Virus record (IMG/VR): IMGVR_UViG_3300022751_000018
Span: 1 to 64,000 of that record
DNA: 64,000 nucleotides
Strand: one strand, 5' to 3'
Origin: a virus
A program made the position numbers and the translations under genes. Each line of letters begins with the position of its first letter. Positions within the stretch are counted from its first letter, which is position 1. The notes under the pieces were generated by a model that made no database searches, was not told the DNA's origin, and saw only the letters and a program-made list of their open reading frames with translations. Below are positions 1 to 64,000 of this stretch, piece by piece.

Positions 1-183
1 GGGCGGTTAAATAATTGAGGCCAAGCTGACGCTTAGCCCCTCTTAGCCAACCGTAGTCAGCATTGCTCATGAAAAGAATGGCGATGTCCCAAAATTGATT
101 AACGTACGCCTCAGTCAAATCCTTGTATTTTGGAATTTGACGTTTAAATACAGCATAGTCGAACTCAATCAATGAATCTGCCA
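1..183 (-). CDS. hypothetical structural protein, N-terminal fragment (gene continues past the window start)
   Basis: Minus-strand ATG at 181-183 opens a reading frame (MADSLIEFDYAVFKRQIPKYKDLTEAYVNQF...) that runs off the left edge. It lies downstream of the capsid genes in the head module. Confidence 0.3.
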
Positions 184-187
184 TTTA

Positions 188-619
188 TTATTTATTCTCT
201 TGGCTTCTTGCTTCTCTTTCTTCGACAGATTCCATTTCATAAACGACTGACTCTCCGCTTCCTTTCTTTTTTAATCGCATATTTTTTTCATCCATCGGTA
301 GAGATTTGTTTTTCTTCTCCATGCCTTTCGAAACTTCTTCTGCGCTAACTTTGTTATCATTCATAACAGTCAAAAATCCTTGATCCACTTGATCATTAAA
401 ATGCTTAAGACTTTTAAGGAAAACTAATTCTTCATCATTTACAAACGTTTCAATAACAGCAGGAGCATGACCTAGTTTTTCATCATATATTCCAGCGCCT
501 CCTTTTATAAGTAATGTTCTTTCAGTTTCTCTTGGCGTAAATCCTTTCACCCCTTCTGGGATATCTTTATATTTTGTGAAATTACCTGAGCACGGGTGAG
601 TTGAAAAAATGTATGGCAT
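188..619 (-). CDS. hypothetical head-module protein
   Basis: 143-aa ORF on the same strand as the capsid genes, directly after them. No recognisable motif. Confidence 0.35.
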   Translation of the reverse strand: MPYIFSTHPCSGNFTKYKDIPEGVKGFTPRETERTLLIKGGAGIYDEKLGHAPAVIETFVNDEELVFLKSLKHFNDQVDQGFLTVMNDNKVSAEEVSKGMEKKNKSLPMDEKNMRLKKKGSGESVVYEMESVEEREARSQENK

Positions 620-723
620 AAGTAGGTCTCCTAATTTAAAAATATTATAGGGTTAAATTATTTTTTTGTAAACTATACATTGACTTTTGTTGTGTTATAA
701 TATACCTACCAGTAAGGAGTATT

Positions 724-1389
724 ATGAAAGTTTGTAACAAGTGTAAAACGGAAAAAACGTTTGAATGTTTTGCCAAATCACGAAAAGAAAATGACGGTCA
801 TGAATATACCTGCAAACAATGTACCAGCATTGCTAGAAAGGCTGTTAGAGATGCTCATCCTGAAAGGCATAAGGCAAGGAGTGCTAAGTACAGATCTGAA
901 AATAAAGAGAAAGTAAAAAAAATACAGGCTGAATGGCAGAAAAATAATCCTGAAAAATGCCGAGAAAAATCTCGTAGATTTTATGAAAACAATAAAGAAA
1001 AGGAGAAATTAAGAAGAAAAAAATGGGTTGAGTCTAATCCAAACTGGATAAAAGAATATGCCGTAAAATACAGGGCTGAAAATCAAGATCAATTTAAGAA
1101 ATACGATAGATTGTATTTAATCGAAAATCGAGCCATTGTTCAGGCTAAACATGCTAGAAGAAGAGCTTTAAAAAAGAAAGCTACCGTATCATGGGCCGAT
1201 AAAGAAAAAATATTAGCTATTTATAGAGAATGTGTTCGAATCACTGAAGAAACGGGAGTAGAGCACAATGTGGATCACATCATACCCTTAACCCATAAAT
1301 TAGTCTGTGGACTGCACGTAGAGAATAACTTGCAGATCATTACTGCGGTTGAAAACTCAAGGAAAAACAACAAGTTTCAACCGCACTAA
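724..1389 (+). CDS. HNH homing endonuclease with N-terminal Cys4 zinc finger
   Basis: CNKCKTEKTFEC...YTCKQC Cys cluster. C-terminal HNH motif VDHIIPL...GLHVENNLQIITAVENSRKNN. It is the only plus-strand gene inside the minus-strand head module, the usual location for a free-standing homing endonuclease. Confidence 0.75.
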   Translation: MKVCNKCKTEKTFECFAKSRKENDGHEYTCKQCTSIARKAVRDAHPERHKARSAKYRSENKEKVKKIQAEWQKNNPEKCREKSRRFYENNKEKEKLRRKKWVESNPNWIKEYAVKYRAENQDQFKKYDRLYLIENRAIVQAKHARRRALKKKATVSWADKEKILAIYRECVRITEETGVEHNVDHIIPLTHKLVCGLHVENNLQIITAVENSRKNNKFQPH

Positions 1390-1414
1390 CTTAATTTTGA
1401 TCTAATTGATCAAT

Positions 1415-2596
1415 TTATATCCCATAGTAACGCGTTGAATTCACAGGCCGTTTACACATAGCACCCATAGTCGCATTAGAATAACGTTCTTCGAAACCAT
1501 CAGTCTTTTGTTGAACGCCAAGCAATAGAAGCTTAGTAGGTCCGCCTGCTAACCAAGTTTCGCCGCCATCTGTTGAGTACGGATCGTTTTCGGTCGATAC
1601 CATATCTCCATATAGATAGAATACGTTAGAGTTTGAGTAAGCAAGTTGCAACTGAGGAGCGTCAACTACGCGGCACATAGGATAATCCTTCTCTAACCAT
1701 GTATTAACTGTGTAACCAAATTCAGTTGTTTTACTTAGCCAATCGATACAATTCGTTGGAACCGCTAACGTGGTTGGGGTAGTTTTTGGATTTACATTAC
1801 CCTGAGTTTGATTTCTAAGCGCAACAAAAGCAGTCAATAGATCTTGAATAATTTCTAAGGCTGTTTTTGATGCCCAAGTTGTAGAGCTTCCTGCGCCTGC
1901 TGGAACGATAGTGTATGCGCTTAATTCCGGCGCGTTTAGAAAACCATACGTTCCACCTGCGCCGGATATGAATCCATTGAACGCAATTGAATTCCGAGCG
2001 ATCTCTAAACCTTGGGCAACCGCTTTTCGTTTCCAGCCAGCATCATCAAGCATACCTGCGGCAGCTCGTTTAGACTCTAGTTGAGATACAGTTAAACCCA
2101 TTTGCAAACGAATAATCGTACGAGGATTGTATGAAGGCTGATAACTTGCCTGTACATTATCAGTATTATCTAAATAAACCACCGGATTAGCCGTCATTTC
2201 GATTACAGACTGAACAACTTGTTGATCTTCCCACCGACCCAATGTTGCATATCCCATCAGCTTATCAGCTTGCCTGATCGATGTTAAAACCGCAACTTGA
2301 CCAGTAGGCCAATATTGCAAGAACTGGATTGGCGTGGGAACTGAAGGTGTATTCTGCGTTACCTGAAGAGTAACGGCATCAAAAACAACTGCCCCACGTT
2401 GATTTTTAGCCGCTTCATATACCTGGCTTAAAGGATGTTCATCATAAAAAATACCCATGCTTCTTAAGGACTGGATATTTTCTTTTGTGCCGTTAAAGTT
2501 TTCAACGCTTTTTCCTTTTCTTGCATCGAAGTCTCTAGCATGAATGACAGACTGGATTGCTGTCATGTTCTGTCTTGAATAGTTCATATTTTTCAC
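1415..2596 (-). CDS. major capsid protein (putative, HK97-like size)
   Basis: 393 aa. Last large gene of the terminase-portal-MuF-scaffold order. Confidence 0.55.
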   Translation of the reverse strand: MKNMNYSRQNMTAIQSVIHARDFDARKGKSVENFNGTKENIQSLRSMGIFYDEHPLSQVYEAAKNQRGAVVFDAVTLQVTQNTPSVPTPIQFLQYWPTGQVAVLTSIRQADKLMGYATLGRWEDQQVVQSVIEMTANPVVYLDNTDNVQASYQPSYNPRTIIRLQMGLTVSQLESKRAAAGMLDDAGWKRKAVAQGLEIARNSIAFNGFISGAGGTYGFLNAPELSAYTIVPAGAGSSTTWASKTALEIIQDLLTAFVALRNQTQGNVNPKTTPTTLAVPTNCIDWLSKTTEFGYTVNTWLEKDYPMCRVVDAPQLQLAYSNSNVFYLYGDMVSTENDPYSTDGGETWLAGGPTKLLLLGVQQKTDGFEERYSNATMGAMCKRPVNSTRYYGI

Positions 2597-2611
2597 CTAA
2601 TAATCGTTAGT

Positions 2612-3139
2612 TTATGCTGCTGCTGGTATTGCGTATGTCGGTTGAATCCTAATTACCGCCAAGCCTGCGCCTGCTGTTGAGTAGTTAATTACTTCTGCCT
2701 GGGCAAATAGTGTACCTGCGGACAAAGTAGCCCCTGGTGCAATAGTCGTAATAGTGCCTGTTGTCGTGTTATAACAAACTTTATCACCGATATTAGCTGC
2801 TGCTGGTAGATAAACTAACATCACACCCATAGAGCAAATAACTACTTGCGATGAATTCGCAACTGTCATGCTTGCTGTAAAATCACCATTATATAAAGCT
2901 AACGATTTAGGGCTTGCAAGAAAACCCGCCCACTTTGTTGAAGCATCTGATCCTTGACCAGCGGCGACATAAAGTGTTCCTTGGGTAGGCTGCCATGTAG
3001 CTACTGTTTTACCAATAACATTATAAGCCGCCGAAACTGAATTAATTGTTAACGCTTGGCCTGACCAGGGAGCGCTTTGATAGATCTCGCCCTGAATGCC
3101 AACACCCATTGTTTGATAAGTTGCTGATTGAAATGCCAT
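2612..3139 (-). CDS. putative head decoration / auxiliary capsid protein
   Basis: 175-aa Ala/Gly/Thr-rich ORF lying between the scaffold-like gene and the capsid gene. Confidence 0.3.
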   Translation of the reverse strand: MAFQSATYQTMGVGIQGEIYQSAPWSGQALTINSVSAAYNVIGKTVATWQPTQGTLYVAAGQGSDASTKWAGFLASPKSLALYNGDFTASMTVANSSQVVICSMGVMLVYLPAAANIGDKVCYNTTTGTITTIAPGATLSAGTLFAQAEVINYSTAGAGLAVIRIQPTYAIPAAA

Positions 3140-3141
3140 GA

Positions 3142-4368
3142 TTAAATTTCCCCTTTTTTGTATGCTGAAAGAAAGTCATAGGCTTCAACCTTTGGCTTAT
3201 CTGCTTTATCCATCGCCATAACAACTGCTTGTGGCGCTTCTTTTCCTGTTAAAAAACCTTTTAAATAGGTGACTTCATCCCCAATTGCGCATTCAATGGT
3301 ATGACCCATTTCCTTTAGTTTTTTAACGCCATATTGAGCCATTTCATTTAAAGTTAAAATATCTTTATTTGGAATAGTAATATGATCGGCAAGACTTTTT
3401 GCAAAATTTTCTCTTTCATTATTTCTAAGAAGGAATTCTTTTTCATCCATAGCTTTAGCGCCAGATTTTTCCTCATCCTTTTTATCTTCTTTGGATTCTT
3501 TTTCTGACTCGTCTTTAGCGGGAATTTTTTTATCTGCTTCACTTTCGCTATCAGCAATTGCAGCCGCTTTTGCTTCTTTCATTGCACGCACATCTTCACG
3601 TATTTCAGTAATCGCATCCATACAATCTTGAAGAGTAACAGACTTGTCTTTTGACTCATCTTTTTTTGATTCTTCATCTTTCATAGGAGCGTCTTTAGAC
3701 TCATCGTCTTTCTTGTATTCGTTATCAGCCATTTCAATAACCGCCTCTTGATTTGTTTCCGCTTGATCAAGAACCGCTACCAACGCACCCGATCGACCAT
3801 TGTTTACGATTGCAATATGATTGCCTGCGATGTTTTCTTGCACCACTTCGTATTCCTGTCCATTATAAACACCGTTTTGTATTTTGTACAAGCAGGTTGC
3901 TCCAATAGATATTTGTTTTTTTCCTTTTTCCATTTCTTTATTCATGTGGCCTGAAAAAAACATTAAATTAGATTTTAACATTCCGTCAGTTTCATCATAG
4001 AAAACCTCTTGCCCAGTAGCTCCATGTACTATTTTTTCTTCTGGCAAAATTCCATCTTTATTACTCACTGATAAGTAAGCGTGTCCATCAATAATTGGTT
4101 TTATTTTAAAAGAATCTAAAGTGTCACTTGCAGATAATTGCGCTGGAGATCTAAAAACTTTATACATTTTATTAGGATCAATTCCTTCTAAAACATTTCC
4201 ATCTGAATCAATAATGTTTTTCCCGAGATATTCTAATATCCCAGATCGCGCGATAGGGTTTGCTTTAATTTCGAAAAAACCATCTTTATTATAGTTTCTT
4301 TTGCTTTCTGAAATATCAAAAGCTAAATGAATTTCAGATAATTCATTTTGTAATTCAATCGTCGCCAT
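3142..4368 (-). CDS. putative scaffolding / prohead-processing protein with an acidic KDE-rich C-terminal half
   Basis: 408 aa. Long low-complexity acidic stretch (KDDESKDAPMKDEESKKDESKDKS...) typical of scaffold proteins. Position between the MuF-like and capsid genes. Confidence 0.4.
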   Translation of the reverse strand: MATIELQNELSEIHLAFDISESKRNYNKDGFFEIKANPIARSGILEYLGKNIIDSDGNVLEGIDPNKMYKVFRSPAQLSASDTLDSFKIKPIIDGHAYLSVSNKDGILPEEKIVHGATGQEVFYDETDGMLKSNLMFFSGHMNKEMEKGKKQISIGATCLYKIQNGVYNGQEYEVVQENIAGNHIAIVNNGRSGALVAVLDQAETNQEAVIEMADNEYKKDDESKDAPMKDEESKKDESKDKSVTLQDCMDAITEIREDVRAMKEAKAAAIADSESEADKKIPAKDESEKESKEDKKDEEKSGAKAMDEKEFLLRNNERENFAKSLADHITIPNKDILTLNEMAQYGVKKLKEMGHTIECAIGDEVTYLKGFLTGKEAPQAVVMAMDKADKPKVEAYDFLSAYKKGEI

Positions 4369-4384
4369 CTAAATAATCCTCATA

Positions 4385-6265
4385 TTAAAAACGAAATATA
4401 GCTCGCATTTTGCATTTACAATTCTTGCTTGTTATTTCTGTAGATGATACATTGAACCATCCATTATAACTTTCCATGGTGTAAACATGGCCTTCAAATA
4501 TACTACTGACTTTCTTCTCAACGCGAAACAATTTTTGGATGAGGGAATGACTTTGAGAGAGTTTTGCAAAATTAATAAAGTAGGACAAAGTCATTTGACA
4601 AAAGCCCTTAGGAATAGAATTAATTATATTTTGCCAAGCACTATTAAAATCAAAGCTGTGAATGCTAATGGCTCCAAAATTGTCGCAAGATATAATAAAG
4701 GAGAAAGCGTCCAATCTATCTCTATTTTCTATAAAGTTAGTCGGCAAAAAATTAATAGTATCCTTCAGGGGGAAGGAATTATTCTCAGGAATGGAAGTGT
4801 CGCTAGTAAAATCAGAATGTCTAAACTCACCATTGACGAAAGAAAACTTTTGAGCAAATCCGCCAGAAGAGCCAAGCTCAACAATCTTGGACATAAAGCC
4901 AGGAATAAAATTATTGATGATCAAATCGGAAAAGGTGAGGAAGAGCTTTTCAATGTCCTCGTCGCCGATGGATTTATCCCAGAAAGGCAGGCAATTATCG
5001 GTGATTATTGTATCGACATCGACCTCGGGCACATCGCCATGGAAGTTAAATTTAGAGCCAATATCAGTAAATTTGGAGCCGGAAGCCTCGATAGAATAAA
5101 AAAGATCAGCGAAAGTGGTCGTGATTTTTGTTTTTTTGTTATCAATGATCCTGTTGTCATAAGCTTGGCAAGAGACGAGATAATCTCCCTCATTCACGTT
5201 ATTGGCAGGAATCCAGCCCCTCAAGGTCAATATTGGGTGGTTAGGTGTACACTCGATAATCTCTCCGCCATTAAAACTTATGGAGACCATATCCCCTCTA
5301 TACATGTATCTCCAGAGGTTACGACATCCATTAGCAAGAGATACTATAGTTGATCCTGTAAAACAATTTGCTGGAAATCCAGGTAAACCTCGATCTTTAG
5401 AAGGAACTCCTAACGCGGCTTGCTCAGATAATAGATTGTCGAATGAAAATATCTCGCCGTCAATTTTTATATGCGAATGCCTCGGGTATCTTGATTCATA
5501 GGTATAAACCCATTCAAACTCTTTTATTCCTGCATTCATCAATCCTTGCTTGTTAATTGCAGTGTAAGCTTTTCTGGTTTGATCGTATGCTATTCTTGCC
5601 GCTCTACTGCTTACTAGTAAGTTATATTTTCCTAATATTCCAGTCGATTTTTTTTCTGAATGATTAATTATTTTTTCAGAATCTGGTATTAGTGATTTTA
5701 TTCCATCTCCTCCTTCGCTAATGGCGCGCATAACGGATCCAGAAACATCCGTAAAATATTTTTCTTGCAATGAATTTATATAAGTTATGTTTTCTTCAAT
5801 AATTGACTTTGAAATGTCATCAGTTCCTTTTTCCAACACTTCCTTTTTAATTGAAAGTCCGTCTTTCATTTTTCCGAAACTAAAGTTCAAGTTTACTAGG
5901 CTAATATTTTTTGTCTTACGCAACATTTCTTTTGCAATCAATTTTGCTCTTTTATTAAATATATATGAAAATTTAGCTATAAGTGAATTAATCAAAATCC
6001 TAGCTTGAGAGGATATGCTTTTATCGGAATCGTCCTCATCAATAGCAGAAAGTTTATTTTGTTTATTTAAAAATGATTCGAATGCTTTAGATGAAAATAA
6101 TTTTGATAGCTCAAGTGTTGTAGTAAATGTCATGTCATTAACAAGAATCATTATTTGATTATGATAATTTCTTTGAAGTGCAGCATTGTAATTAAGGGTG
6201 TGCCCCTTAATTACATTTTTATCACGATTAAGTAATCGTTTATTCTTCGTAGTCATTTGAATCAT
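4385..6265 (-). CDS. minor head protein, Mu F / SPP1 gp7 family, containing an intein
   Basis: N-extein carries YPRHSHIKIDGEIF, the MuF-like R..H..DG motif. The C-terminus carries SKNCKCK, matching the conserved NCRC end of the family. The frame stays open through an inserted Hint-domain-like segment. The start overlaps the portal gene, as is usual. Confidence 0.6.
   Translation of the reverse strand: MIQMTTKNKRLLNRDKNVIKGHTLNYNAALQRNYHNQIMILVNDMTFTTTLELSKLFSSKAFESFLNKQNKLSAIDEDDSDKSISSQARILINSLIAKFSYIFNKRAKLIAKEMLRKTKNISLVNLNFSFGKMKDGLSIKKEVLEKGTDDISKSIIEENITYINSLQEKYFTDVSGSVMRAISEGGDGIKSLIPDSEKIINHSEKKSTGILGKYNLLVSSRAARIAYDQTRKAYTAINKQGLMNAGIKEFEWVYTYESRYPRHSHIKIDGEIFSFDNLLSEQAALGVPSKDRGLPGFPANCFTGSTIVSLANGCRNLWRYMYRGDMVSISFNGGEIIECTPNHPILTLRGWIPANNVNEGDYLVSCQAYDNRIIDNKKTKITTTFADLFYSIEASGSKFTDIGSKFNFHGDVPEVDVDTIITDNCLPFWDKSIGDEDIEKLFLTFSDLIINNFIPGFMSKIVELGSSGGFAQKFSFVNGEFRHSDFTSDTSIPENNSFPLKDTINFLPTNFIENRDRLDAFSFIISCDNFGAISIHSFDFNSAWQNIINSIPKGFCQMTLSYFINFAKLSQSHSLIQKLFRVEKKVSSIFEGHVYTMESYNGWFNVSSTEITSKNCKCKMRAIFRF
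4487..5353 (+). CDS. antisense ORF nested in the intein, codon-aligned with it. Its status as a gene is uncertain.
   Basis: 288-aa ORF exactly complementary codon-for-codon to intein codons 304-593. Contains HTH-like segments (LREFCKINKVGQSHLTKAL, SISIFYKVSRQKINSIL) and a DUF559/Vsr-like PD-(D/E)XK-like stretch (EELFNVLVADGFIPERQAIIGDYCIDIDLGHIAMEVK). May still be a chance open frame. Confidence 0.15.
   Translation: MAFKYTTDFLLNAKQFLDEGMTLREFCKINKVGQSHLTKALRNRINYILPSTIKIKAVNANGSKIVARYNKGESVQSISIFYKVSRQKINSILQGEGIILRNGSVASKIRMSKLTIDERKLLSKSARRAKLNNLGHKARNKIIDDQIGKGEEELFNVLVADGFIPERQAIIGDYCIDIDLGHIAMEVKFRANISKFGAGSLDRIKKISESGRDFCFFVINDPVVISLARDEIISLIHVIGRNPAPQGQYWVVRCTLDNLSAIKTYGDHIPSIHVSPEVTTSISKRYYS
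4620..5365 (-). other. intein inserted in the MuF-like head protein (about 241-249 aa; C-terminal boundary uncertain)
   Basis: Block A CFTGSTIVSLANG begins at codon 301 (nt 5363-5365). Block B is ECTPNHPILT (the T..H...T motif). Candidate terminal Asn followed by Ser at FDFN|S (4643-4645) or IIN|S (4619-4621). Extein motifs resume afterwards. Confidence 0.5.
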
Positions 6266-7844
6266 TAGACTCCTCTTCAGGCTTTTCTATTATCTTATCC
6301 TCATCAATTCCAGAATAGTTTGATTCCTCATTATGAGCTATTCTTGCTCGCTCCTCTTGAGGGTCAATTGCGCCGGACATAATCAATGTTTGCCCTGTTC
6401 TAGCATCAATCTCGTTAATTTCTGCGACTTCTTTTTGTGTAACAGAATCTAGTTTCTTCCAAGATATTTTGCATGTGAAATCTTTTTTATATTTTGGAGT
6501 TATAATAGATTTCATAATAAGCTCATGATGACGATGAACAATTGGAGTAACTTGCTTCAGCAAAGTTTCAAGACTAAGTCTATATGCCTTCTCTTCTGCA
6601 TCACCAGAATTAAAGCCCTTGGGAGATGTTTCAAGCAGCCGAGATGCAATAACGTTTGAGCCTGCTGCAACTAATTGCAATAGCATCATCTGAACTTCTA
6701 CAACATCGGTAAGAGATGTATCAAACTGCTCCATTCTGTCATCAAGATCCAAGTACTTGGTCCCAGTATTTCTTCGGTTTGCTATGTAATCCTTAGCCTT
6801 CTGTGTAAAATTGTCCTGATTTTGTAATGCTGCCATCATATTAGTAAATACAACGTCCGTTCGCTTAGTGTTTACCAGCTCTACTGCGTCACCTGCTGCG
6901 TGCATTGCATTGTAGACTAACTCTGCTATCAACTGAGGAATAGGAATCCCCCCATATTGGTACATTGGCTTAATCATATCAGGAAGATTTTCCGTTCTAA
7001 GAACGACGCAATGGCTTCGGTGCATGTAAACACCGCCAGGAACATTCCACCAAGTAGGGTTTAAATAATCTTTACTAGCGGGATTACTTGCTGAATTAAA
7101 ATCAAATTCTGGAGTCATATAATAAGGATCAACTTGTGATATCCCCTTATATGATCCAGGTGTTATAGCATCTATATTAAATGGATTCTTATAAAATTCT
7201 TTATTTTTTTCTGCGCTTCCCAAATCAACTACAAAATAAACCACTCTAATTCCGAATACTTTATTTTTATAAATAGCATCCTTTAGATTCTCATGAAGAT
7301 TGAATTGATTATCTAAATCAACCATCTCTTCTATTATTTTTTTATCTACTTTTTTACCGTCATTAACAAGGATGTCAAACCAGTTTCTGATAGCATCCTC
7401 CGCTGGAACTAAGCAGGCTTTATTAATTAACCAATGCTGGCAAAGTATGGCGCATTGCGCGTAGCCAATAAATCTTGTTTGCGCATAATAAGCAAAAATA
7501 TCATTATTATAAAAACCCCATCCACTATTTGCATAGCTTGTATTGTCGCAGCTATCCATTGCAAATCCTGTCTGAGGCTTTGATTTGAATGTAGCTTCAA
7601 TATTTTTCTTTAGAGTTTTATCTATTGAATTATCGCAAATATCCTTCCAAAAAACTTTTAACTCATCTGTTTTTTTTGTTTTGTCTTCGATAGGCTCAAT
7701 TTTTTTTTCGTAAGTTCTATCAAGCGCTTCTTTGTAGAAATCAACTTTATCCGATAATACCGTTAAGCTATTTTTTAGCTCAGTTATTAAAGGATCTTCT
7801 TTCTTCTTAAATTTATCTTTAACGTATGTTACCAATCCGCGCAC
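6240..7844 (-). CDS. portal protein
   Basis: 534 aa, directly downstream of the large terminase gene and overlapping it. Size and position are typical of portals. Confidence 0.6.
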   Translation of the reverse strand: MRGLVTYVKDKFKKKEDPLITELKNSLTVLSDKVDFYKEALDRTYEKKIEPIEDKTKKTDELKVFWKDICDNSIDKTLKKNIEATFKSKPQTGFAMDSCDNTSYANSGWGFYNNDIFAYYAQTRFIGYAQCAILCQHWLINKACLVPAEDAIRNWFDILVNDGKKVDKKIIEEMVDLDNQFNLHENLKDAIYKNKVFGIRVVYFVVDLGSAEKNKEFYKNPFNIDAITPGSYKGISQVDPYYMTPEFDFNSASNPASKDYLNPTWWNVPGGVYMHRSHCVVLRTENLPDMIKPMYQYGGIPIPQLIAELVYNAMHAAGDAVELVNTKRTDVVFTNMMAALQNQDNFTQKAKDYIANRRNTGTKYLDLDDRMEQFDTSLTDVVEVQMMLLQLVAAGSNVIASRLLETSPKGFNSGDAEEKAYRLSLETLLKQVTPIVHRHHELIMKSIITPKYKKDFTCKISWKKLDSVTQKEVAEINEIDARTGQTLIMSGAIDPQEERARIAHNEESNYSGIDEDKIIEKPEEESNDSNDYEE

Positions 7845-9438
7845 TGTGTAGACCTCTTCTTTTATCTTGCTTAGCGAAACAAATTACGGCCGAATCGGCC
7901 CGATTTGGCGATTTTGTTCCATCCGGCTTTTTATCTACCATAATCTTTTTATCATTATCTTTCACAAATCTTGCCTGAGATAGCTCCATTCTTAATTGTG
8001 ATAAACCATCTATTTTACTTGAGATGGAAATAATTTCAGAAGGATCGCAGGGCTTATTAAATTTTATCCATCTGTATGTTAACTGAAAACGTCTTCTAAA
8101 TTCCATCCAGGCTTGCGCTTTTCTGTTTGCAAAATAATCCTTATTGGTAGGTTGGTTCGCTCCCTCTTCATAATATCCTCTATCGCAATATGGGTTTCCA
8201 TCTGGATCAATAACTTTTCCACTTCCGAGAAATGCAAAAACAGGTATTGATCTAATTCTATCTGATCTTGCTTGCGCGTTAAGAACCCTAGCATCTCCTC
8301 TTAATGCTCCGCCAAGACCTACTGCATCATAAGAGATTTCTTCATAATCAAAATCGCGACAAATTTGCATGGATTTTTCTAAGGTTATCATTAGGTCAAT
8401 TCCTTTCCCTGACCATTCATTTTGATATTCAAGCAAAAATGACTGCCTTCCAGTAAAGCAATTTTTATCTGCACCTTGATCGCTGACATCCAGTCCAGCC
8501 AATCTTGGCCCTGAAGGGGTTAATCCTAGTTTTATATGAGCATCAATACACTCATCAATCCATTCCTTAGGGATAATAATTCCCTCAATAGATCCGTAGT
8601 AATCCATCTCATACTCTTGAGCAAAACGTATTAGGCACTCCGCCTCTTCTTTTTTCTTATCGAACCATTCTTGAGTTTTCCGTGGGTCTGAATACCACGG
8701 GAAGCTAAATACCTCAATTTTTCCGCTGAAGCGTTTCCGAGCGAATAAATTGGATGGGCCGCAGGGGGTTGATAACGTTATTCGGCAGTTGGTAGATGCC
8801 ATGAGTGCAGCATCGACTAGTTCTTGATGAGGGTGGAACGCGCTTTCATCGTCCGCGTACATAGAGAATCGGTCTCCCCTGCCCATGTTGTCTCCTGACT
8901 CTCCTGATATATACGCCTGAGTCATCGGGAAATAAATACGCATATCGGCGCTGTGCTTGCGCTCATTCCAATCTCCTGCGAACTCTTTTGGTAAGTGTAT
9001 GATGAAGCGTCGAGCTTTAAACAACAGGGCGCGAGGCATCTTGGCATCGACGTATTCTTTTTTTCGAGAGCCAAAGCCGAAATGGAAGCCCTTGTTGAAT
9101 AAACACTTTGCAACCGCATACGCCACAGTTAATTCACTAATTCCAACATCACGGCTCTTCTCGACAAGAAGACTCTTTCTCTCTCTGAAGCATTCCTCGA
9201 ACTTTTCAATAAGCTCACGCTGACGGGGAAACAAGATGAAAGGCACCATGGCTGGCAGGCCACGCTCAGGATTACGTGGGTCATACGTGGTTCCCCAGTC
9301 ATTGATAAAATCAGCGGGATGCGTCTTGTAGTACTTCCATAGCTTTCTGAACTTATCTTTATCGCGGCGTAACTCTTGCAGTCGCTCAATGCGCTGCTTG
9401 AATATTTCTGCATAAAGTGGCTTTTTAAAGTCGAACAT
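7819..9438 (-). CDS. terL: terminase large subunit
   Basis: 539 aa. ATPase-type motif KSRDVGISELT. Acidic Walker-B-like MYADDESAF. C-terminal nuclease-like region (LAGLDVSDQGADKN). Confidence 0.75.
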   Translation of the reverse strand: MFDFKKPLYAEIFKQRIERLQELRRDKDKFRKLWKYYKTHPADFINDWGTTYDPRNPERGLPAMVPFILFPRQRELIEKFEECFRERKSLLVEKSRDVGISELTVAYAVAKCLFNKGFHFGFGSRKKEYVDAKMPRALLFKARRFIIHLPKEFAGDWNERKHSADMRIYFPMTQAYISGESGDNMGRGDRFSMYADDESAFHPHQELVDAALMASTNCRITLSTPCGPSNLFARKRFSGKIEVFSFPWYSDPRKTQEWFDKKKEEAECLIRFAQEYEMDYYGSIEGIIIPKEWIDECIDAHIKLGLTPSGPRLAGLDVSDQGADKNCFTGRQSFLLEYQNEWSGKGIDLMITLEKSMQICRDFDYEEISYDAVGLGGALRGDARVLNAQARSDRIRSIPVFAFLGSGKVIDPDGNPYCDRGYYEEGANQPTNKDYFANRKAQAWMEFRRRFQLTYRWIKFNKPCDPSEIISISSKIDGLSQLRMELSQARFVKDNDKKIMVDKKPDGTKSPNRADSAVICFAKQDKRRGLHSARIGNIR

Positions 9439-9564
9439 TAAGCCTTCAATTGATTTATTTTTTACATTAGATCAAATTTAAACCATTAATTGATATAAAT
9501 ATAGACCTATCTGGTAGAGATAAGTGGTAGAAATGAAATTAATTAGAATTAATCGCAAAATCTA

Positions 9565-9593
9565 TTGCATACTTATCAGTGGAGTGGTACTAT
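9565..9593 (+). promoter_or_regulatory. sigma70-like promoter (TTGCAT, 17-nt spacer, TACTAT) preceded by the conserved ATCGCAAAATCTA box
   Basis: Member of a repeated promoter family (see findings). Points toward the tRNA cluster. Confidence 0.4.
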
Positions 9594-10191
9594 TTGTTTG
9601 TCGGTGGTTAGCGTGGTTTTTATTAGTTACATGCTGATAATCGACAAAGAGCCTAGCGTATGACTATCTCTTTAAATGGGAGTCATACCCATGCTATTGA
9701 CGAATAGCATTAGCTTTATGGATTTCGGGGTAAATTCACGCGGTCTGCGAGATGGACGATGTTAGTTGCTATTTATCATCTATAATAAATAGATACAGTT
9801 TTTTGAAAGATTAATTACTGTTCCGTCGATACTCTGCGGAGAAATTTAACTTTCAGACAACGTGTTGTAAGTTTGCAGTCTTAAAAATTGAAACTTTCTA
9901 GCTGAAGTAATTGATCAGCGAAAGAGTTGCTATTTCTCAACTAAAATAGCGGTGTACATTGTATGGACTTACACCTTAAAACTTATAAGAACATTCAGTG
10001 CATTTGTTAGTTTGGTACTTAAAATTAAATTATACTTTCTAACCTTCGCTTTCAGGGGACAATGTTTAAGACAATAATGAAGCTACGTTTTGCAAGTTTA
10101 CGGTAAATACAGGAAACTTCCACGAAATAACTGTTTACGGGTATTTCTACGGCTTTGCAAGTTTGCGCTAAACAGGAAACTTGAACTTTGT

Positions 10192-10264
10192 GCACGCATA
10201 GGCTCAGTTGGTAGAGCGGTTGGCTTAATGCTGGCGAGCGCTGGTTCGAGTCCAGCTGCGTGCA
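10192..10264 (+). tRNA. tRNA-like gene with canonical acceptor, D and T arms but an irregular anticodon stem. Loop is CTTAATG; anticodon uncertain, possibly UAA.
   Basis: Acceptor GCACGCA/TGCGTGC. D arm GCTCAGTTGGTAGAGC. T arm GCTGGTTCGAGTCCAGC. One extra nucleotide sits at positions 8-9, and the anticodon stem would need three G-U pairs. Confidence 0.45.
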
Positions 10265-10270
10265 ATTTAT

Positions 10271-10346
10271 GCAGACGTCGCCTAGTGGTTAAGGCACTTG
10301 CTTGTCAAGCAAGGTATCGTGGGTTCAAATCCCATCGTCTGCGCCA
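10271..10346 (+). tRNA. tRNA-Asp (anticodon GTC), CCA encoded
   Basis: Acceptor GCAGACG/CGTCTGC. D arm GCCTAGTGGTTAAGGC. Anticodon arm CTTGC-TTGTCAA-GCAAG. T arm GTGGGTTCAAATCCCAT. Ends GCCA. Confidence 0.8.
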
Positions 10347-10355
10347 ATTTATTAT

Positions 10356-10428
10356 GTGAGTATAGCTCAGCGGTAGTAGCAGCGGACTCATAATCCGTCG
10401 GTCAATGGTTCGAATCCATTTGCTCGCA
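10356..10428 (+). tRNA. tRNA-Met/Ile2 type (anticodon CAT)
   Basis: Acceptor GTGAGTA/TGCTCGC with two G-U pairs. Anticodon arm GCGGA-CTCATAA-TCCGT. T arm AATGGTTCGAATCCATT. Confidence 0.6.
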
Positions 10429-10434
10429 ATTATG

Positions 10435-10505
10435 TCTTTTGTAGCTCAATAGTGGCAGCACTTCCTTGACCAGAAGAGGACCTGGTGCGATTCCAGGCAG
10501 AAGAC
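10435..10505 (+). tRNA. degenerate tRNA-like element (possible pseudogene)
   Basis: Acceptor TCTTTTG/CAGAAGA and T arm CCTGG-TGCGATT-CCAGG are present, but the T loop has G in place of conserved U55. No regular anticodon stem can be drawn. Confidence 0.3.
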
Positions 10506-10559
10506 AAATATTAATATAATCGATCTATAAATTTAAAAATAATAATAAAAGGTTAAAAA

Positions 10560-10916
10560 ATGAACTTAGAATTAAATGAAGAAGAGTTTGATGCTTTATT
10601 GAATATGTGCATCATGGCACTAACAGTAGTGCAGCATAATGGCAATGTAACTCAGGATGAGATTCACATGAATGCGTTGTTTAACAAGATTGTTGCTTTA
10701 AAACCGAATCGAGATGAGTTTATTACAAATGAAAGATTTAATAGGCTTCATTATACTTTTTTTCATCCTTACCTTGATCATTTTAAAAACTTGCTTGATG
10801 AAGATGCAGAGCAGGCATTAGAAGTTAATGAAGTGGTTGATGCAGAGAATGTACAAGAGTTAGAGGAGCCGGTTGAGGCTGAGGTTATTAGAAATAATTT
10901 TTGGGGTAGATTATGA
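10560..10916 (+). CDS. hypothetical acidic protein
   Basis: 118-aa ORF, first gene after the tRNA cluster. Confidence 0.4.
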   Translation: MNLELNEEEFDALLNMCIMALTVVQHNGNVTQDEIHMNALFNKIVALKPNRDEFITNERFNRLHYTFFHPYLDHFKNLLDEDAEQALEVNEVVDAENVQELEEPVEAEVIRNNFWGRL

Positions 10917-11269
10917 AATTTTTAGAAGCGGCGAATAAGTTTAAAAAGATAAGGATGCCTAGCTGGTCAACTATATCTTTTGTAGAAAATGTTAATGGGT
11001 CATTAAAAATTAATTGCATGCTAACAACATCAGACCTTTCATCTGACGACTGGGAAGAATACAAAGAGCCACGCAAGTATCTTGAAAACAACAAGGAAGC
11101 TATGCAGGCTTTGATAGATGGCAAGAAGATTTCTAAAGACGCTTGGGGTGATGGTCGTTTTTTTACTCTTGATAAAGATGGATTTATAGTTGATAAGGAC
11201 GGTGATTATATTGATCCAACATGGCCCACCCCAAATTATCATGGCAAGTTTTATGTTGTTGAGGATTGA
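10913..11269 (+). CDS. DUF2829 (Tad2-like) family small protein
   Basis: N-terminus MKFLEAANKFKKIRMPSW fits the M.F.EAL..LK.GKK.RR..W pattern. DDWEEYKEPRKYL...AMQALIDGKK segment is shared with ORF 27913. Confidence 0.35.
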   Translation: MKFLEAANKFKKIRMPSWSTISFVENVNGSLKINCMLTTSDLSSDDWEEYKEPRKYLENNKEAMQALIDGKKISKDAWGDGRFFTLDKDGFIVDKDGDYIDPTWPTPNYHGKFYVVED

Positions 11270-11541
11270 TGATATCAGGCTTTGAAATAAAGAAAACCTT
11301 AAAACTTGTAAAGCCATCATCTAATACTTATAAGGCACTTAGAGATAGAAATCCTTTGTGTAGCATATTCTATTGTTTCGGTTGTGATCTTTATGTTGTT
11401 TCTTATATTTTTGGGCCAAATATAAACATGATGATATGGTTAGAATCAGGCGGCACTGCTTATGATTTGGATCACTTTGATTATGATATTCAGCCTAGGC
11501 TTGCTATGTGTGGACATAGTTATGTCACATTTTAAAATTAT

Positions 11542-11609
11542 GATTCAGTAGCTCCAATGGAAGAGCCCCGAAAGGGAGTGGTGCAGGGTTCGATTCCCTG
11601 CCTGAGTCA
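11542..11609 (+). ncRNA. tRNA-like element lacking an anticodon arm (replaced by a CCC-GAAA-GGG tetraloop hairpin)
   Basis: Acceptor GATTCAG/CTGAGTC. Consensus D arm GCTCCAATGGAAGAGC. Consensus T loop GGTTCGATTCC. Total 68 nt. Confidence 0.35.
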
Positions 11610-11626
11610 ATAAATAGGATTAAATT

Positions 11627-11905
11627 ATGGAAATAGAGATAGAAAAAAAATATAATTTTACTATGACTCAGATAGAGTATAACAATATAAGTGATTTATT
11701 ATTATTGGCAAGGAATATCATAGAGTATGCTTCATTCGAAAATTCTGATCTATCTTCTTGTAGAGAAAAAGCATTTGATATTGTAGAAAATTTTAATTTA
11801 TATACTCCTTATTGTAAGGAAAAGTCATTTTTTTTCGAGGATGAAATTTTGGCTCTTGCTTCTAAAAACATAGCCACAAGGATTAGTATTCATGGCGGCA
11901 TTTAA
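11627..11905 (+). CDS. hypothetical protein
   Basis: 92-aa ORF preceded by an AT-rich RBS. Confidence 0.35.
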   Translation: MEIEIEKKYNFTMTQIEYNNISDLLLLARNIIEYASFENSDLSSCREKAFDIVENFNLYTPYCKEKSFFFEDEILALASKNIATRISIHGGI

Positions 11906-11935
11906 AATAATTTTAAAATATATTGGAGTAAAACA

Positions 11936-12310
11936 ATGAGCTTAGATGTTTACTTATGGAAAGAAAAGTATGTTTGTTATGGAAAGCCAAGCTTAGAAGG
12001 ACTAAAAAGAGAAGATGAGATGGTATTTTGTCAAAATATTACTCACAACTTAAATGAAATGGCCATGGCTGTTTCTGATGATTTCTATAAGGCTTTGTGG
12101 CGTCCAGAAGAAATAAATTGTAAGTATGCAAAAGATATAGTGCTTATTCTTTCAAAAGGATATTTTGAATTATTAGGTAATGAAGAAGTATATAAAAAAT
12201 ACGATTCTCCAAATGGCTGGGGACTTTATAAAAACTTTTTGCCATGGGTTAAAGAATATTTGGATGCTTGCAAAGAACATCCAGATTCAGAAATAGAAGT
12301 AAGTCGATAA
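11936..12310 (+). CDS. hypothetical protein
   Basis: 124-aa ORF with RBS GGAGTAAAACAATG. Confidence 0.4.
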   Translation: MSLDVYLWKEKYVCYGKPSLEGLKREDEMVFCQNITHNLNEMAMAVSDDFYKALWRPEEINCKYAKDIVLILSKGYFELLGNEEVYKKYDSPNGWGLYKNFLPWVKEYLDACKEHPDSEIEVSR

Positions 12311-12330
12311 ACATAAATAGGAGAAACAAA

Positions 12331-12816
12331 ATGAACGAATACAGAAGGTTTATACCTGAAAATGATTTTAAACCAAAAAAAGGAGAAATTTACGAAAAGA
12401 TTGGAACCTTGAGATCCGTTAACGGCGTAAAATATAGCAAGTGTGATGATGGTATTGATATAATTGGAAGATTTTCACAAATAACTGAGCCTTTAGGTCG
12501 TGGAACTATATCAATTGGCTATGAGGAATTTGAAAAATTCTGGACCGGAGGAAAGATTGAATTTATAGGTCCATTCGAGTATAGAAAATTAACCGATCCC
12601 GAGGAAATATTAAAATATAAAGATGTTAATGAGAAAAAAATAAATGAAAAACGCGTATTTAAAACGGAGAATTTAGAGCTTGCAGATCCTGAGGATCTTT
12701 ATGAGCTTCTTTTTCACTGCGCTAAGGAACTTGCTAGATTAGAAGAAATAAGACTTTATACTTCAGCAGGCCATCCTGAGTATTACAGGAATATATTAAA
12801 AACTATTATCGCTTAA
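12331..12816 (+). CDS. hypothetical protein
   Basis: ORF with a probable start at 12331 (RBS AGGAGAAACAAAATG) rather than the upstream overlapping ATG at 12268. Confidence 0.4.
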   Translation: MNEYRRFIPENDFKPKKGEIYEKIGTLRSVNGVKYSKCDDGIDIIGRFSQITEPLGRGTISIGYEEFEKFWTGGKIEFIGPFEYRKLTDPEEILKYKDVNEKKINEKRVFKTENLELADPEDLYELLFHCAKELARLEEIRLYTSAGHPEYYRNILKTIIA

Positions 12817-12828
12817 AAGGAAACAAAA

Positions 12829-13701
12829 ATGACACTACTAATCATCGGCCTGTTAGGCACAATCTCAGCTTTTCTATTCATGAACTTTTTCAATGATGGT
12901 CGAGGTAATGTATTTAAAAAATATCGATTATTCTCTTTGCTAATATTTGGATTCTTCTTTGCCTTAAGCGCGTGTACGATTATCCATCCGGGGAACATCG
13001 GCGTTAAATCGACTCTAGGTAAAGTTGACCCTATCTCATTGCCAGCGGGATTTTACTTCATTAATCCCGTGTCTGATGTTCAGCAAATATCAGTTAGATT
13101 AGATAAGGCATCATTAGAAAGCGCCACGGCTAGCACAAAAGATCTTCAGGTGGTTCACACTGATATCGTCGTTAACTATCGATTAGAGGGTGCTGACGTC
13201 GCCAATATCTACAAGAACTTTGGCTTTGATCTTAAAGACAAGGTTTTGCTGCCTGCGATTAATGAGTCATTTAAGGCGATTACAGCGCGATATAACTCAG
13301 AAGAGCTAATCACCAAGCGTGATGTCGTTTCGGCCGCTATCAAGCAGGAATTGCAAGATAAGGTGGTTAAATACGGTTTGTCTATTAGCGAGATCTCTTT
13401 GGTGAACTTTGGCTTCTCTCAAGAGTATCAATCGGCTATCGAACAAAAGGTTATCGCCACTCAAAGCAAGCTTAAGGCTGAGCAAGATCTACAGCGTATC
13501 AAGGTTGAAGCGGAGCAGAATATTGCTAAAGCACAAGGTGAGGCTGAGTCTATTCGCATTCAATCTGCGGCGATTGAAACAAGCGGCGGCGTTAACTACG
13601 TTCATCTTAAAGCAATCGAAAAATGGGATGGTCAATTGCCTGCGACAGTAGTCGGAGGCGAATCTATGCCGTTTGTTAATATTCCAAGTGTTAAAAAATA
13701 A
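12829..13701 (+). CDS. SPFH / band-7 (prohibitin / HflC-like) domain membrane protein
   Basis: N-terminal transmembrane helix, then an SPFH core (VKSTLGKVDPISLPAGFYFINPVSDVQQISV...VHTDIVVNYRL). C-terminal coiled-coil region (QSKLKAEQDLQRIKVEAEQNIAKAQGEAE). Confidence 0.65.
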   Translation: MTLLIIGLLGTISAFLFMNFFNDGRGNVFKKYRLFSLLIFGFFFALSACTIIHPGNIGVKSTLGKVDPISLPAGFYFINPVSDVQQISVRLDKASLESATASTKDLQVVHTDIVVNYRLEGADVANIYKNFGFDLKDKVLLPAINESFKAITARYNSEELITKRDVVSAAIKQELQDKVVKYGLSISEISLVNFGFSQEYQSAIEQKVIATQSKLKAEQDLQRIKVEAEQNIAKAQGEAESIRIQSAAIETSGGVNYVHLKAIEKWDGQLPATVVGGESMPFVNIPSVKK

Positions 13702-13712
13702 AGGACAAAAAA

Positions 13713-14111
13713 ATGATCACACTGCCAGATATAATGGAAAGATTAAATGAGGTTTTGAATGACAGCAATATGCGTATTGGAATTAACGAAATAAAAGTAA
13801 GTGATTTATTTATTCTAAATCTAAGGCATGACATAAGTATTATCGCAAAACGTATTATTAATCATAATTTCGGTTCTTTAGAAAAAGAAATCGGTGCGAA
13901 AAATACTGATGATGATAATAAAAATGAGGATTGCAAAAATTACATTAAACTTAATCCTTATTTAGCGCCTGATTATAAAGAACCTGTTAAATTTTCAAAA
14001 AAAGAAAAAATAAACATATCGGGCGGTATTTTTAGCTTAATATTAAATGCAGAGGATAAATCAGAAGAAAATTTTTTATATGGCCTAATGGATAAGGTGC
14101 GAGAACTATGA
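13713..14111 (+). CDS. hypothetical protein
   Basis: 132-aa ORF. Confidence 0.35.
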   Translation: MITLPDIMERLNEVLNDSNMRIGINEIKVSDLFILNLRHDISIIAKRIINHNFGSLEKEIGAKNTDDDNKNEDCKNYIKLNPYLAPDYKEPVKFSKKEKINISGGIFSLILNAEDKSEENFLYGLMDKVREL

Positions 14112-14605
14112 AAATTAAAGAATATATTTTTGTTTATCCAAAAGAAAGCAGTCTTGGAGGAATATGCTCAAGTCTTTTGCAAAATCAGGTCCTTGATGAA
14201 ATTAAAAATGGGTATGAACTTTACGGAACAACATTTTATTGCCATAGCAGAAAGCTTATGTGTCAAGCAATGGTAAAATACGAAGAAGAAAATACAGAAT
14301 CGGCCAAGAATTTTTATTCTGAAATTCGCAATCATGAAACATTTGAAGAGGCCACTATCCAAAGACTTTTTCACATGGATATAAAGCTAGATCATATTAA
14401 GGAAGCTTTAGTTAAAAAAATAGTAAAAATGCATGAGGAATCAAAGATAAAAGAACGAAAATTGGTCGATTGCTTTACTTCAGTAATAGCATGTGGAGAA
14501 GACAGCGTTTACTGTGAAAATACGAAGAAAAAACTATTATCTGATGGCTGGGAGATTATTGAAGATAATTATTTGTCCTTAAAAATGGTGAAGTATGACT
14601 CGTAA
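14108..14605 (+). CDS. small protein of a local paralog family (tandem domains each ending ..MVKYE/D)
   Basis: Internal ...CQAMVKYEEE and C-terminal ERKLVDCF...LSDGWEIIEDNYLSLKMVKYDS. Paralogous to 15893..16225. Confidence 0.4.
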   Translation: MKIKEYIFVYPKESSLGGICSSLLQNQVLDEIKNGYELYGTTFYCHSRKLMCQAMVKYEEENTESAKNFYSEIRNHETFEEATIQRLFHMDIKLDHIKEALVKKIVKMHEESKIKERKLVDCFTSVIACGEDSVYCENTKKKLLSDGWEIIEDNYLSLKMVKYDS

Positions 14606-14789
14606 AGTTCTTGGCATAGTAACCTTAGGAGAATGTCACTTTAATAGCAGGGATGATTATTTAAAAGCAATAGATGAATACATATCACAAGGTTTCGAAA
14701 AGCTCATGGATGAGTTTTTTGACGAGGGAGATGATGTATTTATGAAAAAAGGCTTCTATCAGGGGTTGGTGAAATATGAGCGAATTTAA
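14595..14789 (+). CDS. hypothetical protein (ends ..GLVKYERI)
   Basis: 64-aa ORF whose start codon overlaps the upstream stop (TATGA junction). Confidence 0.3.
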   Translation: MTRKVLGIVTLGECHFNSRDDYLKAIDEYISQGFEKLMDEFFDEGDDVFMKKGFYQGLVKYERI

Positions 14790-14984
14790 GTGGAGCTATT
14801 GCTAATGAAATCAATCTTATTCAACGAAAACGACATTTTAGTTCTTGGAACTATATTAAATACAATCAAAGAAAAAGGATCGCTATGTTTTTGTGATGAA
14901 TGTAGCGAGGTATATTCAGATTTTTATGATTCAATAGGTTCGCAATTAATGGAATTTTATGAAAAAGCACCAAGGCATTAACTA

Positions 14985-15314
14985 ATGATTAACAATAAAA
15001 AACTTCCTGATGGATTTATTCAAATAGCGGGCTTTGATCCTGGGTATGGCGTTAACACTCGCGGCGAGATTTACTCATGCAAAACTGGTAAACTTCTTAC
15101 CAATAAATGCCTGTCTCACAACGGGCAAATAATTGTCGGATTGATGGACAACCGTTTTTGCAGATATGTTACGGTGGCAAGCATCATGATTCGCACATAT
15201 ATTGCATCTACATTTAACTGCAAATCATTTCAAGTGGTTCATCTCGATGGGGATAAATCTAATAACTCGATTGATAATCTTGATTTGAGAATTAATCTAA
15301 AAAGTAGAAAATAG
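14985..15314 (+). CDS. NUMOD4 / HNH_3-type homing endonuclease (small)
   Basis: IAGFDPGYGVNTRGEIYS (NUMOD4-like) and HLDGDKSNNSIDNLDL (HNH_3 motif). Confidence 0.55.
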   Translation: MINNKKLPDGFIQIAGFDPGYGVNTRGEIYSCKTGKLLTNKCLSHNGQIIVGLMDNRFCRYVTVASIMIRTYIASTFNCKSFQVVHLDGDKSNNSIDNLDLRINLKSRK

Positions 15315-15892
15315 ATGAAAATAACGCATATAAGAACAAAGGAAAATGAAGGCAGAAAGTTTTGCAGGATGCCTAAGAATTTTGTTCGCAGGGATTTATC
15401 TATGTCATGGGAAGATTTTGAAATAATTGTGATGGAGCACATGCTTTCTCGATTTATGAAGGTATGCCCTCATTGCATGAAAAGACTTAGATTTTCTTCG
15501 GAAGAAGCATGAGCTATATGCCTTTATTCATCCTTGGCCAAGGAAGCAATGATAAGTTAATTGCATTATTTATCATAATATTTGTTGCTATATTTATCGT
15601 ATGCTGTATACTTTGCTTCATTGATTTGATAAGGAAATGATGATGACAAGGTCAGAAACAGCTATAGCCAAGCTTACCCCAGAAACTAATTATCTTCTTA
15701 TATTGCTAGCTAGAAAATGGCGTCTAACCGTATCAAGTACTGTGGAGCAGATCATCAAAAACAGCATTGATTCTTCGACAATTACTCTTGATAAGAATGA
15801 ATGTAACTTCTTGCAAGATTTATATTCGTCGGTTAACGAGCAACAAAGAAAACGATTTGAAGGCATTATAAAACAAATAGAGCGAGATAAAA

Positions 15893-16225
15893 ATGAAAGA
15901 AACGATGATTGATGGTTATTTCCTAGCTGGCAATGGAGATCAACAGTTTACACTGGAAGAAGCGGTGCAATGGGGCGGTGCCAGTGGGTATCAAATTCAC
16001 GGCTCTCCAATTGTTTTTAATGGTCGAATTATTCAGCCGATGATTCAGTATTATTCAGAAGAAGAAGAAGGTAAAGAGCGAAAGATAGTTGATTGTTTTC
16101 ATGTGGATGCTTTTTCAATGATTAATGTTGATTTTATTGAGAAATCTACATTAGAACTTAATGATGGCTGGGAAACAATTTACAAAGATAACTCTAAGCT
16201 AAAAATGGTGAAGTATGAATCATAA
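15893..16225 (+). CDS. small protein of the same local paralog family (..ERKIVDCF..NDGWETIYKDNSKLKMVKYES)
   Basis: Protein- and DNA-level similarity to the 3-prime end of 14108..14605. Confidence 0.4.
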   Translation: MKETMIDGYFLAGNGDQQFTLEEAVQWGGASGYQIHGSPIVFNGRIIQPMIQYYSEEEEGKERKIVDCFHVDAFSMINVDFIEKSTLELNDGWETIYKDNSKLKMVKYES

Positions 16226-16673
16226 AGTTAAATTCTTGAGTCTTCCAGAGGATTTCAAGGATGGCATAAAGTTTGCTCAATATAATTTTTCTACTTTTAG
16301 GGCTCTAAATAGTATGCAGCTAGTCCAAGTTTCTGGAACTACAGACCTATTTATAGCTCAATTTTGCAATAGTGGCGGATTTATGTTTCTTCTTGAGGAA
16401 TGTGAAGCGTCATTTCAGCAAAGCGGATTTCCTTTTGAGGTTTTGTGGAGCGCTGATCTTCCTGATTACATTTATCAGTCTATTGTTGAATGTGAAAAAA
16501 TAAAAGATTTTAGAATTTTTAAAACATTATGCGAGCTTGCCAGGCAAAGAAAAAAGAATGCAGGAGTTTCTATTCAACTGTCATTTAAAGAGCTTGGCCA
16601 GATAACAAGCAATAATATTTCAAAGGAGCTTAGATCTAAGCTTAATCAATATGCTGATAAGGAGTATGAATAA
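16215..16673 (+). CDS. hypothetical protein immediately upstream of rtcB
   Basis: 152-aa ORF whose stop/start junction with RtcB overlaps (..KEYE* / MNHKV). Confidence 0.4.
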   Translation: MNHKVKFLSLPEDFKDGIKFAQYNFSTFRALNSMQLVQVSGTTDLFIAQFCNSGGFMFLLEECEASFQQSGFPFEVLWSADLPDYIYQSIVECEKIKDFRIFKTLCELARQRKKNAGVSIQLSFKELGQITSNNISKELRSKLNQYADKEYE

Positions 16674-18796
16674 TGAATCACAAGGTAATCTCTGGATTAT
16701 TTCATAAGCCAATTAAAATGTGGACGAATGGTTTGTCAGTTGAAGACGATGCGCTGACTCAGTTGAAAAATACTGCGTCAATGTCATTTGTTCGCCCTCA
16801 TGTCTCCGTAATGCCCGATGTTCATCTAGGCAAAGGGTCAACGATTGGGAGCGTAATACCTACGCAAGGCGCGATAATTCCGGCAACAGTTGGTGTTGAC
16901 ATTGGATGCTTTGTTGGCGAAACAAAGATTCCTCTGCTTAATGGAACACAAAAAACTCTTAAAGAGCTGGCAGAATATACAGAGCCGTTTTGGGTTTATT
17001 CTTGCAGTAATTTTAAAGTTGTTGCAGGTAAAGCTACTTGTAAAAAAACCAGAAAAGATGCTGATCTAGTTAAAGTTACTATATCTGGAGGTGATGAAAT
17101 AATATGCACCCCAGATCATAAATTTATGTTATTTGATGGTAGCTATAAAGAAGCCAAGGATCTTTCATATAATGAAAGTCTAATGCCTCTTTATAGAAAA
17201 TGGCATAAAAAAGATGGCTATGAAAGCTCTAACTGTGGATACAACACATCAAATTTGACTCATTGGGCATCATGGGAATCTATACATGGAGAAATACCCA
17301 AGGGATATGTTATTCACCACAGAGATCATTTTTATCTTAACAATGATCCAGATAATTTAGAGGCAATGACTGCAAGAGATCATTCAAAGCATCATAGGTT
17401 GGACAATCAAACATTTGACAATTCAAGCGAAGAGTTTCAAAAATTAAGAATGGCAGGAATAAAAAGAAGAGTATCAGATCCTGTGTCTTTTGAGAAAATG
17501 GTCAAGGTTGGAACTGAAAATATTAAAAAATACATGGAAGAGTCAAGAGAGGATTTTCTCGACAAGGTGAAGGATAATGGAAAAAGAGGGGCGCCATATT
17601 TACATAAATTTAATACGTCGCCACGCTCATGTGATGAATGCGACCATACTTCTAAGAACCCAGCGGCATTAAATTGGCATAAAAGAAAAGAGCATGGTAG
17701 TAATCATAGGGTCATTTCTGTAGAAAATCTTGGATTTAAGGATGATGTATATTGTCTAACAGTAGAAGACCATCACAACTTTGCATTATGCGCGGGTGTT
17801 TTTGTTCATAATTGCGGAATGATGGCCATTAAAACATCTTTGATGGCTTCAGATCTTCCCGATAACTTATTTGGCATTCGGTCGGCAATTGAATCGGCCG
17901 TTCCCCATGGTAGAAATGGCGGCCAAGGTCGAGACAAGGGAGCCTGGGGAAATATTCCACATGGAATAAGAAATATTTGGAATGCACAACTTTTAACTGA
18001 TTTTTATAAAATAGTCGATAAATATCCTTCACTTAGAAAGACTAACAATGACAATCACTTAGGAACTCTAGGCACGGGAAACCATTTTATTGAGCTCTGC
18101 ATCGATGAAGATAGTCATGTCTGGGTTATGTTGCACTCAGGATCTCGCGGCGTAGGCAATGCGATAGGCACGTTATTCATTGAGTTAGCAAAGAAAGACA
18201 TGCAGCGTTATTTCATTAACTTACCTGATGTCGATTTAGCTTATCTGCCAGAAGGATCTGTTTATTTTGACGATTACATCTTTGCATTAAATTGGGCTCA
18301 GAAGTTTGCAGCGTTGAATCGTGAAATCATGATGGATAATGTCTTGTCAGCGCTTCACTCAATCATAACGAAGAAATTCTGCTGTCTCGAAGAAGCAATA
18401 AACTGCCATCACAACTACGTTCAAAAGGAGCATCATTTTGGAAAAAATCTTTGGATTACTCGTAAAGGCGCTGTGTCTGCCAAGGAATCTCAGTTGGGAA
18501 TTATTCCTGGCAGCATGGGCGCTAAAAGCTTTATTGTTCGAGGTCTTGGCAATGCCGATTCGTTTCATTCGTGCAGTCATGGCGCGGGAAGGGTAATGAG
18601 CCGAACTCAGGCTAAAAAAATAATAACGCTTGATGATCATATCAAAGCCACGAGTCATGTCGAGTGCAGAAAGGATGAAGATGTGATCGACGAGTCACCG
18701 TCTTGTTACAAAGATATTGATTCAGTCATGGCGGCTCAGCCTGATTTGGTTGAAATTGTTCATACACTACGACAAGTAGTCTGTGTTAAGGGGTAA
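16673..18796 (+). CDS. rtcB: RtcB-family RNA 3-prime-phosphate/cyclase-end ligase, interrupted by an intein
   Basis: Extein motifs: MPDVHLGKGSTIGSV, GVDIG|C..., GTGNHFIELC, CSHGAGR. The spliced extein totals 78 + 328 aa. Confidence 0.85.
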   Translation: MNHKVISGLFHKPIKMWTNGLSVEDDALTQLKNTASMSFVRPHVSVMPDVHLGKGSTIGSVIPTQGAIIPATVGVDIGCFVGETKIPLLNGTQKTLKELAEYTEPFWVYSCSNFKVVAGKATCKKTRKDADLVKVTISGGDEIICTPDHKFMLFDGSYKEAKDLSYNESLMPLYRKWHKKDGYESSNCGYNTSNLTHWASWESIHGEIPKGYVIHHRDHFYLNNDPDNLEAMTARDHSKHHRLDNQTFDNSSEEFQKLRMAGIKRRVSDPVSFEKMVKVGTENIKKYMEESREDFLDKVKDNGKRGAPYLHKFNTSPRSCDECDHTSKNPAALNWHKRKEHGSNHRVISVENLGFKDDVYCLTVEDHHNFALCAGVFVHNCGMMAIKTSLMASDLPDNLFGIRSAIESAVPHGRNGGQGRDKGAWGNIPHGIRNIWNAQLLTDFYKIVDKYPSLRKTNNDNHLGTLGTGNHFIELCIDEDSHVWVMLHSGSRGVGNAIGTLFIELAKKDMQRYFINLPDVDLAYLPEGSVYFDDYIFALNWAQKFAALNREIMMDNVLSALHSIITKKFCCLEEAINCHHNYVQKEHHFGKNLWITRKGAVSAKESQLGIIPGSMGAKSFIVRGLGNADSFHSCSHGAGRVMSRTQAKKIITLDDHIKATSHVECRKDEDVIDESPSCYKDIDSVMAAQPDLVEIVHTLRQVVCVKG
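16907..17812 (+). other. intein (302 aa) inserted at the catalytic Cys of the RtcB GVDIGCGM motif; carries an HNH endonuclease plus a zinc-finger domain
   Basis: Starts CFVGETKIPLLNG and ends VFVHN followed by CGMMAIK. Internal HNH motif YVIHHRDHFYLNNDPDNLEAMTARDHSKHH and zinc finger CDECDHTSKNPAALNWHKRKEH. Confidence 0.8.
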
Positions 18797-18799
18797 AAA

Positions 18800-19120
18800 A
18801 TGAAATGGTTAGCAATTACAGAAACAGAGCCAGAGCCTAATAGGTTGGTTATATTCAGAGCTATTAAGAGGGATGATGATAAATCTTTATTTAAAGGATG
18901 CGCATCATTTCCGACAAAATTAGACCCTATTCCATGCGAGATTGGCTATTTTGTTTCAAGATATAGCAATATAGAGGGAACTTTTTTTATATTACGAGGA
19001 GTTCAAAAAGAAAATTTCAATAAGCTAATTGAATTTAAAGTTGAGCTTTGGGGCATGGGTGAAAAGCACCAATTCTGTTACTTGGATGAAGAAGAGCTAG
19101 GGGATAAAAATGTTAGTTGA
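18800..19120 (+). CDS. hypothetical protein
   Basis: 106-aa ORF. Confidence 0.35.
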   Translation: MKWLAITETEPEPNRLVIFRAIKRDDDKSLFKGCASFPTKLDPIPCEIGYFVSRYSNIEGTFFILRGVQKENFNKLIEFKVELWGMGEKHQFCYLDEEELGDKNVS

Positions 19121-20822
19121 GCTAAGCGAAAAAGAAATACTATTGGTGGATTTTCTTTTAAATAATTTTGGATATAGAGATGATTACATTAACTATGATG
19201 ATGAATCTTATGACCCAGAATTGCTAGAAATAATGAAAAATAGGTTCGACAATATTTTATTAGCTAGAGTTGGGGTCAATAATGAATGATAAATTAGAAT
19301 TATTAGCCGAGCATTCAATAATCAATAAAATAGAAGAAGATGATGAGAATTTATTCATAATGACTAAAATTGGAATACATGAACTAAGAATTGTAATCAG
19401 AAAGCATGATAGCGGCAATCAGCTTGATGAAATAGATATCTATATAAACAGAAATAATTGCTTTATTGGCGATAAAGAAGATATTCAGATAGCAAATATT
19501 GATCTTGGTTTTATAAGAAAAATGCTACCCGTCTGTGAGCTAATAGAGGATTACTCAAAAAATGAAACCGTTTAAATTTAGAGTCTGGGATAATCAAAAC
19601 AAGAATTTTGACCTAACAGATCAATGTTTTATTTCAAGTGAAGGAAGAATTTACCATAAATCTGCTTATATATGCGTTGATATTACAGATCGTATTGATA
19701 TTGAAATATCCTACTCAATCGGACTTTTCGACAAAAATGATAAACAAATATTCGAAGGGGATGTATTTCATTATGGAGACTGTAATTACTTAGTAAAATA
19801 TTGCTCATACAGCGCTAGATTTATAATGCGCCACTTCGATTATGATGATGAATATGATTTTAATGATATGGAAGATTGGAATGATGTTGAAATAATCGGA
19901 AACAGATTCGAAAACCCCGAAATTTTGGATAAATTAAAGTGAAAGTTTACTATAAATATGATGGCATTATAGAAATAGAAGGCGTGAAAGTTCCGATGTC
20001 ATTTTTCAATGAAGAGAAAGACAAAGAGTATTTTTCAATGACTGATATGTTTCCTGGCGTTTATGACAAAGGAATGATTACGGACCGAAAATTAACCATG
20101 ATAAAAAATAAATATTTGGAGAGCTTTAAATGAACATAGAAGACAAAAAACTAGACCTTGAGATAATGAAAAAATGGCGAGAAGAATCAAGGAAACAAAC
20201 TCTTGAAACCTTGCCTGCATTTATTGAGGAAATTAAAAGCTATAAGCACTGCTATAGCTCTATAGTAACCGGCATGGCTTCGGCGGCTAATGCGACAATA
20301 TCAGCGTTAGATAGAAGTGAATGCGGAGGAATAACAGGATTTCAATCGGTCTGCCTTATGTGGGAGATGGTTGGTTTATTGACTTTTAAAGAAGGCCCCA
20401 TGAAGCTTATTTCATTTGAAGATATGCTTTATCCTCAGAATGAAGAAAAATTCTCAAAAGTAATGACAAAAAAAACGTTTGAATGTTTGCAAGATAAAGC
20501 AACAGAACTCTTGAAAGACAAAATGTTTTCAGCGCATCCAGACGTTAAAAAACACTGGCAATCTATTGTTGATGGCGTTGTTCCGTTTGGTTATGAGATT
20601 GAGTATTTAAAATGAAAGAAGTAACTATTAATTGTAAAAATTTAACGCCTTTACCAAGTTATAAAAACAGTGATCTATGGTTGATAGAGCTTGTTAAGGA
20701 ATTAGAGGCCGAAGAGGCATTTAAATTGGGGCTTTCTCATATCCATTTCAGCGTTTCTGCAAAGACCTATTCTAAAATGATAAAAGTGGGTAACTTTTTT
20801 TACGACATACAAATAAATAAGA

Positions 20823-21200
20823 GTGAAAATTATGCCTAAATTAAAAAAAATATTGTGCATTGTTGGCGTGGTAGTTTTTGTCCCCTTTGCGATGCTTTCT
20901 TCTTGCGACACATCGGTAGGACAAAGAGTAGGAGTTATTGTCAAGGTAGCCGATGAAGGTAAGTTCATGAAAACGCATGAGGCTGAATTGATTAGAGGCG
21001 GCATGAGCAACGGTGGCGGCGCGTTTGGGGCCAAGCCTTTTGACTTTACGATCAGTAATTCAAAGGTCTACAAAGACGCCATGCGTGCGATGCAGACACA
21101 GCATGAAGTAAACGTTAGTTACCACTGCGAACTGTACTCTTTCCACTTTTCAAACACGGCGGATAATTGTTTCGCTGATAACATAACGGAGATTAAATAA
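20823..21200 (+). CDS. putative lipoprotein
   Basis: Signal peptide ending in the lipobox LSSC (MKIMPKLKKILCIVGVVVFVPFAMLSSCDTS). Confidence 0.45.
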   Translation: MKIMPKLKKILCIVGVVVFVPFAMLSSCDTSVGQRVGVIVKVADEGKFMKTHEAELIRGGMSNGGGAFGAKPFDFTISNSKVYKDAMRAMQTQHEVNVSYHCELYSFHFSNTADNCFADNITEIK

Positions 21201-21382
21201 TGAACATAGCTATTTTTGTAATTGTTACTATGTACATGCTGCTTGGAATTGTTGGCGCCATGGGTCATCGGAAGGCTGCCGGAGAAGATCTTCAAGCAAA
21301 GAAAACTCTTGCGATTATTTGGGTCATGATGATCCCACTTTTCATTTTGTCTTTGATTAAACTTTTTATAGGATAAAATTAA

Positions 21383-21613
21383 ATGAACCTATTTGATGCT
21401 CATAATAATCATTTAATGAACGGTAGAAAAATAAAGGCATCGCATTGGCGAAAAGATTCTTTTCTTCAAGAGAGGAAAATTGAAACTTATTTTTGCGGAC
21501 AATATGGCGAAAATACTTGCATAGTAGATCAAGATGGAAGGTTTGTTTCTCATTTTTACAAAGACTATTGGCCTCGTGAATATTACATGTACGAATGGGA
21601 GGTTGTTGAATGA
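21383..21613 (+). CDS. DUF2829 (Tad2-like) family small protein
   Basis: MNLFDAHNNHLMNGRKIKASHW ... EWEVVE. Confidence 0.3.
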   Translation: MNLFDAHNNHLMNGRKIKASHWRKDSFLQERKIETYFCGQYGENTCIVDQDGRFVSHFYKDYWPREYYMYEWEVVE

Positions 21614-21775
21614 ACACATGGGTTTTAATAATTCAGCTTAGTTTGTCTCAATATAATAGCATTATCACTATTCCTAACTTTAATTCTCAATCTACATGCC
21701 AGAAACAGGCTGATTATTTAACCAGAAGCCAAAATTTACCTCGAGCGTTCTGCATAGAAACAGACTCAAAGTTTT

Positions 21776-21799
21776 AAAGGTGTCGAATTCGACACCTTT
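21776..21799 (+). terminator. perfect palindromic hairpin AAAGGTGTCGAATTCGACACCTTT
   Basis: 9-bp stem and 4-nt loop in an intergenic region. Only a short T tract follows. Confidence 0.35.
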
Positions 21800-21837
21800 A
21801 CATCAACAAATCATCGCATTATTTATTGCAATATCCA

Positions 21838-21866
21838 TTGACAATACATATCGGTAAGTATACACT
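21838..21866 (+). promoter_or_regulatory. consensus-like promoter: TTGACA, 17-nt spacer, TACACT, with an upstream ATCGCATTA box
   Basis: Read directly from the sequence. Confidence 0.45.
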
Positions 21867-21891
21867 GATAAAAATTAAAAAGGAGATTGAA

Positions 21892-21948
21892 ATGTGCCCG
21901 TTACTAATAATTATCGCCTTCTGTGTAGTTGTGGATCTGATTAAATGA
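21892..21948 (+). CDS. 18-aa hydrophobic micro-ORF (MCPLLIIIAFCVVVDLIK) overlapping the start of the next gene
   Basis: Strong RBS AAAGGAGATTGAAATG. Its stop overlaps the ATG of the HNH_3 gene (AAATGATT). Confidence 0.25.
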   Translation: MCPLLIIIAFCVVVDLIK

Positions 21949-22415
21949 TTTTAAATACTTTGGAAGGATTTATTTGTATAAAAGGGTTTGAAGGGTACTA
22001 TTCATTAAATGATAATGGAGATGTTCTCTCAGATAAAAGAAGAGTTCTTTTAAGAAGAAGAGGGCCATCAAAAAGTAGTGTTACGTTAAGCAAAAATGGA
22101 GAAAAAAAATGTTTTTCCGTATCAAGTTTAGTCGTTGAACATTTTAGTGATATTTCCTTGAAAAATAAAAGAAATTTAGTTTTTGATTACATAGATGGAA
22201 ATTCCCATAACAAAAACATTAAAAACATAAGAATAGTTAAAAGAAGCCCTTTTAAAAAAAACTATAAAGATAACTTATTTAAAAAAAGAGTATTAAACAA
22301 TTTAGACAAAATCTGTTTTTTTAGCATAAGATCGGCAGCTAAATTTTATAAAAAAGAACCAATATCAATAAAATATAAGTGTAAAAATAAAATAAAAGGA
22401 TTTCAGTTTATATGA
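21945..22415 (+). CDS. NUMOD4 / HNH_3-type homing endonuclease
   Basis: GFEGYYSLNDNGDVLS and DYIDGNSHNKNIKNIRIV. Confidence 0.55.
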   Translation: MILNTLEGFICIKGFEGYYSLNDNGDVLSDKRRVLLRRRGPSKSSVTLSKNGEKKCFSVSSLVVEHFSDISLKNKRNLVFDYIDGNSHNKNIKNIRIVKRSPFKKNYKDNLFKKRVLNNLDKICFFSIRSAAKFYKKEPISIKYKCKNKIKGFQFI

Positions 22416-22828
22416 AAATATACATACTCATGGCGTCACAGGGTGAATATTCTGATAGAGAAGAAACTCCCGTTAAAGCTTATTTAACCAGGGAGAAGGC
22501 AGAAGCAGCATTGCTGAAGGCTGACGAAGAAGAAAGGGTTCATCGGTATAAGCATAGCCTAGATAATGATTACTGTATTAATCCTGATGATCCATGGTTT
22601 GAAGAAACAACATATTTTATTAACGAAGTGGAGCTAGAGGAATGAAATTTTTAAAATTAAGTAATGCAGATGGGTCTATTGATTTGGTTAATCTTGATTC
22701 CGTTGTCGCTATTTTTGAGGCCCCGAGATCATCAGGTCTAATCATATTTTCTCTAATTGGCGGTAAGAATTATGAGTATAAAGCTTCATCATCATTAATG
22801 GCTCAGGAATTTATAAAAGGAATATTCG

Positions 22829-23287
22829 ATGAAAACAGTCATATTTGACCTAGACGGAACGTTGGCGGATGTATCCCATAGGAGACGTTTTAAAGACGAT
22901 GGCTCGTTTGATTGGAAGTATTTTAATGATCCTGAGAATATTAAGAATGACACTCCTAATAAGCCTATAATTGATTTATACAATCATTTTAGGCTTGGAG
23001 AAAAATACAAGTCTGTTGTTCTATCAGGAAGGATGAAGGATCATTTTGATATAACCGTTGATTGGTTTAGAAAGCATGTTGATGCTTACATGTTGATATC
23101 TCACACCATTATTATGAGAGAAATTGGAGACTATCGAGAAGACTATATCATCAAGAAAGAAATGCTAGATAATTTGCTAAGCAAAGGCCACGAAATAGCA
23201 TTCGCAATCGATGATCGGGATCAGATCGTAGAGCTATGGCGTAGTCTTGGTATTACTTGTCTTCAGTGTGCTAAGGGGAATTTTTAA
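22829..23287 (+). CDS. HAD-superfamily phosphatase (Pnk 3-prime-phosphatase-like / nucleotidase-like)
   Basis: Motif I VIFDLDGTLADV. Motif II-like VVLSGR. FAIDDRDQ. Confidence 0.6.
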   Translation: MKTVIFDLDGTLADVSHRRRFKDDGSFDWKYFNDPENIKNDTPNKPIIDLYNHFRLGEKYKSVVLSGRMKDHFDITVDWFRKHVDAYMLISHTIIMREIGDYREDYIIKKEMLDNLLSKGHEIAFAIDDRDQIVELWRSLGITCLQCAKGNF

Positions 23288-26200
23288 ATGATTTTAGCCC
23301 TGTACTTTATTATTGGAGCGGTTATCTCTTTTTATTTTACAAAATATGTTGCTAAACCTGATCTTGAAAGGGTAGAGGATGATTTCATGATTGGGCTTGT
23401 GTTTATTGTAATAATGATAGTTTGGCCAGCTATTTTTATAGTTTCTTTACTATTGTTTACTTGTAATTTTATTGGAAAATTATTTTAACAAAGGGGGATT
23501 TTTGATGGACCACATAGCAAGAGATATCATTGATGTTATGTACACTCATAATTGCAATATTTGGCACAGCTCTACCGGAGATTATCTGGAAAGAGGGTGC
23601 GAAAATAAATCTGGACTTGAAGAAAGGCTAAGAAATGTAAAAGATCAGTCTAAACAGCTTCATAAAAAATTAATTGAGTTATCAGAGCATTTAAAACATA
23701 CAGGAGTGCTTTGATGAACAAAAAAGACTATGAATTTAAAATAGCTAGGCTCGAAGAAAAAATAGAAATCCTGGCTGATTGTATCATTACAATGGGGCAA
23801 CATTTTGATACTTCTCCCATGACAACTAATGAATGGCGAAACTTATTCCTGGAGCTTCAGGCCATGATTTTCAGAGGAGGAGAATTACCAGGCGGAAAAA
23901 AAATTGCTCATTATGAATGTAAATATAAATGATTACAGGAGTTTTGAATGAGAAAAGTAACTAAGGAAGAGGTGCTTCATTATCTTGCGAAGAACCAAGG
24001 CAAATGGAATATGTTTTTTGAGATAGAGCATGAGTTAGGCATAGAGCCACGATCAGGATGTGGCCCTAATAAGCGTCATGCAGTAACGCTGAGAAAACTT
24101 TATAAATCTGGAATGATAGGCGGGTGCATTTGCGGTTGCAGAGGTGATTTTGATATCACTGATAAGGGTTTGGAATTTATTGGAATTGAAAGATATGCTG
24201 AATATCATGGATATTAGCTTTATAAAACAGTTTTTCTGTAAGCATAAATTTCAGTTTACACATGAAATTATTGATTATTATGGGAGTTACAGGGGTCGAG
24301 ATGTTTATAAGCATGGCGGATTCAATACATGCGAATTATGCGCAAAAAGAAAGAGGATGTATTAAATGAAAAAAAATCAAGTATGGGTTGAATATGACTC
24401 GCAAACAAATTCTATTAGTCTTGATAATATTAACGTGGTAGAAAGACAGCAGAGATCGTATTGTCCTTCTATTTCAAATCCTGATGTACTATCAGAAGAA
24501 TACAAAATGGATATAAAAAATTACTGTCTTCTGGAGTTTTCTGTTGACGATAGAATAGATAGAGAAAATTTAGCATTAGAGGTATTCGAAAGAATAAAAA
24601 AAGAGATGCTAAATTATTCTCAGCCTGATCTAAAAAGATTTAGAGAGTCGTTGCTTATGGTTGCATATTCAGTATATCCAAAAATGTTCTGCCCTAGTGA
24701 CAAAGCCATTTTTGATAAAATGAATGAACTAAGGAGGCTAGCAGAATGAAAAAAACCAGCTTCCTATGTACCTTCCTTCTCTGTTGGATAATATGCACGC
24801 TGATTATGTCGATAATATATCATTTACCTGCGTTAGTTTTGGCATCAATTTTATGCCTTGCTGTTCTTGTAATAGTTGAAAATTCAGATAAAAAAGGAAA
24901 ATGAAATGAAGAAATACGATGTCACTATATGCAGCAAAGCTTCATATAATCTAACTATCATGTCTGAATCTGAGGATCAGGCATTAAGAGACGCAGTAAA
25001 ATTTATGGAAGGACAGGATTTTTATTATAATGGAATATCTATAGGCAATTTCAATTTCAATATAACCGATACTTTTGTCGGAGAGGCTTAATTATGAACC
25101 ACCATGAATCATACGCTTTACAAAAAGAACGTGAGCTTGACGAAATAAGAAACACAGATGAATTTATAGCCCTTTCCTTTGAAGAAAAAAACAGAAGGAC
25201 AATGGAGTTTTTAGAGGCTAACTTCACTATTAAGCGACCTACTAAAGTTATTCAAGACATATCTTGAGTCTCAATTAATTTATATTATATCGCTATAATC
25301 CTTTACTTATTTATCGCATTATGATAATCTATTCATGATCAAATAATAAAAGGCGAACAAATGCTAAACTTACGAATAAACAAAACAGAACACGAAACTT
25401 TGCTTGATATGATGTCACTTGCAATGATGGTCGCATACGAAGCTGGTGCTGATGATGCTCATTATAGAAGCATGACATCTATGTATAACACAATCCTGGA
25501 AATGAGTCATGATAGAAAAAACGCTCTGTCAGACGAAAAGCTTGACATGCTTCAGGATAAATATCTTTTCCCTGCTTGCATGACTTTTTACAAGAAAATG
25601 AATGATGACATCAAAGAGGCGGTAGAAGTGGTTGCGGCACCTATCGAGTCGCAGGTGATTCGATGATTAAAGAAACTATACTTGCTTATGCGCTTTTGTG
25701 TGATTCTAGCGGGTTCAGCGTGGACAGCGCATTAATCGGCCTTAATGCGCAAGTTAAACAACATATTCAAGAAGGCTGGCAGCCCTTTGAATCTCCTTTA
25801 AAATCTGCTCAATCAATGACAGTTTGCCAAGCCGTCGTTAAATATCAGGAGTAGCTCATGCTTGTCGCTCACCCAAGAACAGAGAAACAATTTATCGATG
25901 ACATCACATGCAGACTTGAACAAATAATAAATATTTCTTCAGAAATGAAGCGTGATATAGATAGAATTAAGTGGTATAAATTCCAAATTGATAGTTTGAA
26001 TAAAAATATTTCTTTTCTAACAGAGGATTTTGACAGCTTCATTGAGATTCTTAAATATGAGAAATAACGATGCAATATGGAAAAGGATATTATCTCCTCA
26101 AGATCCTGTGGTTACTGAAGATGACATATTTTACAGAGAATCATTAGAAAGATTGCATAAGAATGGAATTAGCTATTGGGCTGAACAATTCGAGCAAAAA

Positions 26201-27912
26201 GTCGTTGATGCAAAAAAGGACTTTATGCCCATGCTCACCATGGTTTCAAAAGGAATTTTTATTCATTCTCATTATTACGATGGCCATCGATGCATAGGAA
26301 ATCCAAATAAAATTTGCGACAAAATGTCAGTTAGTGATATAATGGAATCAACGGATTGCTTTAATATTTATGGAAATTTGAAAGAGCATAAACTGATAGA
26401 ACTACATAACAACACTTATATTTTAACTGAAAAAGGATCAGTTGTGTTTAACAGAATTAAGGAAAGTAAAAATGAAAGTTAATTTAACATTAAAAGAGCT
26501 TGAGTGGATTATCACAGGAATATATACGGCTAATGGAGAATCAGCGTATGAACATGAAGAAACCGATGTCATGATTTTTGCAAGAAAACTAGAAAATATA
26601 ATGAAAAACACCACGACAATAGGAAAGTAAAAATGCTAATTGACATCGACAATCGAGAGGCTCACATCCTAATCGAAGCTCTTTTCCCTGAAAAGCACAG
26701 GCAAGATAAAAGTTTAGCATACAAAGAATTTTGCGAACTGCTTCAGCTTAAAATTATTCGTCATAAAGACAAACTTTTGTCTCAATTTAAATGCAACGAA
26801 TACGAGAGAACATAAATATGCTAGTAGAGCTATCTTACGACGAAATAGAATACTTAAGACTTGGAATCATGAGCTTAAGACACACGCTTGATCTTTCGCC
26901 TAAGCAATCAATCGAGAACTCTTACTTAGAGATTAAACTTTATGAATCAATCACGGGAGATAAAAATGCTAGTTGATTTAACAGAGTGGGAGGCCAAGGT
27001 TCTTAGAGCTGAGTTTTCAATGCCTCATACTCTTGGCAGATTTTTGCCGGAAGCTTATAAAAAACGTGATGCACTTTTAGAAAAGCTAAATAATATGGCG
27101 GATAATTTCAATGAGGATTATAAAAGTACGTGCAAGCCTGAAATAACGAATGGCGGCCATCTTAAAATATCTGACGATTTATTATTAGATATTTTCATTA
27201 AAAAATTCTTAAGCAAAGACGATGTTAATACTATTCTTGATGTTTTCTACGCTAGAAAATGTGGCATGGATCCTTCGCTTAAGCAGTACAAAGATATTAA
27301 AGATTTAGAACTAAAACTTAGAAAACTATATCCAGAGGTAGAAAAATGATAATCGAAAAAGACAAAAAATGGCTTGAGCTATCTGCTAAGTACAATATTA
27401 ATAGAATTCTCAAGCACTACGAGCTGGCAAAGCTAAATCATACATGTTTTGAATCTATAGACATAATTTTGCATGAGCTAAACTCACTGAAAAAACATCT
27501 TAACAAATTTATTGAATCTAAAGAGGAAAAATAATCAATGAAACCCGAAAACGGAATTAACCATCTAAAAAATATGAACGCTAGAATCGCGAAAGGAATA
27601 GAGCGACGCCGCGTGTTTAGCAAGTACTTTAAAAACGGCAGAGACGAAGGTCAGTTTGACAAAGCATGTCGAGCGCTAGAAACTGGGCTTGGCTATTCAG
27701 AAGAAGATTTTAACAACATTAAAGAGCTGTTGAAATTCGATGAACGCGTGCAGCTTGATGTCATTCGATCGTTTCTTAGTCATGAAGAAGTGGACGAAAT
27801 TATAGCTGGCCTAGGATGCACTCAATCAGAGTGCGGATTATCTCAAAATGAGATGAAATTTATCTCATCGATTTCACTTAAATTAGAAAAACTTTACGAA
27901 TAGGAGCATGAA

Positions 27913-28284
27913 ATGAACATATATGAAGCAAGTATAAATTTCGAAAAAATAAGAAGAAAGGGATGGCCTACGAAAAATTATCTTATATTAGGATTTAATA
28001 CGAAGATGTTTGAATCAAATTCTATAGATAATGATCAGTATTCTTTATCTTGGGATCAATTACGAGCCAATGACTGGGAAGAGTACAAAGAGCCTAAAAA
28101 GTATTTGACGACTAAAGAGGCTATGCAAGCATTGATTGACGGGAATAAGTTGCAAGCAGATAACTATGATGAAGATATCTTTATTTATCTTTGCGATCAA
28201 GGTCATATTTTGTTTAATCATGGGGCCGAGGCTTTTCCATGTTTCAGCAAAGATAGACAGTTTTACATATACGAGGGTGAATAA
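27913..28284 (+). CDS. DUF2829 (Tad2-like) family small protein, paralog of 10913
   Basis: MNIYEASINFEKIRRKGW. NDWEEYKEPKKYL..KEAMQALIDGNK. Confidence 0.35.
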   Translation: MNIYEASINFEKIRRKGWPTKNYLILGFNTKMFESNSIDNDQYSLSWDQLRANDWEEYKEPKKYLTTKEAMQALIDGNKLQADNYDEDIFIYLCDQGHILFNHGAEAFPCFSKDRQFYIYEGE

Positions 28285-29412
28285 TGAACGCGAATATTAA
28301 AAAAGCATTATTAAATCTTTTAAGAGTACTTCATGACGAAGATTCAAATCTTATTAATGAACCTATTAATGTTTCTGTTGTTACTAAAGTTAGCCCAAGG
28401 CTATATATTAGTCATATAGCAATATCTCAAAATTGTGTTGGAGTATTTAGACATGATAATGTTGATGATAATCTTATATTATCTGATGACTTATACGATG
28501 GAGAATTATCATAATTGAATTTTATAAAAGATTCGTCTACGGGAAACAAGAAATTATAACTTTAATTGAGAAGAAAATGAAAATTACGTCACCAGAATTA
28601 GAAAAAGAACAGGCTATTGAGATGGCCAAGAACATGCAACATGAAATAAAAGAGGCATACGATAAATGTACATTAAAAATAATATACCGCTATACCTGTT
28701 CAGGTATAGCTACAAGTCTCTATAGCACGACTCTTGATGCAATAAAGATTCTACTTGAAAAACCGGAGTTTAAACAATGAGATTTATTGATTACATGTTT
28801 GTTGGTTGCATTTATGCTGGGGCTATTATTTTGGGTAGCTGTATAGTTGTTGGTCTTTACAATTTTGTGATGGGGTGAGCAATGGAAATAAGGGACATAA
28901 AAGAACTAAAAAATACAGAGAAAAAAAAGTATGAGGCAAGTTGTATTTTTCAAGATAAATTAATTTCAAAAACATATTACGCATTTCATCCAAATAACGC
29001 AAAATATTATCTTTGGTGCGATATTGAAAAAAATAATACAAGTCTTCCTCTCGAGCTTTGGCTTAACATTAAATGCCAGGAGATTAAATAATGGTAACTG
29101 AGATCTCACAAAGACATGGGGACACGCGCACAAACTACAACTTAAGGCTAGTTCATGAGGGGATGCAATATGAGGCTAGCTTTGCTGAGCAAAACGAGAT
29201 AGAAGCTAAGAACAGGTTTTATCGTGAAATAAAGGGCATCAATTCTGATTTTTATTATTCTTTCGAAGAATTAGATATTCAATGCAAAAAAATTGATACG
29301 CCATTTTCATTCTGCAAAAAAATGGACGAACAAGAAACTTCCTAAATCAGGAAGTTTCCCGCTGTAAAACTCAATTCAATTAAAAATAACTCAAAATACA
29401 TCGCAAAATCTA

Positions 29413-29441
29413 TTGCAATTACTAACTAGCAGGGGTATACT
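29413..29441 (+). promoter_or_regulatory. promoter: TTGCAA, 17-nt spacer, TATACT, with upstream ATCGCAAAATCTA
   Basis: The 18-mer ATCGCAAAATCTATTGCA is identical to the one at 9553. Confidence 0.4.
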
Positions 29442-29846
29442 TATCTTAAGTGAGACGATATTAACAAAGGAGATGAAAATGATTGATAGAATAAAGAGTA
29501 TAAATGATGAGCTAAAGAACTTTTTAAGCATGGAGGCCGACCTAGTCGCTTATAGAACTATTTTAAGCTGCATGGACTCACTAGAAACCTACAAAATCAT
29601 ATTAGAAAAACGTGAATCAATAAAAGGTAAATAGCATGTCAATTAAAAAGTATACCTCTGTCAGGCTAGACAATGAATTTAACAGCACCATGTTTACAAC
29701 TTGCTGCGGTTTAGCTGTATGTGATGATCAATCATGCTGCCCTGGCTGCGATTTAGAAGTGTATGAAGAAACACGCGAGCAAAGATGGAATAAAGCGTAC
29801 GGATATCGAGAAGTAATTTACAGAAACAATGAATAAATAAAAGGAG

Positions 29847-29942
29847 ATGATGATGACTTATCTAAAAGAACTACTACTTGACGCCGCCGTTATGTTCGTA
29901 TTTGTCGGCGTATGGACTGCGATTTTTATGGTGGCTTTGTAA
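29847..29942 (+). CDS. 31-aa hydrophobic peptide (MMMTYLKELLLDAAVMFVFVGVWTAIFMVAL)
   Basis: RBS AAAAGGAGATG. Single predicted transmembrane segment. Confidence 0.25.
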   Translation: MMMTYLKELLLDAAVMFVFVGVWTAIFMVAL

Positions 29943-31216
29943 TGATTTATTTAAAAAAACAAAAGCCAAACTACATGCAATGGGTTTTGATAAAAACATT
30001 AAATCCTATTGATGGAGATCCTTTTTTCGTTGCACGCCTAATGAGAGATGGATACGAATACTTTGAATGCAAAGCAGGAAATGGTTGTAGGCCAATAGAA
30101 TTTTACGCTGAATTTGTTACGCACTGGCAAGAGCTTCCAAAGGACAATGAAAAATGAAAGTAAAAGAACTGATAGAAATATTGAAAAGCGTTAATCCTGA
30201 GCTTGACGTGGTCATGTCGAAAGATGCGGAAGGCAATAGCTATTCTCCGCTTTCAGATTTTAGTTTTGGAGTATATGAGCCAGAAAGCACGTGGTCGGGT
30301 GACTTTGATATATACATTGATGAAGACGGCACAGCATGTTACACAGAAGAAGAAAGCAATGCAATTTGCCTCTGGCCGGTGAATTAGTATGATTCAAAAT
30401 TACTGGATACTCGGAATCTCACTATTTTTTTCTTTTTATAATATTAACAAGATAAATAAGGGCGATGATGACCGAACTTTAATGATTAATGCACTAGTAT
30501 TTGTTGCGATACACTTTTTGTCACTTTCTGTGATTATATCATGCGATTAAATTACGACGAAGCAGAGGGAAAAGACAAAACGTTTATATTTTTCAGGGAT
30601 CAATTAACAGAGCGCAATATAGCGATGGCTGAGATATTGAATAGTGAAATCAAGAACGACGACGAGTCAAAGCTAAAACTGCTAAACGCTTTTAATTACA
30701 GATTAGAATCATATCAAAGAGACGCGCTAATAGCAGCCGCAAAAAAATTTATAGGTAACAAATGAACTTTTCAGACTTAACAGTATTCGAAGAAACGAAA
30801 AAAACTGATGATTCAATCATTTCTATTACTTCTGAAAACAAAATTATTTTGCGACAAGGATTTATTAGAAATGCACGATGCGATCTTGAGAATATGACTC
30901 ACGTTATATTGAGCTATTCGCAATCTAATAGAGTGATCGTTTTTAACTTTACTGATAATAAGAACGCAAAAGGATCATTTACGCTCAGTAAAGCGACTAA
31001 CACAGAAAACTTTATCATATGCTCAACGCAATTCTTTTCTTTTTTTGAGATAAAAGAGCGCGTATTTGGCAAGTATTTTGCAGAATTGAATAAAATAGGT
31101 GAGAAAGGATATTTCTGGACTATAAACTTGAATAATAAAATAAGATAAGATAATTATTTGGCGAATGCGCGGGGGATTACACCCACCCTTTTAATTAAAA
31201 TATATCAAAATATCTA

Positions 31217-31244
31217 TTGCAATAAATATCCTGTGTGATATTAT
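31217..31244 (+). promoter_or_regulatory. promoter: TTGCAA, 16-nt spacer, TATTAT
   Basis: Same family; upstream ATATCAAAATATCTA. Confidence 0.35.
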
Positions 31245-31478
31245 CTCATTATAACAAGAGCGCAACGAGCGAACGACTTAAAACACAAAGGATATGATTA
31301 TGAACTACACATCAATGTACACCGGAAACACTCTTACTGCCCTTGACCACGAGGGATATTGCAAGCATATGATTGACAGAGAAAACGGAGTAAAAATGGC
31401 TAATGGAAAATTTCCCTCTTGCGCTGAAATAATCAAAGATAACGAAAACGGTCAAATAACGTACTGGGTTGATTTAGA

Positions 31479-31910
31479 TTAAACCTTCCCATTCATAACG
31501 TCTTTGTACATGCTCTCGGCTTCTTCATCGGTGATAGTCGAGACATCCACCTCTTTCGGCTCTTGAGCATCGGGATTGTCCATGAGCATATCTTGAACTA
31601 TTTTAGCATCGGCAGCACCCATCTTTCCGTCTAAAACTGCCTGAGCAAGTTTAAGTTTAATTTCTTCCATATTTTCAGATTTGATTTTTTTAGGCAGGTC
31701 TATGTCTACGCTAGTGTATTTTATTTTTGCAACTAAACTTTCATAGCAAAGTCGCATAGCGATAGGTTGGCCCATTTTAGCTTGCTCAATAACCGCTGAT
31801 ATTATTTCCTCACCCTGGTCCTTCACCATGTTGTAAAATCGCGTGCGCTCGCTTACAGCGCCCTTTGTTCGCCCTTTAGCATTACCGCTCTGTCCTTTTT
31901 TAAATGCCAC
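31479..31910 (-). CDS. hypothetical DNA-binding-like protein (N-terminal KKGQSGNAKGRTKG motif)
   Basis: A lone minus-strand gene inside the plus-strand block. Gly/Lys-rich N-terminus similar to motifs in small terminase-like or DNA-binding phage proteins. Confidence 0.3.
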   Translation of the reverse strand: MAFKKGQSGNAKGRTKGAVSERTRFYNMVKDQGEEIISAVIEQAKMGQPIAMRLCYESLVAKIKYTSVDIDLPKKIKSENMEEIKLKLAQAVLDGKMGAADAKIVQDMLMDNPDAQEPKEVDVSTITDEEAESMYKDVMNGKV

Positions 31911-32218
31911 TGTAAAAACCTTGCATAGTGCAACAATAATTGATCAAATTTTATCCTTACCAGTGAAAATAATCAAGCATCATTAAAAAAATCACTTTTT
32001 ATCGAATTTATGTATATTAAATGATATACAAATTTCGTCCTGCAGGTGATTTTCAATAACAAAACCTAAATAAATTACTGCTATAACAGTAAAAATCGTT
32101 TATTTTCTGATTAAATGACTCAAAAATAAACAAAAATGACCAAAAATACCGCTATAGCAGTAAAAAACAGGGATTTAAGAATCATTTCAATTTATTTCAA
32201 TATTTATCGCATTATCTA

Positions 32219-32246
32219 TTGTATTATATCTCGCTTATGATATTAT
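32219..32246 (+). promoter_or_regulatory. promoter: TTGTAT, 16-nt spacer, TATTAT, with upstream ATCGCATTATCTA
   Basis: Same family. Confidence 0.35.
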
Positions 32247-33506
32247 TATCACATGTAGCCGAGACATGAAACTTAACGAAAAGGAAATTAAAATGATCAG
32301 ATTACAACAACAGTATATTACGGATGGCGAGAATCAGGCGGTTGTATCTTACACATATCATGAGCATTTCGCTGGCAGAAAAGCAGTTATCATGTCGGCC
32401 AAAGCAGAATCAGACTCATTCTACAAAGTAGCCAGAAAAATTATAGGAACTGACGAAAAAGGCGATTACAACTCTTTTCTATGTTATCGCGCAATAATTA
32501 TTTATGAAAACAACCCACTGTATACGCGTGCGGTAGAAATGGCATCAAAATAAGGATTTTAAAATGAGCACAATAAATAAATTGAATGAATTTTTAGCTA
32601 CAAGTGTCGCCGCAATGGATGATGTAACTTTAAGGGCATGGAATGTATTAAGTGATTTTGAAAAGCAATTTATTGCGGCTGGAAGCTTCTATTTCAAAGA
32701 AAACATAAACTCTTTAAAAAGAAAAGATGAGATATTGAAACTTAAATTTAAAAATGTGCCGTTTATTTAATCAAGGAAATCAACATGTATTTTATAGAAA
32801 AAGTAGACATAGAAGCATTAGACGACTACCCGATTTTTGAATCAGAGTATTTAAGCGCAGCGATTGATCAGTGTCGCATTAACTGCGAGAGCTACACATT
32901 CAAAGATCATGAAGCAAGCGTAGCATTTGAAGTGTACAACGATAGATTTGACAAGTTTTTTGAGTTTAAGAAATTTAATATTGAACCGACAATAAGAATT
33001 TCTGATTATGTGACAATAAAAACTCATATTGTTGAGCGAATTGTAGCCAATGCCTCGGGGCAGGCATAGCCCCACTTATTAATAAAGGAGATGAAAATGA
33101 GCGTACTTGATTGTTTAGAAATTAGACTTCCCGCGCATGTGTGCGAAGCGATTAATCGATTGAATGAAATTGAATCTGACGACTACTTAGAGCTAGACGA
33201 GGAGTATTAAAAATGCAAAAAATAAATCTTAACTATGCGAGTGATTATGATTCAATTTTATACAGGTATCTTCGAAGATATAAAACAGCATTGAAAAAAC
33301 TAGGAAAAGATCATGCGGTGATCAATAGAGCCCCGCTTGAAGACGCAATCTTTGGAAGGCCTCTAGACTGGTCGATGAAGAAAGCAGCTCATGAATGGCT
33401 TAAATCGTTCTTAGCGAATGAATTGCTTGAAGATGAGAAAGGCGTTGCTAAATTTATTAGAAATCATCTTTCGCATTAAATATATTGAAATATATCATAA
33501 TATCTA

Positions 33507-33534
33507 TTGTATAATATAATTAGTATGCTATACT
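33507..33534 (+). promoter_or_regulatory. promoter: TTGTAT, 16-nt spacer, TATACT
   Basis: Same family. Confidence 0.35.
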
Positions 33535-34779
33535 TATCCTATGTCAGCGAGACATAGAGCAAACAAAGGAGATGGCAATGGAAAACGTAAGAGTATTTAT
33601 TCAAGTAGGTAATGATAAACAAGACCAACTTTTTCAATTTGAAACAAGATTAGGCTACGTAAGATTTCTAAATTACTTAGAAACAAGAGTGGGTGCGGGC
33701 AAGCATGTAGTAAAAATAATAAGCCCAGAAAGCGAAGAGATGTTTTTTTATGATGAGCTTAAAATGTTTTGCACAAGAGATGAGTATATAAATCTTAGAA
33801 ATGAAATGTATATTGAACAGAGAAATGCGCATGGTTACTACATGAGAACACGATAAAAGGAGATGACAATGTACACAGCAATTTTAAACGTAGGCTATGA
33901 AGAACCGATACAGTCTTTCATAAATAAAGACGATGCTATCAGTAGATCTCGCTTAGTTCTTGAGGGCTACGAATTCGATGAATACGAAAGTTCCGTTAAA
34001 GTTGAAGTTAGAGACGAAAAAGGCATAAAAGTTTGGGAAGATTACAAAGAAAATTTAGACTATTAAAATTTATTAAATAAGGAAATATTAAAATGAACGA
34101 AAATGAATCACTTTATTCTGGCGCGATGTTAGATCAATTTTTTGGAAAAACTGTTCAGCGTAATTTGTGGCCAATTCAGTCTGAAGAAGAAGCCGACGAG
34201 CACTGGGAAGATTTCAAAGAATCAAGAAAACCTATCGAGAATAAAAAATGAAAAATAAATATAGAAAACAAATGGCCGAGGAATACTCAAAAGAGGCTGC
34301 TTACGATGCTACGTACGATGTCATGAAAGCATTTGAATCAATAAAAAAAGAAAGCGGATTAAATAGATCGGCGCATCTTAGAGCAAGAAATTGCGCATAT
34401 TCTGTTGCTTACGACTCTGCTTTTGAGGCTTATTGTAAATCATTAAAAAAAGATGGGCTATTATGAACAAAGAAACTGAATCAAAAATGCTACATGAAAG
34501 AGAGCTTGAGCTTTCATCGAATCTTGAGACTTTGCTTTATGGTCACTTAATAGATGTTAAAGACTCATTGTCTGAGTCATTCGAAACTCTTATGAAATTG
34601 GGCCAAGATAAAACTTTTGGACTTAATTCTGGAACGTGTTTTGAGTCTTATATGCACAATGTTATTGATGTTCTTTTTGACCTTGCATCGATAAGGTCTG
34701 ATTTAGACGATGATAAAAAGATTTATCGCTATTTATTGTCTGCAATTACAAAAGCTAAATACAGACGAGCTTAGATAAA

Positions 34780-35100
34780 ATAATAGTCATTATTTACACA
34801 AAAACCTTTCAAATTATATAATCTTTTATTGATTAATTTTAAATCATTATGAGATTATTTATGTCTATAATTCAATTCTAAAAAAAATTTAAGCAGTAAA
34901 ATTAATTATTTTTAATAAAAGCAAAATTTCAAGTGGGACGTTTACAGGATAAAAAGGGACGTTTACAGGATAGAGTTTTTTCAATTTAAAAAAATCTGTG
35001 GATAAGTGCCACTTTTTCTGTGCATAAGGTTGTGGATAACTTTATTGCCCTGTGGATAAGTCTTTAAATAAAAGACGGATTATTACTCGGTGCTTGATTG
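34780..35100. other. putative origin of replication: AT-rich region, two 17-bp iterons and three perfect DnaA boxes
   Basis: TGTGGATAA at 34997-35005, 35031-35039 and 35051-35059, plus TGTGCATAA at 35019-35027. Iterons GGGACGTTTACAGGATA at 34935-34951 and 34956-34972. AT-rich tract 34800-34930. The region has no credible ORF. Confidence 0.6.
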
Positions 35101-36676
35101 TCATCTCATAAATGCTTGCTTGCTTGCCTTTTTGGAAGCGGCGGCGCTACGCATTTTATTTCGGTTTACGTTGAAAGAATATCTTACTAGAGTACTAGTG
35201 AAGATATTAAGAATAGTATTTTGTTTTTTAAACCTTGTCAATAGGGCAATAGAAAATATATTTTATTTGCGTTGTTTAACTTGATATTTGTTATATATTG
35301 AACTATAATTATCTAGTCATAAGATGATTAATGGGAGTATTTAATATGCAAACTGAGTCTTACACTTTACTAGATAAGGTCAATCAAGCTCGAGAACACC
35401 AAAAAGATTGGCTTGTTAGATGCAAAGAGAAAGGCATTGATATGTCATGGAAAGCGCATGTGGTTAAGAAAAAACCCATTAGTTTCGTTCCTATGAGTAG
35501 CCATAGAACCACCAATTTAGATTGGTAGCAGGAGATTAATTAATGAACACAAACATTTATCAAGTAAATGCGGGCCTTAGAGCTTGCAATCATTTTTCAG
35601 AATCTTACCCAGAAGAATTTACGCCTGAACTTTACGAATTTATTCTATTTTTAGAAGAGCTTAAAAAAGACTTGGAGGATTAATAATGGGATTTAACAAA
35701 AATACTATTTTAAAAAGTATAGAAGATTGTTTTAATAACATAAGCGAATCTGCGATTTGCTTGAATGATGGAAAAAATACAGATAAATGTAGAGAAGACA
35801 TTATTCTAAATGTAATGAATGGTATTCATGAACTTAGATCGCTTGAAAGTGAATTGCATGAAATTAAAGAGTCTATTTTACAATTAATGTATTGAGGTTA
35901 AATTATGAACTTACCTGAAATAATGAAAAGTGGTGATTATAAAAACGAAAGTTATGAATATTTTCTAACAAATAAGTCAGGGCATGAAGAAGATTTTGTT
36001 TTCTATTCAAGTAGCCTTCTATCTAAATGGGGATTTAATGACGGCGATACTTGGAGTGAAGAAAGCCTAGAAACTATTATTAATCAGTTTATTTTGCCTA
36101 ATTTAGATCAAAAAGTTGAAATATGTCACATATCGACTTCACACAATCCTTGGCGGGCAGAATCCATTGATGGCGTTGAAGTGCATCAATATTGGAGTGA
36201 TTACGAAAAATGCCCCGTAAAGATTACCCCGGAATTTTTATTTTTTAAACAAAAAGACATTTGGAAAGCATTAATTGAAAAAAGAGATAAAATATGAGCT
36301 TATTCGATAAAATTGATATTACAGATCGAGGCATTGATCAGATTGACAATATAAGGCATATTTTTAAGAAAATGGACGCTTATATTGACAGAATTATGCT
36401 AAAAGATATCGAAGGCACAAGCTCACGTTATAAAAGAGAGTTTGATATATGCAAGCAAAAACTTGAAGAAGCATGCTTTTATGCGATTAAATCTTGTTGC
36501 ATTAAAAATAGAAAATAATATATAATGCGCTTGAGTCTATAGCTTAATTTTAAAGCACCGTTTTTATAAGGGTGATCCTAAGGGTGAACAGTTTAGGTGG
36601 GCTCACAATCTGATCTACATTTAGTGTAGAAACAGTACCTGAGATCGTTATGCGATCACTGCTTTTAAATATTAAA

Positions 36677-36686
36677 AAGCATGCTT
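36677..36686. repeat. AAGCATGCTT palindrome copy 1
   Basis: AAAAAGCATGCTTATTA. Confidence 0.5.
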
Positions 36687-36923
36687 ATTAATAACATTGA
36701 TTTTTTTGAATTATGGCATTGGGGTTTAGCGTCTAGAAGCCATGACCCCTAAGCCACCAAATTATTGAATTATGGGAGTGAAGTTTGAATACTTGTTTGA
36801 TCGACAAGAACTATAAAACCTGCTGAGGTGCACCCTTGTAGCCTCCCACTTTTTTACCCGATTAGCGCCAGGCCACTACGGCCACGGCTCCACCGTAAAT
36901 ATGGGGATATCGGACCAATTTAT

Positions 36924-37000
36924 GATCTTGTTCGTCTAGCCCAAGACGCTGCGCATCTCGTATGAGACGCGGTACGTGGATTAAAGAAGCCACACAAGGT
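36924..37000 (+). ncRNA. degenerate tRNA-like element: acceptor stem and Glu/Asp-like D arm, with the anticodon arm replaced by a long hairpin
   Basis: Acceptor ATCTTGT/ACAAGGT. TCGTCTAG D-arm signature. Hairpin GCGCATCTC-GTAT-GAGACGCG. Confidence 0.3.
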
Positions 37001-37012
37001 CAACTTTTTTAT

Positions 37013-37085
37013 GATTTTGTTCGTCTAGTAGACTAGGACACCACTGGGTCACGGTGGAAACGTCGGAGCACATCCGGCACAAGAT
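37013..37085 (+). ncRNA. degenerate Glu/Asp-like tRNA (pseudo-tRNA). Anticodon loop GGGTCAC, T loop AGCACAT.
   Basis: Acceptor ATTTTGT/ACAAGAT. D arm GTCT..GGAC identical to the tRNA-Glu pattern. Non-canonical residues 32/33 and non-canonical T loop. Confidence 0.3.
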
Positions 37086-37097
37086 CAACCTTTTTAT

Positions 37098-37170
37098 GCG
37101 ATAGTAGCTCAATTGGCAGAGCGCCTGGTTTCCACCTAGGAGGTTGCACGTTCAACTCGTGTCTGTCGCT
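37098..37170 (+). tRNA. tRNA-Gly (anticodon TCC)
   Basis: Acceptor GCGATAG/CTGTCGC. D arm GCTCAATTGGCAGAGC. Anticodon arm CCTGG-TTTCCAC-CTAGG. T arm GCACGTTCAACTCGTGT. Confidence 0.7.
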
Positions 37171-37177
37171 AATCTTT

Positions 37178-37251
37178 CCGTCAATCGTATAATGGCATTA
37201 CCTTGGCCTCCAAAGCCAAAGATTTGAGTTCGATTCTTAATTGACGGGCCA
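37178..37251 (+). tRNA. tRNA-Trp (anticodon CCA), CCA encoded
   Basis: Acceptor CCGTCAA/TTGACGG. Anticodon arm TTGGC-CTCCAAA-GCCAA. T arm TTGAGTTCGATTCTTAA. Ends GCCA. Confidence 0.7.
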
Positions 37252-37265
37252 TATTCAATACAAAA

Positions 37266-37275
37266 AAGCATGCTT
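37266..37275. repeat. AAGCATGCTT palindrome copy 2
   Basis: AAAAGCATGCTTATAT. Confidence 0.5.
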
Positions 37276-37344
37276 ATATTTTTGTTAGCAAATGTAATTA
37301 CAAAAAACCATAGTTGCATTTAAGGCTCTAAATGTAATTATAAA

Positions 37345-37354
37345 AAGCATGCTT
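37345..37354. repeat. AAGCATGCTT palindrome copy 3
   Basis: AAAAGCATGCTTTAAA. Confidence 0.5.
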
Positions 37355-37675
37355 TAAATTAAGCAGGTAATAAAAAACGATTTTACCTACTTAACACGAT
37401 TTTACCTACTTCTTTACCTTAATATTAGTGCAAACATATAATTATCGCTAAATTAATCATAATAACCATTGCTTTTGCATTAATATAAGGATATAGTTTA
37501 ATTATAAAAAGGAGGGTTAAAAATGACCTTACAAGAAATACACGACGAGTTAATTGACTTAAGAAAGAAAGAGTCAGAAGTTTTTGATGATAGAGGATTA
37601 TATTTTGCTATAAGCGCTTGCGCAGATTCTTTTTCTTGCTATAGAACTATTTTAAACGAAAAAGGAGAATGATAA

Positions 37676-38011
37676 ATGTTTGTATATTTCGATGACTTTA
37701 ATTGCAGTGATATGATTGTAAATAAAACAGAAAAGCAGTCTTTTGGAAGGTTGTCAAAAAAATTCTTGGTTAAGAATGATATAGATTTAAAAAATAATTT
37801 AAAGGTAAAATTTTTAATAAACAGTGAAAATATTAATGAAATTGGAATCTGTTTTTTAAAAAATCAAGGGGGCTTAAATCCACAAAATAATCAATTTTTT
37901 ATTAGCAAAAAGTTAAACATAGAAAAAGGGCATTACAGATTGGTAAAAAATACTTCTGATTCAATAGGTGTTTTTTTTGTTATTGAAAAAATAAAGGAGA
38001 ATGAGAAATGA
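37676..38011 (+). CDS. hypothetical protein
   Basis: 111-aa ORF with the conserved AAGGAGAATGATAAATG start context. Confidence 0.35.
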   Translation: MFVYFDDFNCSDMIVNKTEKQSFGRLSKKFLVKNDIDLKNNLKVKFLINSENINEIGICFLKNQGGLNPQNNQFFISKKLNIEKGHYRLVKNTSDSIGVFFVIEKIKENEK

Positions 38012-38172
38012 AAAATATTGAATGGTTGACTGTTATATTTTTTCTTGGCATGGAGTTTTTTGCTTTTTCTATATTAGTATTTTTTGCAATATCATTCCCA
38101 CTGTCTTTATTTGCCAGCATACCATTTTTTATTGCGTGGACAGCTTGGGGCATTCAGATTACCTTTTACTTA
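38008..38172 (+). CDS. small hydrophobic membrane protein (54 aa, two transmembrane segments)
   Basis: Same conserved start context AAGGAGAATGAGAAATG. Confidence 0.3.
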
Positions 38173-38207
38173 TAAATAAAAATAGTATTCACTAAGGATA
38201 ATGAGAA

Positions 38208-38378
38208 ATGAAAAAAATAGAAATACATTTGGTAGACGTTATTTTTAACTACGAATATCAAGAAGATTTTGACGAAGATGATGCAAGCAAAAGTGCTGAA
38301 ATTCTTTTAAAGAATCATCTTGATAAATTAAAAGGTATATCATACGAAATTGACTGTACTTATTTTTGTAACGAATAG
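38208..38378 (+). CDS. small acidic hypothetical protein (56 aa)
   Basis: Same conserved start context AAGGATAATGAGAAATG. Confidence 0.3.
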   Translation: MKKIEIHLVDVIFNYEYQEDFDEDDASKSAEILLKNHLDKLKGISYEIDCTYFCNE

Positions 38379-38750
38379 TAGCCACTATATAACACAAGAC
38401 GTATTCAATACGCTGGCCCGAGGCTGCCTTAGCCTAAAATTTTAAAATTGGAGTTATTATGCACACATTAACACCTGAAGCTTATGCTAATATTCAATTG
38501 TTTCAGAGGATAGCTGAGAAAAAGCGACGTCAAGAAATTAAAAAAGCTAATCATGAATACAAAATGCAATTTTTCAAAAAAGGTATTGACTGCATTGAGA
38601 TGAAAGACATGTCAAAAAATAAACAATTATTAAGCGAAGAATCAAATAAAAATATTTCCACTTTGCTTAATAAAGAGAAGACAGAAGACAACTGGAGTAT
38701 ATTTGTGCATAAAGTACCCAAATAATGGACATAGACAAATATTTTATAAT

Positions 38751-38760
38751 AAGCATGCTT
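38751..38760. repeat. AAGCATGCTT palindrome copy 4 (18-bp palindrome TAATAAGCATGCTTATTA)
   Basis: Lies downstream of the stop of 38459..38725. Confidence 0.5.
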
Positions 38761-39043
38761 ATTATCGGGCCATCAATAATTTTAATCGCAATTTTTTTAA
38801 TGTAAGGAAAGTAAATGAAAAACAAGACACTTTGTATTTGTATTGCATCAATTGTAATTTCCGCATCAATTTCTTATGTTTTATACTCAAAACATAGGGT
38901 AACTCAGCAATGTGAGCGAGCTTATGATAACTATATAGACTATATGAAAGACATAAATAAGATAGCTATTGACAATGGGTTTGGCGAGCAGTCCGTAGTT
39001 TCTCTTTATCAATTTTGTAAAAATTAAAATAATAAGCATGCTT

Positions 39044-39053
39044 ATTTAAGGGG
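39044..39053. repeat. AAGCATGCTT palindrome copy 5
   Basis: Downstream of the stop of 38815..39027. Confidence 0.5.
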
Positions 39054-39371
39054 CCGACATGTGCAGAAGCGATGATCCTAGTTTCTACGATCCAGACTGG
39101 GAATCAATTGAAAGAGAGAAAATAGTGCTTAGGCGTGATTTAGAAGAAGACTATGCGGACAATATTAACGATGAGGAGTGGCTTAAAAATGAAAGAAATT
39201 AAAAAACGATGCAAAGATTATGTAAAAAAAAGATACACATTTGGATGCACGGTTTCGATGACCTCAAGGGTAGGTGAAGTAGAAGTTACTTTAACAGCTA
39301 GAAGCATTGAAGACCTTCTAAGGCTTAATGATGAGCTGACAAAAAGAGCTGCAAATAATAAAGAGCATTAA

Positions 39372-39381
39372 AAGCATGCTT
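39372..39381. repeat. AAGCATGCTT palindrome copy 6
   Basis: Directly follows the stop of 39153..39371. Confidence 0.5.
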
Positions 39382-39753
39382 ATTTATTAGTGATTAAAGC
39401 TTACTGATGAGTTAATATTTAAAACTTAATAACCAGGAGAAATTCAATGTCAGAAAATTTAAAAATTAATCCAATTCAAGAATCTTTCAAGATTCAAGAG
39501 CTTATAAATGAGAATGCTAGATTGAATGGAGAGCTTAGCTTGACAATGTCAAAGCTTAACCAATCAAAGGGCATGACTCAGAATTTAATTATTCAGCTTA
39601 CTGATCTTCATGGAGAGCTAGAGGTTCTACGTGAAATTAATAATTTTGCAAAAAATATGAATGAAAATAAGGAAAACATAACCCCAGATTCCAATGAAGA
39701 AATTAATGAACCTATTTCCCCTCAGGATATTAAAGAAACAACTGCTGAATAAT

Positions 39754-39763
39754 AAGCATGCTT
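39754..39763. repeat. AAGCATGCTT palindrome copy 7
   Basis: Directly follows the stop of 39447..39752. Confidence 0.5.
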
Positions 39764-39774
39764 ATTTTTATTCT

Positions 39775-39800
39775 AGGGCGTAAATTTAAATACGCCCTGA
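39775..39800. terminator. bidirectional hairpin AGGGCGTAAATTTAAATACGCCCT between convergent genes
   Basis: 8-bp GC-containing stem between the plus-strand gene ending at 39752 and the minus-strand gene ending at 39806. Flanked by T and A tracts. Confidence 0.45.
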
Positions 39801-39805
39801 ATTAA

Positions 39806-40000
39806 TTAAGGATCAAGGCCAAGCTCGGCGCATCTCTGTGCGTACAATTCATAATCTGTAAATGTTTCCATTTCCTCAAGACCCGTAGTCATACACTGGT
39901 CCGGGTCTACTTTTCCATTAGCGTAAATAGTTTCGTTTTCATTGACCACCGTGTACGCAATAAAATACGTAGTTACAAGTGGATAGTTGATTTCGTGCAT
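39806..40000 (-). CDS. hypothetical small protein downstream of the fibre genes (possible fibre assembly factor)
   Basis: 64-aa ORF whose start overlaps the upstream stop. Confidence 0.3.
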   Translation of the reverse strand: MHEINYPLVTTYFIAYTVVNENETIYANGKVDPDQCMTTGLEEMETFTDYELYAQRCAELGLDP

Positions 40001-41049
40001 TATGGCGTCCCCGCGTCAGTAATAAACCAGAATTTTTGAATTAAAGCGTCTCGGCCTGCGATAGCATTAGCCCCTGAATAATGGGCGCTGCCTGCGCTAA
40101 ACGTAACGCCGTTTTGCACTGTTGCCTGCGAAGGCCAGCCGGTTGTTATGTCTAAAAGTTTGTTATAATTTGTAATTGAAAACGCGGAGCCTGTCATCAT
40201 GTTTGCCGCATTAACTAATGCTGAAATACTTAAAAAGCTAACATCTTGATCAAAAGACGCGGCGCCTGAAAACATTAAATCAAAACGCGTGCATAATGTC
40301 GTTGTTCCAAAATTTGTTAGTGGCTGATTAAACGGAGTGTTTTGAAACATGCCGTCACATCTAAGCATTACTGTTGAGTTTAAATTTATCGCGCTATTCA
40401 TGGCAGTGTTTCTAAACATACTGGCATACGAGTTACTTAGCGGAGCGTTGATAGTAACCGGAGAGTTAAAGCTTGTAGCTCCATCTAAAAATGATCCTAT
40501 GGAAGTTGCAAGTGGAGCTTGAATGTTGATCGGCATATTAAATAATACGCAGCTACCGCCTAAAAAGTTTCCAATACTCGTAACGTTACGAAAATTCCAC
40601 TGATTTAAGCTGGGGATTGTTGTGAGCGATGCGCAGCCGAAAAAAAACTGGGTCATGCTCGTAGTTAAACTTAAATCTAAAATATCCGTAGCCGTTATTT
40701 CTAGGTTTGAGCATCCTCGGAATACTCCTGTGCCAGTGACCGGCTTAAAACTTCCCCATCGAGAAATTTCTATAATTTTCAAAAAATTACCCGTGGCGTT
40801 AAATAAAAGTCCGTTAACTTTTCCTGAAATTACTATCGTATAGACGCCTGGCTCTGGGTATATGTGCTCCCATTGCGGATCATTATACGTAGTGATAGTT
40901 GATGACGTACCATCTCCCCAAGCAACAATGCAGTTGTACGATCCAGTGCTTATTGCCGGGAAGATGAACAAATCGTTATCTTCAATGCCAGCGCCAAGGC
41001 TCGTGTCTACTGTAAACGTAAAATTTGAAATTATTCCTCCTGACATCAT
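40000..41049 (-). CDS. tail fibre / receptor-binding-like protein with DUF285 (BspA-type) repeats, paralog A
   Basis: Repeats of the form F.GCSNL...T......MF.GC.SL..IP.LN.WN. Conserved N-terminal block (NC.VAWGDGTSSTITTYND..W.H.YP.PGVYT) and C-terminal block (MMTGSAFSITNYNKLLD.TTGWPSQA) shared with 41049..42449. Confidence 0.5.
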   Translation of the reverse strand: MMSGGIISNFTFTVDTSLGAGIEDNDLFIFPAISTGSYNCIVAWGDGTSSTITTYNDPQWEHIYPEPGVYTIVISGKVNGLLFNATGNFLKIIEISRWGSFKPVTGTGVFRGCSNLEITATDILDLSLTTSMTQFFFGCASLTTIPSLNQWNFRNVTSIGNFLGGSCVLFNMPINIQAPLATSIGSFLDGATSFNSPVTINAPLSNSYASMFRNTAMNSAINLNSTVMLRCDGMFQNTPFNQPLTNFGTTTLCTRFDLMFSGAASFDQDVSFLSISALVNAANMMTGSAFSITNYNKLLDITTGWPSQATVQNGVTFSAGSAHYSGANAIAGRDALIQKFWFITDAGTP

Positions 41050-42449
41050 TAGGGGCTACCTCCGTCCGTAATTGTCCATAAATTAACCGATGTGAGAATA
41101 TTTCTTCCAGTTGTTGGGTTCCCCACGCTGTAATGAGCAGTTCCAGCGCTAAACACAACGTTATTTTTTCTAACCGCTTGAGATGGCCAGCCCGTCACAG
41201 AATCAAGCAATTTATTGTAATTCGTAATATTAAACGCGGATCCTGTAAACATAGTCGCAGCTGATGTTAAATTTGCAATTATCCATAAACTTACATCGGG
41301 ATTTGCCAATGTCGCACCGTTGAACATACTAGTAAACGTTGTCGCAGCATTGGTTAAAAGAGAAATTGTATTGTTAAACGCAACTGCTCCTTGCAAGAAA
41401 GAAAGAAAAGTCGTGCAAAGTGGCGTATTAAAACTAATCGGTTGGTTGAATGAAACACAGTTAAAGAAAAATGAGTTCATCAATGTCACTGCCGCCAACG
41501 TCAATGTTATAGAGCTATTAAATGCAGTAGCGCCATTTAAAAAGCTATTCATCGCCGTGCAATTAGGAAGATTGAAGTTGATCGGTTGATTAAACGAAAT
41601 AGCATTAAAAAACATAACGCTTGCATTCGTAACATTCGTAAAAGTGCCAAGATTAGCGACCGACTGATTAAATGCAGGACAATTTTGAAACATAGCTGAT
41701 ATTGAATTAACAGTAGTTGAATTTAATACGACAGCACTATTAAAAATAGTGCATCCCAATAAAAAAGACGCATAAGACGAGCACGAAGTGGCATCAATAG
41801 TAATCGGTGAATTGAGCTTAATACAATCTCGAAACATTAAATCAATAGTTGTGTTTACTGTAACCCTGATATTTATAGTCATGTTAAGATTTGAGCATCC
41901 TAAAAAACATGAACCGAATGAAATAATATTTAAAAAATTCCATCGGTTAAAGTTGGGTATAGAAACAAGTGATGCGCATCCTGAAAAATATAAATCCATT
42001 CTGTTAGCGCCGGTCATATCAACAATATCTTGCGCAGATATTACTAAGTTAGCGCATCCAGCGAATGCACTGGATTGTTGATTGAATCTAAATGCGCCCC
42101 ATCTCAATATATTTAATAACTTTAATCTATCAGAGTTTGCCGAGCCAAATTGAATGCCATAGAAAATACCAGAAATAACAACTGTATAAACACCTGGCGA
42201 TGGATAGGTGTGAGTCCACGCCGCATCATTAAAAGTGGTAATAGTAGATGTAGTGCCGTCGCCCCATGAAACGACGCAATTGTAAGAACTTCCAGCGCCG
42301 CCGACTGTTGGAAACTTTATTTGATTGCTAGCCGAAGACCCGGTGCTAGTTTTCGTAGTGTCCCATACGGTCGTAAAATTTCTGTTAACGCATCCTGATA
42401 TAATACTCATGAAATTCTCGTCATTTTTATTGAGCCAAAGCCAACGCAT
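41049..42449 (-). CDS. tail fibre / receptor-binding-like protein with DUF285 repeats, paralog B (longer repeat array)
   Basis: Multiple (A/S)FNQ(P/S)I and MF..C..L repeats. Termini homologous to paralog A. Confidence 0.5.
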   Translation of the reverse strand: MRWLWLNKNDENFMSIISGCVNRNFTTVWDTTKTSTGSSASNQIKFPTVGGAGSSYNCVVSWGDGTTSTITTFNDAAWTHTYPSPGVYTVVISGIFYGIQFGSANSDRLKLLNILRWGAFRFNQQSSAFAGCANLVISAQDIVDMTGANRMDLYFSGCASLVSIPNFNRWNFLNIISFGSCFLGCSNLNMTINIRVTVNTTIDLMFRDCIKLNSPITIDATSCSSYASFLLGCTIFNSAVVLNSTTVNSISAMFQNCPAFNQSVANLGTFTNVTNASVMFFNAISFNQPINFNLPNCTAMNSFLNGATAFNSSITLTLAAVTLMNSFFFNCVSFNQPISFNTPLCTTFLSFLQGAVAFNNTISLLTNAATTFTSMFNGATLANPDVSLWIIANLTSAATMFTGSAFNITNYNKLLDSVTGWPSQAVRKNNVVFSAGTAHYSVGNPTTGRNILTSVNLWTITDGGSP

Positions 42450-44158
42450 GAGCCAACAGAAAATGTCGGCTTACCTTTTAGATATAACGCTCCATCGGAA
42501 GTTGTTGAAAAAGTAAATGTTACGATTCCCGCTGTTGACCTAGCGCTTGCTCCAGCAACAAAAGGTGTCGCCCATGCCGTAGTTTCGTCATCTTGTCCTG
42601 CGGTTGATGTGCCTGAAGCCGTTCCTACAAACGCTTCTAAAACCGTTGATGTGATTGTCGTTCCTGCAAAACTTAAATTAGCAGATACCGCCCAATTCCC
42701 TTTTGTGTAATTAAGTGTCGTAACGGGCGTTACTGTCGCAGTCGGCAAGGAAACAGCAGAGGCGAAGGGCACTAGAGCTTTCAACACTTCTCCAACATAG
42801 CCTGTCGGCGGAGTTAAGCCCGTTATTATTCCTAAACCGTTTGATGAGTAACCCGTCCATCCTGTAGCCGTACCATTTATAGTAATTACGGTTGACTGCA
42901 ATGCAGTTGATCCGATCGTTGGGGAGTAACTGTTAGATGTTGACCATACTATATTTGCCCAAGAAACAGTTCGTCCGCCCACTGCATCTTGAATTAATTC
43001 TACGTTAAATTGACGGTCTTGTGTGCCTGTTGGAATTGCTGCTAGCGTGATTACACAGTTTCCGGTCAACGTGATTTTTTGATATGGTCCGTTAGCGGGA
43101 TCAATAGTTATCGCGGTGCCTGAGTTAGCAGAAAAAACTGTAATCGTGTCAACTGCGCCGGTGTGATCGATTGTCGGCGTAGTTATTTTTGTTACGAATG
43201 TCGGAGAAGTGTTAAATACTGCAACACCTGTGCCCGTCTCATCCGTCAGTGCCGCAAGTAAATTTGCAGAGCTTGGTGTAACTAAAAAAGTATTCACGCC
43301 AGTACCGGGAACAGTAGGCCCGTATTGTACGTTCCACTGTGCCGCTGTCGTGCCGACAATTGCGTTGCAAGTTAAAAGCACATAAGTTTTAGCCTGCATT
43401 ATCTGAATCACACTGCCGCCTACGCTGTAGAGAGTAGTTAGCGCAGTGCTATTGTTCGAAAAATAGTATTGTTTTCCGACGTACAATCCCGTGACTGCTG
43501 GTGCTGTTATATCTTGATTGATAGTCCCAGTAACATTTTGGATAGTCGCGCTGACGCTTGTTAATGTAACAATTGAAGCCGAAGAAACAATTGTATTGTA
43601 TGGAAGTTGCCCTTCCCATGATGTTTGGCCGCGATAAATTGTTAGACCTGGAGTCGTTCCGAAGGTTCCGTTAAATAAATTTGTGTAAGCTAAGTTTGAT
43701 GATCCAATCGCCACTGCGGGTGATTGAAGATAAAAAGCATCTCCACCATTTACGGTGCCTTGTTGTACAACGATATAGCCGACGGAGTTAATCTTTTCAA
43801 TTGTGTCATAATTTGTCGCTCGCTCAAGAACCGCAGGTGCTCCCGCTGAGCTGACTTTTAAAAGATAAATACCATTTGCATGTCCGCCATAGGTAGTATC
43901 GTTTTTATACAGTATGTTAGTCAAAGGCGGCGTTACACCGTCCATGTCAAAAACTCCATTCGATGGAGCGGTTAACGTCGCGCCTACGCCGTCTACTCCA
44001 TTGTCGTACACGTAGCCTGTTAGATTAGCTGTTGACGCCAAAAACACGCTAGCTTGACCTCCGCCACTTCCGCTGCCGCCACCGCCTCCGCCAGAGCCAT
44101 TAAGATTTACCCCAAAAACAGCGCATAGATAGAGAAAAGTACTATAATTTAAAGTCAT
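42407..44158 (-). CDS. large fibre-like protein with N-terminal signal-peptide-like segment and Gly-rich linker
   Basis: MTLNYSTFLYLCAVFGVNLNGSGGGGGGSGSGGG, followed by a Thr/Ser/Gly/Asn-rich beta-type sequence 583 aa long. Confidence 0.4.
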   Translation of the reverse strand: MTLNYSTFLYLCAVFGVNLNGSGGGGGGSGSGGGQASVFLASTANLTGYVYDNGVDGVGATLTAPSNGVFDMDGVTPPLTNILYKNDTTYGGHANGIYLLKVSSAGAPAVLERATNYDTIEKINSVGYIVVQQGTVNGGDAFYLQSPAVAIGSSNLAYTNLFNGTFGTTPGLTIYRGQTSWEGQLPYNTIVSSASIVTLTSVSATIQNVTGTINQDITAPAVTGLYVGKQYYFSNNSTALTTLYSVGGSVIQIMQAKTYVLLTCNAIVGTTAAQWNVQYGPTVPGTGVNTFLVTPSSANLLAALTDETGTGVAVFNTSPTFVTKITTPTIDHTGAVDTITVFSANSGTAITIDPANGPYQKITLTGNCVITLAAIPTGTQDRQFNVELIQDAVGGRTVSWANIVWSTSNSYSPTIGSTALQSTVITINGTATGWTGYSSNGLGIITGLTPPTGYVGEVLKALVPFASAVSLPTATVTPVTTLNYTKGNWAVSANLSFAGTTITSTVLEAFVGTASGTSTAGQDDETTAWATPFVAGASARSTAGIVTFTFSTTSDGALYLKGKPTFSVGSCVGFGSIKMTRIS

Positions 44159-44170
44159 TTTTTTTACCTT

Positions 44171-44428
44171 TTAAGCTGGATTGTTAGGGATAAATTTTGA
44201 CCACCCAGTAATCGAGGTGCCATCATTATAGATAGTCTGAACATACGTAACATTATTTTCTGGTTTAGGAGGGTTTGCGTTTGTAAGACCCTGATATATC
44301 ACTGTTATAGTTTTAGTAAACGTATTTTCTCCAACTGTTTCTGTGGTTAATGTTGCACCGCCTGATTCTAAAGCCGTGGTAAGGTCCATGGATAAATAAA
44401 AAGAAGTGGCTTGTGATTGTGCGCTCAT
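44171..44428 (-). CDS. hypothetical small protein at the start of the fibre module
   Basis: 85-aa ORF. Confidence 0.3.
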   Translation of the reverse strand: MSAQSQATSFYLSMDLTTALESGGATLTTETVGENTFTKTITVIYQGLTNANPPKPENNVTYVQTIYNDGTSITGWSKFIPNNPA

Positions 44429-44606
44429 CTAAATTGCCTCAAATATAAAAACTTATTTCAATAGGTTAGATGATACGGTAAAAAAAAAGTGTTTAAAATA
44501 AGCCCTACCTGTAAGTACAGGCACTTATTTTTTCAATAATTAAAGTATTTTAATGATGGAAGGCATAATTCATGATAAATGGGTTATTAATGGAGCCTGA
44601 ATAAAA

Positions 44607-44762
44607 TTAGCTAAGATTTTCGCTCAGTTTTTTTGAAACTTCTCTGAGATTAGAGATCTTAGCTCGAAAGTGAAAAGGTATTTGTGTTAAATGATTTATC
44701 TCTTGCTCAATTAGATCAATTATAATCTTTAGCTGATAGTCGGTAAATTCTATTTTTTTCAT
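44607..44762 (-). pseudogene. downstream frame of the split TetR-like gene (MKKIEFTDYQLKIIIDLIEQ...), start overlapping the upstream stop (ATGA)
   Basis: 51-aa ORF in another frame beginning within the A7 homopolymer. It may be a genuine frameshifted C-terminal domain, a pseudogene or a coupled small ORF. Confidence 0.25.
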
Positions 44763-45058
44763 ACAAACAAAATTTCTTTAAGCTTTTCTTGGATTTCCGG
44801 TGATAATCCAGAGAAAACAAGTGTTCTATCAAGAATTCCTTCTATGATAATGGAATATTCTAAATCTTCGACTGCCTTCTTAAAAATCAGATCTTTTAAA
44901 GTATCAACTGAGTAAAATACTCCGTAAAATTGCGCATTGCAAATTCCTAACTTACGCCCAATTTTGTAAGTTGTAGTTTTTTTAACTCCTATTTCTTTTG
45001 CCATTTCATAAGCGGCATCAAAAATTGGTTTTTCCCATTTTTTGGTCTTTACAATCAT
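44759..45058 (-). CDS. TetR-family regulator, N-terminal HTH part (gene split at an A7 run)
   Basis: IGVKKTTTYKIGRKLGICNAQFYGVFYSVDTLKDL fits the TetR HTH signature. The ORF ends at TGA inside GTATGAAAAAAATAG, where a second frame starts. Confidence 0.45.
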   Translation of the reverse strand: MIVKTKKWEKPIFDAAYEMAKEIGVKKTTTYKIGRKLGICNAQFYGVFYSVDTLKDLIFKKAVEDLEYSIIIEGILDRTLVFSGLSPEIQEKLKEILFV

Positions 45059-45131
45059 CGCAAGATATACTCAATTAAATATTTACTGACATTAAATTTT
45101 ATGGTAACATACTGATTAGTGTGTTGCAATT

Positions 45132-45869
45132 ATGTTCTACGTGGAGCATTTAAGGAAGAGAGTGAGCGAAGATATTTTAGTTAGGCCTTCTGGCCTTGAT
45201 AGACTAGTTAATTGCCCAGGATCATGGGCTTTAGAAAAGCCTATCCCTAACAAAGACAGTCCTTATGCCATAGAAGGAACAAATGCCCATGTTCATGCGG
45301 CTAAGATATTGAGCCTAGATTTTTTTGATGCTGATTTATTTAACGATGAAAAACAGCTTGAAGGATGGTCTGGATTAATGACCTACTATAATCATGTTCA
45401 TGATTCTCTTGGCAATAAAAAGTCTTTGCTAAAAATTGAGAAAAAAATAAGCCTTACCAACTTACACTCTAAATGTGCTGGAACGCCGGATGCTTTATTT
45501 TATGATGCAGAAAGAGAATATGTTCATATTTTTGACTTTAAGTATGGTTATAATGTGGTTCATGCTGAAAAAAACTGGCAACTTCTTGGATATGCAAGTA
45601 AATTTATCGATGTGGTTCCAAGCACCACGATCTTTAAGCTAAGCATAGTTCAACCCAGAGCTTTAACAAAAGATCCGATACGAGTTAGCGAAGTAAGCTT
45701 TGATGGTATTCTTAATGCTAAAAGAACTATTAGATCAAAGATTGATGAGGCAATGTCGGATAATCCTAGGTTTAAAGTAGGAGAGCACTGCAAGTATTGT
45801 AAGGCTAGGTCTATTTGTGAAGAGTTTAAAAAAAAATCTAATGCAATTATTAACGAACTAAGGAAGTAA
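45132..45869 (+). CDS. PD-(D/E)XK exonuclease, Cas4/RecB-like, with a 4-Cys cluster
   Basis: GTPDALFYD ... VHIFDFKYG (D..D/ExK). Cys at LVNCPGSW plus C-terminal CKYCKARSIC. Sits upstream of recT. Confidence 0.5.
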   Translation: MFYVEHLRKRVSEDILVRPSGLDRLVNCPGSWALEKPIPNKDSPYAIEGTNAHVHAAKILSLDFFDADLFNDEKQLEGWSGLMTYYNHVHDSLGNKKSLLKIEKKISLTNLHSKCAGTPDALFYDAEREYVHIFDFKYGYNVVHAEKNWQLLGYASKFIDVVPSTTIFKLSIVQPRALTKDPIRVSEVSFDGILNAKRTIRSKIDEAMSDNPRFKVGEHCKYCKARSICEEFKKKSNAIINELRK

Positions 45870-45870
45870 A

Positions 45871-46296
45871 ATGACAAAAATTATTGAACTTAAAATGTCG
45901 ATAACAGAAGAGAATCTAAAAATTATTCGTGATGCACTTTGTATGTCATTGCATATTTTATATACTCCACAGCATTTGGAGGGTAAAATATCTGAAGAAT
46001 TTATCCAACTAAGAGATAAATACTACTCAGCCATTGTTAGCGAGGTTAAGGATATTAACTCAGTCCTTAACTATGGAGATAGCGAAACACTGCTTTCCGT
46101 TGAAGATAATAAGCTTTTAAATTCCAAATTTTTTGGGCCTTATATAAAGCAAGTTTCCTCTAATGTCTGCTTACATGCTTTTAGCACTGCATTTAGCGAT
46201 AAACTTATTAATGACTCAGTGACAACACTTTTACAAATTCCAGAATCAGAATGGAACCCAGCAATAACAACACAGGAACAAAAAGAAAATGACTAA
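45871..46296 (+). CDS. hypothetical protein
   Basis: 141-aa ORF. Confidence 0.35.
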   Translation: MTKIIELKMSITEENLKIIRDALCMSLHILYTPQHLEGKISEEFIQLRDKYYSAIVSEVKDINSVLNYGDSETLLSVEDNKLLNSKFFGPYIKQVSSNVCLHAFSTAFSDKLINDSVTTLLQIPESEWNPAITTQEQKEND

Positions 46297-46564
46297 ATTA
46301 TTTGATATTGAAGATACTAGTGATTTAACAGAAGGATGTAAAATACATCTAAAACTAGATAACCTACGTCCAGACACAAAAAAATTGTTGGATTTATTCT
46401 TGAAAAAACAAAAACTTTCTATTGATCAGATCCTAGTTGGACTTAATAGAGAGCATAAAATGGAAAAGAAAAGAAACTGGGTTACGGCAACTTTATATAA
46501 CTTATCTCAAAAAAATAAAGTAAGGAAGGTTGTTGGAGAACAGGGTGTTTATGAAAAAGTATAA
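46289..46564 (+). CDS. hypothetical protein
   Basis: 91-aa ORF. Confidence 0.3.
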   Translation: MTKLFDIEDTSDLTEGCKIHLKLDNLRPDTKKLLDLFLKKQKLSIDQILVGLNREHKMEKKRNWVTATLYNLSQKNKVRKVVGEQGVYEKV

Positions 46565-46702
46565 AGTAACTACGTACGTTGAATGTCGTCACGATATGAT
46601 CGTAGATGCTGATACTGCTCATAAAGCTATGAGAAAATGCAAAGATATTCTAAAAGAAGAATATAAAGATAAAAATCATAGCGAGATGGATATATCAAGC
46701 CA

Positions 46703-47353
46703 GTGGGCAGAAGGTGTTTAATAAAGATGTTAACAACGCCCTTGAATGAAAAATCCAAGTTTTTTAAAGTTAAATTAAAGCCATTAGATGCTGATTTGTC
46801 TAATTGCTATATGATACAAGGCCATGACAATTCGATTAAATATGATACTGAGCAACATTCGATTAATACTAATTACGCATTTATTGACAATAAAGGAGAT
46901 ATAAAAATGGTAACATCAAATTCAGCAGTAGAGCTATCTACTATTCCTCAAGAAGAAAAAATTCACCATTTGCGTGAAAAAAGTATTTCTGAAGAAATAT
47001 TAGAAACCAAAGAGGCCATAAGCACGCTTAAAATGCGCTTAGAAGATCTTGAAAATAAAGCTATAGAATCTATTCGGGAAGGAAAAGAAGTTTCGGGGTT
47101 TAAAGTTGTGCCTCAATTTAGTCGAGTTAAATGGACCCTTAAAGATAATGACGTTATTAAGCTTGCGAGTGCTTATAATGTTATTGTTGCAAAACCTGCG
47201 AAGCTTGAATTGATTACTCCTCTTCAGGCAATTAAAGCAGGGATTCCTAAAGAGATTGTTAAGCAATATTCAAATTCAGAATTTAAAAGCTACAAGCTTG
47301 CCAATGAAGGTGACAAACCTGGCGTTGATGAATTTGATTTTGATTCACTATAA
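46703..47353 (+). CDS. hypothetical protein (coiled-coil middle region). Alternative start at 46727.
   Basis: 216-aa ORF in the recombination module. Confidence 0.35.
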   Translation: MGRRCLIKMLTTPLNEKSKFFKVKLKPLDADLSNCYMIQGHDNSIKYDTEQHSINTNYAFIDNKGDIKMVTSNSAVELSTIPQEEKIHHLREKSISEEILETKEAISTLKMRLEDLENKAIESIREGKEVSGFKVVPQFSRVKWTLKDNDVIKLASAYNVIVAKPAKLELITPLQAIKAGIPKEIVKQYSNSEFKSYKLANEGDKPGVDEFDFDSL

Positions 47354-47363
47354 GGATTTATGG

Positions 47364-47747
47364 ATGATTATCACTGCTTTTAACATGAAATGCGACTACT
47401 GCAAAAATGAAGCGAAGCTTGTTAGTGGCAAGGAAATCTACCCTAGTAGGAAAGATCTTCATAGCTTAAAATTCTGGTCATGCAAGCCTTGCGATGCTTA
47501 TGTGGGATGTCATAAAAGCAGTAAAAATAATGCTCCTCTTGGAATATTAGCCAATGCTGAGCTTCGTAAGGCAAAAAGTGACGCTCATGCTAAGTTTGAC
47601 CCTATGTGGAAATCTGGCCGAAAGACTAGATCATCGGCATATGCGTGGCTTGCTAACGAGCTAGGAATAAAATTTAGCGAATGTCACATTGGGATGTTTG
47701 ATCTTGCTATGTGCAAAAAGGTAATTGGCCTCGTTAATTATGATTAA
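47364..47747 (+). CDS. DUF3268-like zinc-finger protein
   Basis: MKCDYCKNEAKLVSG...CKPCDAYVGCHKSS...PLGILANAELRKAKSDAHAKFDPMWK fits the CxxC...CxxC...PLG.LAN.ELR pattern. RBS AAGGATTTATGGATG. Confidence 0.45.
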   Translation: MIITAFNMKCDYCKNEAKLVSGKEIYPSRKDLHSLKFWSCKPCDAYVGCHKSSKNNAPLGILANAELRKAKSDAHAKFDPMWKSGRKTRSSAYAWLANELGIKFSECHIGMFDLAMCKKVIGLVNYD

Positions 47748-48023
47748 AGAATCTCCAGAAGATATCATTTCTATGCACTGTATATTTGATGTAAGAAATA
47801 CTAAGTGCGCCCGTCTTGAGAGCGCCCAGTGCCTATTATGCAAAACAAGCTCCTGGGTTTGTATAAGTCCTGAGTGCATTTCTGATTTAAACATTACTTT
47901 TCATTTCGCACATTGCAATCAATGCGATAAAGGATGGATGATTCTTGATGAGAAATTCAAGGGTAATTTTATTGGGAATAAATGGCAGCCATTGAAAATA
48001 TCGTAAAATTCATCATAAAATAG

Positions 48024-48051
48024 TTGACATACTTACTGATAGGGGTATAAT
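48024..48051 (+). promoter_or_regulatory. near-consensus promoter TTGACA, 16-nt spacer, TATAAT, with upstream ATCATAAAATAG box; precedes recT
   Basis: Read directly from the sequence. Confidence 0.5.
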
Positions 48052-48081
48052 TTACTTAACTTAATAAAAGGGGAAAGTAAA

Positions 48082-48837
48082 ATGTCAGAATTAGTAAAAT
48101 CAAATATGGCTTTAGCAGAATGGCACACAGAAGAAAATCTACAGCTTATTAAAAACTCAATGTGCAAAGATCTTAGTGATGATGAGTTCAAGATTTCTAT
48201 GGCGATGGCCTTATCTCGCGGATTAAATCCTCTAGCAAAACAAATCTATTTCTTGAAACTTCAAGGAAGGCTTGCATCTTGCGTTTCTATTGACGGCTTT
48301 AGATCATTGGCAGCAGAAACTGGACTTCACATGGGCACCTCTGATCCTATTTTCGATATGGAATCAGATGGAGTAACTCCAGTTTCTTGTAAAATTGTTG
48401 TTAAGAAATTGGTACAGGGTCAAATTGTAGAGTTCTCTTCTATTCTTTATTACAAAGAATTTGCAAACTCCAATCCTAATTGGGCTAAAATGAAAAGGCA
48501 CATGCTGGCTGTTAGAGCCGAAGGGCACGCTCTTAAAAAAGCATTTCCTGAGAAACTGGCTGGACTTACTGAGCAATCAGAAGCAGAGGATTATTCAAAA
48601 GCACCTAGTGGCAACGCAGTTTTGGACGCTTCTTTTGAAGAAGTTGACAATACTCCCAAGATTAAATCTTTTGAACAGCTTGAGATGGAAGGAAATGCAA
48701 AAGTATTCGATGGTCATGACGCTCTAAAATCATGGTATCACTCCCTTAAAAAAGAAGAAAAAGTGTTAATAACACCCGTTATGCCTTCTATAAAATCAAA
48801 ACTTGCAGTTGATCCGGCTACTGGCGAGTTATTATGA
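48082..48837 (+). CDS. recT: RecT-family single-strand annealing protein
   Basis: LSDDEFKISMAMALSRGLNPLAKQIYFLKLQGRLASCVSIDGFRSLAAETG matches the RecT core (GLNP..K..Y......G......G.R.LA...G). Confidence 0.6.
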   Translation: MSELVKSNMALAEWHTEENLQLIKNSMCKDLSDDEFKISMAMALSRGLNPLAKQIYFLKLQGRLASCVSIDGFRSLAAETGLHMGTSDPIFDMESDGVTPVSCKIVVKKLVQGQIVEFSSILYYKEFANSNPNWAKMKRHMLAVRAEGHALKKAFPEKLAGLTEQSEAEDYSKAPSGNAVLDASFEEVDNTPKIKSFEQLEMEGNAKVFDGHDALKSWYHSLKKEEKVLITPVMPSIKSKLAVDPATGELL

Positions 48838-49085
48838 AAAAACAGATATTAACTTATCTAGGAAATATGATAGCGTCATTTAAAGAGCAGGATAGGCTTG
48901 AATCTTTATGTGTTGCAAATTCATTAAAGACCTTTGTTGAGAAATTAAACGATCCCATAGTTGAAAGTAATTTTTCTTTTTATGAAAAACGAAATATTAT
49001 CAATTCTATTGGGTATGCCGTTCAAGAAGAAATTTTTAATGAAAAAACAGGGTTTCAACTAATTAAAAAGGTTTGCGAATTATGA
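48834..49085 (+). CDS. hypothetical protein
   Basis: 83-aa ORF. Confidence 0.3.
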   Translation: MKKQILTYLGNMIASFKEQDRLESLCVANSLKTFVEKLNDPIVESNFSFYEKRNIINSIGYAVQEEIFNEKTGFQLIKKVCEL

Positions 49086-49894
49086 GAACTGAAAAATTTA
49101 TATCAAAAGATGGATTCGAAATTCAACAGTTTGATAGTGGCGAGTGGGATGTTCGCCTAATCGACTGCAAAAATTTAAACACTGAAGTTATTTGGAACTG
49201 GTTTAAAGAGCCAGATATTATGATTCCTTTGCTTAAGGCAGATTGCATACGTCAAGTATTTGGGCTAGTTGAATTGACTTTGATTTGCAAATATCTTCCT
49301 TATTCAAGGCAGGATAGAGCTTTTAATTTAGGACAAGGAATACCTGCCCAAAGGATTGTTAGAACTTTGTTTAATCAGTTTGAATCAATAGAAACAATGT
49401 GCCTTCATAACTTTCCAATTCCTCATGATGGCGACGAAAGAATTTACAATGAATTTATTGAAATTAATAATAACAAAATAATTGTTTTTCCTGATAAAAA
49501 TGCCCCAAGACATTTTAATGTTAATGACTCAGTTCCTCATATAATGCTTGAGAAAATTAGGTCAGAAAATGGTATAAAATCTGAAATAACTTGCGAAAGT
49601 CTTCCTGATGGTGTTTCTGAGTTTGATATAAATGAATCATTTTTAATATGTGATGATATATGCGATGGGGGAAGATCCTTTGTAGAATGCTCTGAAAAAT
49701 TAAAAGAAAGATTCGGTCATGATATTAAAATAGAACTTTTAGTAGCGCATGGATTTTTATCCCGTGGTTTAGAGACATTAAAAGCAAGCGGTATATCAAA
49801 GATATATATAGCCAATTATGACTCTTACGAATATTTACGAGATAAATTCAATGATGATTATATTGAATTTCTTGGCCTCCAAATGCCATTTTAA
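49073..49894 (+). CDS. ribose-phosphate pyrophosphokinase (Prs)-like enzyme; candidate ADPR-PP synthetase (Adps) of NARP1
   Basis: LPYSRQDRAF (Prs N-domain motif). PRPP-binding loop FLICDDICDGGRSF. Shorter (273 aa) than housekeeping Prs. Directly upstream of the NAMPT-like gene. Confidence 0.55.
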   Translation: MRIMRTEKFISKDGFEIQQFDSGEWDVRLIDCKNLNTEVIWNWFKEPDIMIPLLKADCIRQVFGLVELTLICKYLPYSRQDRAFNLGQGIPAQRIVRTLFNQFESIETMCLHNFPIPHDGDERIYNEFIEINNNKIIVFPDKNAPRHFNVNDSVPHIMLEKIRSENGIKSEITCESLPDGVSEFDINESFLICDDICDGGRSFVECSEKLKERFGHDIKIELLVAHGFLSRGLETLKASGISKIYIANYDSYEYLRDKFNDDYIEFLGLQMPF

Positions 49895-49907
49895 TTAAGG
49901 AATAAAA

Positions 49908-50141
49908 ATGTGTACTGAACTTTTCGAAATTGGGCAATCAGAAATAAAAATTAAAAATGGATTTCTTGTTCAAGGAGATTTTAGTGCAATAAAAATACAA
50001 GAAATAATAAGTATATATAAGACTGGGTTAGAATATTTGCATATAAATATCAAAGGGATTGATTATTGCCATCCACATAGATTTTTTTCGGAAAATGAAC
50101 GAAATTTAATATTTAATAAAATTATTGAGAATAAGGAATAA
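49908..50141 (+). CDS. hypothetical small protein
   Basis: 77-aa ORF. Confidence 0.3.
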   Translation: MCTELFEIGQSEIKIKNGFLVQGDFSAIKIQEIISIYKTGLEYLHINIKGIDYCHPHRFFSENERNLIFNKIIENKE

Positions 50142-50143
50142 AA

Positions 50144-51820
50144 ATGAACCCACTATTATTAACTGACGCCTATAAAACAGGCCATCATAAACAATATCCT
50201 GAAGGCACTACGTTGGTTTATTCCAATTTTACGCCACGCAGCAATAAGTACGCGCCTAAAGGATACGATCATGTCGTTTCTTTTGGTATGCAGGCAGTGT
50301 TTAAATTCATAGATCAAATATTCGTTAATGACTTTTTCAAAAAACCAAAAGAAGAAGTTTGTGGCGAAATGAAGCGTGAACTGTCGCTTTACCTAAATAC
50401 TGACTACGATGTTTCTCATTTTGAAGCGCTTCATGATCTTGGCTATCTTCCTATTTGTGTTAAGACAATTGAAGAGGGTTCCTTGGTTCCCATGAAGGTT
50501 CCTGTATTAACGATTTATAATACGCATCCTGATTTTTTCTGGGTGACAAACTACTTAGAAACTTTAATAAGCAATTTACTTTGGAAGCCTTTGACCTCAG
50601 CAACAATCGCCTTTCAGTACAAAAAGCTATTAACTGAATGGGCTTTAAAAACTGACAAAGAGAATGTAGATTTTGTTGATTTTCAGGCTCATGATTTTTC
50701 TATGAGAGGATTAAGTGGAATTGACTGTGCGGTTTTCTCTGGTCTAGGCCATTTAACATCTTTCAAAGGAACGGATAGCTTGCCTGCTATTTGGGGTGCT
50801 AGGCAGTTTTATGGAATGATAGGTTCAAAAGAAGATCCATTTATCGCTGGCAGCGTTAATGCAACCGAGCATAGCGTAATGTGTGCGGGCGGCAAAGAAG
50901 ATGAGCTTGAAACTTTTAGACGTTTGCTCTCAACTTACCCAACGGGAATACTATCAATCGTATCTGACACGTGGGATTTGTGGAAAGTGCTCACTGAGTA
51001 TCTTCCTATCTTACGTAATGAGATTATGGCACGCGACGGTAAGATTGTGATTCGTCCTGATAGTGGCAAACCAACGGATATTATTTGTGGCGATTCAGTA
51101 TTGAAATATGAAAATCTTAAAAAAGCAAAAGACAAATTTGAGCAGAATATTCATGATATGCAGGAGCATGGCGAACAGGGTGACGATGAATATGATTGCA
51201 TATCTAAAATTGGGGACAAGTTTTATAAATTGAATGCTGAGATTGAATGGAATCGTTACGATAAACAATATTATCATATTGAAGGAATTCGCATTTCTGA
51301 AGAAGAATATTATTTGAACAACAAAGAAAAAGGTGTCATAGAGCTACTGTGGGACATATTCGGAGGAACAGTAAATTCACAAGGCTATAAGGTTCTTGAT
51401 CCACACATTGGAGCTATCTACGGTGATTCTATTACGCTTGAAGTAGCCGAAGATATTTGTCAACGCTTACAAGCGAAAGGTTTCGCGTCAACGAATATTA
51501 TTTTTGGAATAGGTTCATTCACATATCAGATGAATACCCGAGATACCTTTGGCTTTGCCATGAAATCAACTTATGTCGAAATAAACGGCCAAGGTCATAA
51601 TATTTTCAAAGATCCTATTACGGATGATGGCATGAAGAAGAGCGCCACTGGGTTATTAGGTGTTGGAATTTTGCCAGAAAATAAAGAATTTATACTTGTT
51701 AATGGATGCTCCTGGGAAGTTGAAAAAACAGGATCATTACAGGAAATCTACAGAGACGGTAATTTTAGCAATCAGACTAATTTAGAAAATATTAGAAAAA
51801 AACTTAAGGAACGGTTATGA
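50144..51820 (+). CDS. nadV: nicotinamide phosphoribosyltransferase family (NadV/NAMPT-like); candidate Namat of NARP1
   Basis: N-terminal NPLLLTDAYKTGHHKQYPEGTTLVYSNFTPRS matches the NadV signature (DxYKxxH..YP....YS.FTPRS). Length 558 aa. Confidence 0.8.
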   Translation: MNPLLLTDAYKTGHHKQYPEGTTLVYSNFTPRSNKYAPKGYDHVVSFGMQAVFKFIDQIFVNDFFKKPKEEVCGEMKRELSLYLNTDYDVSHFEALHDLGYLPICVKTIEEGSLVPMKVPVLTIYNTHPDFFWVTNYLETLISNLLWKPLTSATIAFQYKKLLTEWALKTDKENVDFVDFQAHDFSMRGLSGIDCAVFSGLGHLTSFKGTDSLPAIWGARQFYGMIGSKEDPFIAGSVNATEHSVMCAGGKEDELETFRRLLSTYPTGILSIVSDTWDLWKVLTEYLPILRNEIMARDGKIVIRPDSGKPTDIICGDSVLKYENLKKAKDKFEQNIHDMQEHGEQGDDEYDCISKIGDKFYKLNAEIEWNRYDKQYYHIEGIRISEEEYYLNNKEKGVIELLWDIFGGTVNSQGYKVLDPHIGAIYGDSITLEVAEDICQRLQAKGFASTNIIFGIGSFTYQMNTRDTFGFAMKSTYVEINGQGHNIFKDPITDDGMKKSATGLLGVGILPENKEFILVNGCSWEVEKTGSLQEIYRDGNFSNQTNLENIRKKLKERL

Positions 51821-52197
51821 AATTTGAAGAGATACTGCCTTTATTGAAAAAAGGTAATAAAGCGTATTGCGAGGGACGAATGGTCGGATGTTATTTATCA
51901 ATAAATTCAGACAATCTTTTATGTTGGTCTTGTATAGCAGTTAAAGCAGTCACCCATTGGTTCGAAGGATCAAATATGTGTCTTAGAGATGACTGGGGAA
52001 TTTATGAAGAAGAAGCCAAAGATAATAAAGAAAAAAGACTAATTGATTTTTCTGTAAGCTGGCACTCAACCATTGACTATATGGACAGAAACGAAAAAGA
52101 CTTTATCGCCGATGGATGGGAAACTTTTAAAAAAGAATCTCTTGAGCACGGAGATGGACTTATGTGTCACAAATTAATGATGGTAAAATATGAGTAA
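51817..52197 (+). CDS. DUF2829-like small protein with C-terminal DGWETF..LMMVKYE
   Basis: MKFEEILPLLKKGNKAYCEGRM N-terminus. C-terminal motif shared with 14108, 15893 and 52190. Confidence 0.35.
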   Translation: MKFEEILPLLKKGNKAYCEGRMVGCYLSINSDNLLCWSCIAVKAVTHWFEGSNMCLRDDWGIYEEEAKDNKEKRLIDFSVSWHSTIDYMDRNEKDFIADGWETFKKESLEHGDGLMCHKLMMVKYE

Positions 52198-52399
52198 AAT
52201 ATTAGCCGTTAAATTAATTTGCGCTCTTAGTTTTAATGACCTTGACATTAAAGAAAACGAATTGTTATTAAAAGAGTATCAGCCCTATGAAAACGTATTC
52301 GAAAAAACTGGAGATGAAAATTCATCGGCAAATGGCATTGATCTGTTTTCGAGAATTTATAAATGCCAAAGAATGGTGAAATATGACCAATATAAATAG
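52190..52399 (+). CDS. small protein ending CQRMVKYDQYK (same motif family)
   Basis: 69-aa ORF. Start overlaps the upstream stop. Confidence 0.3.
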   Translation: MSKILAVKLICALSFNDLDIKENELLLKEYQPYENVFEKTGDENSSANGIDLFSRIYKCQRMVKYDQYK

Positions 52400-52407
52400 G
52401 ATTAATA

Positions 52408-52665
52408 ATGGCAGACTTTGAATGGGTAATGTTTGATCAAGAAGACATAGAAACCTGGCCTGATTATGAAGTTCCGGTTATTATTGAAATAACAGATTTT
52501 GATAGTTTTTGTTATTTTGTAGCATGTTTAGAGCATGATTCACATAGTTCTGTAGATTATTTTTGCAAGAACTGTAATTGTGGTTATCAACCAAATAACT
52601 TAAGTGATAATAGGTTTCACGTTGATTTAAAATATGTAATAAGGTGGAAGTATGTCGGACTTTGA
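52408..52665 (+). CDS. hypothetical Cys-rich small protein
   Basis: 85-aa ORF. Confidence 0.3.
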   Translation: MADFEWVMFDQEDIETWPDYEVPVIIEITDFDSFCYFVACLEHDSHSSVDYFCKNCNCGYQPNNLSDNRFHVDLKYVIRWKYVGL

Positions 52666-53263
52666 AATAGCACTTAAAAAAACCCTTCACAACGAAGGTT
52701 TAGATAAGTACACAGAAACTAAAGATGACAGAGGCGGAGCAACAAAGTACGGAATCTCATTATCATTCTTAAAATTATGTTTTGAAAAAGATAAAGATAA
52801 GCTCTTAAGAGCGCTGGGTACTTTTTTTAATGAGCCAAGCAAGAATATTATATCAGGATTAACGCTGGATCAGGCTAAATCTATGTACAGAGAGTACTTC
52901 TGGTCAGCAAACCGATATGGTGAGATTAACGATCAATGGATGGCGGAAAAATTATTCGATCTTTCTGTTTTATTTGGACAGCACCCGGTTAATATTAGAA
53001 TACAGAGAGCAATAAATAAAATTTTGAAATTTGAAGATTCTATGGATTATATAGATTATGACAAATTTAGACTAAACCACGATGGAATAATTGGCCAAAA
53101 AACCATTTCTTTGATTAATGAAGAATCGAATCTTAATTTTAGAAACGAGGCGAGAATGATTGTATTCAAGAAATATATGACAACTTATTGCCTAGATATA
53201 TGCAACGAAGACAAAAAACAAAATGGAAGCTTAAAGGGTTGGTTAAATAGGGTGATGTCGTGA
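52652..53263 (+). CDS. GH108-family lysozyme (N-acetylmuramidase-like), probable endolysin
   Basis: N-terminal LHNEGLDKYTETKDDRGGATKYGIS matches the GH108 EGGY..D..D.GG.T.YGI signature. Confidence 0.55.
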   Translation: MSDFEIALKKTLHNEGLDKYTETKDDRGGATKYGISLSFLKLCFEKDKDKLLRALGTFFNEPSKNIISGLTLDQAKSMYREYFWSANRYGEINDQWMAEKLFDLSVLFGQHPVNIRIQRAINKILKFEDSMDYIDYDKFRLNHDGIIGQKTISLINEESNLNFRNEARMIVFKKYMTTYCLDICNEDKKQNGSLKGWLNRVMS

Positions 53264-53716
53264 CCCCAGTTGTAAAATATATAAAATCAAGAGATTGTGA
53301 TGTTCCATTTGAAACATGGAGGCGTGTAGACTTAGATTGTATTTTACATGATGGATGGCTAGCTGGTGGAATGTGCCTTGATACAGGAAAATATGTCTTA
53401 CATGATAAAGTTAATTGCATAAAGTATGGTATGGACGAGGTGGATATTTATGGTTTTTGTAATGAATAGGGTGATGTCGTAATGTCAGCAGAATTCGATT
53501 GCTTTGATAGCTGTGTTAGAGACGCATTGAAAAAAATAAATGAACTTGATATTGATAAAGACATAAAATCAATGTTGACTAGTTATCTAAAAATATTAGA
53601 TTTAACTGAATTTGATATTTATGATTCTTGGGAGTTTTCTTATGGTGAATTTCTTTTAGACCAAGCCGAGAGATTTGTTAAGATAGAAAATTCGCATAAA
53701 AATAGGGTGGTTAAAA

Positions 53717-54052
53717 ATGTTTAAATGGAAAGAAGGACGACAAAAGACTGGCTATCGCATCATGAAGCTGTTCGCCATTAAATGGCCAATAGCCGTAGAT
53801 TCTTACTTAATACATTACCCCATGGGATCTTATATTAATGAGCATAGTGATGATGTAGATGGTTATAATCACTACAGATGCAATATAACCCTTAAACGAG
53901 CAAAGAAGGGAGGTGGGTTTGGATGCCTTGGGTCTATTTTTAAAAGCAAATATCTTAATATCTTCAGATCTGATTTATCCCACAAAGTCTATGAAATAAC
54001 AGAAGGATCACGATGGGTATTATCTTTTGGTTATTGTAAGAAGTTAAAATGA
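53717..54052 (+). CDS. hypothetical protein with HxD...H (possible 2OG-Fe(II) oxygenase-like) motif
   Basis: IHYPMGSYINEHSDDVDGYNHY. Confidence 0.2.
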   Translation: MFKWKEGRQKTGYRIMKLFAIKWPIAVDSYLIHYPMGSYINEHSDDVDGYNHYRCNITLKRAKKGGGFGCLGSIFKSKYLNIFRSDLSHKVYEITEGSRWVLSFGYCKKLK

Positions 54053-54741
54053 GTGAATTTAAGAGAATACCTGGGTTTTCAAATTATGCCATTAATGAAA
54101 ATGGTAGGGTTTACGATTTGATTCAAAAAGAAACTGTTAAGCAATTTATTTTAAAAAAGAAAGATTCTGCAAGATCAGAAAAAGAAAACAGCCACAGAAG
54201 ATGCAAGATTAACGGAAAAAATCAAATGGTGACTATTTTACAGATAGTAACTTATTTTCAGGGAGATATTCATAAAAATATAAGCTACGAGTATATAGAC
54301 GGTGATTTCACCAACCTAAATATTAAAAATATTCGGTGGTGGTATAGAAGAAAGTATGTTGGTAAAGTACCATTAAGCTATGAGAAATTTTTAACCAAAA
54401 TTCAAAGAAATAGCGAGGGAGCATTGATTGAAACCATAGATGAGTCGTCAATTTTTAGTCATGGAGATATTGCAGTTAATAATGACGACAAGCCAACAAA
54501 GAGAAAAAGAATAAAGAGAATTACTTTTTTTGATTGGATTTATCTTCAGAGAAAACGGGACGATCCTATTGGTGAGTTTTCACTTCGCGTCATTAATGAC
54601 CCTAGATTTCCACAGAAAACAAACGATAAGAAAGAGATAACCAATCATTTGACAAAAAATGGTGCTTGCATTAATTCTTTTATGGCCTTCAAGAGGGCTT
54701 TTTCAGAATATAGAAAGCATATTGATATGCAAAGAAAATAA
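54049..54741 (+). CDS. NUMOD4 / HNH_3-type homing endonuclease
   Basis: IPGFSNYAINENGRVYD and YIDGDFTNLNIKNIRW. Confidence 0.55.
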   Translation: MSEFKRIPGFSNYAINENGRVYDLIQKETVKQFILKKKDSARSEKENSHRRCKINGKNQMVTILQIVTYFQGDIHKNISYEYIDGDFTNLNIKNIRWWYRRKYVGKVPLSYEKFLTKIQRNSEGALIETIDESSIFSHGDIAVNNDDKPTKRKRIKRITFFDWIYLQRKRDDPIGEFSLRVINDPRFPQKTNDKKEITNHLTKNGACINSFMAFKRAFSEYRKHIDMQRK

Positions 54742-54890
54742 AGGTATATCTATCTTTAATGAATGTGAGATATGATCCATGTCATACGTGAGACATGTCT
54801 CATTGTTTGTTTAAATAGCTTGATTTATAATAATTTATGATAAAAACCTGGTATTATAGAATGCCAATAAAGGGAGTTTTTCGGTGAACC

Positions 54891-55157
54891 ATGAAAAAGA
54901 CAGAATTCACCTCTTCGGAGGAATCAAAAATTAAAACTAGAATGCAGTCTACGATGACCTTTGTTATTACATTGGTTATGTTTTATGTGGTGTATTTGTT
55001 AGCACATAATCATATACCAGAAGAAAACAAAGACATATTCTATACTGCTACTGGGGTTATTCTTTCAACGTTCAGGGATGCTTTCAATTACTACTTTTCG
55101 AGCAACTTCTCGTCTGCTCGAAAAGATGAATTGCTTTTAAATAAAAAACCAGAGTAG
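54891..55157 (+). CDS. small membrane protein (holin-like candidate)
   Basis: 88 aa with one hydrophobic helix (MTFVITLVMFYVVYLLA). Confidence 0.3.
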   Translation: MKKTEFTSSEESKIKTRMQSTMTFVITLVMFYVVYLLAHNHIPEENKDIFYTATGVILSTFRDAFNYYFSSNFSSARKDELLLNKKPE

Positions 55158-55257
55158 CTTATGCTTAAGTTTATTATTCAATCGATTGTAAGCACTGTAG
55201 TAAATTCAATAATAAAGTGCTCATTTAAAAATAAAGCGCCTGTAGAAGATGCAAAAC

Positions 55258-55617
55258 CTATTTACGAAAAGAGCCCACGTCCGTAACAAAGCAAGCGTCT
55301 CCTCCCATTTCATTTATTTTATCGAGCACGGCTTTCTGCCCTTTCTCATGCTCAGTACCTTTATACTTCCAATTGCCGTGCTTTACTTCACGAGCCACCA
55401 ACTGAAGCATAGTTTTCCCGACCATATCTTGAGTAATAATTATTGACCTTCCGCCTAATAAATCAGGTGATTTTTCGCCCCATCCAAACTTAACATATCG
55501 ACCCTTGGGATTGAGCATTGCACCAGAATTAACTCGCTCAAGCATGATCCCCATCATATTAGCCTCTTGCTTTACCAGCTTTAAAACTTGAGCCTCAGAA
55601 ACTTTTAATTTCGCCAT
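55258..55617 (-). CDS. VRR-NUC domain nuclease
   Basis: SPDLLGG...LVAREVKHG...KGQKAVLDKINEMGGDACFV fits the PD...(E)VK...QK...GG pattern of VRR-NUC. Confidence 0.55.
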   Translation of the reverse strand: MAKLKVSEAQVLKLVKQEANMMGIMLERVNSGAMLNPKGRYVKFGWGEKSPDLLGGRSIIITQDMVGKTMLQLVAREVKHGNWKYKGTEHEKGQKAVLDKINEMGGDACFVTDVGSFRK

Positions 55618-55678
55618 CTAACTTTCCTCTAAAATTTATGCTATAACATATCACAAATTTAAACATAACGGAAAAATC

Positions 55679-55930
55679 ATGAATAAAGAAATTTTAGATC
55701 AGTACTATAAAACACTTAAAAAATTTGAAAAACACATATCCTCATTGCTTGATAAAATAGAGCCAGAAGATCATGTAAGCAGGATGTATATTCTAAATGA
55801 TCTTTACTTCTTTTCAGATTCATTAAAGAAAAACGTTTTAGAGCAGTTAGAGCAGCTTAACATCGATCTGTATAAGGAAATTTCAGCCCCAAAGAATGAG
55901 GCTGAATGTACAAAGACTAGTAGCGAATAA
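55679..55930 (+). CDS. hypothetical protein
   Basis: 83-aa ORF, the last gene of the plus-strand block. Confidence 0.3.
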   Translation: MNKEILDQYYKTLKKFEKHISSLLDKIEPEDHVSRMYILNDLYFFSDSLKKNVLEQLEQLNIDLYKEISAPKNEAECTKTSSE

Positions 55931-56987
55931 AAGATCTAACCATTACGCCAGGGGGAACGGTAGGAATAGGATCGTTAGTTGTTCCGCCTGTGATTCCTCC
56001 GGTAACTGGATCATAAGAAAGCCTTGCTCCTCCAGTAGAATATTCAACTGTTCCCGATAAATTTGATCCGATAAAGGTCCCTGAGCCTGCATAGGGGTTA
56101 TGAGTATGCTCAGGCAAGTTATCTTTAACTATTTGATAAGTAGCCGCGCCTAATGTTTGACCTACTCTATTGTAAGTATTTCCATCATAGGTAATACCTG
56201 TGCCACCTGCAAAAGCCAAATAATGTTCAGATTTCTTTGGAATATTGAATGTTGTTGATCCATCTCCATTGCCCCAGGTAAAGAATCTAATATTGATATC
56301 GGTTGCAGTAGCAGTCGCAGCGATAGATATCTGAACACTGGTATCGTTAGGAACGGCAATGACGGTTGATCCCGCTGTAATTCCAGCAGCCTCAACTTTT
56401 GAACCAATTTTTATTCGTAAAGCATTGGTCAGCCCTGTAATCATATCGCTCGTGTTTGCTGTGTCTCCCACTTTAACGGGGCAAATAACATTATACAAAG
56501 CGCCATAAGTTGTACGGCTGATAGCACTTCCATCTTCTTCGAACCATCGACCAACTGGATTTTCAATGCTATTCCATATCATGGAGCTTCCGACTAAAGA
56601 AGATTCAGCTCCAATCACCCACGTGTCATCCGTGCCTGGAGTGGCGACATTTCCCGCCACAGTATTTCTATAAATCTGAGCATTGTAATAAACGATAGCA
56701 TTAATAGGATAAGCCAATGCAACGCCTAAATTATCGGCAGCGGCAGTCCATAAAGTTAAGCCATATTGCATCCAAGATTGTTGGTTTTGAGTCATCGTTA
56801 ACATAAGCTGATTAAATTGGCCGCGAGGAAAAGGAAGTGCTGACGGATTTACTCGCAACTTCAACTGATAACGCGGGCCAAAACCTTGCTGATAGCTAAC
56901 CGAGCCATCGTCTACTGTTTCAAAGGGGATGTCGGCTAAATCGTCAGCATCTTGGCCAAAAGGAATCGGGATATAGGTTTGTGTCAT
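55917..56987 (-). CDS. tail fibre / baseplate-distal protein
   Basis: 356 aa, Gly/Thr/Asn-rich, the last gene of the baseplate operon. Confidence 0.45.
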   Translation of the reverse strand: MTQTYIPIPFGQDADDLADIPFETVDDGSVSYQQGFGPRYQLKLRVNPSALPFPRGQFNQLMLTMTQNQQSWMQYGLTLWTAAADNLGVALAYPINAIVYYNAQIYRNTVAGNVATPGTDDTWVIGAESSLVGSSMIWNSIENPVGRWFEEDGSAISRTTYGALYNVICPVKVGDTANTSDMITGLTNALRIKIGSKVEAAGITAGSTVIAVPNDTSVQISIAATATATDINIRFFTWGNGDGSTTFNIPKKSEHYLAFAGGTGITYDGNTYNRVGQTLGAATYQIVKDNLPEHTHNPYAGSGTFIGSNLSGTVEYSTGGARLSYDPVTGGITGGTTNDPIPTVPPGVMVRSFIRY

Positions 56988-57001
56988 TTTATTTTCTCCT
57001 G

Positions 57002-57709
57002 TTAATCTTCGTCTGGGGCAAAGTTGCCATTGTTAAAGTTCTGGTTATCTTCGCCAAAGCCGAAGAATGAATCTGTTTCTAGGTAGTAATCAATCAATAC
57101 TCCTGTTGGGCGTGGAAAGGCATCATTGTCTTTAATGGCCTGTAGTAGACTTTCCGAAAATGTCGGGAATGAAAAAACATACGTCATCGACATGTCAAGC
57201 CCATCAAGTGCATAGATTTTACCGCTGTAGCCAATATCGGATGTTGATACTAGGTAATCTAAAAATTCATTCACGCCTGTAACGGCTGCCCGAGTAGAGT
57301 ATTTAAAAAATATCAATCTTAGAAAAAACCGCTGTTCTTCTGTGGTTAAGACAATAGCGGGCTCTTCATGCGCAAAGTTTCCTTGCTCAAAATTCTGATT
57401 TGAGTTATCCATTTCAGTCGTTGACTCGCCGACAAACGCATTAAATCCAAATACCTCAACATTCTCAGGGTTAACATCCGCGACATAATAAGGCACGTCT
57501 AATATTTTTGACCAAACAGATAGTCCGAAATTATCCGCTGTTAATAGATTGAAAGTATCATCAAACCAGTCTTTCCAAAATTTAGATTGATTAATCGAAT
57601 ACCATGCTTGTTTTTTTTGAATAAGTCCGACGATATGGGTTGATTTATTATACTGCCAAACAAGCGCTTGTAATAAATCAACGACATAATCAAACTGCTG
57701 TATTCTCAT
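57002..57709 (-). CDS. baseplate protein (P2 gpI-like)
   Basis: 235 aa. Follows the gpJ-like gene, and its start overlaps that gene. Confidence 0.4.
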   Translation of the reverse strand: MRIQQFDYVVDLLQALVWQYNKSTHIVGLIQKKQAWYSINQSKFWKDWFDDTFNLLTADNFGLSVWSKILDVPYYVADVNPENVEVFGFNAFVGESTTEMDNSNQNFEQGNFAHEEPAIVLTTEEQRFFLRLIFFKYSTRAAVTGVNEFLDYLVSTSDIGYSGKIYALDGLDMSMTYVFSFPTFSESLLQAIKDNDAFPRPTGVLIDYYLETDSFFGFGEDNQNFNNGNFAPDED

Positions 57710-59136
57710 GACGAAACAACCTGCACAAGATTAATATTTGTGTAAGCTTGCTGCCAAATACTCATTGGAACTTCAGTGCCTTGATAAACAAGCGCTTTTG
57801 TGGAAGTTAAAACATTGTTAACAATAGTCTCGGTTGCATTGGCGCTGATAGTTATTTGATTCGGCGTAGCGGTACTTATAATCGTTACACCGTCAGGTAT
57901 TCCTTCCCCAGAAATAACCTGCCCACTGGCCAATCCTGTTGTACTAGGGATTCCAACTATAATAGGCGATCCTGTGGAGATATCACCCTGAAATGACATG
58001 CCTTGTACTGCCACTTCAACTTGCTTAACAAATACGCCTTGCACGAAATACATTACCGCTCCAGCAATCTCATAAGGAGAAACTGAAGCGCCAACGACAA
58101 AACCTGGCTGATTGGGCATCTCGCCGTTAGCGTAAGAAACTACCGCCTGCTTAACATTATCAATAACATCGACAACAGTTGCATAAGTTCCTATGGTAAT
58201 TCGAACATTAATCGTGATTTGAGAGGGCCTATCAAACAATACAGTAATAGGTTGTAAACTATAGGGATCAGTAATTACAACGCTCTCTTGAATGCCATAG
58301 CCATTATTATAAGCGCATCCAAAGTTTTTAATGGAAGTCAGACCCTCTCCAATCTCTTGATTCGTTGCTGAGCCAGCGACGCAGGCATACAATGAATTTT
58401 TTACCATTGTTACGCCTTGAATAACCATAGTAGTAGAATAATAATTCTCAATTAACTTTAAGCTAGTTACCCCTGGAATTAATAAAAGCCCAGAAATTAA
58501 TGCCTTTGCTGATCCAGAAGAGTTTGCAGCAACAGTCTGTTTTCTTAAATTCTTTTTCTGAGCGTCAGATAAAGAAAGCTGCCCAGGTGTTCCAGCCTGA
58601 GGATTAGTCACAGTTTCCCATGCGTCATAGTTGCTCAGTATTTGAGTTAATGCGCCAACATTACATGATATAGGTCCGTTTTCGGTGCATTTAAATATTG
58701 CATTCGTAATCGTTCCGCTATCGGGAATAATTAGCTGTTCAGTATTATAAAATATAGCGTTATTTTGTGTGTTTTGAACCTGAGACCCAATTTCAATGAC
58801 AGCTCCAGGAGCGCCTGTAACAACGACATTTAATACGGTCGTTGGATATCCGGCAATAGAATATGAGCCAAGAAGAGCCATTAGCGCATCAAGAAAAACA
58901 CCTCCAGCCTGATTAGGATTTATTTGATTGGCTAATTGAGCATTATTATCAGCCACTGCAATTCTTGCCGAAGTCTCGGCATTAATTAAAATAGCCTGAG
59001 CGGTTGGGGTTGTGCTATCGACAACAAGATCGCTTCCAAACTCATCTAAATATTCATCGGTTACTTCTTCACGAATTACACCTGCATCAGGAACAATCAC
59101 GCCATCTTCTGTTATGTAATCATAGACATTAGCCAT
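57706..59136 (-). CDS. baseplate J-like protein (gpJ / gp47 family)
   Basis: 476 aa. Position after the gpW-like gene, and overlapping starts. Confidence 0.5.
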   Translation of the reverse strand: MANVYDYITEDGVIVPDAGVIREEVTDEYLDEFGSDLVVDSTTPTAQAILINAETSARIAVADNNAQLANQINPNQAGGVFLDALMALLGSYSIAGYPTTVLNVVVTGAPGAVIEIGSQVQNTQNNAIFYNTEQLIIPDSGTITNAIFKCTENGPISCNVGALTQILSNYDAWETVTNPQAGTPGQLSLSDAQKKNLRKQTVAANSSGSAKALISGLLLIPGVTSLKLIENYYSTTMVIQGVTMVKNSLYACVAGSATNQEIGEGLTSIKNFGCAYNNGYGIQESVVITDPYSLQPITVLFDRPSQITINVRITIGTYATVVDVIDNVKQAVVSYANGEMPNQPGFVVGASVSPYEIAGAVMYFVQGVFVKQVEVAVQGMSFQGDISTGSPIIVGIPSTTGLASGQVISGEGIPDGVTIISTATPNQITISANATETIVNNVLTSTKALVYQGTEVPMSIWQQAYTNINLVQVVSS

Positions 59137-59539
59137 TTAAACTCTCATTTCTTAATAGTTCATCAGCAATAGCTGAGGTCCCATAGATTGTAGTAATAGT
59201 CACTGAATAACTAAACACATTTTTTACATAATTTGTCGTTAAATCGCTGACATTTGTCACTAAACCACCCCCACCTACTGATAAGAATGACTTTCGAAGA
59301 GATGCTGAAAACGTTTGTAAATCAACAACCCCATTCCATAAAGATTCAAAATAAGGGTTTCCTGCATTGGTATTAAATATCAATTCACCAAGAATAGTAC
59401 GCGCGGCTTGAGCGCAGGCTTGCAATATAGCGTCTTGATCATAAGCCATTGCGATATTGCCGTTTTTATCCAAATAGAGGTCATAAGGGGCTACTCCTTC
59501 TATATCATTGTTCGTGTTGGTCGCTAAGGTTTTTGCCAT
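59129..59539 (-). CDS. baseplate wedge protein gpW / gp25-like
   Basis: 136 aa with a gpW-like core (DKNGNIAMAYDQDAILQACAQAARTILGELIFNTNAGNPY). Confidence 0.55.
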   Translation of the reverse strand: MAKTLATNTNNDIEGVAPYDLYLDKNGNIAMAYDQDAILQACAQAARTILGELIFNTNAGNPYFESLWNGVVDLQTFSASLRKSFLSVGGGGLVTNVSDLTTNYVKNVFSYSVTITTIYGTSAIADELLRNESLNG

Positions 59540-59559
59540 TTTATTTCCTTTTTAAATTA

Positions 59560-60210
59560 TTATGGTGGAGGAGGTACATCCGGCGTTATTGATCCTTCAG
59601 CTTGAATATTGCCTTTAACGTAAAGGTTTCCGCCTTCGGGATTAATAAAGTTAATAGTAGATTCTGTTTGACCTTCAATAATGACTTCAGGCGCAGATAT
59701 TTTTATTCTTTCATCGCTTAATGAAAATTTAACAGAGCCACTAAGATTCTGGATAACCAAAGAATCGTCATCTTCAGAAGATATTGTATAGCCTCGAATT
59801 ACTGTTGGAATAAAAACACTACTTGTATAATCTTTTATCGTGTAGACCGGAGGGCTGGCTGCCTTCAATGACTTTAAAAACGCAGATATATTTCTGTCCA
59901 TGGCAACTACGTAGCCAAGATCACCTGCTTTAAGAGCGAAATTCATCACGAAATTACCACCACCCATAGTCATAACGGGAATATTAGGCAATTGCTTTCC
60001 TGGAATTATTTCACCGCTTGTACCGACTTTATTGATCATAACCTGGATTTGAGCGGTATTGCTTTCCCTATCATAAGCCAACACCTTTCCGGGTAATACG
60101 CCATCGCATTTTTTCATGAAGTACATAAATGACTGCTGTAAAATACCAGTAAGATCATCGTCATTTGCGGGGTTCCTATAGGGAAAATTTTTATTAAATT
60201 CTGCTGACAT
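59560..60210 (-). CDS. baseplate spike / assembly protein V-like
   Basis: 216 aa upstream of gpW. Pro-rich C-terminal tip (DVPPPP). Confidence 0.4.
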   Translation of the reverse strand: MSAEFNKNFPYRNPANDDDLTGILQQSFMYFMKKCDGVLPGKVLAYDRESNTAQIQVMINKVGTSGEIIPGKQLPNIPVMTMGGGNFVMNFALKAGDLGYVVAMDRNISAFLKSLKAASPPVYTIKDYTSSVFIPTVIRGYTISSEDDDSLVIQNLSGSVKFSLSDERIKISAPEVIIEGQTESTINFINPEGGNLYVKGNIQAEGSITPDVPPPP

Positions 60211-61049
60211 TATTTGTAACTCGCTCTTTTGCAGTCTGCAATATAGTAAAAAGGATTTTCACGCGTTGTTAATTGGAATCCAAGCCTATAAATAACATAC
60301 TCGCCATTGAGCTCAGGATATTGTACGGTCGTCAATACAATGCCAGCGCCCAGTTTTACCTTGGGATCAAATAAAAACTTAATTTTAACACCTTCCTCGG
60401 TAAGCTGAGGTATGCCAATCATTCCGGTATCTTTATTAATTTGCGTTATAACCTGACCTCTTGTTTGAACCAGGCCGTCCTTAACATACAAAACCCCATC
60501 GTCAATAAAGGCATCAATACCACCAAAATTGTTCATAGCATAAACTTGGTCAAGCGCTGGTCCACTAAAAGAATAGCCGGGTAAATTCCTATTTTCTGCG
60601 TCAAATTTTAAAACAACTGCATTGTCATTAGCAATTTGTTGAGCAATAACCTTAAGAGATACCGTTCCGCCCATGCTTCTATTGACCAGGTTACCTAAAG
60701 CATAATTACCTGTTAAGCATTTTAATGATACGCCAATATCTGGTGGATCAGAGCACGTTCCCTCAACTACATTTCCCTCATAAACAACCGAGGTTCCATA
60801 TTTTTCTCTTCCTGCTTCAACGCGCACACTTTTCGGAAGATAATTTTTATTAAACGGAGTAACTCCAGTTAAAATATAGTTCTGAACACTAGCGCTTAAA
60901 TTTTCAATGATAATTTCGGCCTCATTCTGCAATGAGTTTGCGTAGTTTGTGCCTGCTACAGTAATTGCTAAAGGCTCCTCAAATACTAAGATATCTGTTC
61001 CAAGGTCAATCGTAACTTTAATTTTTCTTAAATCAAAACCGCTAGCCAC
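60210..61049 (-). CDS. baseplate hub / tail protein (gpD-like position)
   Basis: 279 aa in a conserved position between the tape measure-proximal genes and gpV. Confidence 0.35.
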   Translation of the reverse strand: MASGFDLRKIKVTIDLGTDILVFEEPLAITVAGTNYANSLQNEAEIIIENLSASVQNYILTGVTPFNKNYLPKSVRVEAGREKYGTSVVYEGNVVEGTCSDPPDIGVSLKCLTGNYALGNLVNRSMGGTVSLKVIAQQIANDNAVVLKFDAENRNLPGYSFSGPALDQVYAMNNFGGIDAFIDDGVLYVKDGLVQTRGQVITQINKDTGMIGIPQLTEEGVKIKFLFDPKVKLGAGIVLTTVQYPELNGEYVIYRLGFQLTTRENPFYYIADCKRASYK

Positions 61050-61395
61050 TAAATGATGCCTCCATCTCCGCTTGAGACATGTAAACTAAAAACTGATTGA
61101 CTCCAAACAAGCGCCAATTAGGGTATTGATCATTTTCTGTAACAATAACAAAATTGCCATCACATAAATTCAAAAAAGGAATTAATGGGCATCCAGTACA
61201 CGCCCGAACGCCCTGAATAATCATCTCATTGTTTCTAATGATGTCTACCGCCATTATATCGGTGCCAAGCGATGCATTATATCGAGTATCATGAATGCGA
61301 ATTTCATAAGTATTATCATCAAGAATAGTATTTATTTCTTGGTTAGCGATTCTTTGAAGTGCGATTACTTGCATATTATGCCACCTTTGGAGCAA
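61042..61395 (-). CDS. hypothetical tail protein
   Basis: 117-aa ORF. Confidence 0.3.
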   Translation of the reverse strand: MLQRWHNMQVIALQRIANQEINTILDDNTYEIRIHDTRYNASLGTDIMAVDIIRNNEMIIQGVRACTGCPLIPFLNLCDGNFVIVTENDQYPNWRLFGVNQFLVYMSQAEMEASFSG

Positions 61396-61939
61396 GCGTG
61401 CTTACTGACGCTGTAGCTTTAGTTATCTGATCATCATTAGCAGGAGTTCCTTGTTTAATGCCAGTTGGCACTGTATTAGAGTTAGCAGGATTTTTAGGTG
61501 TAATTCCATATTTTGGCTGAGTAAATAGTGCTTGCTGAAATGTTATCTGAATATCAATTCCTGAATAATTATCAGCATATTGCTTGGTCGGCAAAGCAGT
61601 TATATACATGTCTGTATAGGAGTTTACTTTCGACTGAACTATAAGCTTTGTCTTATCATAAAAAGCATCGTAAATTTTAAAATAAACAGATTGATAATCA
61701 ATATTTACTAATTTGCAGCTAAGCTTTATTTCTAATGGCTGAATGACGTCATGATCTGCAATTATTGAGCCATCCTCAACGGGATGATACATTATTCTGC
61801 TGTGTAAATTATCTTGAAAATCCAATATTCCTAATGTATTAATAATAGGGTTAAAATCAGAATCACAAACTCTAACTTGATTTTGCCTAGGGCGTCTTCC
61901 GCCTATAATTTCATTAGCTAAGTCAGTTATACCAGCCAT
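61376..61939 (-). CDS. hypothetical tail protein
   Basis: 187-aa ORF. Confidence 0.3.
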   Translation of the reverse strand: MAGITDLANEIIGGRRPRQNQVRVCDSDFNPIINTLGILDFQDNLHSRIMYHPVEDGSIIADHDVIQPLEIKLSCKLVNIDYQSVYFKIYDAFYDKTKLIVQSKVNSYTDMYITALPTKQYADNYSGIDIQITFQQALFTQPKYGITPKNPANSNTVPTGIKQGTPANDDQITKATASVSTLAPKVA

Positions 61940-63255
61940 TATATTACCTCTCCAGATCTAAAAGTATGCGTTGACTTCCATAATTGACTCATAAATCTTT
62001 TATCTATTAAATCTGAAAACATCTTTTGCGCATCAGGAGCTTGAGTGACTACGGTAACATTATTCATTCTAAAACTTTGATCATTATTCATTTGAGTTTG
62101 ATTGCTATTATTTGCTATTGCGCCGGAAGTTTGGCTGTTTACTGGGCTATTTGAATATTTATATAAATCTAATGATGATCCATTATATAAATCAACTTTA
62201 TCATCATTATTGTCAAATAATCCTAGCAACCTTGATAGTGGAGATTTTTTATCTAAATCTATATCCCCAGAAATCATATCGTCGGCAGTATATTTTCCTC
62301 CAATCGCATTTTTACTAGCCAAGCTAATAGCATCTACAGATCCCTTTCTCTTATTTTCAAAAGCATTAAATTTTTCAAAAAGTGGCATCAACTTTTCCAT
62401 TGAAACAACAATCAGCGCTACTGAAGCAGCTATTCCAACAAATTCTATATTGGCTAGAACTAATGCGGCGCTTAAACCAGTAAATCCTGCCGCAATTAAC
62501 AATAAGGCAGCTTTTGTTTGCTCGGGATGCTTTCTGAGCTCTATGAGCCCCTCTGTTATGCCTTTTAAGAAAGTATTTATTGTAGGGGCTAGCTCTATCA
62601 TAGCTAATAAAAAATTATTTTTAAGCGTATTGCTAGTATCTAGCAAATTATCGTTAAGCTCTTTTAATTTAAGTGCCTCTTCATGGGTAGCCACTCCCAA
62701 TTCTTTTTGATGATCAAGTAATTTTTTAAGAGCGGGGCCTCCTATAGTTAACATTTGAGCAAAAGAATCTGTAAAAGTATATTGCTCTGCAATAGTATCC
62801 TTTTGTTTTTGATTGTAGTGAGAAAATGTATTGGCCAACTGGCTTAATTCAACATCAGTTATTAATTCTGGGGTGGTTCCAAAATATTTGGCAACTCCTT
62901 TGATATTTTGTGCCGCCTCACCCTTTTTACCTCCAAAATGCTCTAATGCCTGATCATAAGCTTGAAGGGTGCTTATATTAAGGCCCATTTGATCCGCTTG
63001 ATAGGCAAGTGCGGTCGTATACTGCCTTGCACCTTCAAGACCTTTAAATAAAGCGCTTGCACTTAAGCCTGCTGCAACAAAACCAGCTACAGATTTGACT
63101 AGGTTAGTAAATGATTCGGTGAGTTTTTCAGTATAGCCATCGGCGTCTTTTAGAGAGGTTTTAAACTCATCCATAGACTTCTTGGCTTCTTTAGTTCCTT
63201 GTTTTACACCTTTAGTGTCGGTTTTGAAGGTGATGTATAGTGTTTGGAAATCCAT
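61939..63255 (-). CDS. tape measure protein (short, 438 aa)
   Basis: Helical, with a hydrophobic segment (ALLLIAAGFTGLSAALVLANIEFVGIAASVALIVV). Located downstream of two small overlapping chaperone-like ORFs and upstream of the baseplate genes. Confidence 0.5.
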   Translation of the reverse strand: MDFQTLYITFKTDTKGVKQGTKEAKKSMDEFKTSLKDADGYTEKLTESFTNLVKSVAGFVAAGLSASALFKGLEGARQYTTALAYQADQMGLNISTLQAYDQALEHFGGKKGEAAQNIKGVAKYFGTTPELITDVELSQLANTFSHYNQKQKDTIAEQYTFTDSFAQMLTIGGPALKKLLDHQKELGVATHEEALKLKELNDNLLDTSNTLKNNFLLAMIELAPTINTFLKGITEGLIELRKHPEQTKAALLLIAAGFTGLSAALVLANIEFVGIAASVALIVVSMEKLMPLFEKFNAFENKRKGSVDAISLASKNAIGGKYTADDMISGDIDLDKKSPLSRLLGLFDNNDDKVDLYNGSSLDLYKYSNSPVNSQTSGAIANNSNQTQMNNDQSFRMNNVTVVTQAPDAQKMFSDLIDKRFMSQLWKSTHTFRSGEVI

Positions 63256-63469
63256 TATCTACCTTTTTTACTTGCTTGTTCAGACGCACTATTCTCATTA
63301 TAGCGAGATGTTATCTCAATTTCCCACAATAGCATCATATCCTCCAATGAGTAAATCGTCTGAAGTTCATGAAGTGTTGCTTTTCCACCTGAAATAACCG
63401 CCCCAATAAACGGATGAATATTCCTAAAGCTCTCGGAGTAAAACGAAGAGCGGTAGTTTTCGAGAAAAT

Positions 63470-63778
63470 CTAACTCCGCCCGAGTGCTAAAAAATGTTGA
63501 TTATAAAGTATCAGTTTTTCTTGTAATTGCTGAAGATCATAAGGAGAAAGCTCATCTTCAATAAGTTCATGAGTTATTCTAATCAGCTTTGAATTATTAA
63601 CTAACCTACAATACGATAAAAGACCAAATAAAAAATCCTTAACTTGATCGTAATCTTCAGGAGGGTTTTCAATGATCTCCTGAAACTTTGGTATCAATTT
63701 AAGCGCATAGTAAGCGGGTATCATAGAAATGATGAATGATTTCTCATTAATTTTTATCTTTTTCTTATGAATCAACAT
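63470..63778 (-). CDS. tail assembly chaperone-like protein (second ORF of the pair)
   Basis: 102 aa. Overlaps the upstream ORF by 14 nt in the +1 frame. Confidence 0.35.
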   Translation of the reverse strand: MLIHKKKIKINEKSFIISMIPAYYALKLIPKFQEIIENPPEDYDQVKDFLFGLLSYCRLVNNSKLIRITHELIEDELSPYDLQQLQEKLILYNQHFLALGRS

Positions 63779-63995
63779 GCTCTTTGGCTTCCTTTGATTG
63801 CTTAGTTTTTTCGATTATTTGGAAAACAAAAGGGATAAATTTCTCAATCCAAGAAGGTAGTAAACCTTTAACTCTTTCCATTGCCTTTTTAAAGTAGGAA
63901 ATTACAATTGAGTTAGAAAACCATTCCGAATTAAAATCTAATGATTTATGCAGAATGCTCACCACTTCTTCCATAGTAAAATACTTGTCGATCAT
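63765..63995 (-). CDS. tail assembly chaperone-like protein (first ORF of the pair)
   Basis: 76 aa, immediately upstream of the tape measure region. Confidence 0.35.
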   Translation of the reverse strand: MIDKYFTMEEVVSILHKSLDFNSEWFSNSIVISYFKKAMERVKGLLPSWIEKFIPFVFQIIEKTKQSKEAKEHVDS

Positions 63996-64000
63996 TTCTT

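Follow-up and report, generated by a model that had tools for sequence, protein, structure and literature searches.

An adps–namat gene pair consistent with a diverged NARP1 operon in an uncultivated E217-like phage

Does a gene for a Prs-fold protein followed by one for a Nampt-fold protein, in an uncultivated, tailed, E217-like phage of roughly 68 kb, belong to classical Prs plus NadV salvage or to NAD+ reconstitution pathway 1 (NARP1)? An initial annotation of the window, the whole stretch of 64,000 nucleotides that was analyzed, read the pair as Adps plus Namat rather than Prs plus NadV. Our analysis supports that reading through the PP loop and missing Prs C-terminal module of the first protein, the clamp and structural matches of the second, the trees of both, and the lack of an NMNAT gene. 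The locus is very probably a NARP1 operon, diverged but intact. Both genes are present, fall within the Adps and Namat families, are linked and evolve under purifying selection, in a complete genome that carries no genes for an alternative pathway.

By homology to the systems of SPbetaL1, ICP1, FADO and Bas63, the chemistry and anti-defense effect of the pair can be predicted. [quoted passage not shown] Adps, a predicted Prs-fold diphosphokinase with the Prs regulatory and filament module lost and the ATP-donor loop rewired, would move the beta,gamma-pyrophosphate of ATP onto the 1'' hydroxyl of ADPR, giving ADPR-pyrophosphate (ADPR-PP). Namat, in which a Nampt-fold catalytic core would be joined to an adenine-recognizing clamp at the pocket entrance, would then swap the pyrophosphate of ADPR-PP for nicotinamide, forming NAD+ directly with neither an NMN intermediate nor an NMN adenylyltransferase.

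Genome and operon layout

The candidate locus lies in a complete circular phage genome of 68,281 bp, reconstructed in this analysis. Its features are as follows.

48024..48051, + strand: candidate sigma-70 promoter, TTGACA-16-TATAAT (12/12), upstream of RecT
49082..49894, + strand: adps, predicted ADP-ribose diphosphokinase of the Prs fold, 270 aa (profile matches, PP loop, tree, start-codon overlap)
49553..49555, + strand: putative catalytic lysine K158 (LEKIRS), aligned with SPbetaL1 K162 and ICP1 K185
49652..49681, + strand: Adps-type PP loop DDICDGGRSF, the equivalent of ICP1 D212-F221 (alignment; PMC13586617)
49896..49910, + strand: 15-bp direct repeat TAAGGAATAAAAATG, copy 1 (RBS plus ATG), serving orf77
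49908..50141, + strand: orf77, a 77-aa ORFan between adps and namat (ORF call)
50132..50146, + strand: 15-bp repeat TAAGGAATAAAAATG, copy 2, spanning the stop codon of orf77 plus the RBS and ATG of namat
50144..51820, + strand: namat, predicted nicotinamide ADP-ribose transferase of the Nampt fold, 558 aa (profiles, PDB matches, clamp motifs, tree)
50231..50269, + strand: selectivity-clamp loop (SCL) TPRSNKYAPKGYD, with K35-Y36 at the adenine-stacking positions, Lys-type as in FADO and Bas63-type enzymes (PMC12774641)
51122..51325, + strand: about 68 aa (residues 327-394) not present in SPbetaL1 Namat, a lineage-variable insertion
51512..51544, + strand: selectivity-clamp helix (SCH) GSFTYQMNTRD, Namat consensus GSX-phi-X-phi-X-phi-TRD (PMC12774641)
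51817..52197, + strand: orf126, with an ATGA overlap with namat (translationally coupled), a conserved module at the C-terminus and, at the N-terminus, a weak Tad2-like motif

The two ORFs lie on the + strand where the initial annotation placed them (49073-49894, 273 aa from a TTG; 50144-51820, 558 aa), and the strings it quoted, LPYSRQDR, FLICDDICDGGRSF, DAYKTGHHKQYP and YSNFTPRS, are all present in them. The genes are not directly adjacent: adps comes first, then the 77-aa ORF at 49908-50141, then namat, on one strand with 250 nt between the pair, inside the NARP1 limit of 10 genes. The start of adps is likely the ATG at 49082 rather than the alternative TTG at 49073, because that ATG forms an ATGA overlap with the stop of the upstream ORF and the public database gene call is also 270 aa (P0001).

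The putative promoter at 48024..48051 is the sole 12/12 match in 44-56 kb and could mark where a co-directional transcription unit containing the NARP1 genes begins; between it and 54778 no terminator-like site was found on the + strand. The assignment is tentative because promoter-like counts overall in the 44-56 kb scan are not above those in shuffled sequence.

Adps and Namat rather than Prs and Nampt

The NARP1 reading has to be weighed against a classical salvage route, in which a diverged true PRPP synthetase and a NadV/Nampt would make NMN for host NadR, NadD or PncC to finish as NAD+. Such a pair would raise NAD+ and nucleotide supply generally and would not recycle ADPR. We consider this quite improbable, although curated annotation models give both proteins salvage-type names.

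The first protein is related to Prs far beyond chance (phrog_619, 6e-29; TIGR01251, 1e-15), but a profile score alone cannot classify it because generic Prs profiles score it below E. coli Prs, as with phrog_619 (102 vs 193 bits). The TIGR01251 cutoff is 113 bits; the window protein reaches 57.5, compared with 96-119 for validated Adps enzymes and 423 for E. coli Prs. This low value, which it has in common with the validated Adps enzymes, speaks against a true Prs, and the protein is far under the cutoffs of all NCBIfam Prs models.

Residues carry the assignment further. The remodeled PP loop is the ATP-donor site that separates Adps from Prs (PMC13586617), and in place of the ribose-5-phosphate loop DTGGT of Prs the window protein has the Adps-type CDGGRS; in full, its loop reads DDICDGGRSF, compared with DDICDGAASF in ICP1, DDICDGGRTF in Felixounavirus and DDMIDTGGTL in E. 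coli Prs. An exhaustive HMMER search, run without a word index, gave 140 nearest neighbors with a median length of 276 aa. The loop is recognizable in 132 of them and is the canonical DTGGT(L) in none; all but two have DD[IL]C.GG.(T/S)F, so the neighbors, too, are Adps-type. K158 aligns with residues whose substitution by Ala abolishes activity (K162 in SPbetaL1, K185 in ICP1; bioRxiv 10.1101/2024.02.11.579819; PMC13586617). F17, R76 and F81 align with the ADPR-adenine contacts F18, R87 and F92 of ICP1, H109 and D138 with its acceptor-groove H121 and D161, and D191 and D192 are also kept.

The protein ends at the aligned core, whereas E. coli Prs runs further through the alpha11-alpha12 module, which in Prs is a filament and regulatory module and whose loss is a defining Adps signature in the structure paper (PMC13586617). 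What the initial annotation called a truncated Prs-like protein of 273 aa, 270 aa from the ATG, fits that signature. Archaeal class III Prs are also short, at about 285 aa, so length as such is not peculiar to Adps. In its sequence, the window protein carries every published Adps hallmark, namely the PP loop, the catalytic Lys, the F/R/F contacts and the lack of the alpha11-12 module, and canonical Prs was rejected on the loop, the absent C-terminal module and the low curated-model scores.

Divergence is what a salvage reading can draw on here. Identity of the window protein to the validated Adps enzymes does not go beyond 20-25%, and it sits in a strongly diverged subclade of its own (78/100), apart from the assayed enzymes. 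The same tree, a bootstrapped neighbor-joining (NJ) tree with few canonical outgroups, as was also built for Namat, parts the three canonical Prs from all other Prs-fold proteins at 98/100, with the window protein on the side of the validated Adps enzymes. The ICP1 donor-site residues A218, A219, F223, I194, V195 and C197 are G, R, E, K, S and I in the window protein; at three of these positions the Bas63 genus, validated in vivo, likewise has G-R and E.

For the second protein the profile matches are again far beyond chance (NF006629, 1.6e-162; PF04095, 1e-38; PF18127, 2e-9), and its structural matches favor Namat, with 523 bits to SPbetaL1 Namat (PDB 9W5X/9W5W) versus about 234 to the NAMPT of human, mouse and rat. 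Sequence identity is 51-53% with the Namat of SPbetaL1 and FADO, falling to about 30% with NARP2-type Nampts. The catalytic core is kept: D8, Y10, F185, R188, D211, H243, R304 and D306 align with SPbetaL1 D13, Y15, F189, R192, D215, the catalytic His, R306 and D308.

The clamp is present in full, which argues against a salvage enzyme. In the extended SCL rule the third position is R, K or Y, and for K or Y it is the following residue that stacks (PMC12774641); K35 followed by Y36 conforms, with Y36 predicted to stack. The loop (TPRSNKYAPK, vs TPRSNKYFPK in FADO) is longer than that of Nampts (ESRGGKF). The SCH, GSFTYQMNTRD as against GGGLLQQLDRD in Nampts, has the right length of 11 residues, with T, Q and N as phi, F as X1 and Y as X2. 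At X3 (position 7) it has Met in place of Y396, the adenine-contacting Tyr of SPbetaL1, whose clamp mutants lose some activity (PMC12774641); this non-aromatic residue is a point in favor of salvage. Met stands there in one of the 73 Adps-linked relatives (L042), and ten of the 73 are non-aromatic. With this Met and the replaced ICP1 donor-site residues as exceptions, the published functional residues of the NARP1 enzymes appear from alignment to be kept in the pair.

In the NJ tree of Nampt-fold proteins, the Nampt references and one further locus (L053) part from the rest at 100/100, and the window protein groups with the validated SPbetaL1 and FADO enzymes at weak support (48/100). The phylogenetic check proposed with the initial annotation thus agrees with its reading for both proteins. 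The insertion of about 68 aa is at a site common to insertions in the Felixounavirus, vB_BcoS-136, L001 and L002 homologs, and is homologous to that of vB_BcoS-136 (NRYDK..Y..G).

In vitro, NMN synthesis from PRPP persists in Namat enzymes (bioRxiv 10.1101/2024.02.11.579819; PMC12774641), as a salvage route would require. On the other side, a NARP1 gene pair needs no host NMN salvage, because the Bas63 system functions when host pncC and nadR are both mutated (Osterman et al.), and phages on the NMN route nearly always encode their own Nmnat (94%), whereas this genome has none.

Linkage, alternative pathways and neighboring genes

The pairing is conserved. In 78 of 80 related IMG/VR loci a Nampt-family gene adjoins the Adps-type gene on the same strand, the remaining two loci being cut short; 73 have a Namat-type SCH, and 57 pairs are no more than 100 nt apart. 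The pair is also found in L001, L002, L095 and L096. Relative to the nearest relative (L095), dN/dS is about 0.15 for Adps and about 0.05 for Namat (first 237 codons); both genes are under purifying selection. That these are decaying or non-functional genes, passively carried, is hardly credible: the unusual divergence of Adps and a foreign AT-rich insertion in mid-operon would fit, but both frames are intact with every catalytic residue kept, the dN/dS values are low, the RBS and ATG of namat are rebuilt exactly by the insertion, and all of the subclade has kept the pair.

The initial annotation had seen no NMNAT in the window, and this extends to the whole genome: no PF01467, NadR, PnuC, Nudix or Macro family turned up in a Pfam scan of 130 ORFs, phmmer with an NMNAT probe found nothing over the complete 68,281 bp, and the 4,281 bp that complete the circle beyond the window hold tail genes only. 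NARP2, NARP3 and NARP1-AP are excluded because the complete genome is without an NMNAT, NadR, PnuC or Macro-domain gene. For NARP2 (Nampt plus Nmnat), the clamp motif and tree also set the window enzyme outside the Nampt clade, and for NARP3 (PnuC plus a NadR-like protein) neither the 130 ORFs nor the genes of the missing segment contain such families. NARP1-AP and RyDEP-extended NARP1 were rejected with no Macro-domain Adpp or RyR-domain RyDEP in or beside the operon; this HMMER-level search for Macro (PF01661, PF14519, PF20016) and RyR (PF02026) domains in orf83, orf77, orf126 and the downstream small ORFs might miss a very remote homolog, the published screen being by HHpred.

The sequence between the two genes is a recent cassette insertion exactly at the Namat start. 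The nearest relative has a single copy of the 15-bp repeat, directly serving Namat, while the two copies here precisely restore the Namat RBS and ATG downstream of orf77. The ORF has a GC content of 24% (32-37% in the flanks), a probability of about 0.003 of arising by chance, and an AF2 model with a pLDDT of 60.5. It had no match in Pfam, PHROG or the PDB, and matched only itself among 5.8 billion proteins. Since neither the nearest relative nor any other locus compared has it, orf77 is not a conserved pathway component. Intergenic insertions are common among the relatives, with gaps exceeding 100 nt in 19 of 78 loci.

It is unlikely that orf77 adds a further type of accessory factor to the two known for NARP1, Adpp and RyDEP, perhaps working with orf126; if it did, it could, for example, block a host response directed at NARP1, or broaden or adjust what the pathway takes in, in the diverged Adps subclade. 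A related alternative, which we regard as very improbable, is a NARP1-derived pathway in which the diverged Adps, perhaps with orf77 or orf126, would use another ADPR-derived substrate (e.g. a modified or cyclic ADPR made by another effector) and still reach NAD+ through Namat. The separate subclade, its unconserved donor-site residues and the wide intergenic gaps are compatible with this, and elsewhere extra genes in the same slot broaden the range of inputs, with Adpp admitting ADPR-1P and RyDEP 2'/3'cADPR (bioRxiv 10.64898/2026.01.28.702374; 10.64898/2026.05.28.727677). Yet the ADPR-contacting F17, R76, F81, D191 and D192 are kept, orf77 is confined to this locus, and neither a Macro nor a RyR domain was detected.

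orf126 is a tentative member of the NARP1 unit. Support is weak for the layered anti-Thoeris capacity proposed in the initial annotation from Tad2-like genes: PF11195 gives the three candidates 20.9, 20.7 and 15.3 bits, all below its cutoff of 25, and the orf126 model matched no Tad2 structure.

Comparison with known systems

As NARP1 is already described, this is a correct but largely ordinary annotation plus a small extra gene in the operon, and it leaves the understanding of the pathway unchanged. It suggests that the residue-level Adps/Prs and Namat/Nampt rules published in 2026 hold for a strongly diverged metagenomic phage, would extend NARP1 to a diverged branch of Adps carried by E217-like phages of about 58-68 kb, and documents natural variation (Met) at the adenine-contacting clamp position. 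The orf77 cassette is a clean example of extra genes slotting into the operon and a candidate accessory gene. Curated models mislabel the pair as 'ribose-phosphate diphosphokinase' and 'nicotinate phosphoribosyltransferase', so a correct anti-defense annotation is a practical gain: the phage is predicted to resist NAD+ depletion of the SIR2, TIR and SEFIR types and, without Adpp, to remain sensitive to aRES.

With NARP2 (KVP40-type Nampt plus Nmnat) and bacterial Prs plus NadV salvage, the window pair shares its Prs-like and Nampt-like folds and the predicted end product, NAD+. It differs from them in that the genome has no Nmnat, the clamp is not GGGLLQ..DRD, and the Prs-fold protein has neither the DTGGT loop nor the regulatory module. 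Like NARP1-AP (Adps-Adpp-Namat, Vibrio phage Gary) and RyDEP NARP1 (mycobacteriophage DyoEdafos), the operon has an extra gene inside it, but the insert here, an ORFan of 77 aa, has neither a Macro (PF01661, PF14519, PF20016) nor a RyR (PF02026) domain, is too small for either and is not kept in the closest relative.

ICP1 Adps (PMC13586617) is 24% identical, and the window protein has other residues at A218, A219, F223 and, in the hairpin, at I194, V195 and C197. Its K185, F18, R87, F92, H121 and D161 have equivalents, as do D212, D213, I214, C215, D216, G217, S220 and F221 of its loop, and it also lacks the C-terminal module. Felixounavirus (Bas63 / JohannRWettstein; proxy phage warpig) differs in lineage, genome size, insertion sequences and overall identity (about 25% for Adps, 41% for Namat), but its PP loop is one conservative change away (DDICDGGRTF), its Namat insertion falls at the same position, and its SCL is also Lys-type.

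The NARP1 of Bacillus phages SPbetaL1 and FADO (Osterman et al. 2024; 9W5X/9W5W) has an Adps about 22% identical and of another PP-loop subtype (DDLSSFGGTF), and is without the insertion of about 68 aa in Namat, the Met at position 7 (Tyr there) and the 77-aa ORF between the genes. In other respects it is close: adps precedes namat on one strand, as in this Nmnat-free genome, the catalytic Lys of Adps is shared, the catalytic core of Namat (51-53% identical overall) is the same, the SCH is off by one residue (GSFTYQYNTRD), and the SCL is near-identical to that of FADO.

Operon organization and the complete genome

The Prs-like and NAMPT-like genes lie in a co-directional and tightly packed array on the + strand of the window, for which the ORF listing gives:

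48082-48837, + strand, RecT
48834-49085, + strand, 83-aa ORF
49073 or 49082 to 49894, + strand, Prs-like gene
49908-50141, + strand, 77-aa ORF (orf77)
50144-51820, + strand, NAMPT-like gene
51817-52197, + strand, 126-aa ORF (orf126), whose start overlaps the NAMPT-like stop as ATGA
downstream of orf126, before the endolysin, + strand, more small ORFs
52652-53263, + strand, GH108 endolysin

Every peptide string quoted in the initial annotation was found in the ORF translations. For the Prs-like gene the most likely start codon is the ATG at 49082, which gives a product of 270 aa: it overlaps the upstream stop codon (ATGA), and a public database also calls a product of this length. A sigma-70 consensus (12/12 match) is found at 48024-48051, 5' of RecT, and no terminator-like site follows it on the + strand before 54778. 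Given these two features the genes from RecT onward are probably co-transcribed, the putative promoter being a consensus match only. A megablast search with the 48.0-53.5 kb region gave no matches among 50,697 phage records, indicating that there is no close relative among those cultured.

Both ends of the window are connected by an ENA contig (ERZ27228458 k141_1923607, 68,422 bp). The compared locus L094 is 100% identical to window positions 4974-1 and 64000-51939, and the stretch separating the two matches is 4,281 bp long (L094:4975-9255). The sum of 64,000 and 4,281 is 68,281, the length of the contig less the 141 bp of the assembler k-mer and terminal overlap. The joined ends and this arithmetic indicate that the assembly is circular and that the window with the 4,281-bp gap is the whole genome of 68,281 bp. 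The segment outside the window holds genes for E217-like tail proteins (sheath, tube and terminator); the genome carries five tRNAs (Leu, Asp, Met, Gly and Trp) and is about 35% GC.

Adps and Namat determinants of the two proteins

The Prs-like protein matches phrog_619 (6e-29), a family rejected as a discriminator between Adps and Prs as E. coli Prs outscores the window protein. With TIGR01251 it scores 57.5 bits against a cutoff of 113 (E. coli Prs, 423 bits; validated Adps enzymes, 96-119), it falls below the threshold for Pfam PF14572, and a PDB sequence search returned Prs entries only. The protein was compared residue by residue in an alignment with the experimentally validated Adps enzymes of ICP1, SPbetaL1 and FADO, the proteins of Felixounavirus (the genus of Bas63) and vB_BcoS-136, metagenomic relatives and E. 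coli Prs.

Structures of ICP1 Adps identify as determinants the PP loop of the ATP-donor site (C215-S220), K185, F18/R87/F92, H121, D161 and D212/D213, and the loss of alpha11-12 has been called a defining signature of the family (PMC13586617). In the alignment K158 of the window protein corresponds to SPbetaL1 K162 and ICP1 K185, F17, R76 and F81 correspond to ICP1 F18, R87 and F92, and H109, D138, D191 and D192 are kept; the C-terminal extension is absent. The PP loop reads DDICDGGRSF, compared with DDICDGGRTF in Felixounavirus, DDICDGAASF in ICP1 Adps and DDMIDTGGTL in E. coli Prs. Several ICP1 donor-site residues are changed, and the protein shares only 20-25% identity with validated Adps enzymes.

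A word-seeded search recovered DDICD-type proteins only and is biased to shared pentapeptides, so the comparison was repeated as an exhaustive HMMER profile search, which gave 8,640 matches at E<=1e-3. Of the best 140 non-self matches, 132 have a recognizable PP loop, which conforms to DD[IL]C.GG.(T/S)F in all but two and to the canonical Prs motif DTGGT(L) in none. Their median length is 276 aa; archaeal Prs enzymes are likewise short, so an Adps-like length is not distinctive. In a neighbor-joining tree (100 bootstraps) the few outgroups, the Prs enzymes of E. coli, M. jannaschii and T. volcanium, split off from all other proteins (98/100), and the window protein forms its own subclade (78/100) within the group containing every validated Adps. 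Judged by these sequence features, the Prs-like protein is of the Adps type.

The NAMPT-like protein matches NF006629 (541 bits), phrog_448 (3.8e-189), PF04095 and PF18127. Its best PDB match is SPbetaL1 Namat (9W5X/9W5W, entry identity confirmed; 523 bits), followed by 9KE8 (455 bits), with mammalian NAMPTs at about 234 bits. Namat is set apart by a conserved catalytic core and a selectivity clamp, which consists of a helix (SCH) with the motif GSX-phi-X-phi-X-phi-TRD and a variable loop (SCL) with an R/K/Y stacking position (PMC12774641). Residue mapping found the catalytic core conserved throughout, and both parts of the clamp resemble those of Namat.

Selectivity-clamp motifs of the window protein and of reference enzymes
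SCH: window, GSFTYQMNTRD; SPbetaL1 Namat, GSFTYQYNTRD; NARP2-type Nampt (KVP40-type, CcrColossus, WSPA, RAS14), GGGLLQQLDRD
SCL: window, TPRSNKYAPK; FADO Namat, TPRSNKYFPK; NARP2-type Nampt, ESRGGKF

The sole departure from SPbetaL1 in the SCH is at position 7, where Met replaces Y396. In the 73 relatives linked to Adps, the residue found here is Y (51), F (8), C (7), H (4), V (1), M (1) or L (1), so non-aromatic residues occur there naturally. Residues 327-394 form an insertion of about 68 aa; the corresponding proteins of Felixounavirus, vB_BcoS-136 and two compared loci (L001 and L002) carry insertions at the same site, that of vB_BcoS-136 being homologous. An insertion here may be compatible with function, as the NARP1 of Bas63, for which the same-genus protein serves as proxy, works in vivo. 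The window protein is 51-53% identical to SPbetaL1 and FADO Namat and about 30% identical to Nampts. A neighbor-joining tree separates the Nampt references from all others (100/100); the grouping of the window protein with SPbetaL1 and FADO in this tree is weak (48/100). The clamp, the core and the tree argue that the protein is Namat-type.

Small ORFs and candidate anti-defense genes

The initiation context of orf77 is the same as that of the NAMPT-like gene, TAAGGAATAAAAATG. This 15-mer is duplicated on the + strand at 49896-49910 and 50132-50146, a period of 236 bp with orf77 in between, and the second copy contains the orf77 stop codon together with the Namat RBS and ATG. In L095 (GCA_040384425.1), the nearest relative, orf77 is lacking and Namat starts directly after the Adps stop with one copy of the 15-mer. 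Given the single copy there and the two flanking copies in the window, orf77 is best read as a recent cassette insertion that kept the Namat translation signals. The ORF is AT-rich (24% GC), and its length is hard to explain by chance (P about 0.003). It is an ORFan, as a search of 5.8 billion proteins returned only the self-match, and its single-sequence AF2 model, with a pLDDT of 60.5, does not allow a structure to be assigned. Known NARP1 variants include NARP1-AP, with the Macro-domain protein Adpp, and a RyDEP-extended form; orf77 was rejected as either Adpp or RyDEP, being too small and having no such domain matches. The cassette is the only unexplained element of the operon.

Downstream, orf126 is predicted to be translationally coupled to Namat. 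Its C-terminal module of about 50 aa (LIDFSVNW...GWETFK...HKLMMVKYE) is highly conserved and is attached in relatives to differing N-terminal domains, DUF1737 among them. AF2 modeled this module alone with confidence, showing a weak likeness to a DUF1737-type fold. A Tad2 identity for orf126 was rejected, as the N-terminal motif is weak (15.3 bits, Pfam), the N-terminal half is unmodeled and Foldseek found no Tad2 match to the model in the PDB.

The Tad2-like genes named in the initial annotation are probably two ORFs of about 120 aa at 10913-11269 and 27913-28284 (both + strand). They match PF11195 at 20.9 and 20.7 bits (cutoff 25) and a protein of L096 labeled 'Tad2-like (faint)' at 7e-10 and 2e-11, respectively; their assignment to Tad2 is tentative. 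A 74-aa ORF at 36294-36518 (+ strand) matches the Acb2/Tad1 hairpin domain PF24729 (27.4 bits, gathering cutoff 27, E 3.8e-6) and is a candidate cyclic-nucleotide sponge that would act against CBASS or Thoeris. RtcB (E 1.7e-120) and a PNKP-type HAD phosphatase (5e-33), both in window 1-30157, form a tRNA-repair pair, a typical counter to anticodon nucleases. The same region also has two HNH_3 endonucleases and two intein-splicing-domain matches, one in a 626-aa Mu-F-like head protein (4385-6265, - strand).

Gene linkage, alternative pathways and relation to described NARP1 systems

NARP1 is defined by an Adps-clade Prs homolog adjoining a Namat-clade Nampt homolog, and 97% of Adps genes have Namat within 10 genes (Osterman et al., bioRxiv 10.1101/2024.02.11.579819). 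An IMG/VR scan with the window Adps as single-protein query gave no matches; with the clade alignment as query, 80 loci were recovered. A same-strand Nampt-family gene is present in 78, and the other two end about 1.2 kb past the Adps gene. The SCH is Namat-type in 73 of the 78 and Nampt-type in one, four being truncated. The two genes are at most 100 nt apart in 57 of the 78 pairs, with insertions of more than 100 nt in 19, and the same pairing recurs in four relatives found by exact-product look-up. Comparison with L095, whose Adps is 78% identical, gives dN/dS values of about 0.15 (Adps) and 0.05 (Namat), which are rough, with dS near saturation.

Some individual loci differ. L053 (IMGVR_UViG_3300025005_000009), the sole such case among the 78, combines an Adps-type gene, whose loop reads DDIC.GGR, with a clamp region of the Nampt type, GVGGLLLQQHSRD, and its Nampt-fold protein joins the NARP2-type Nampts in the tree; this locus departs from the Adps-Namat rule. 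In Aeromonas phage AS-zj (NC_048673) the clamp region of the Nampt-family protein (1492-3018), GSWGFLKNASRD, is atypical and does not fit the consensus of either Namat or Nampt. Four genes upstream there is a prs-like gene, and in the tree the Nampt-family protein falls outside the NARP2-type Nampt clade and far from validated Namats. The nadV CDS annotated in Vibrio phage ICP1_2006_A (HQ641351, 3965-5458; 439 aa) is about 50 N-terminal residues short, including the D13/Y15 equivalents, and a 37-aa 'hypothetical' ORF lies just 5'; this record probably reflects a wrong start annotation or a frameshift.

In NARP2 a Nampt-clade enzyme is instead paired with Nmnat, and no phage encodes both pathways (Osterman et al., bioRxiv 10.1101/2024.02.11.579819); a further pathway, NARP3, uses PnuC and NadR. 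In Pfam scans, none of the 130 window ORFs matched a family of the nucleotidyltransferase/NMNAT, NadR, PnuC, Nudix or Macro type. The initial annotation had argued from the lack of an NMNAT in the window and had named one elsewhere in the genome as evidence against NARP1; a phmmer search of six frames of the complete genome with the CcrColossus NMNAT gave no match, so the absence holds genome-wide.

We consider it very probable that the locus is a genuine, though diverged, NARP1 operon, belonging to an already described pathway. The analysis directly establishes the identity of the genes, their signature residues, their linkage, the selection on them and the lack of Nmnat. The Bas63 operon was first reported with the same Pfam families, annotations then shown to be wrong, and the K162A change in SPbetaL1 Adps or R306G in its Namat abolishes activity (Osterman et al., bioRxiv 10.1101/2024.02.11.579819). 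By homology to SPbetaL1, ICP1, FADO and Bas63, the two enzymes encoded here would share the NARP1 chemistry, Adps making ADPR-PP and Namat adding nicotinamide, and would confer the same anti-defense phenotype.
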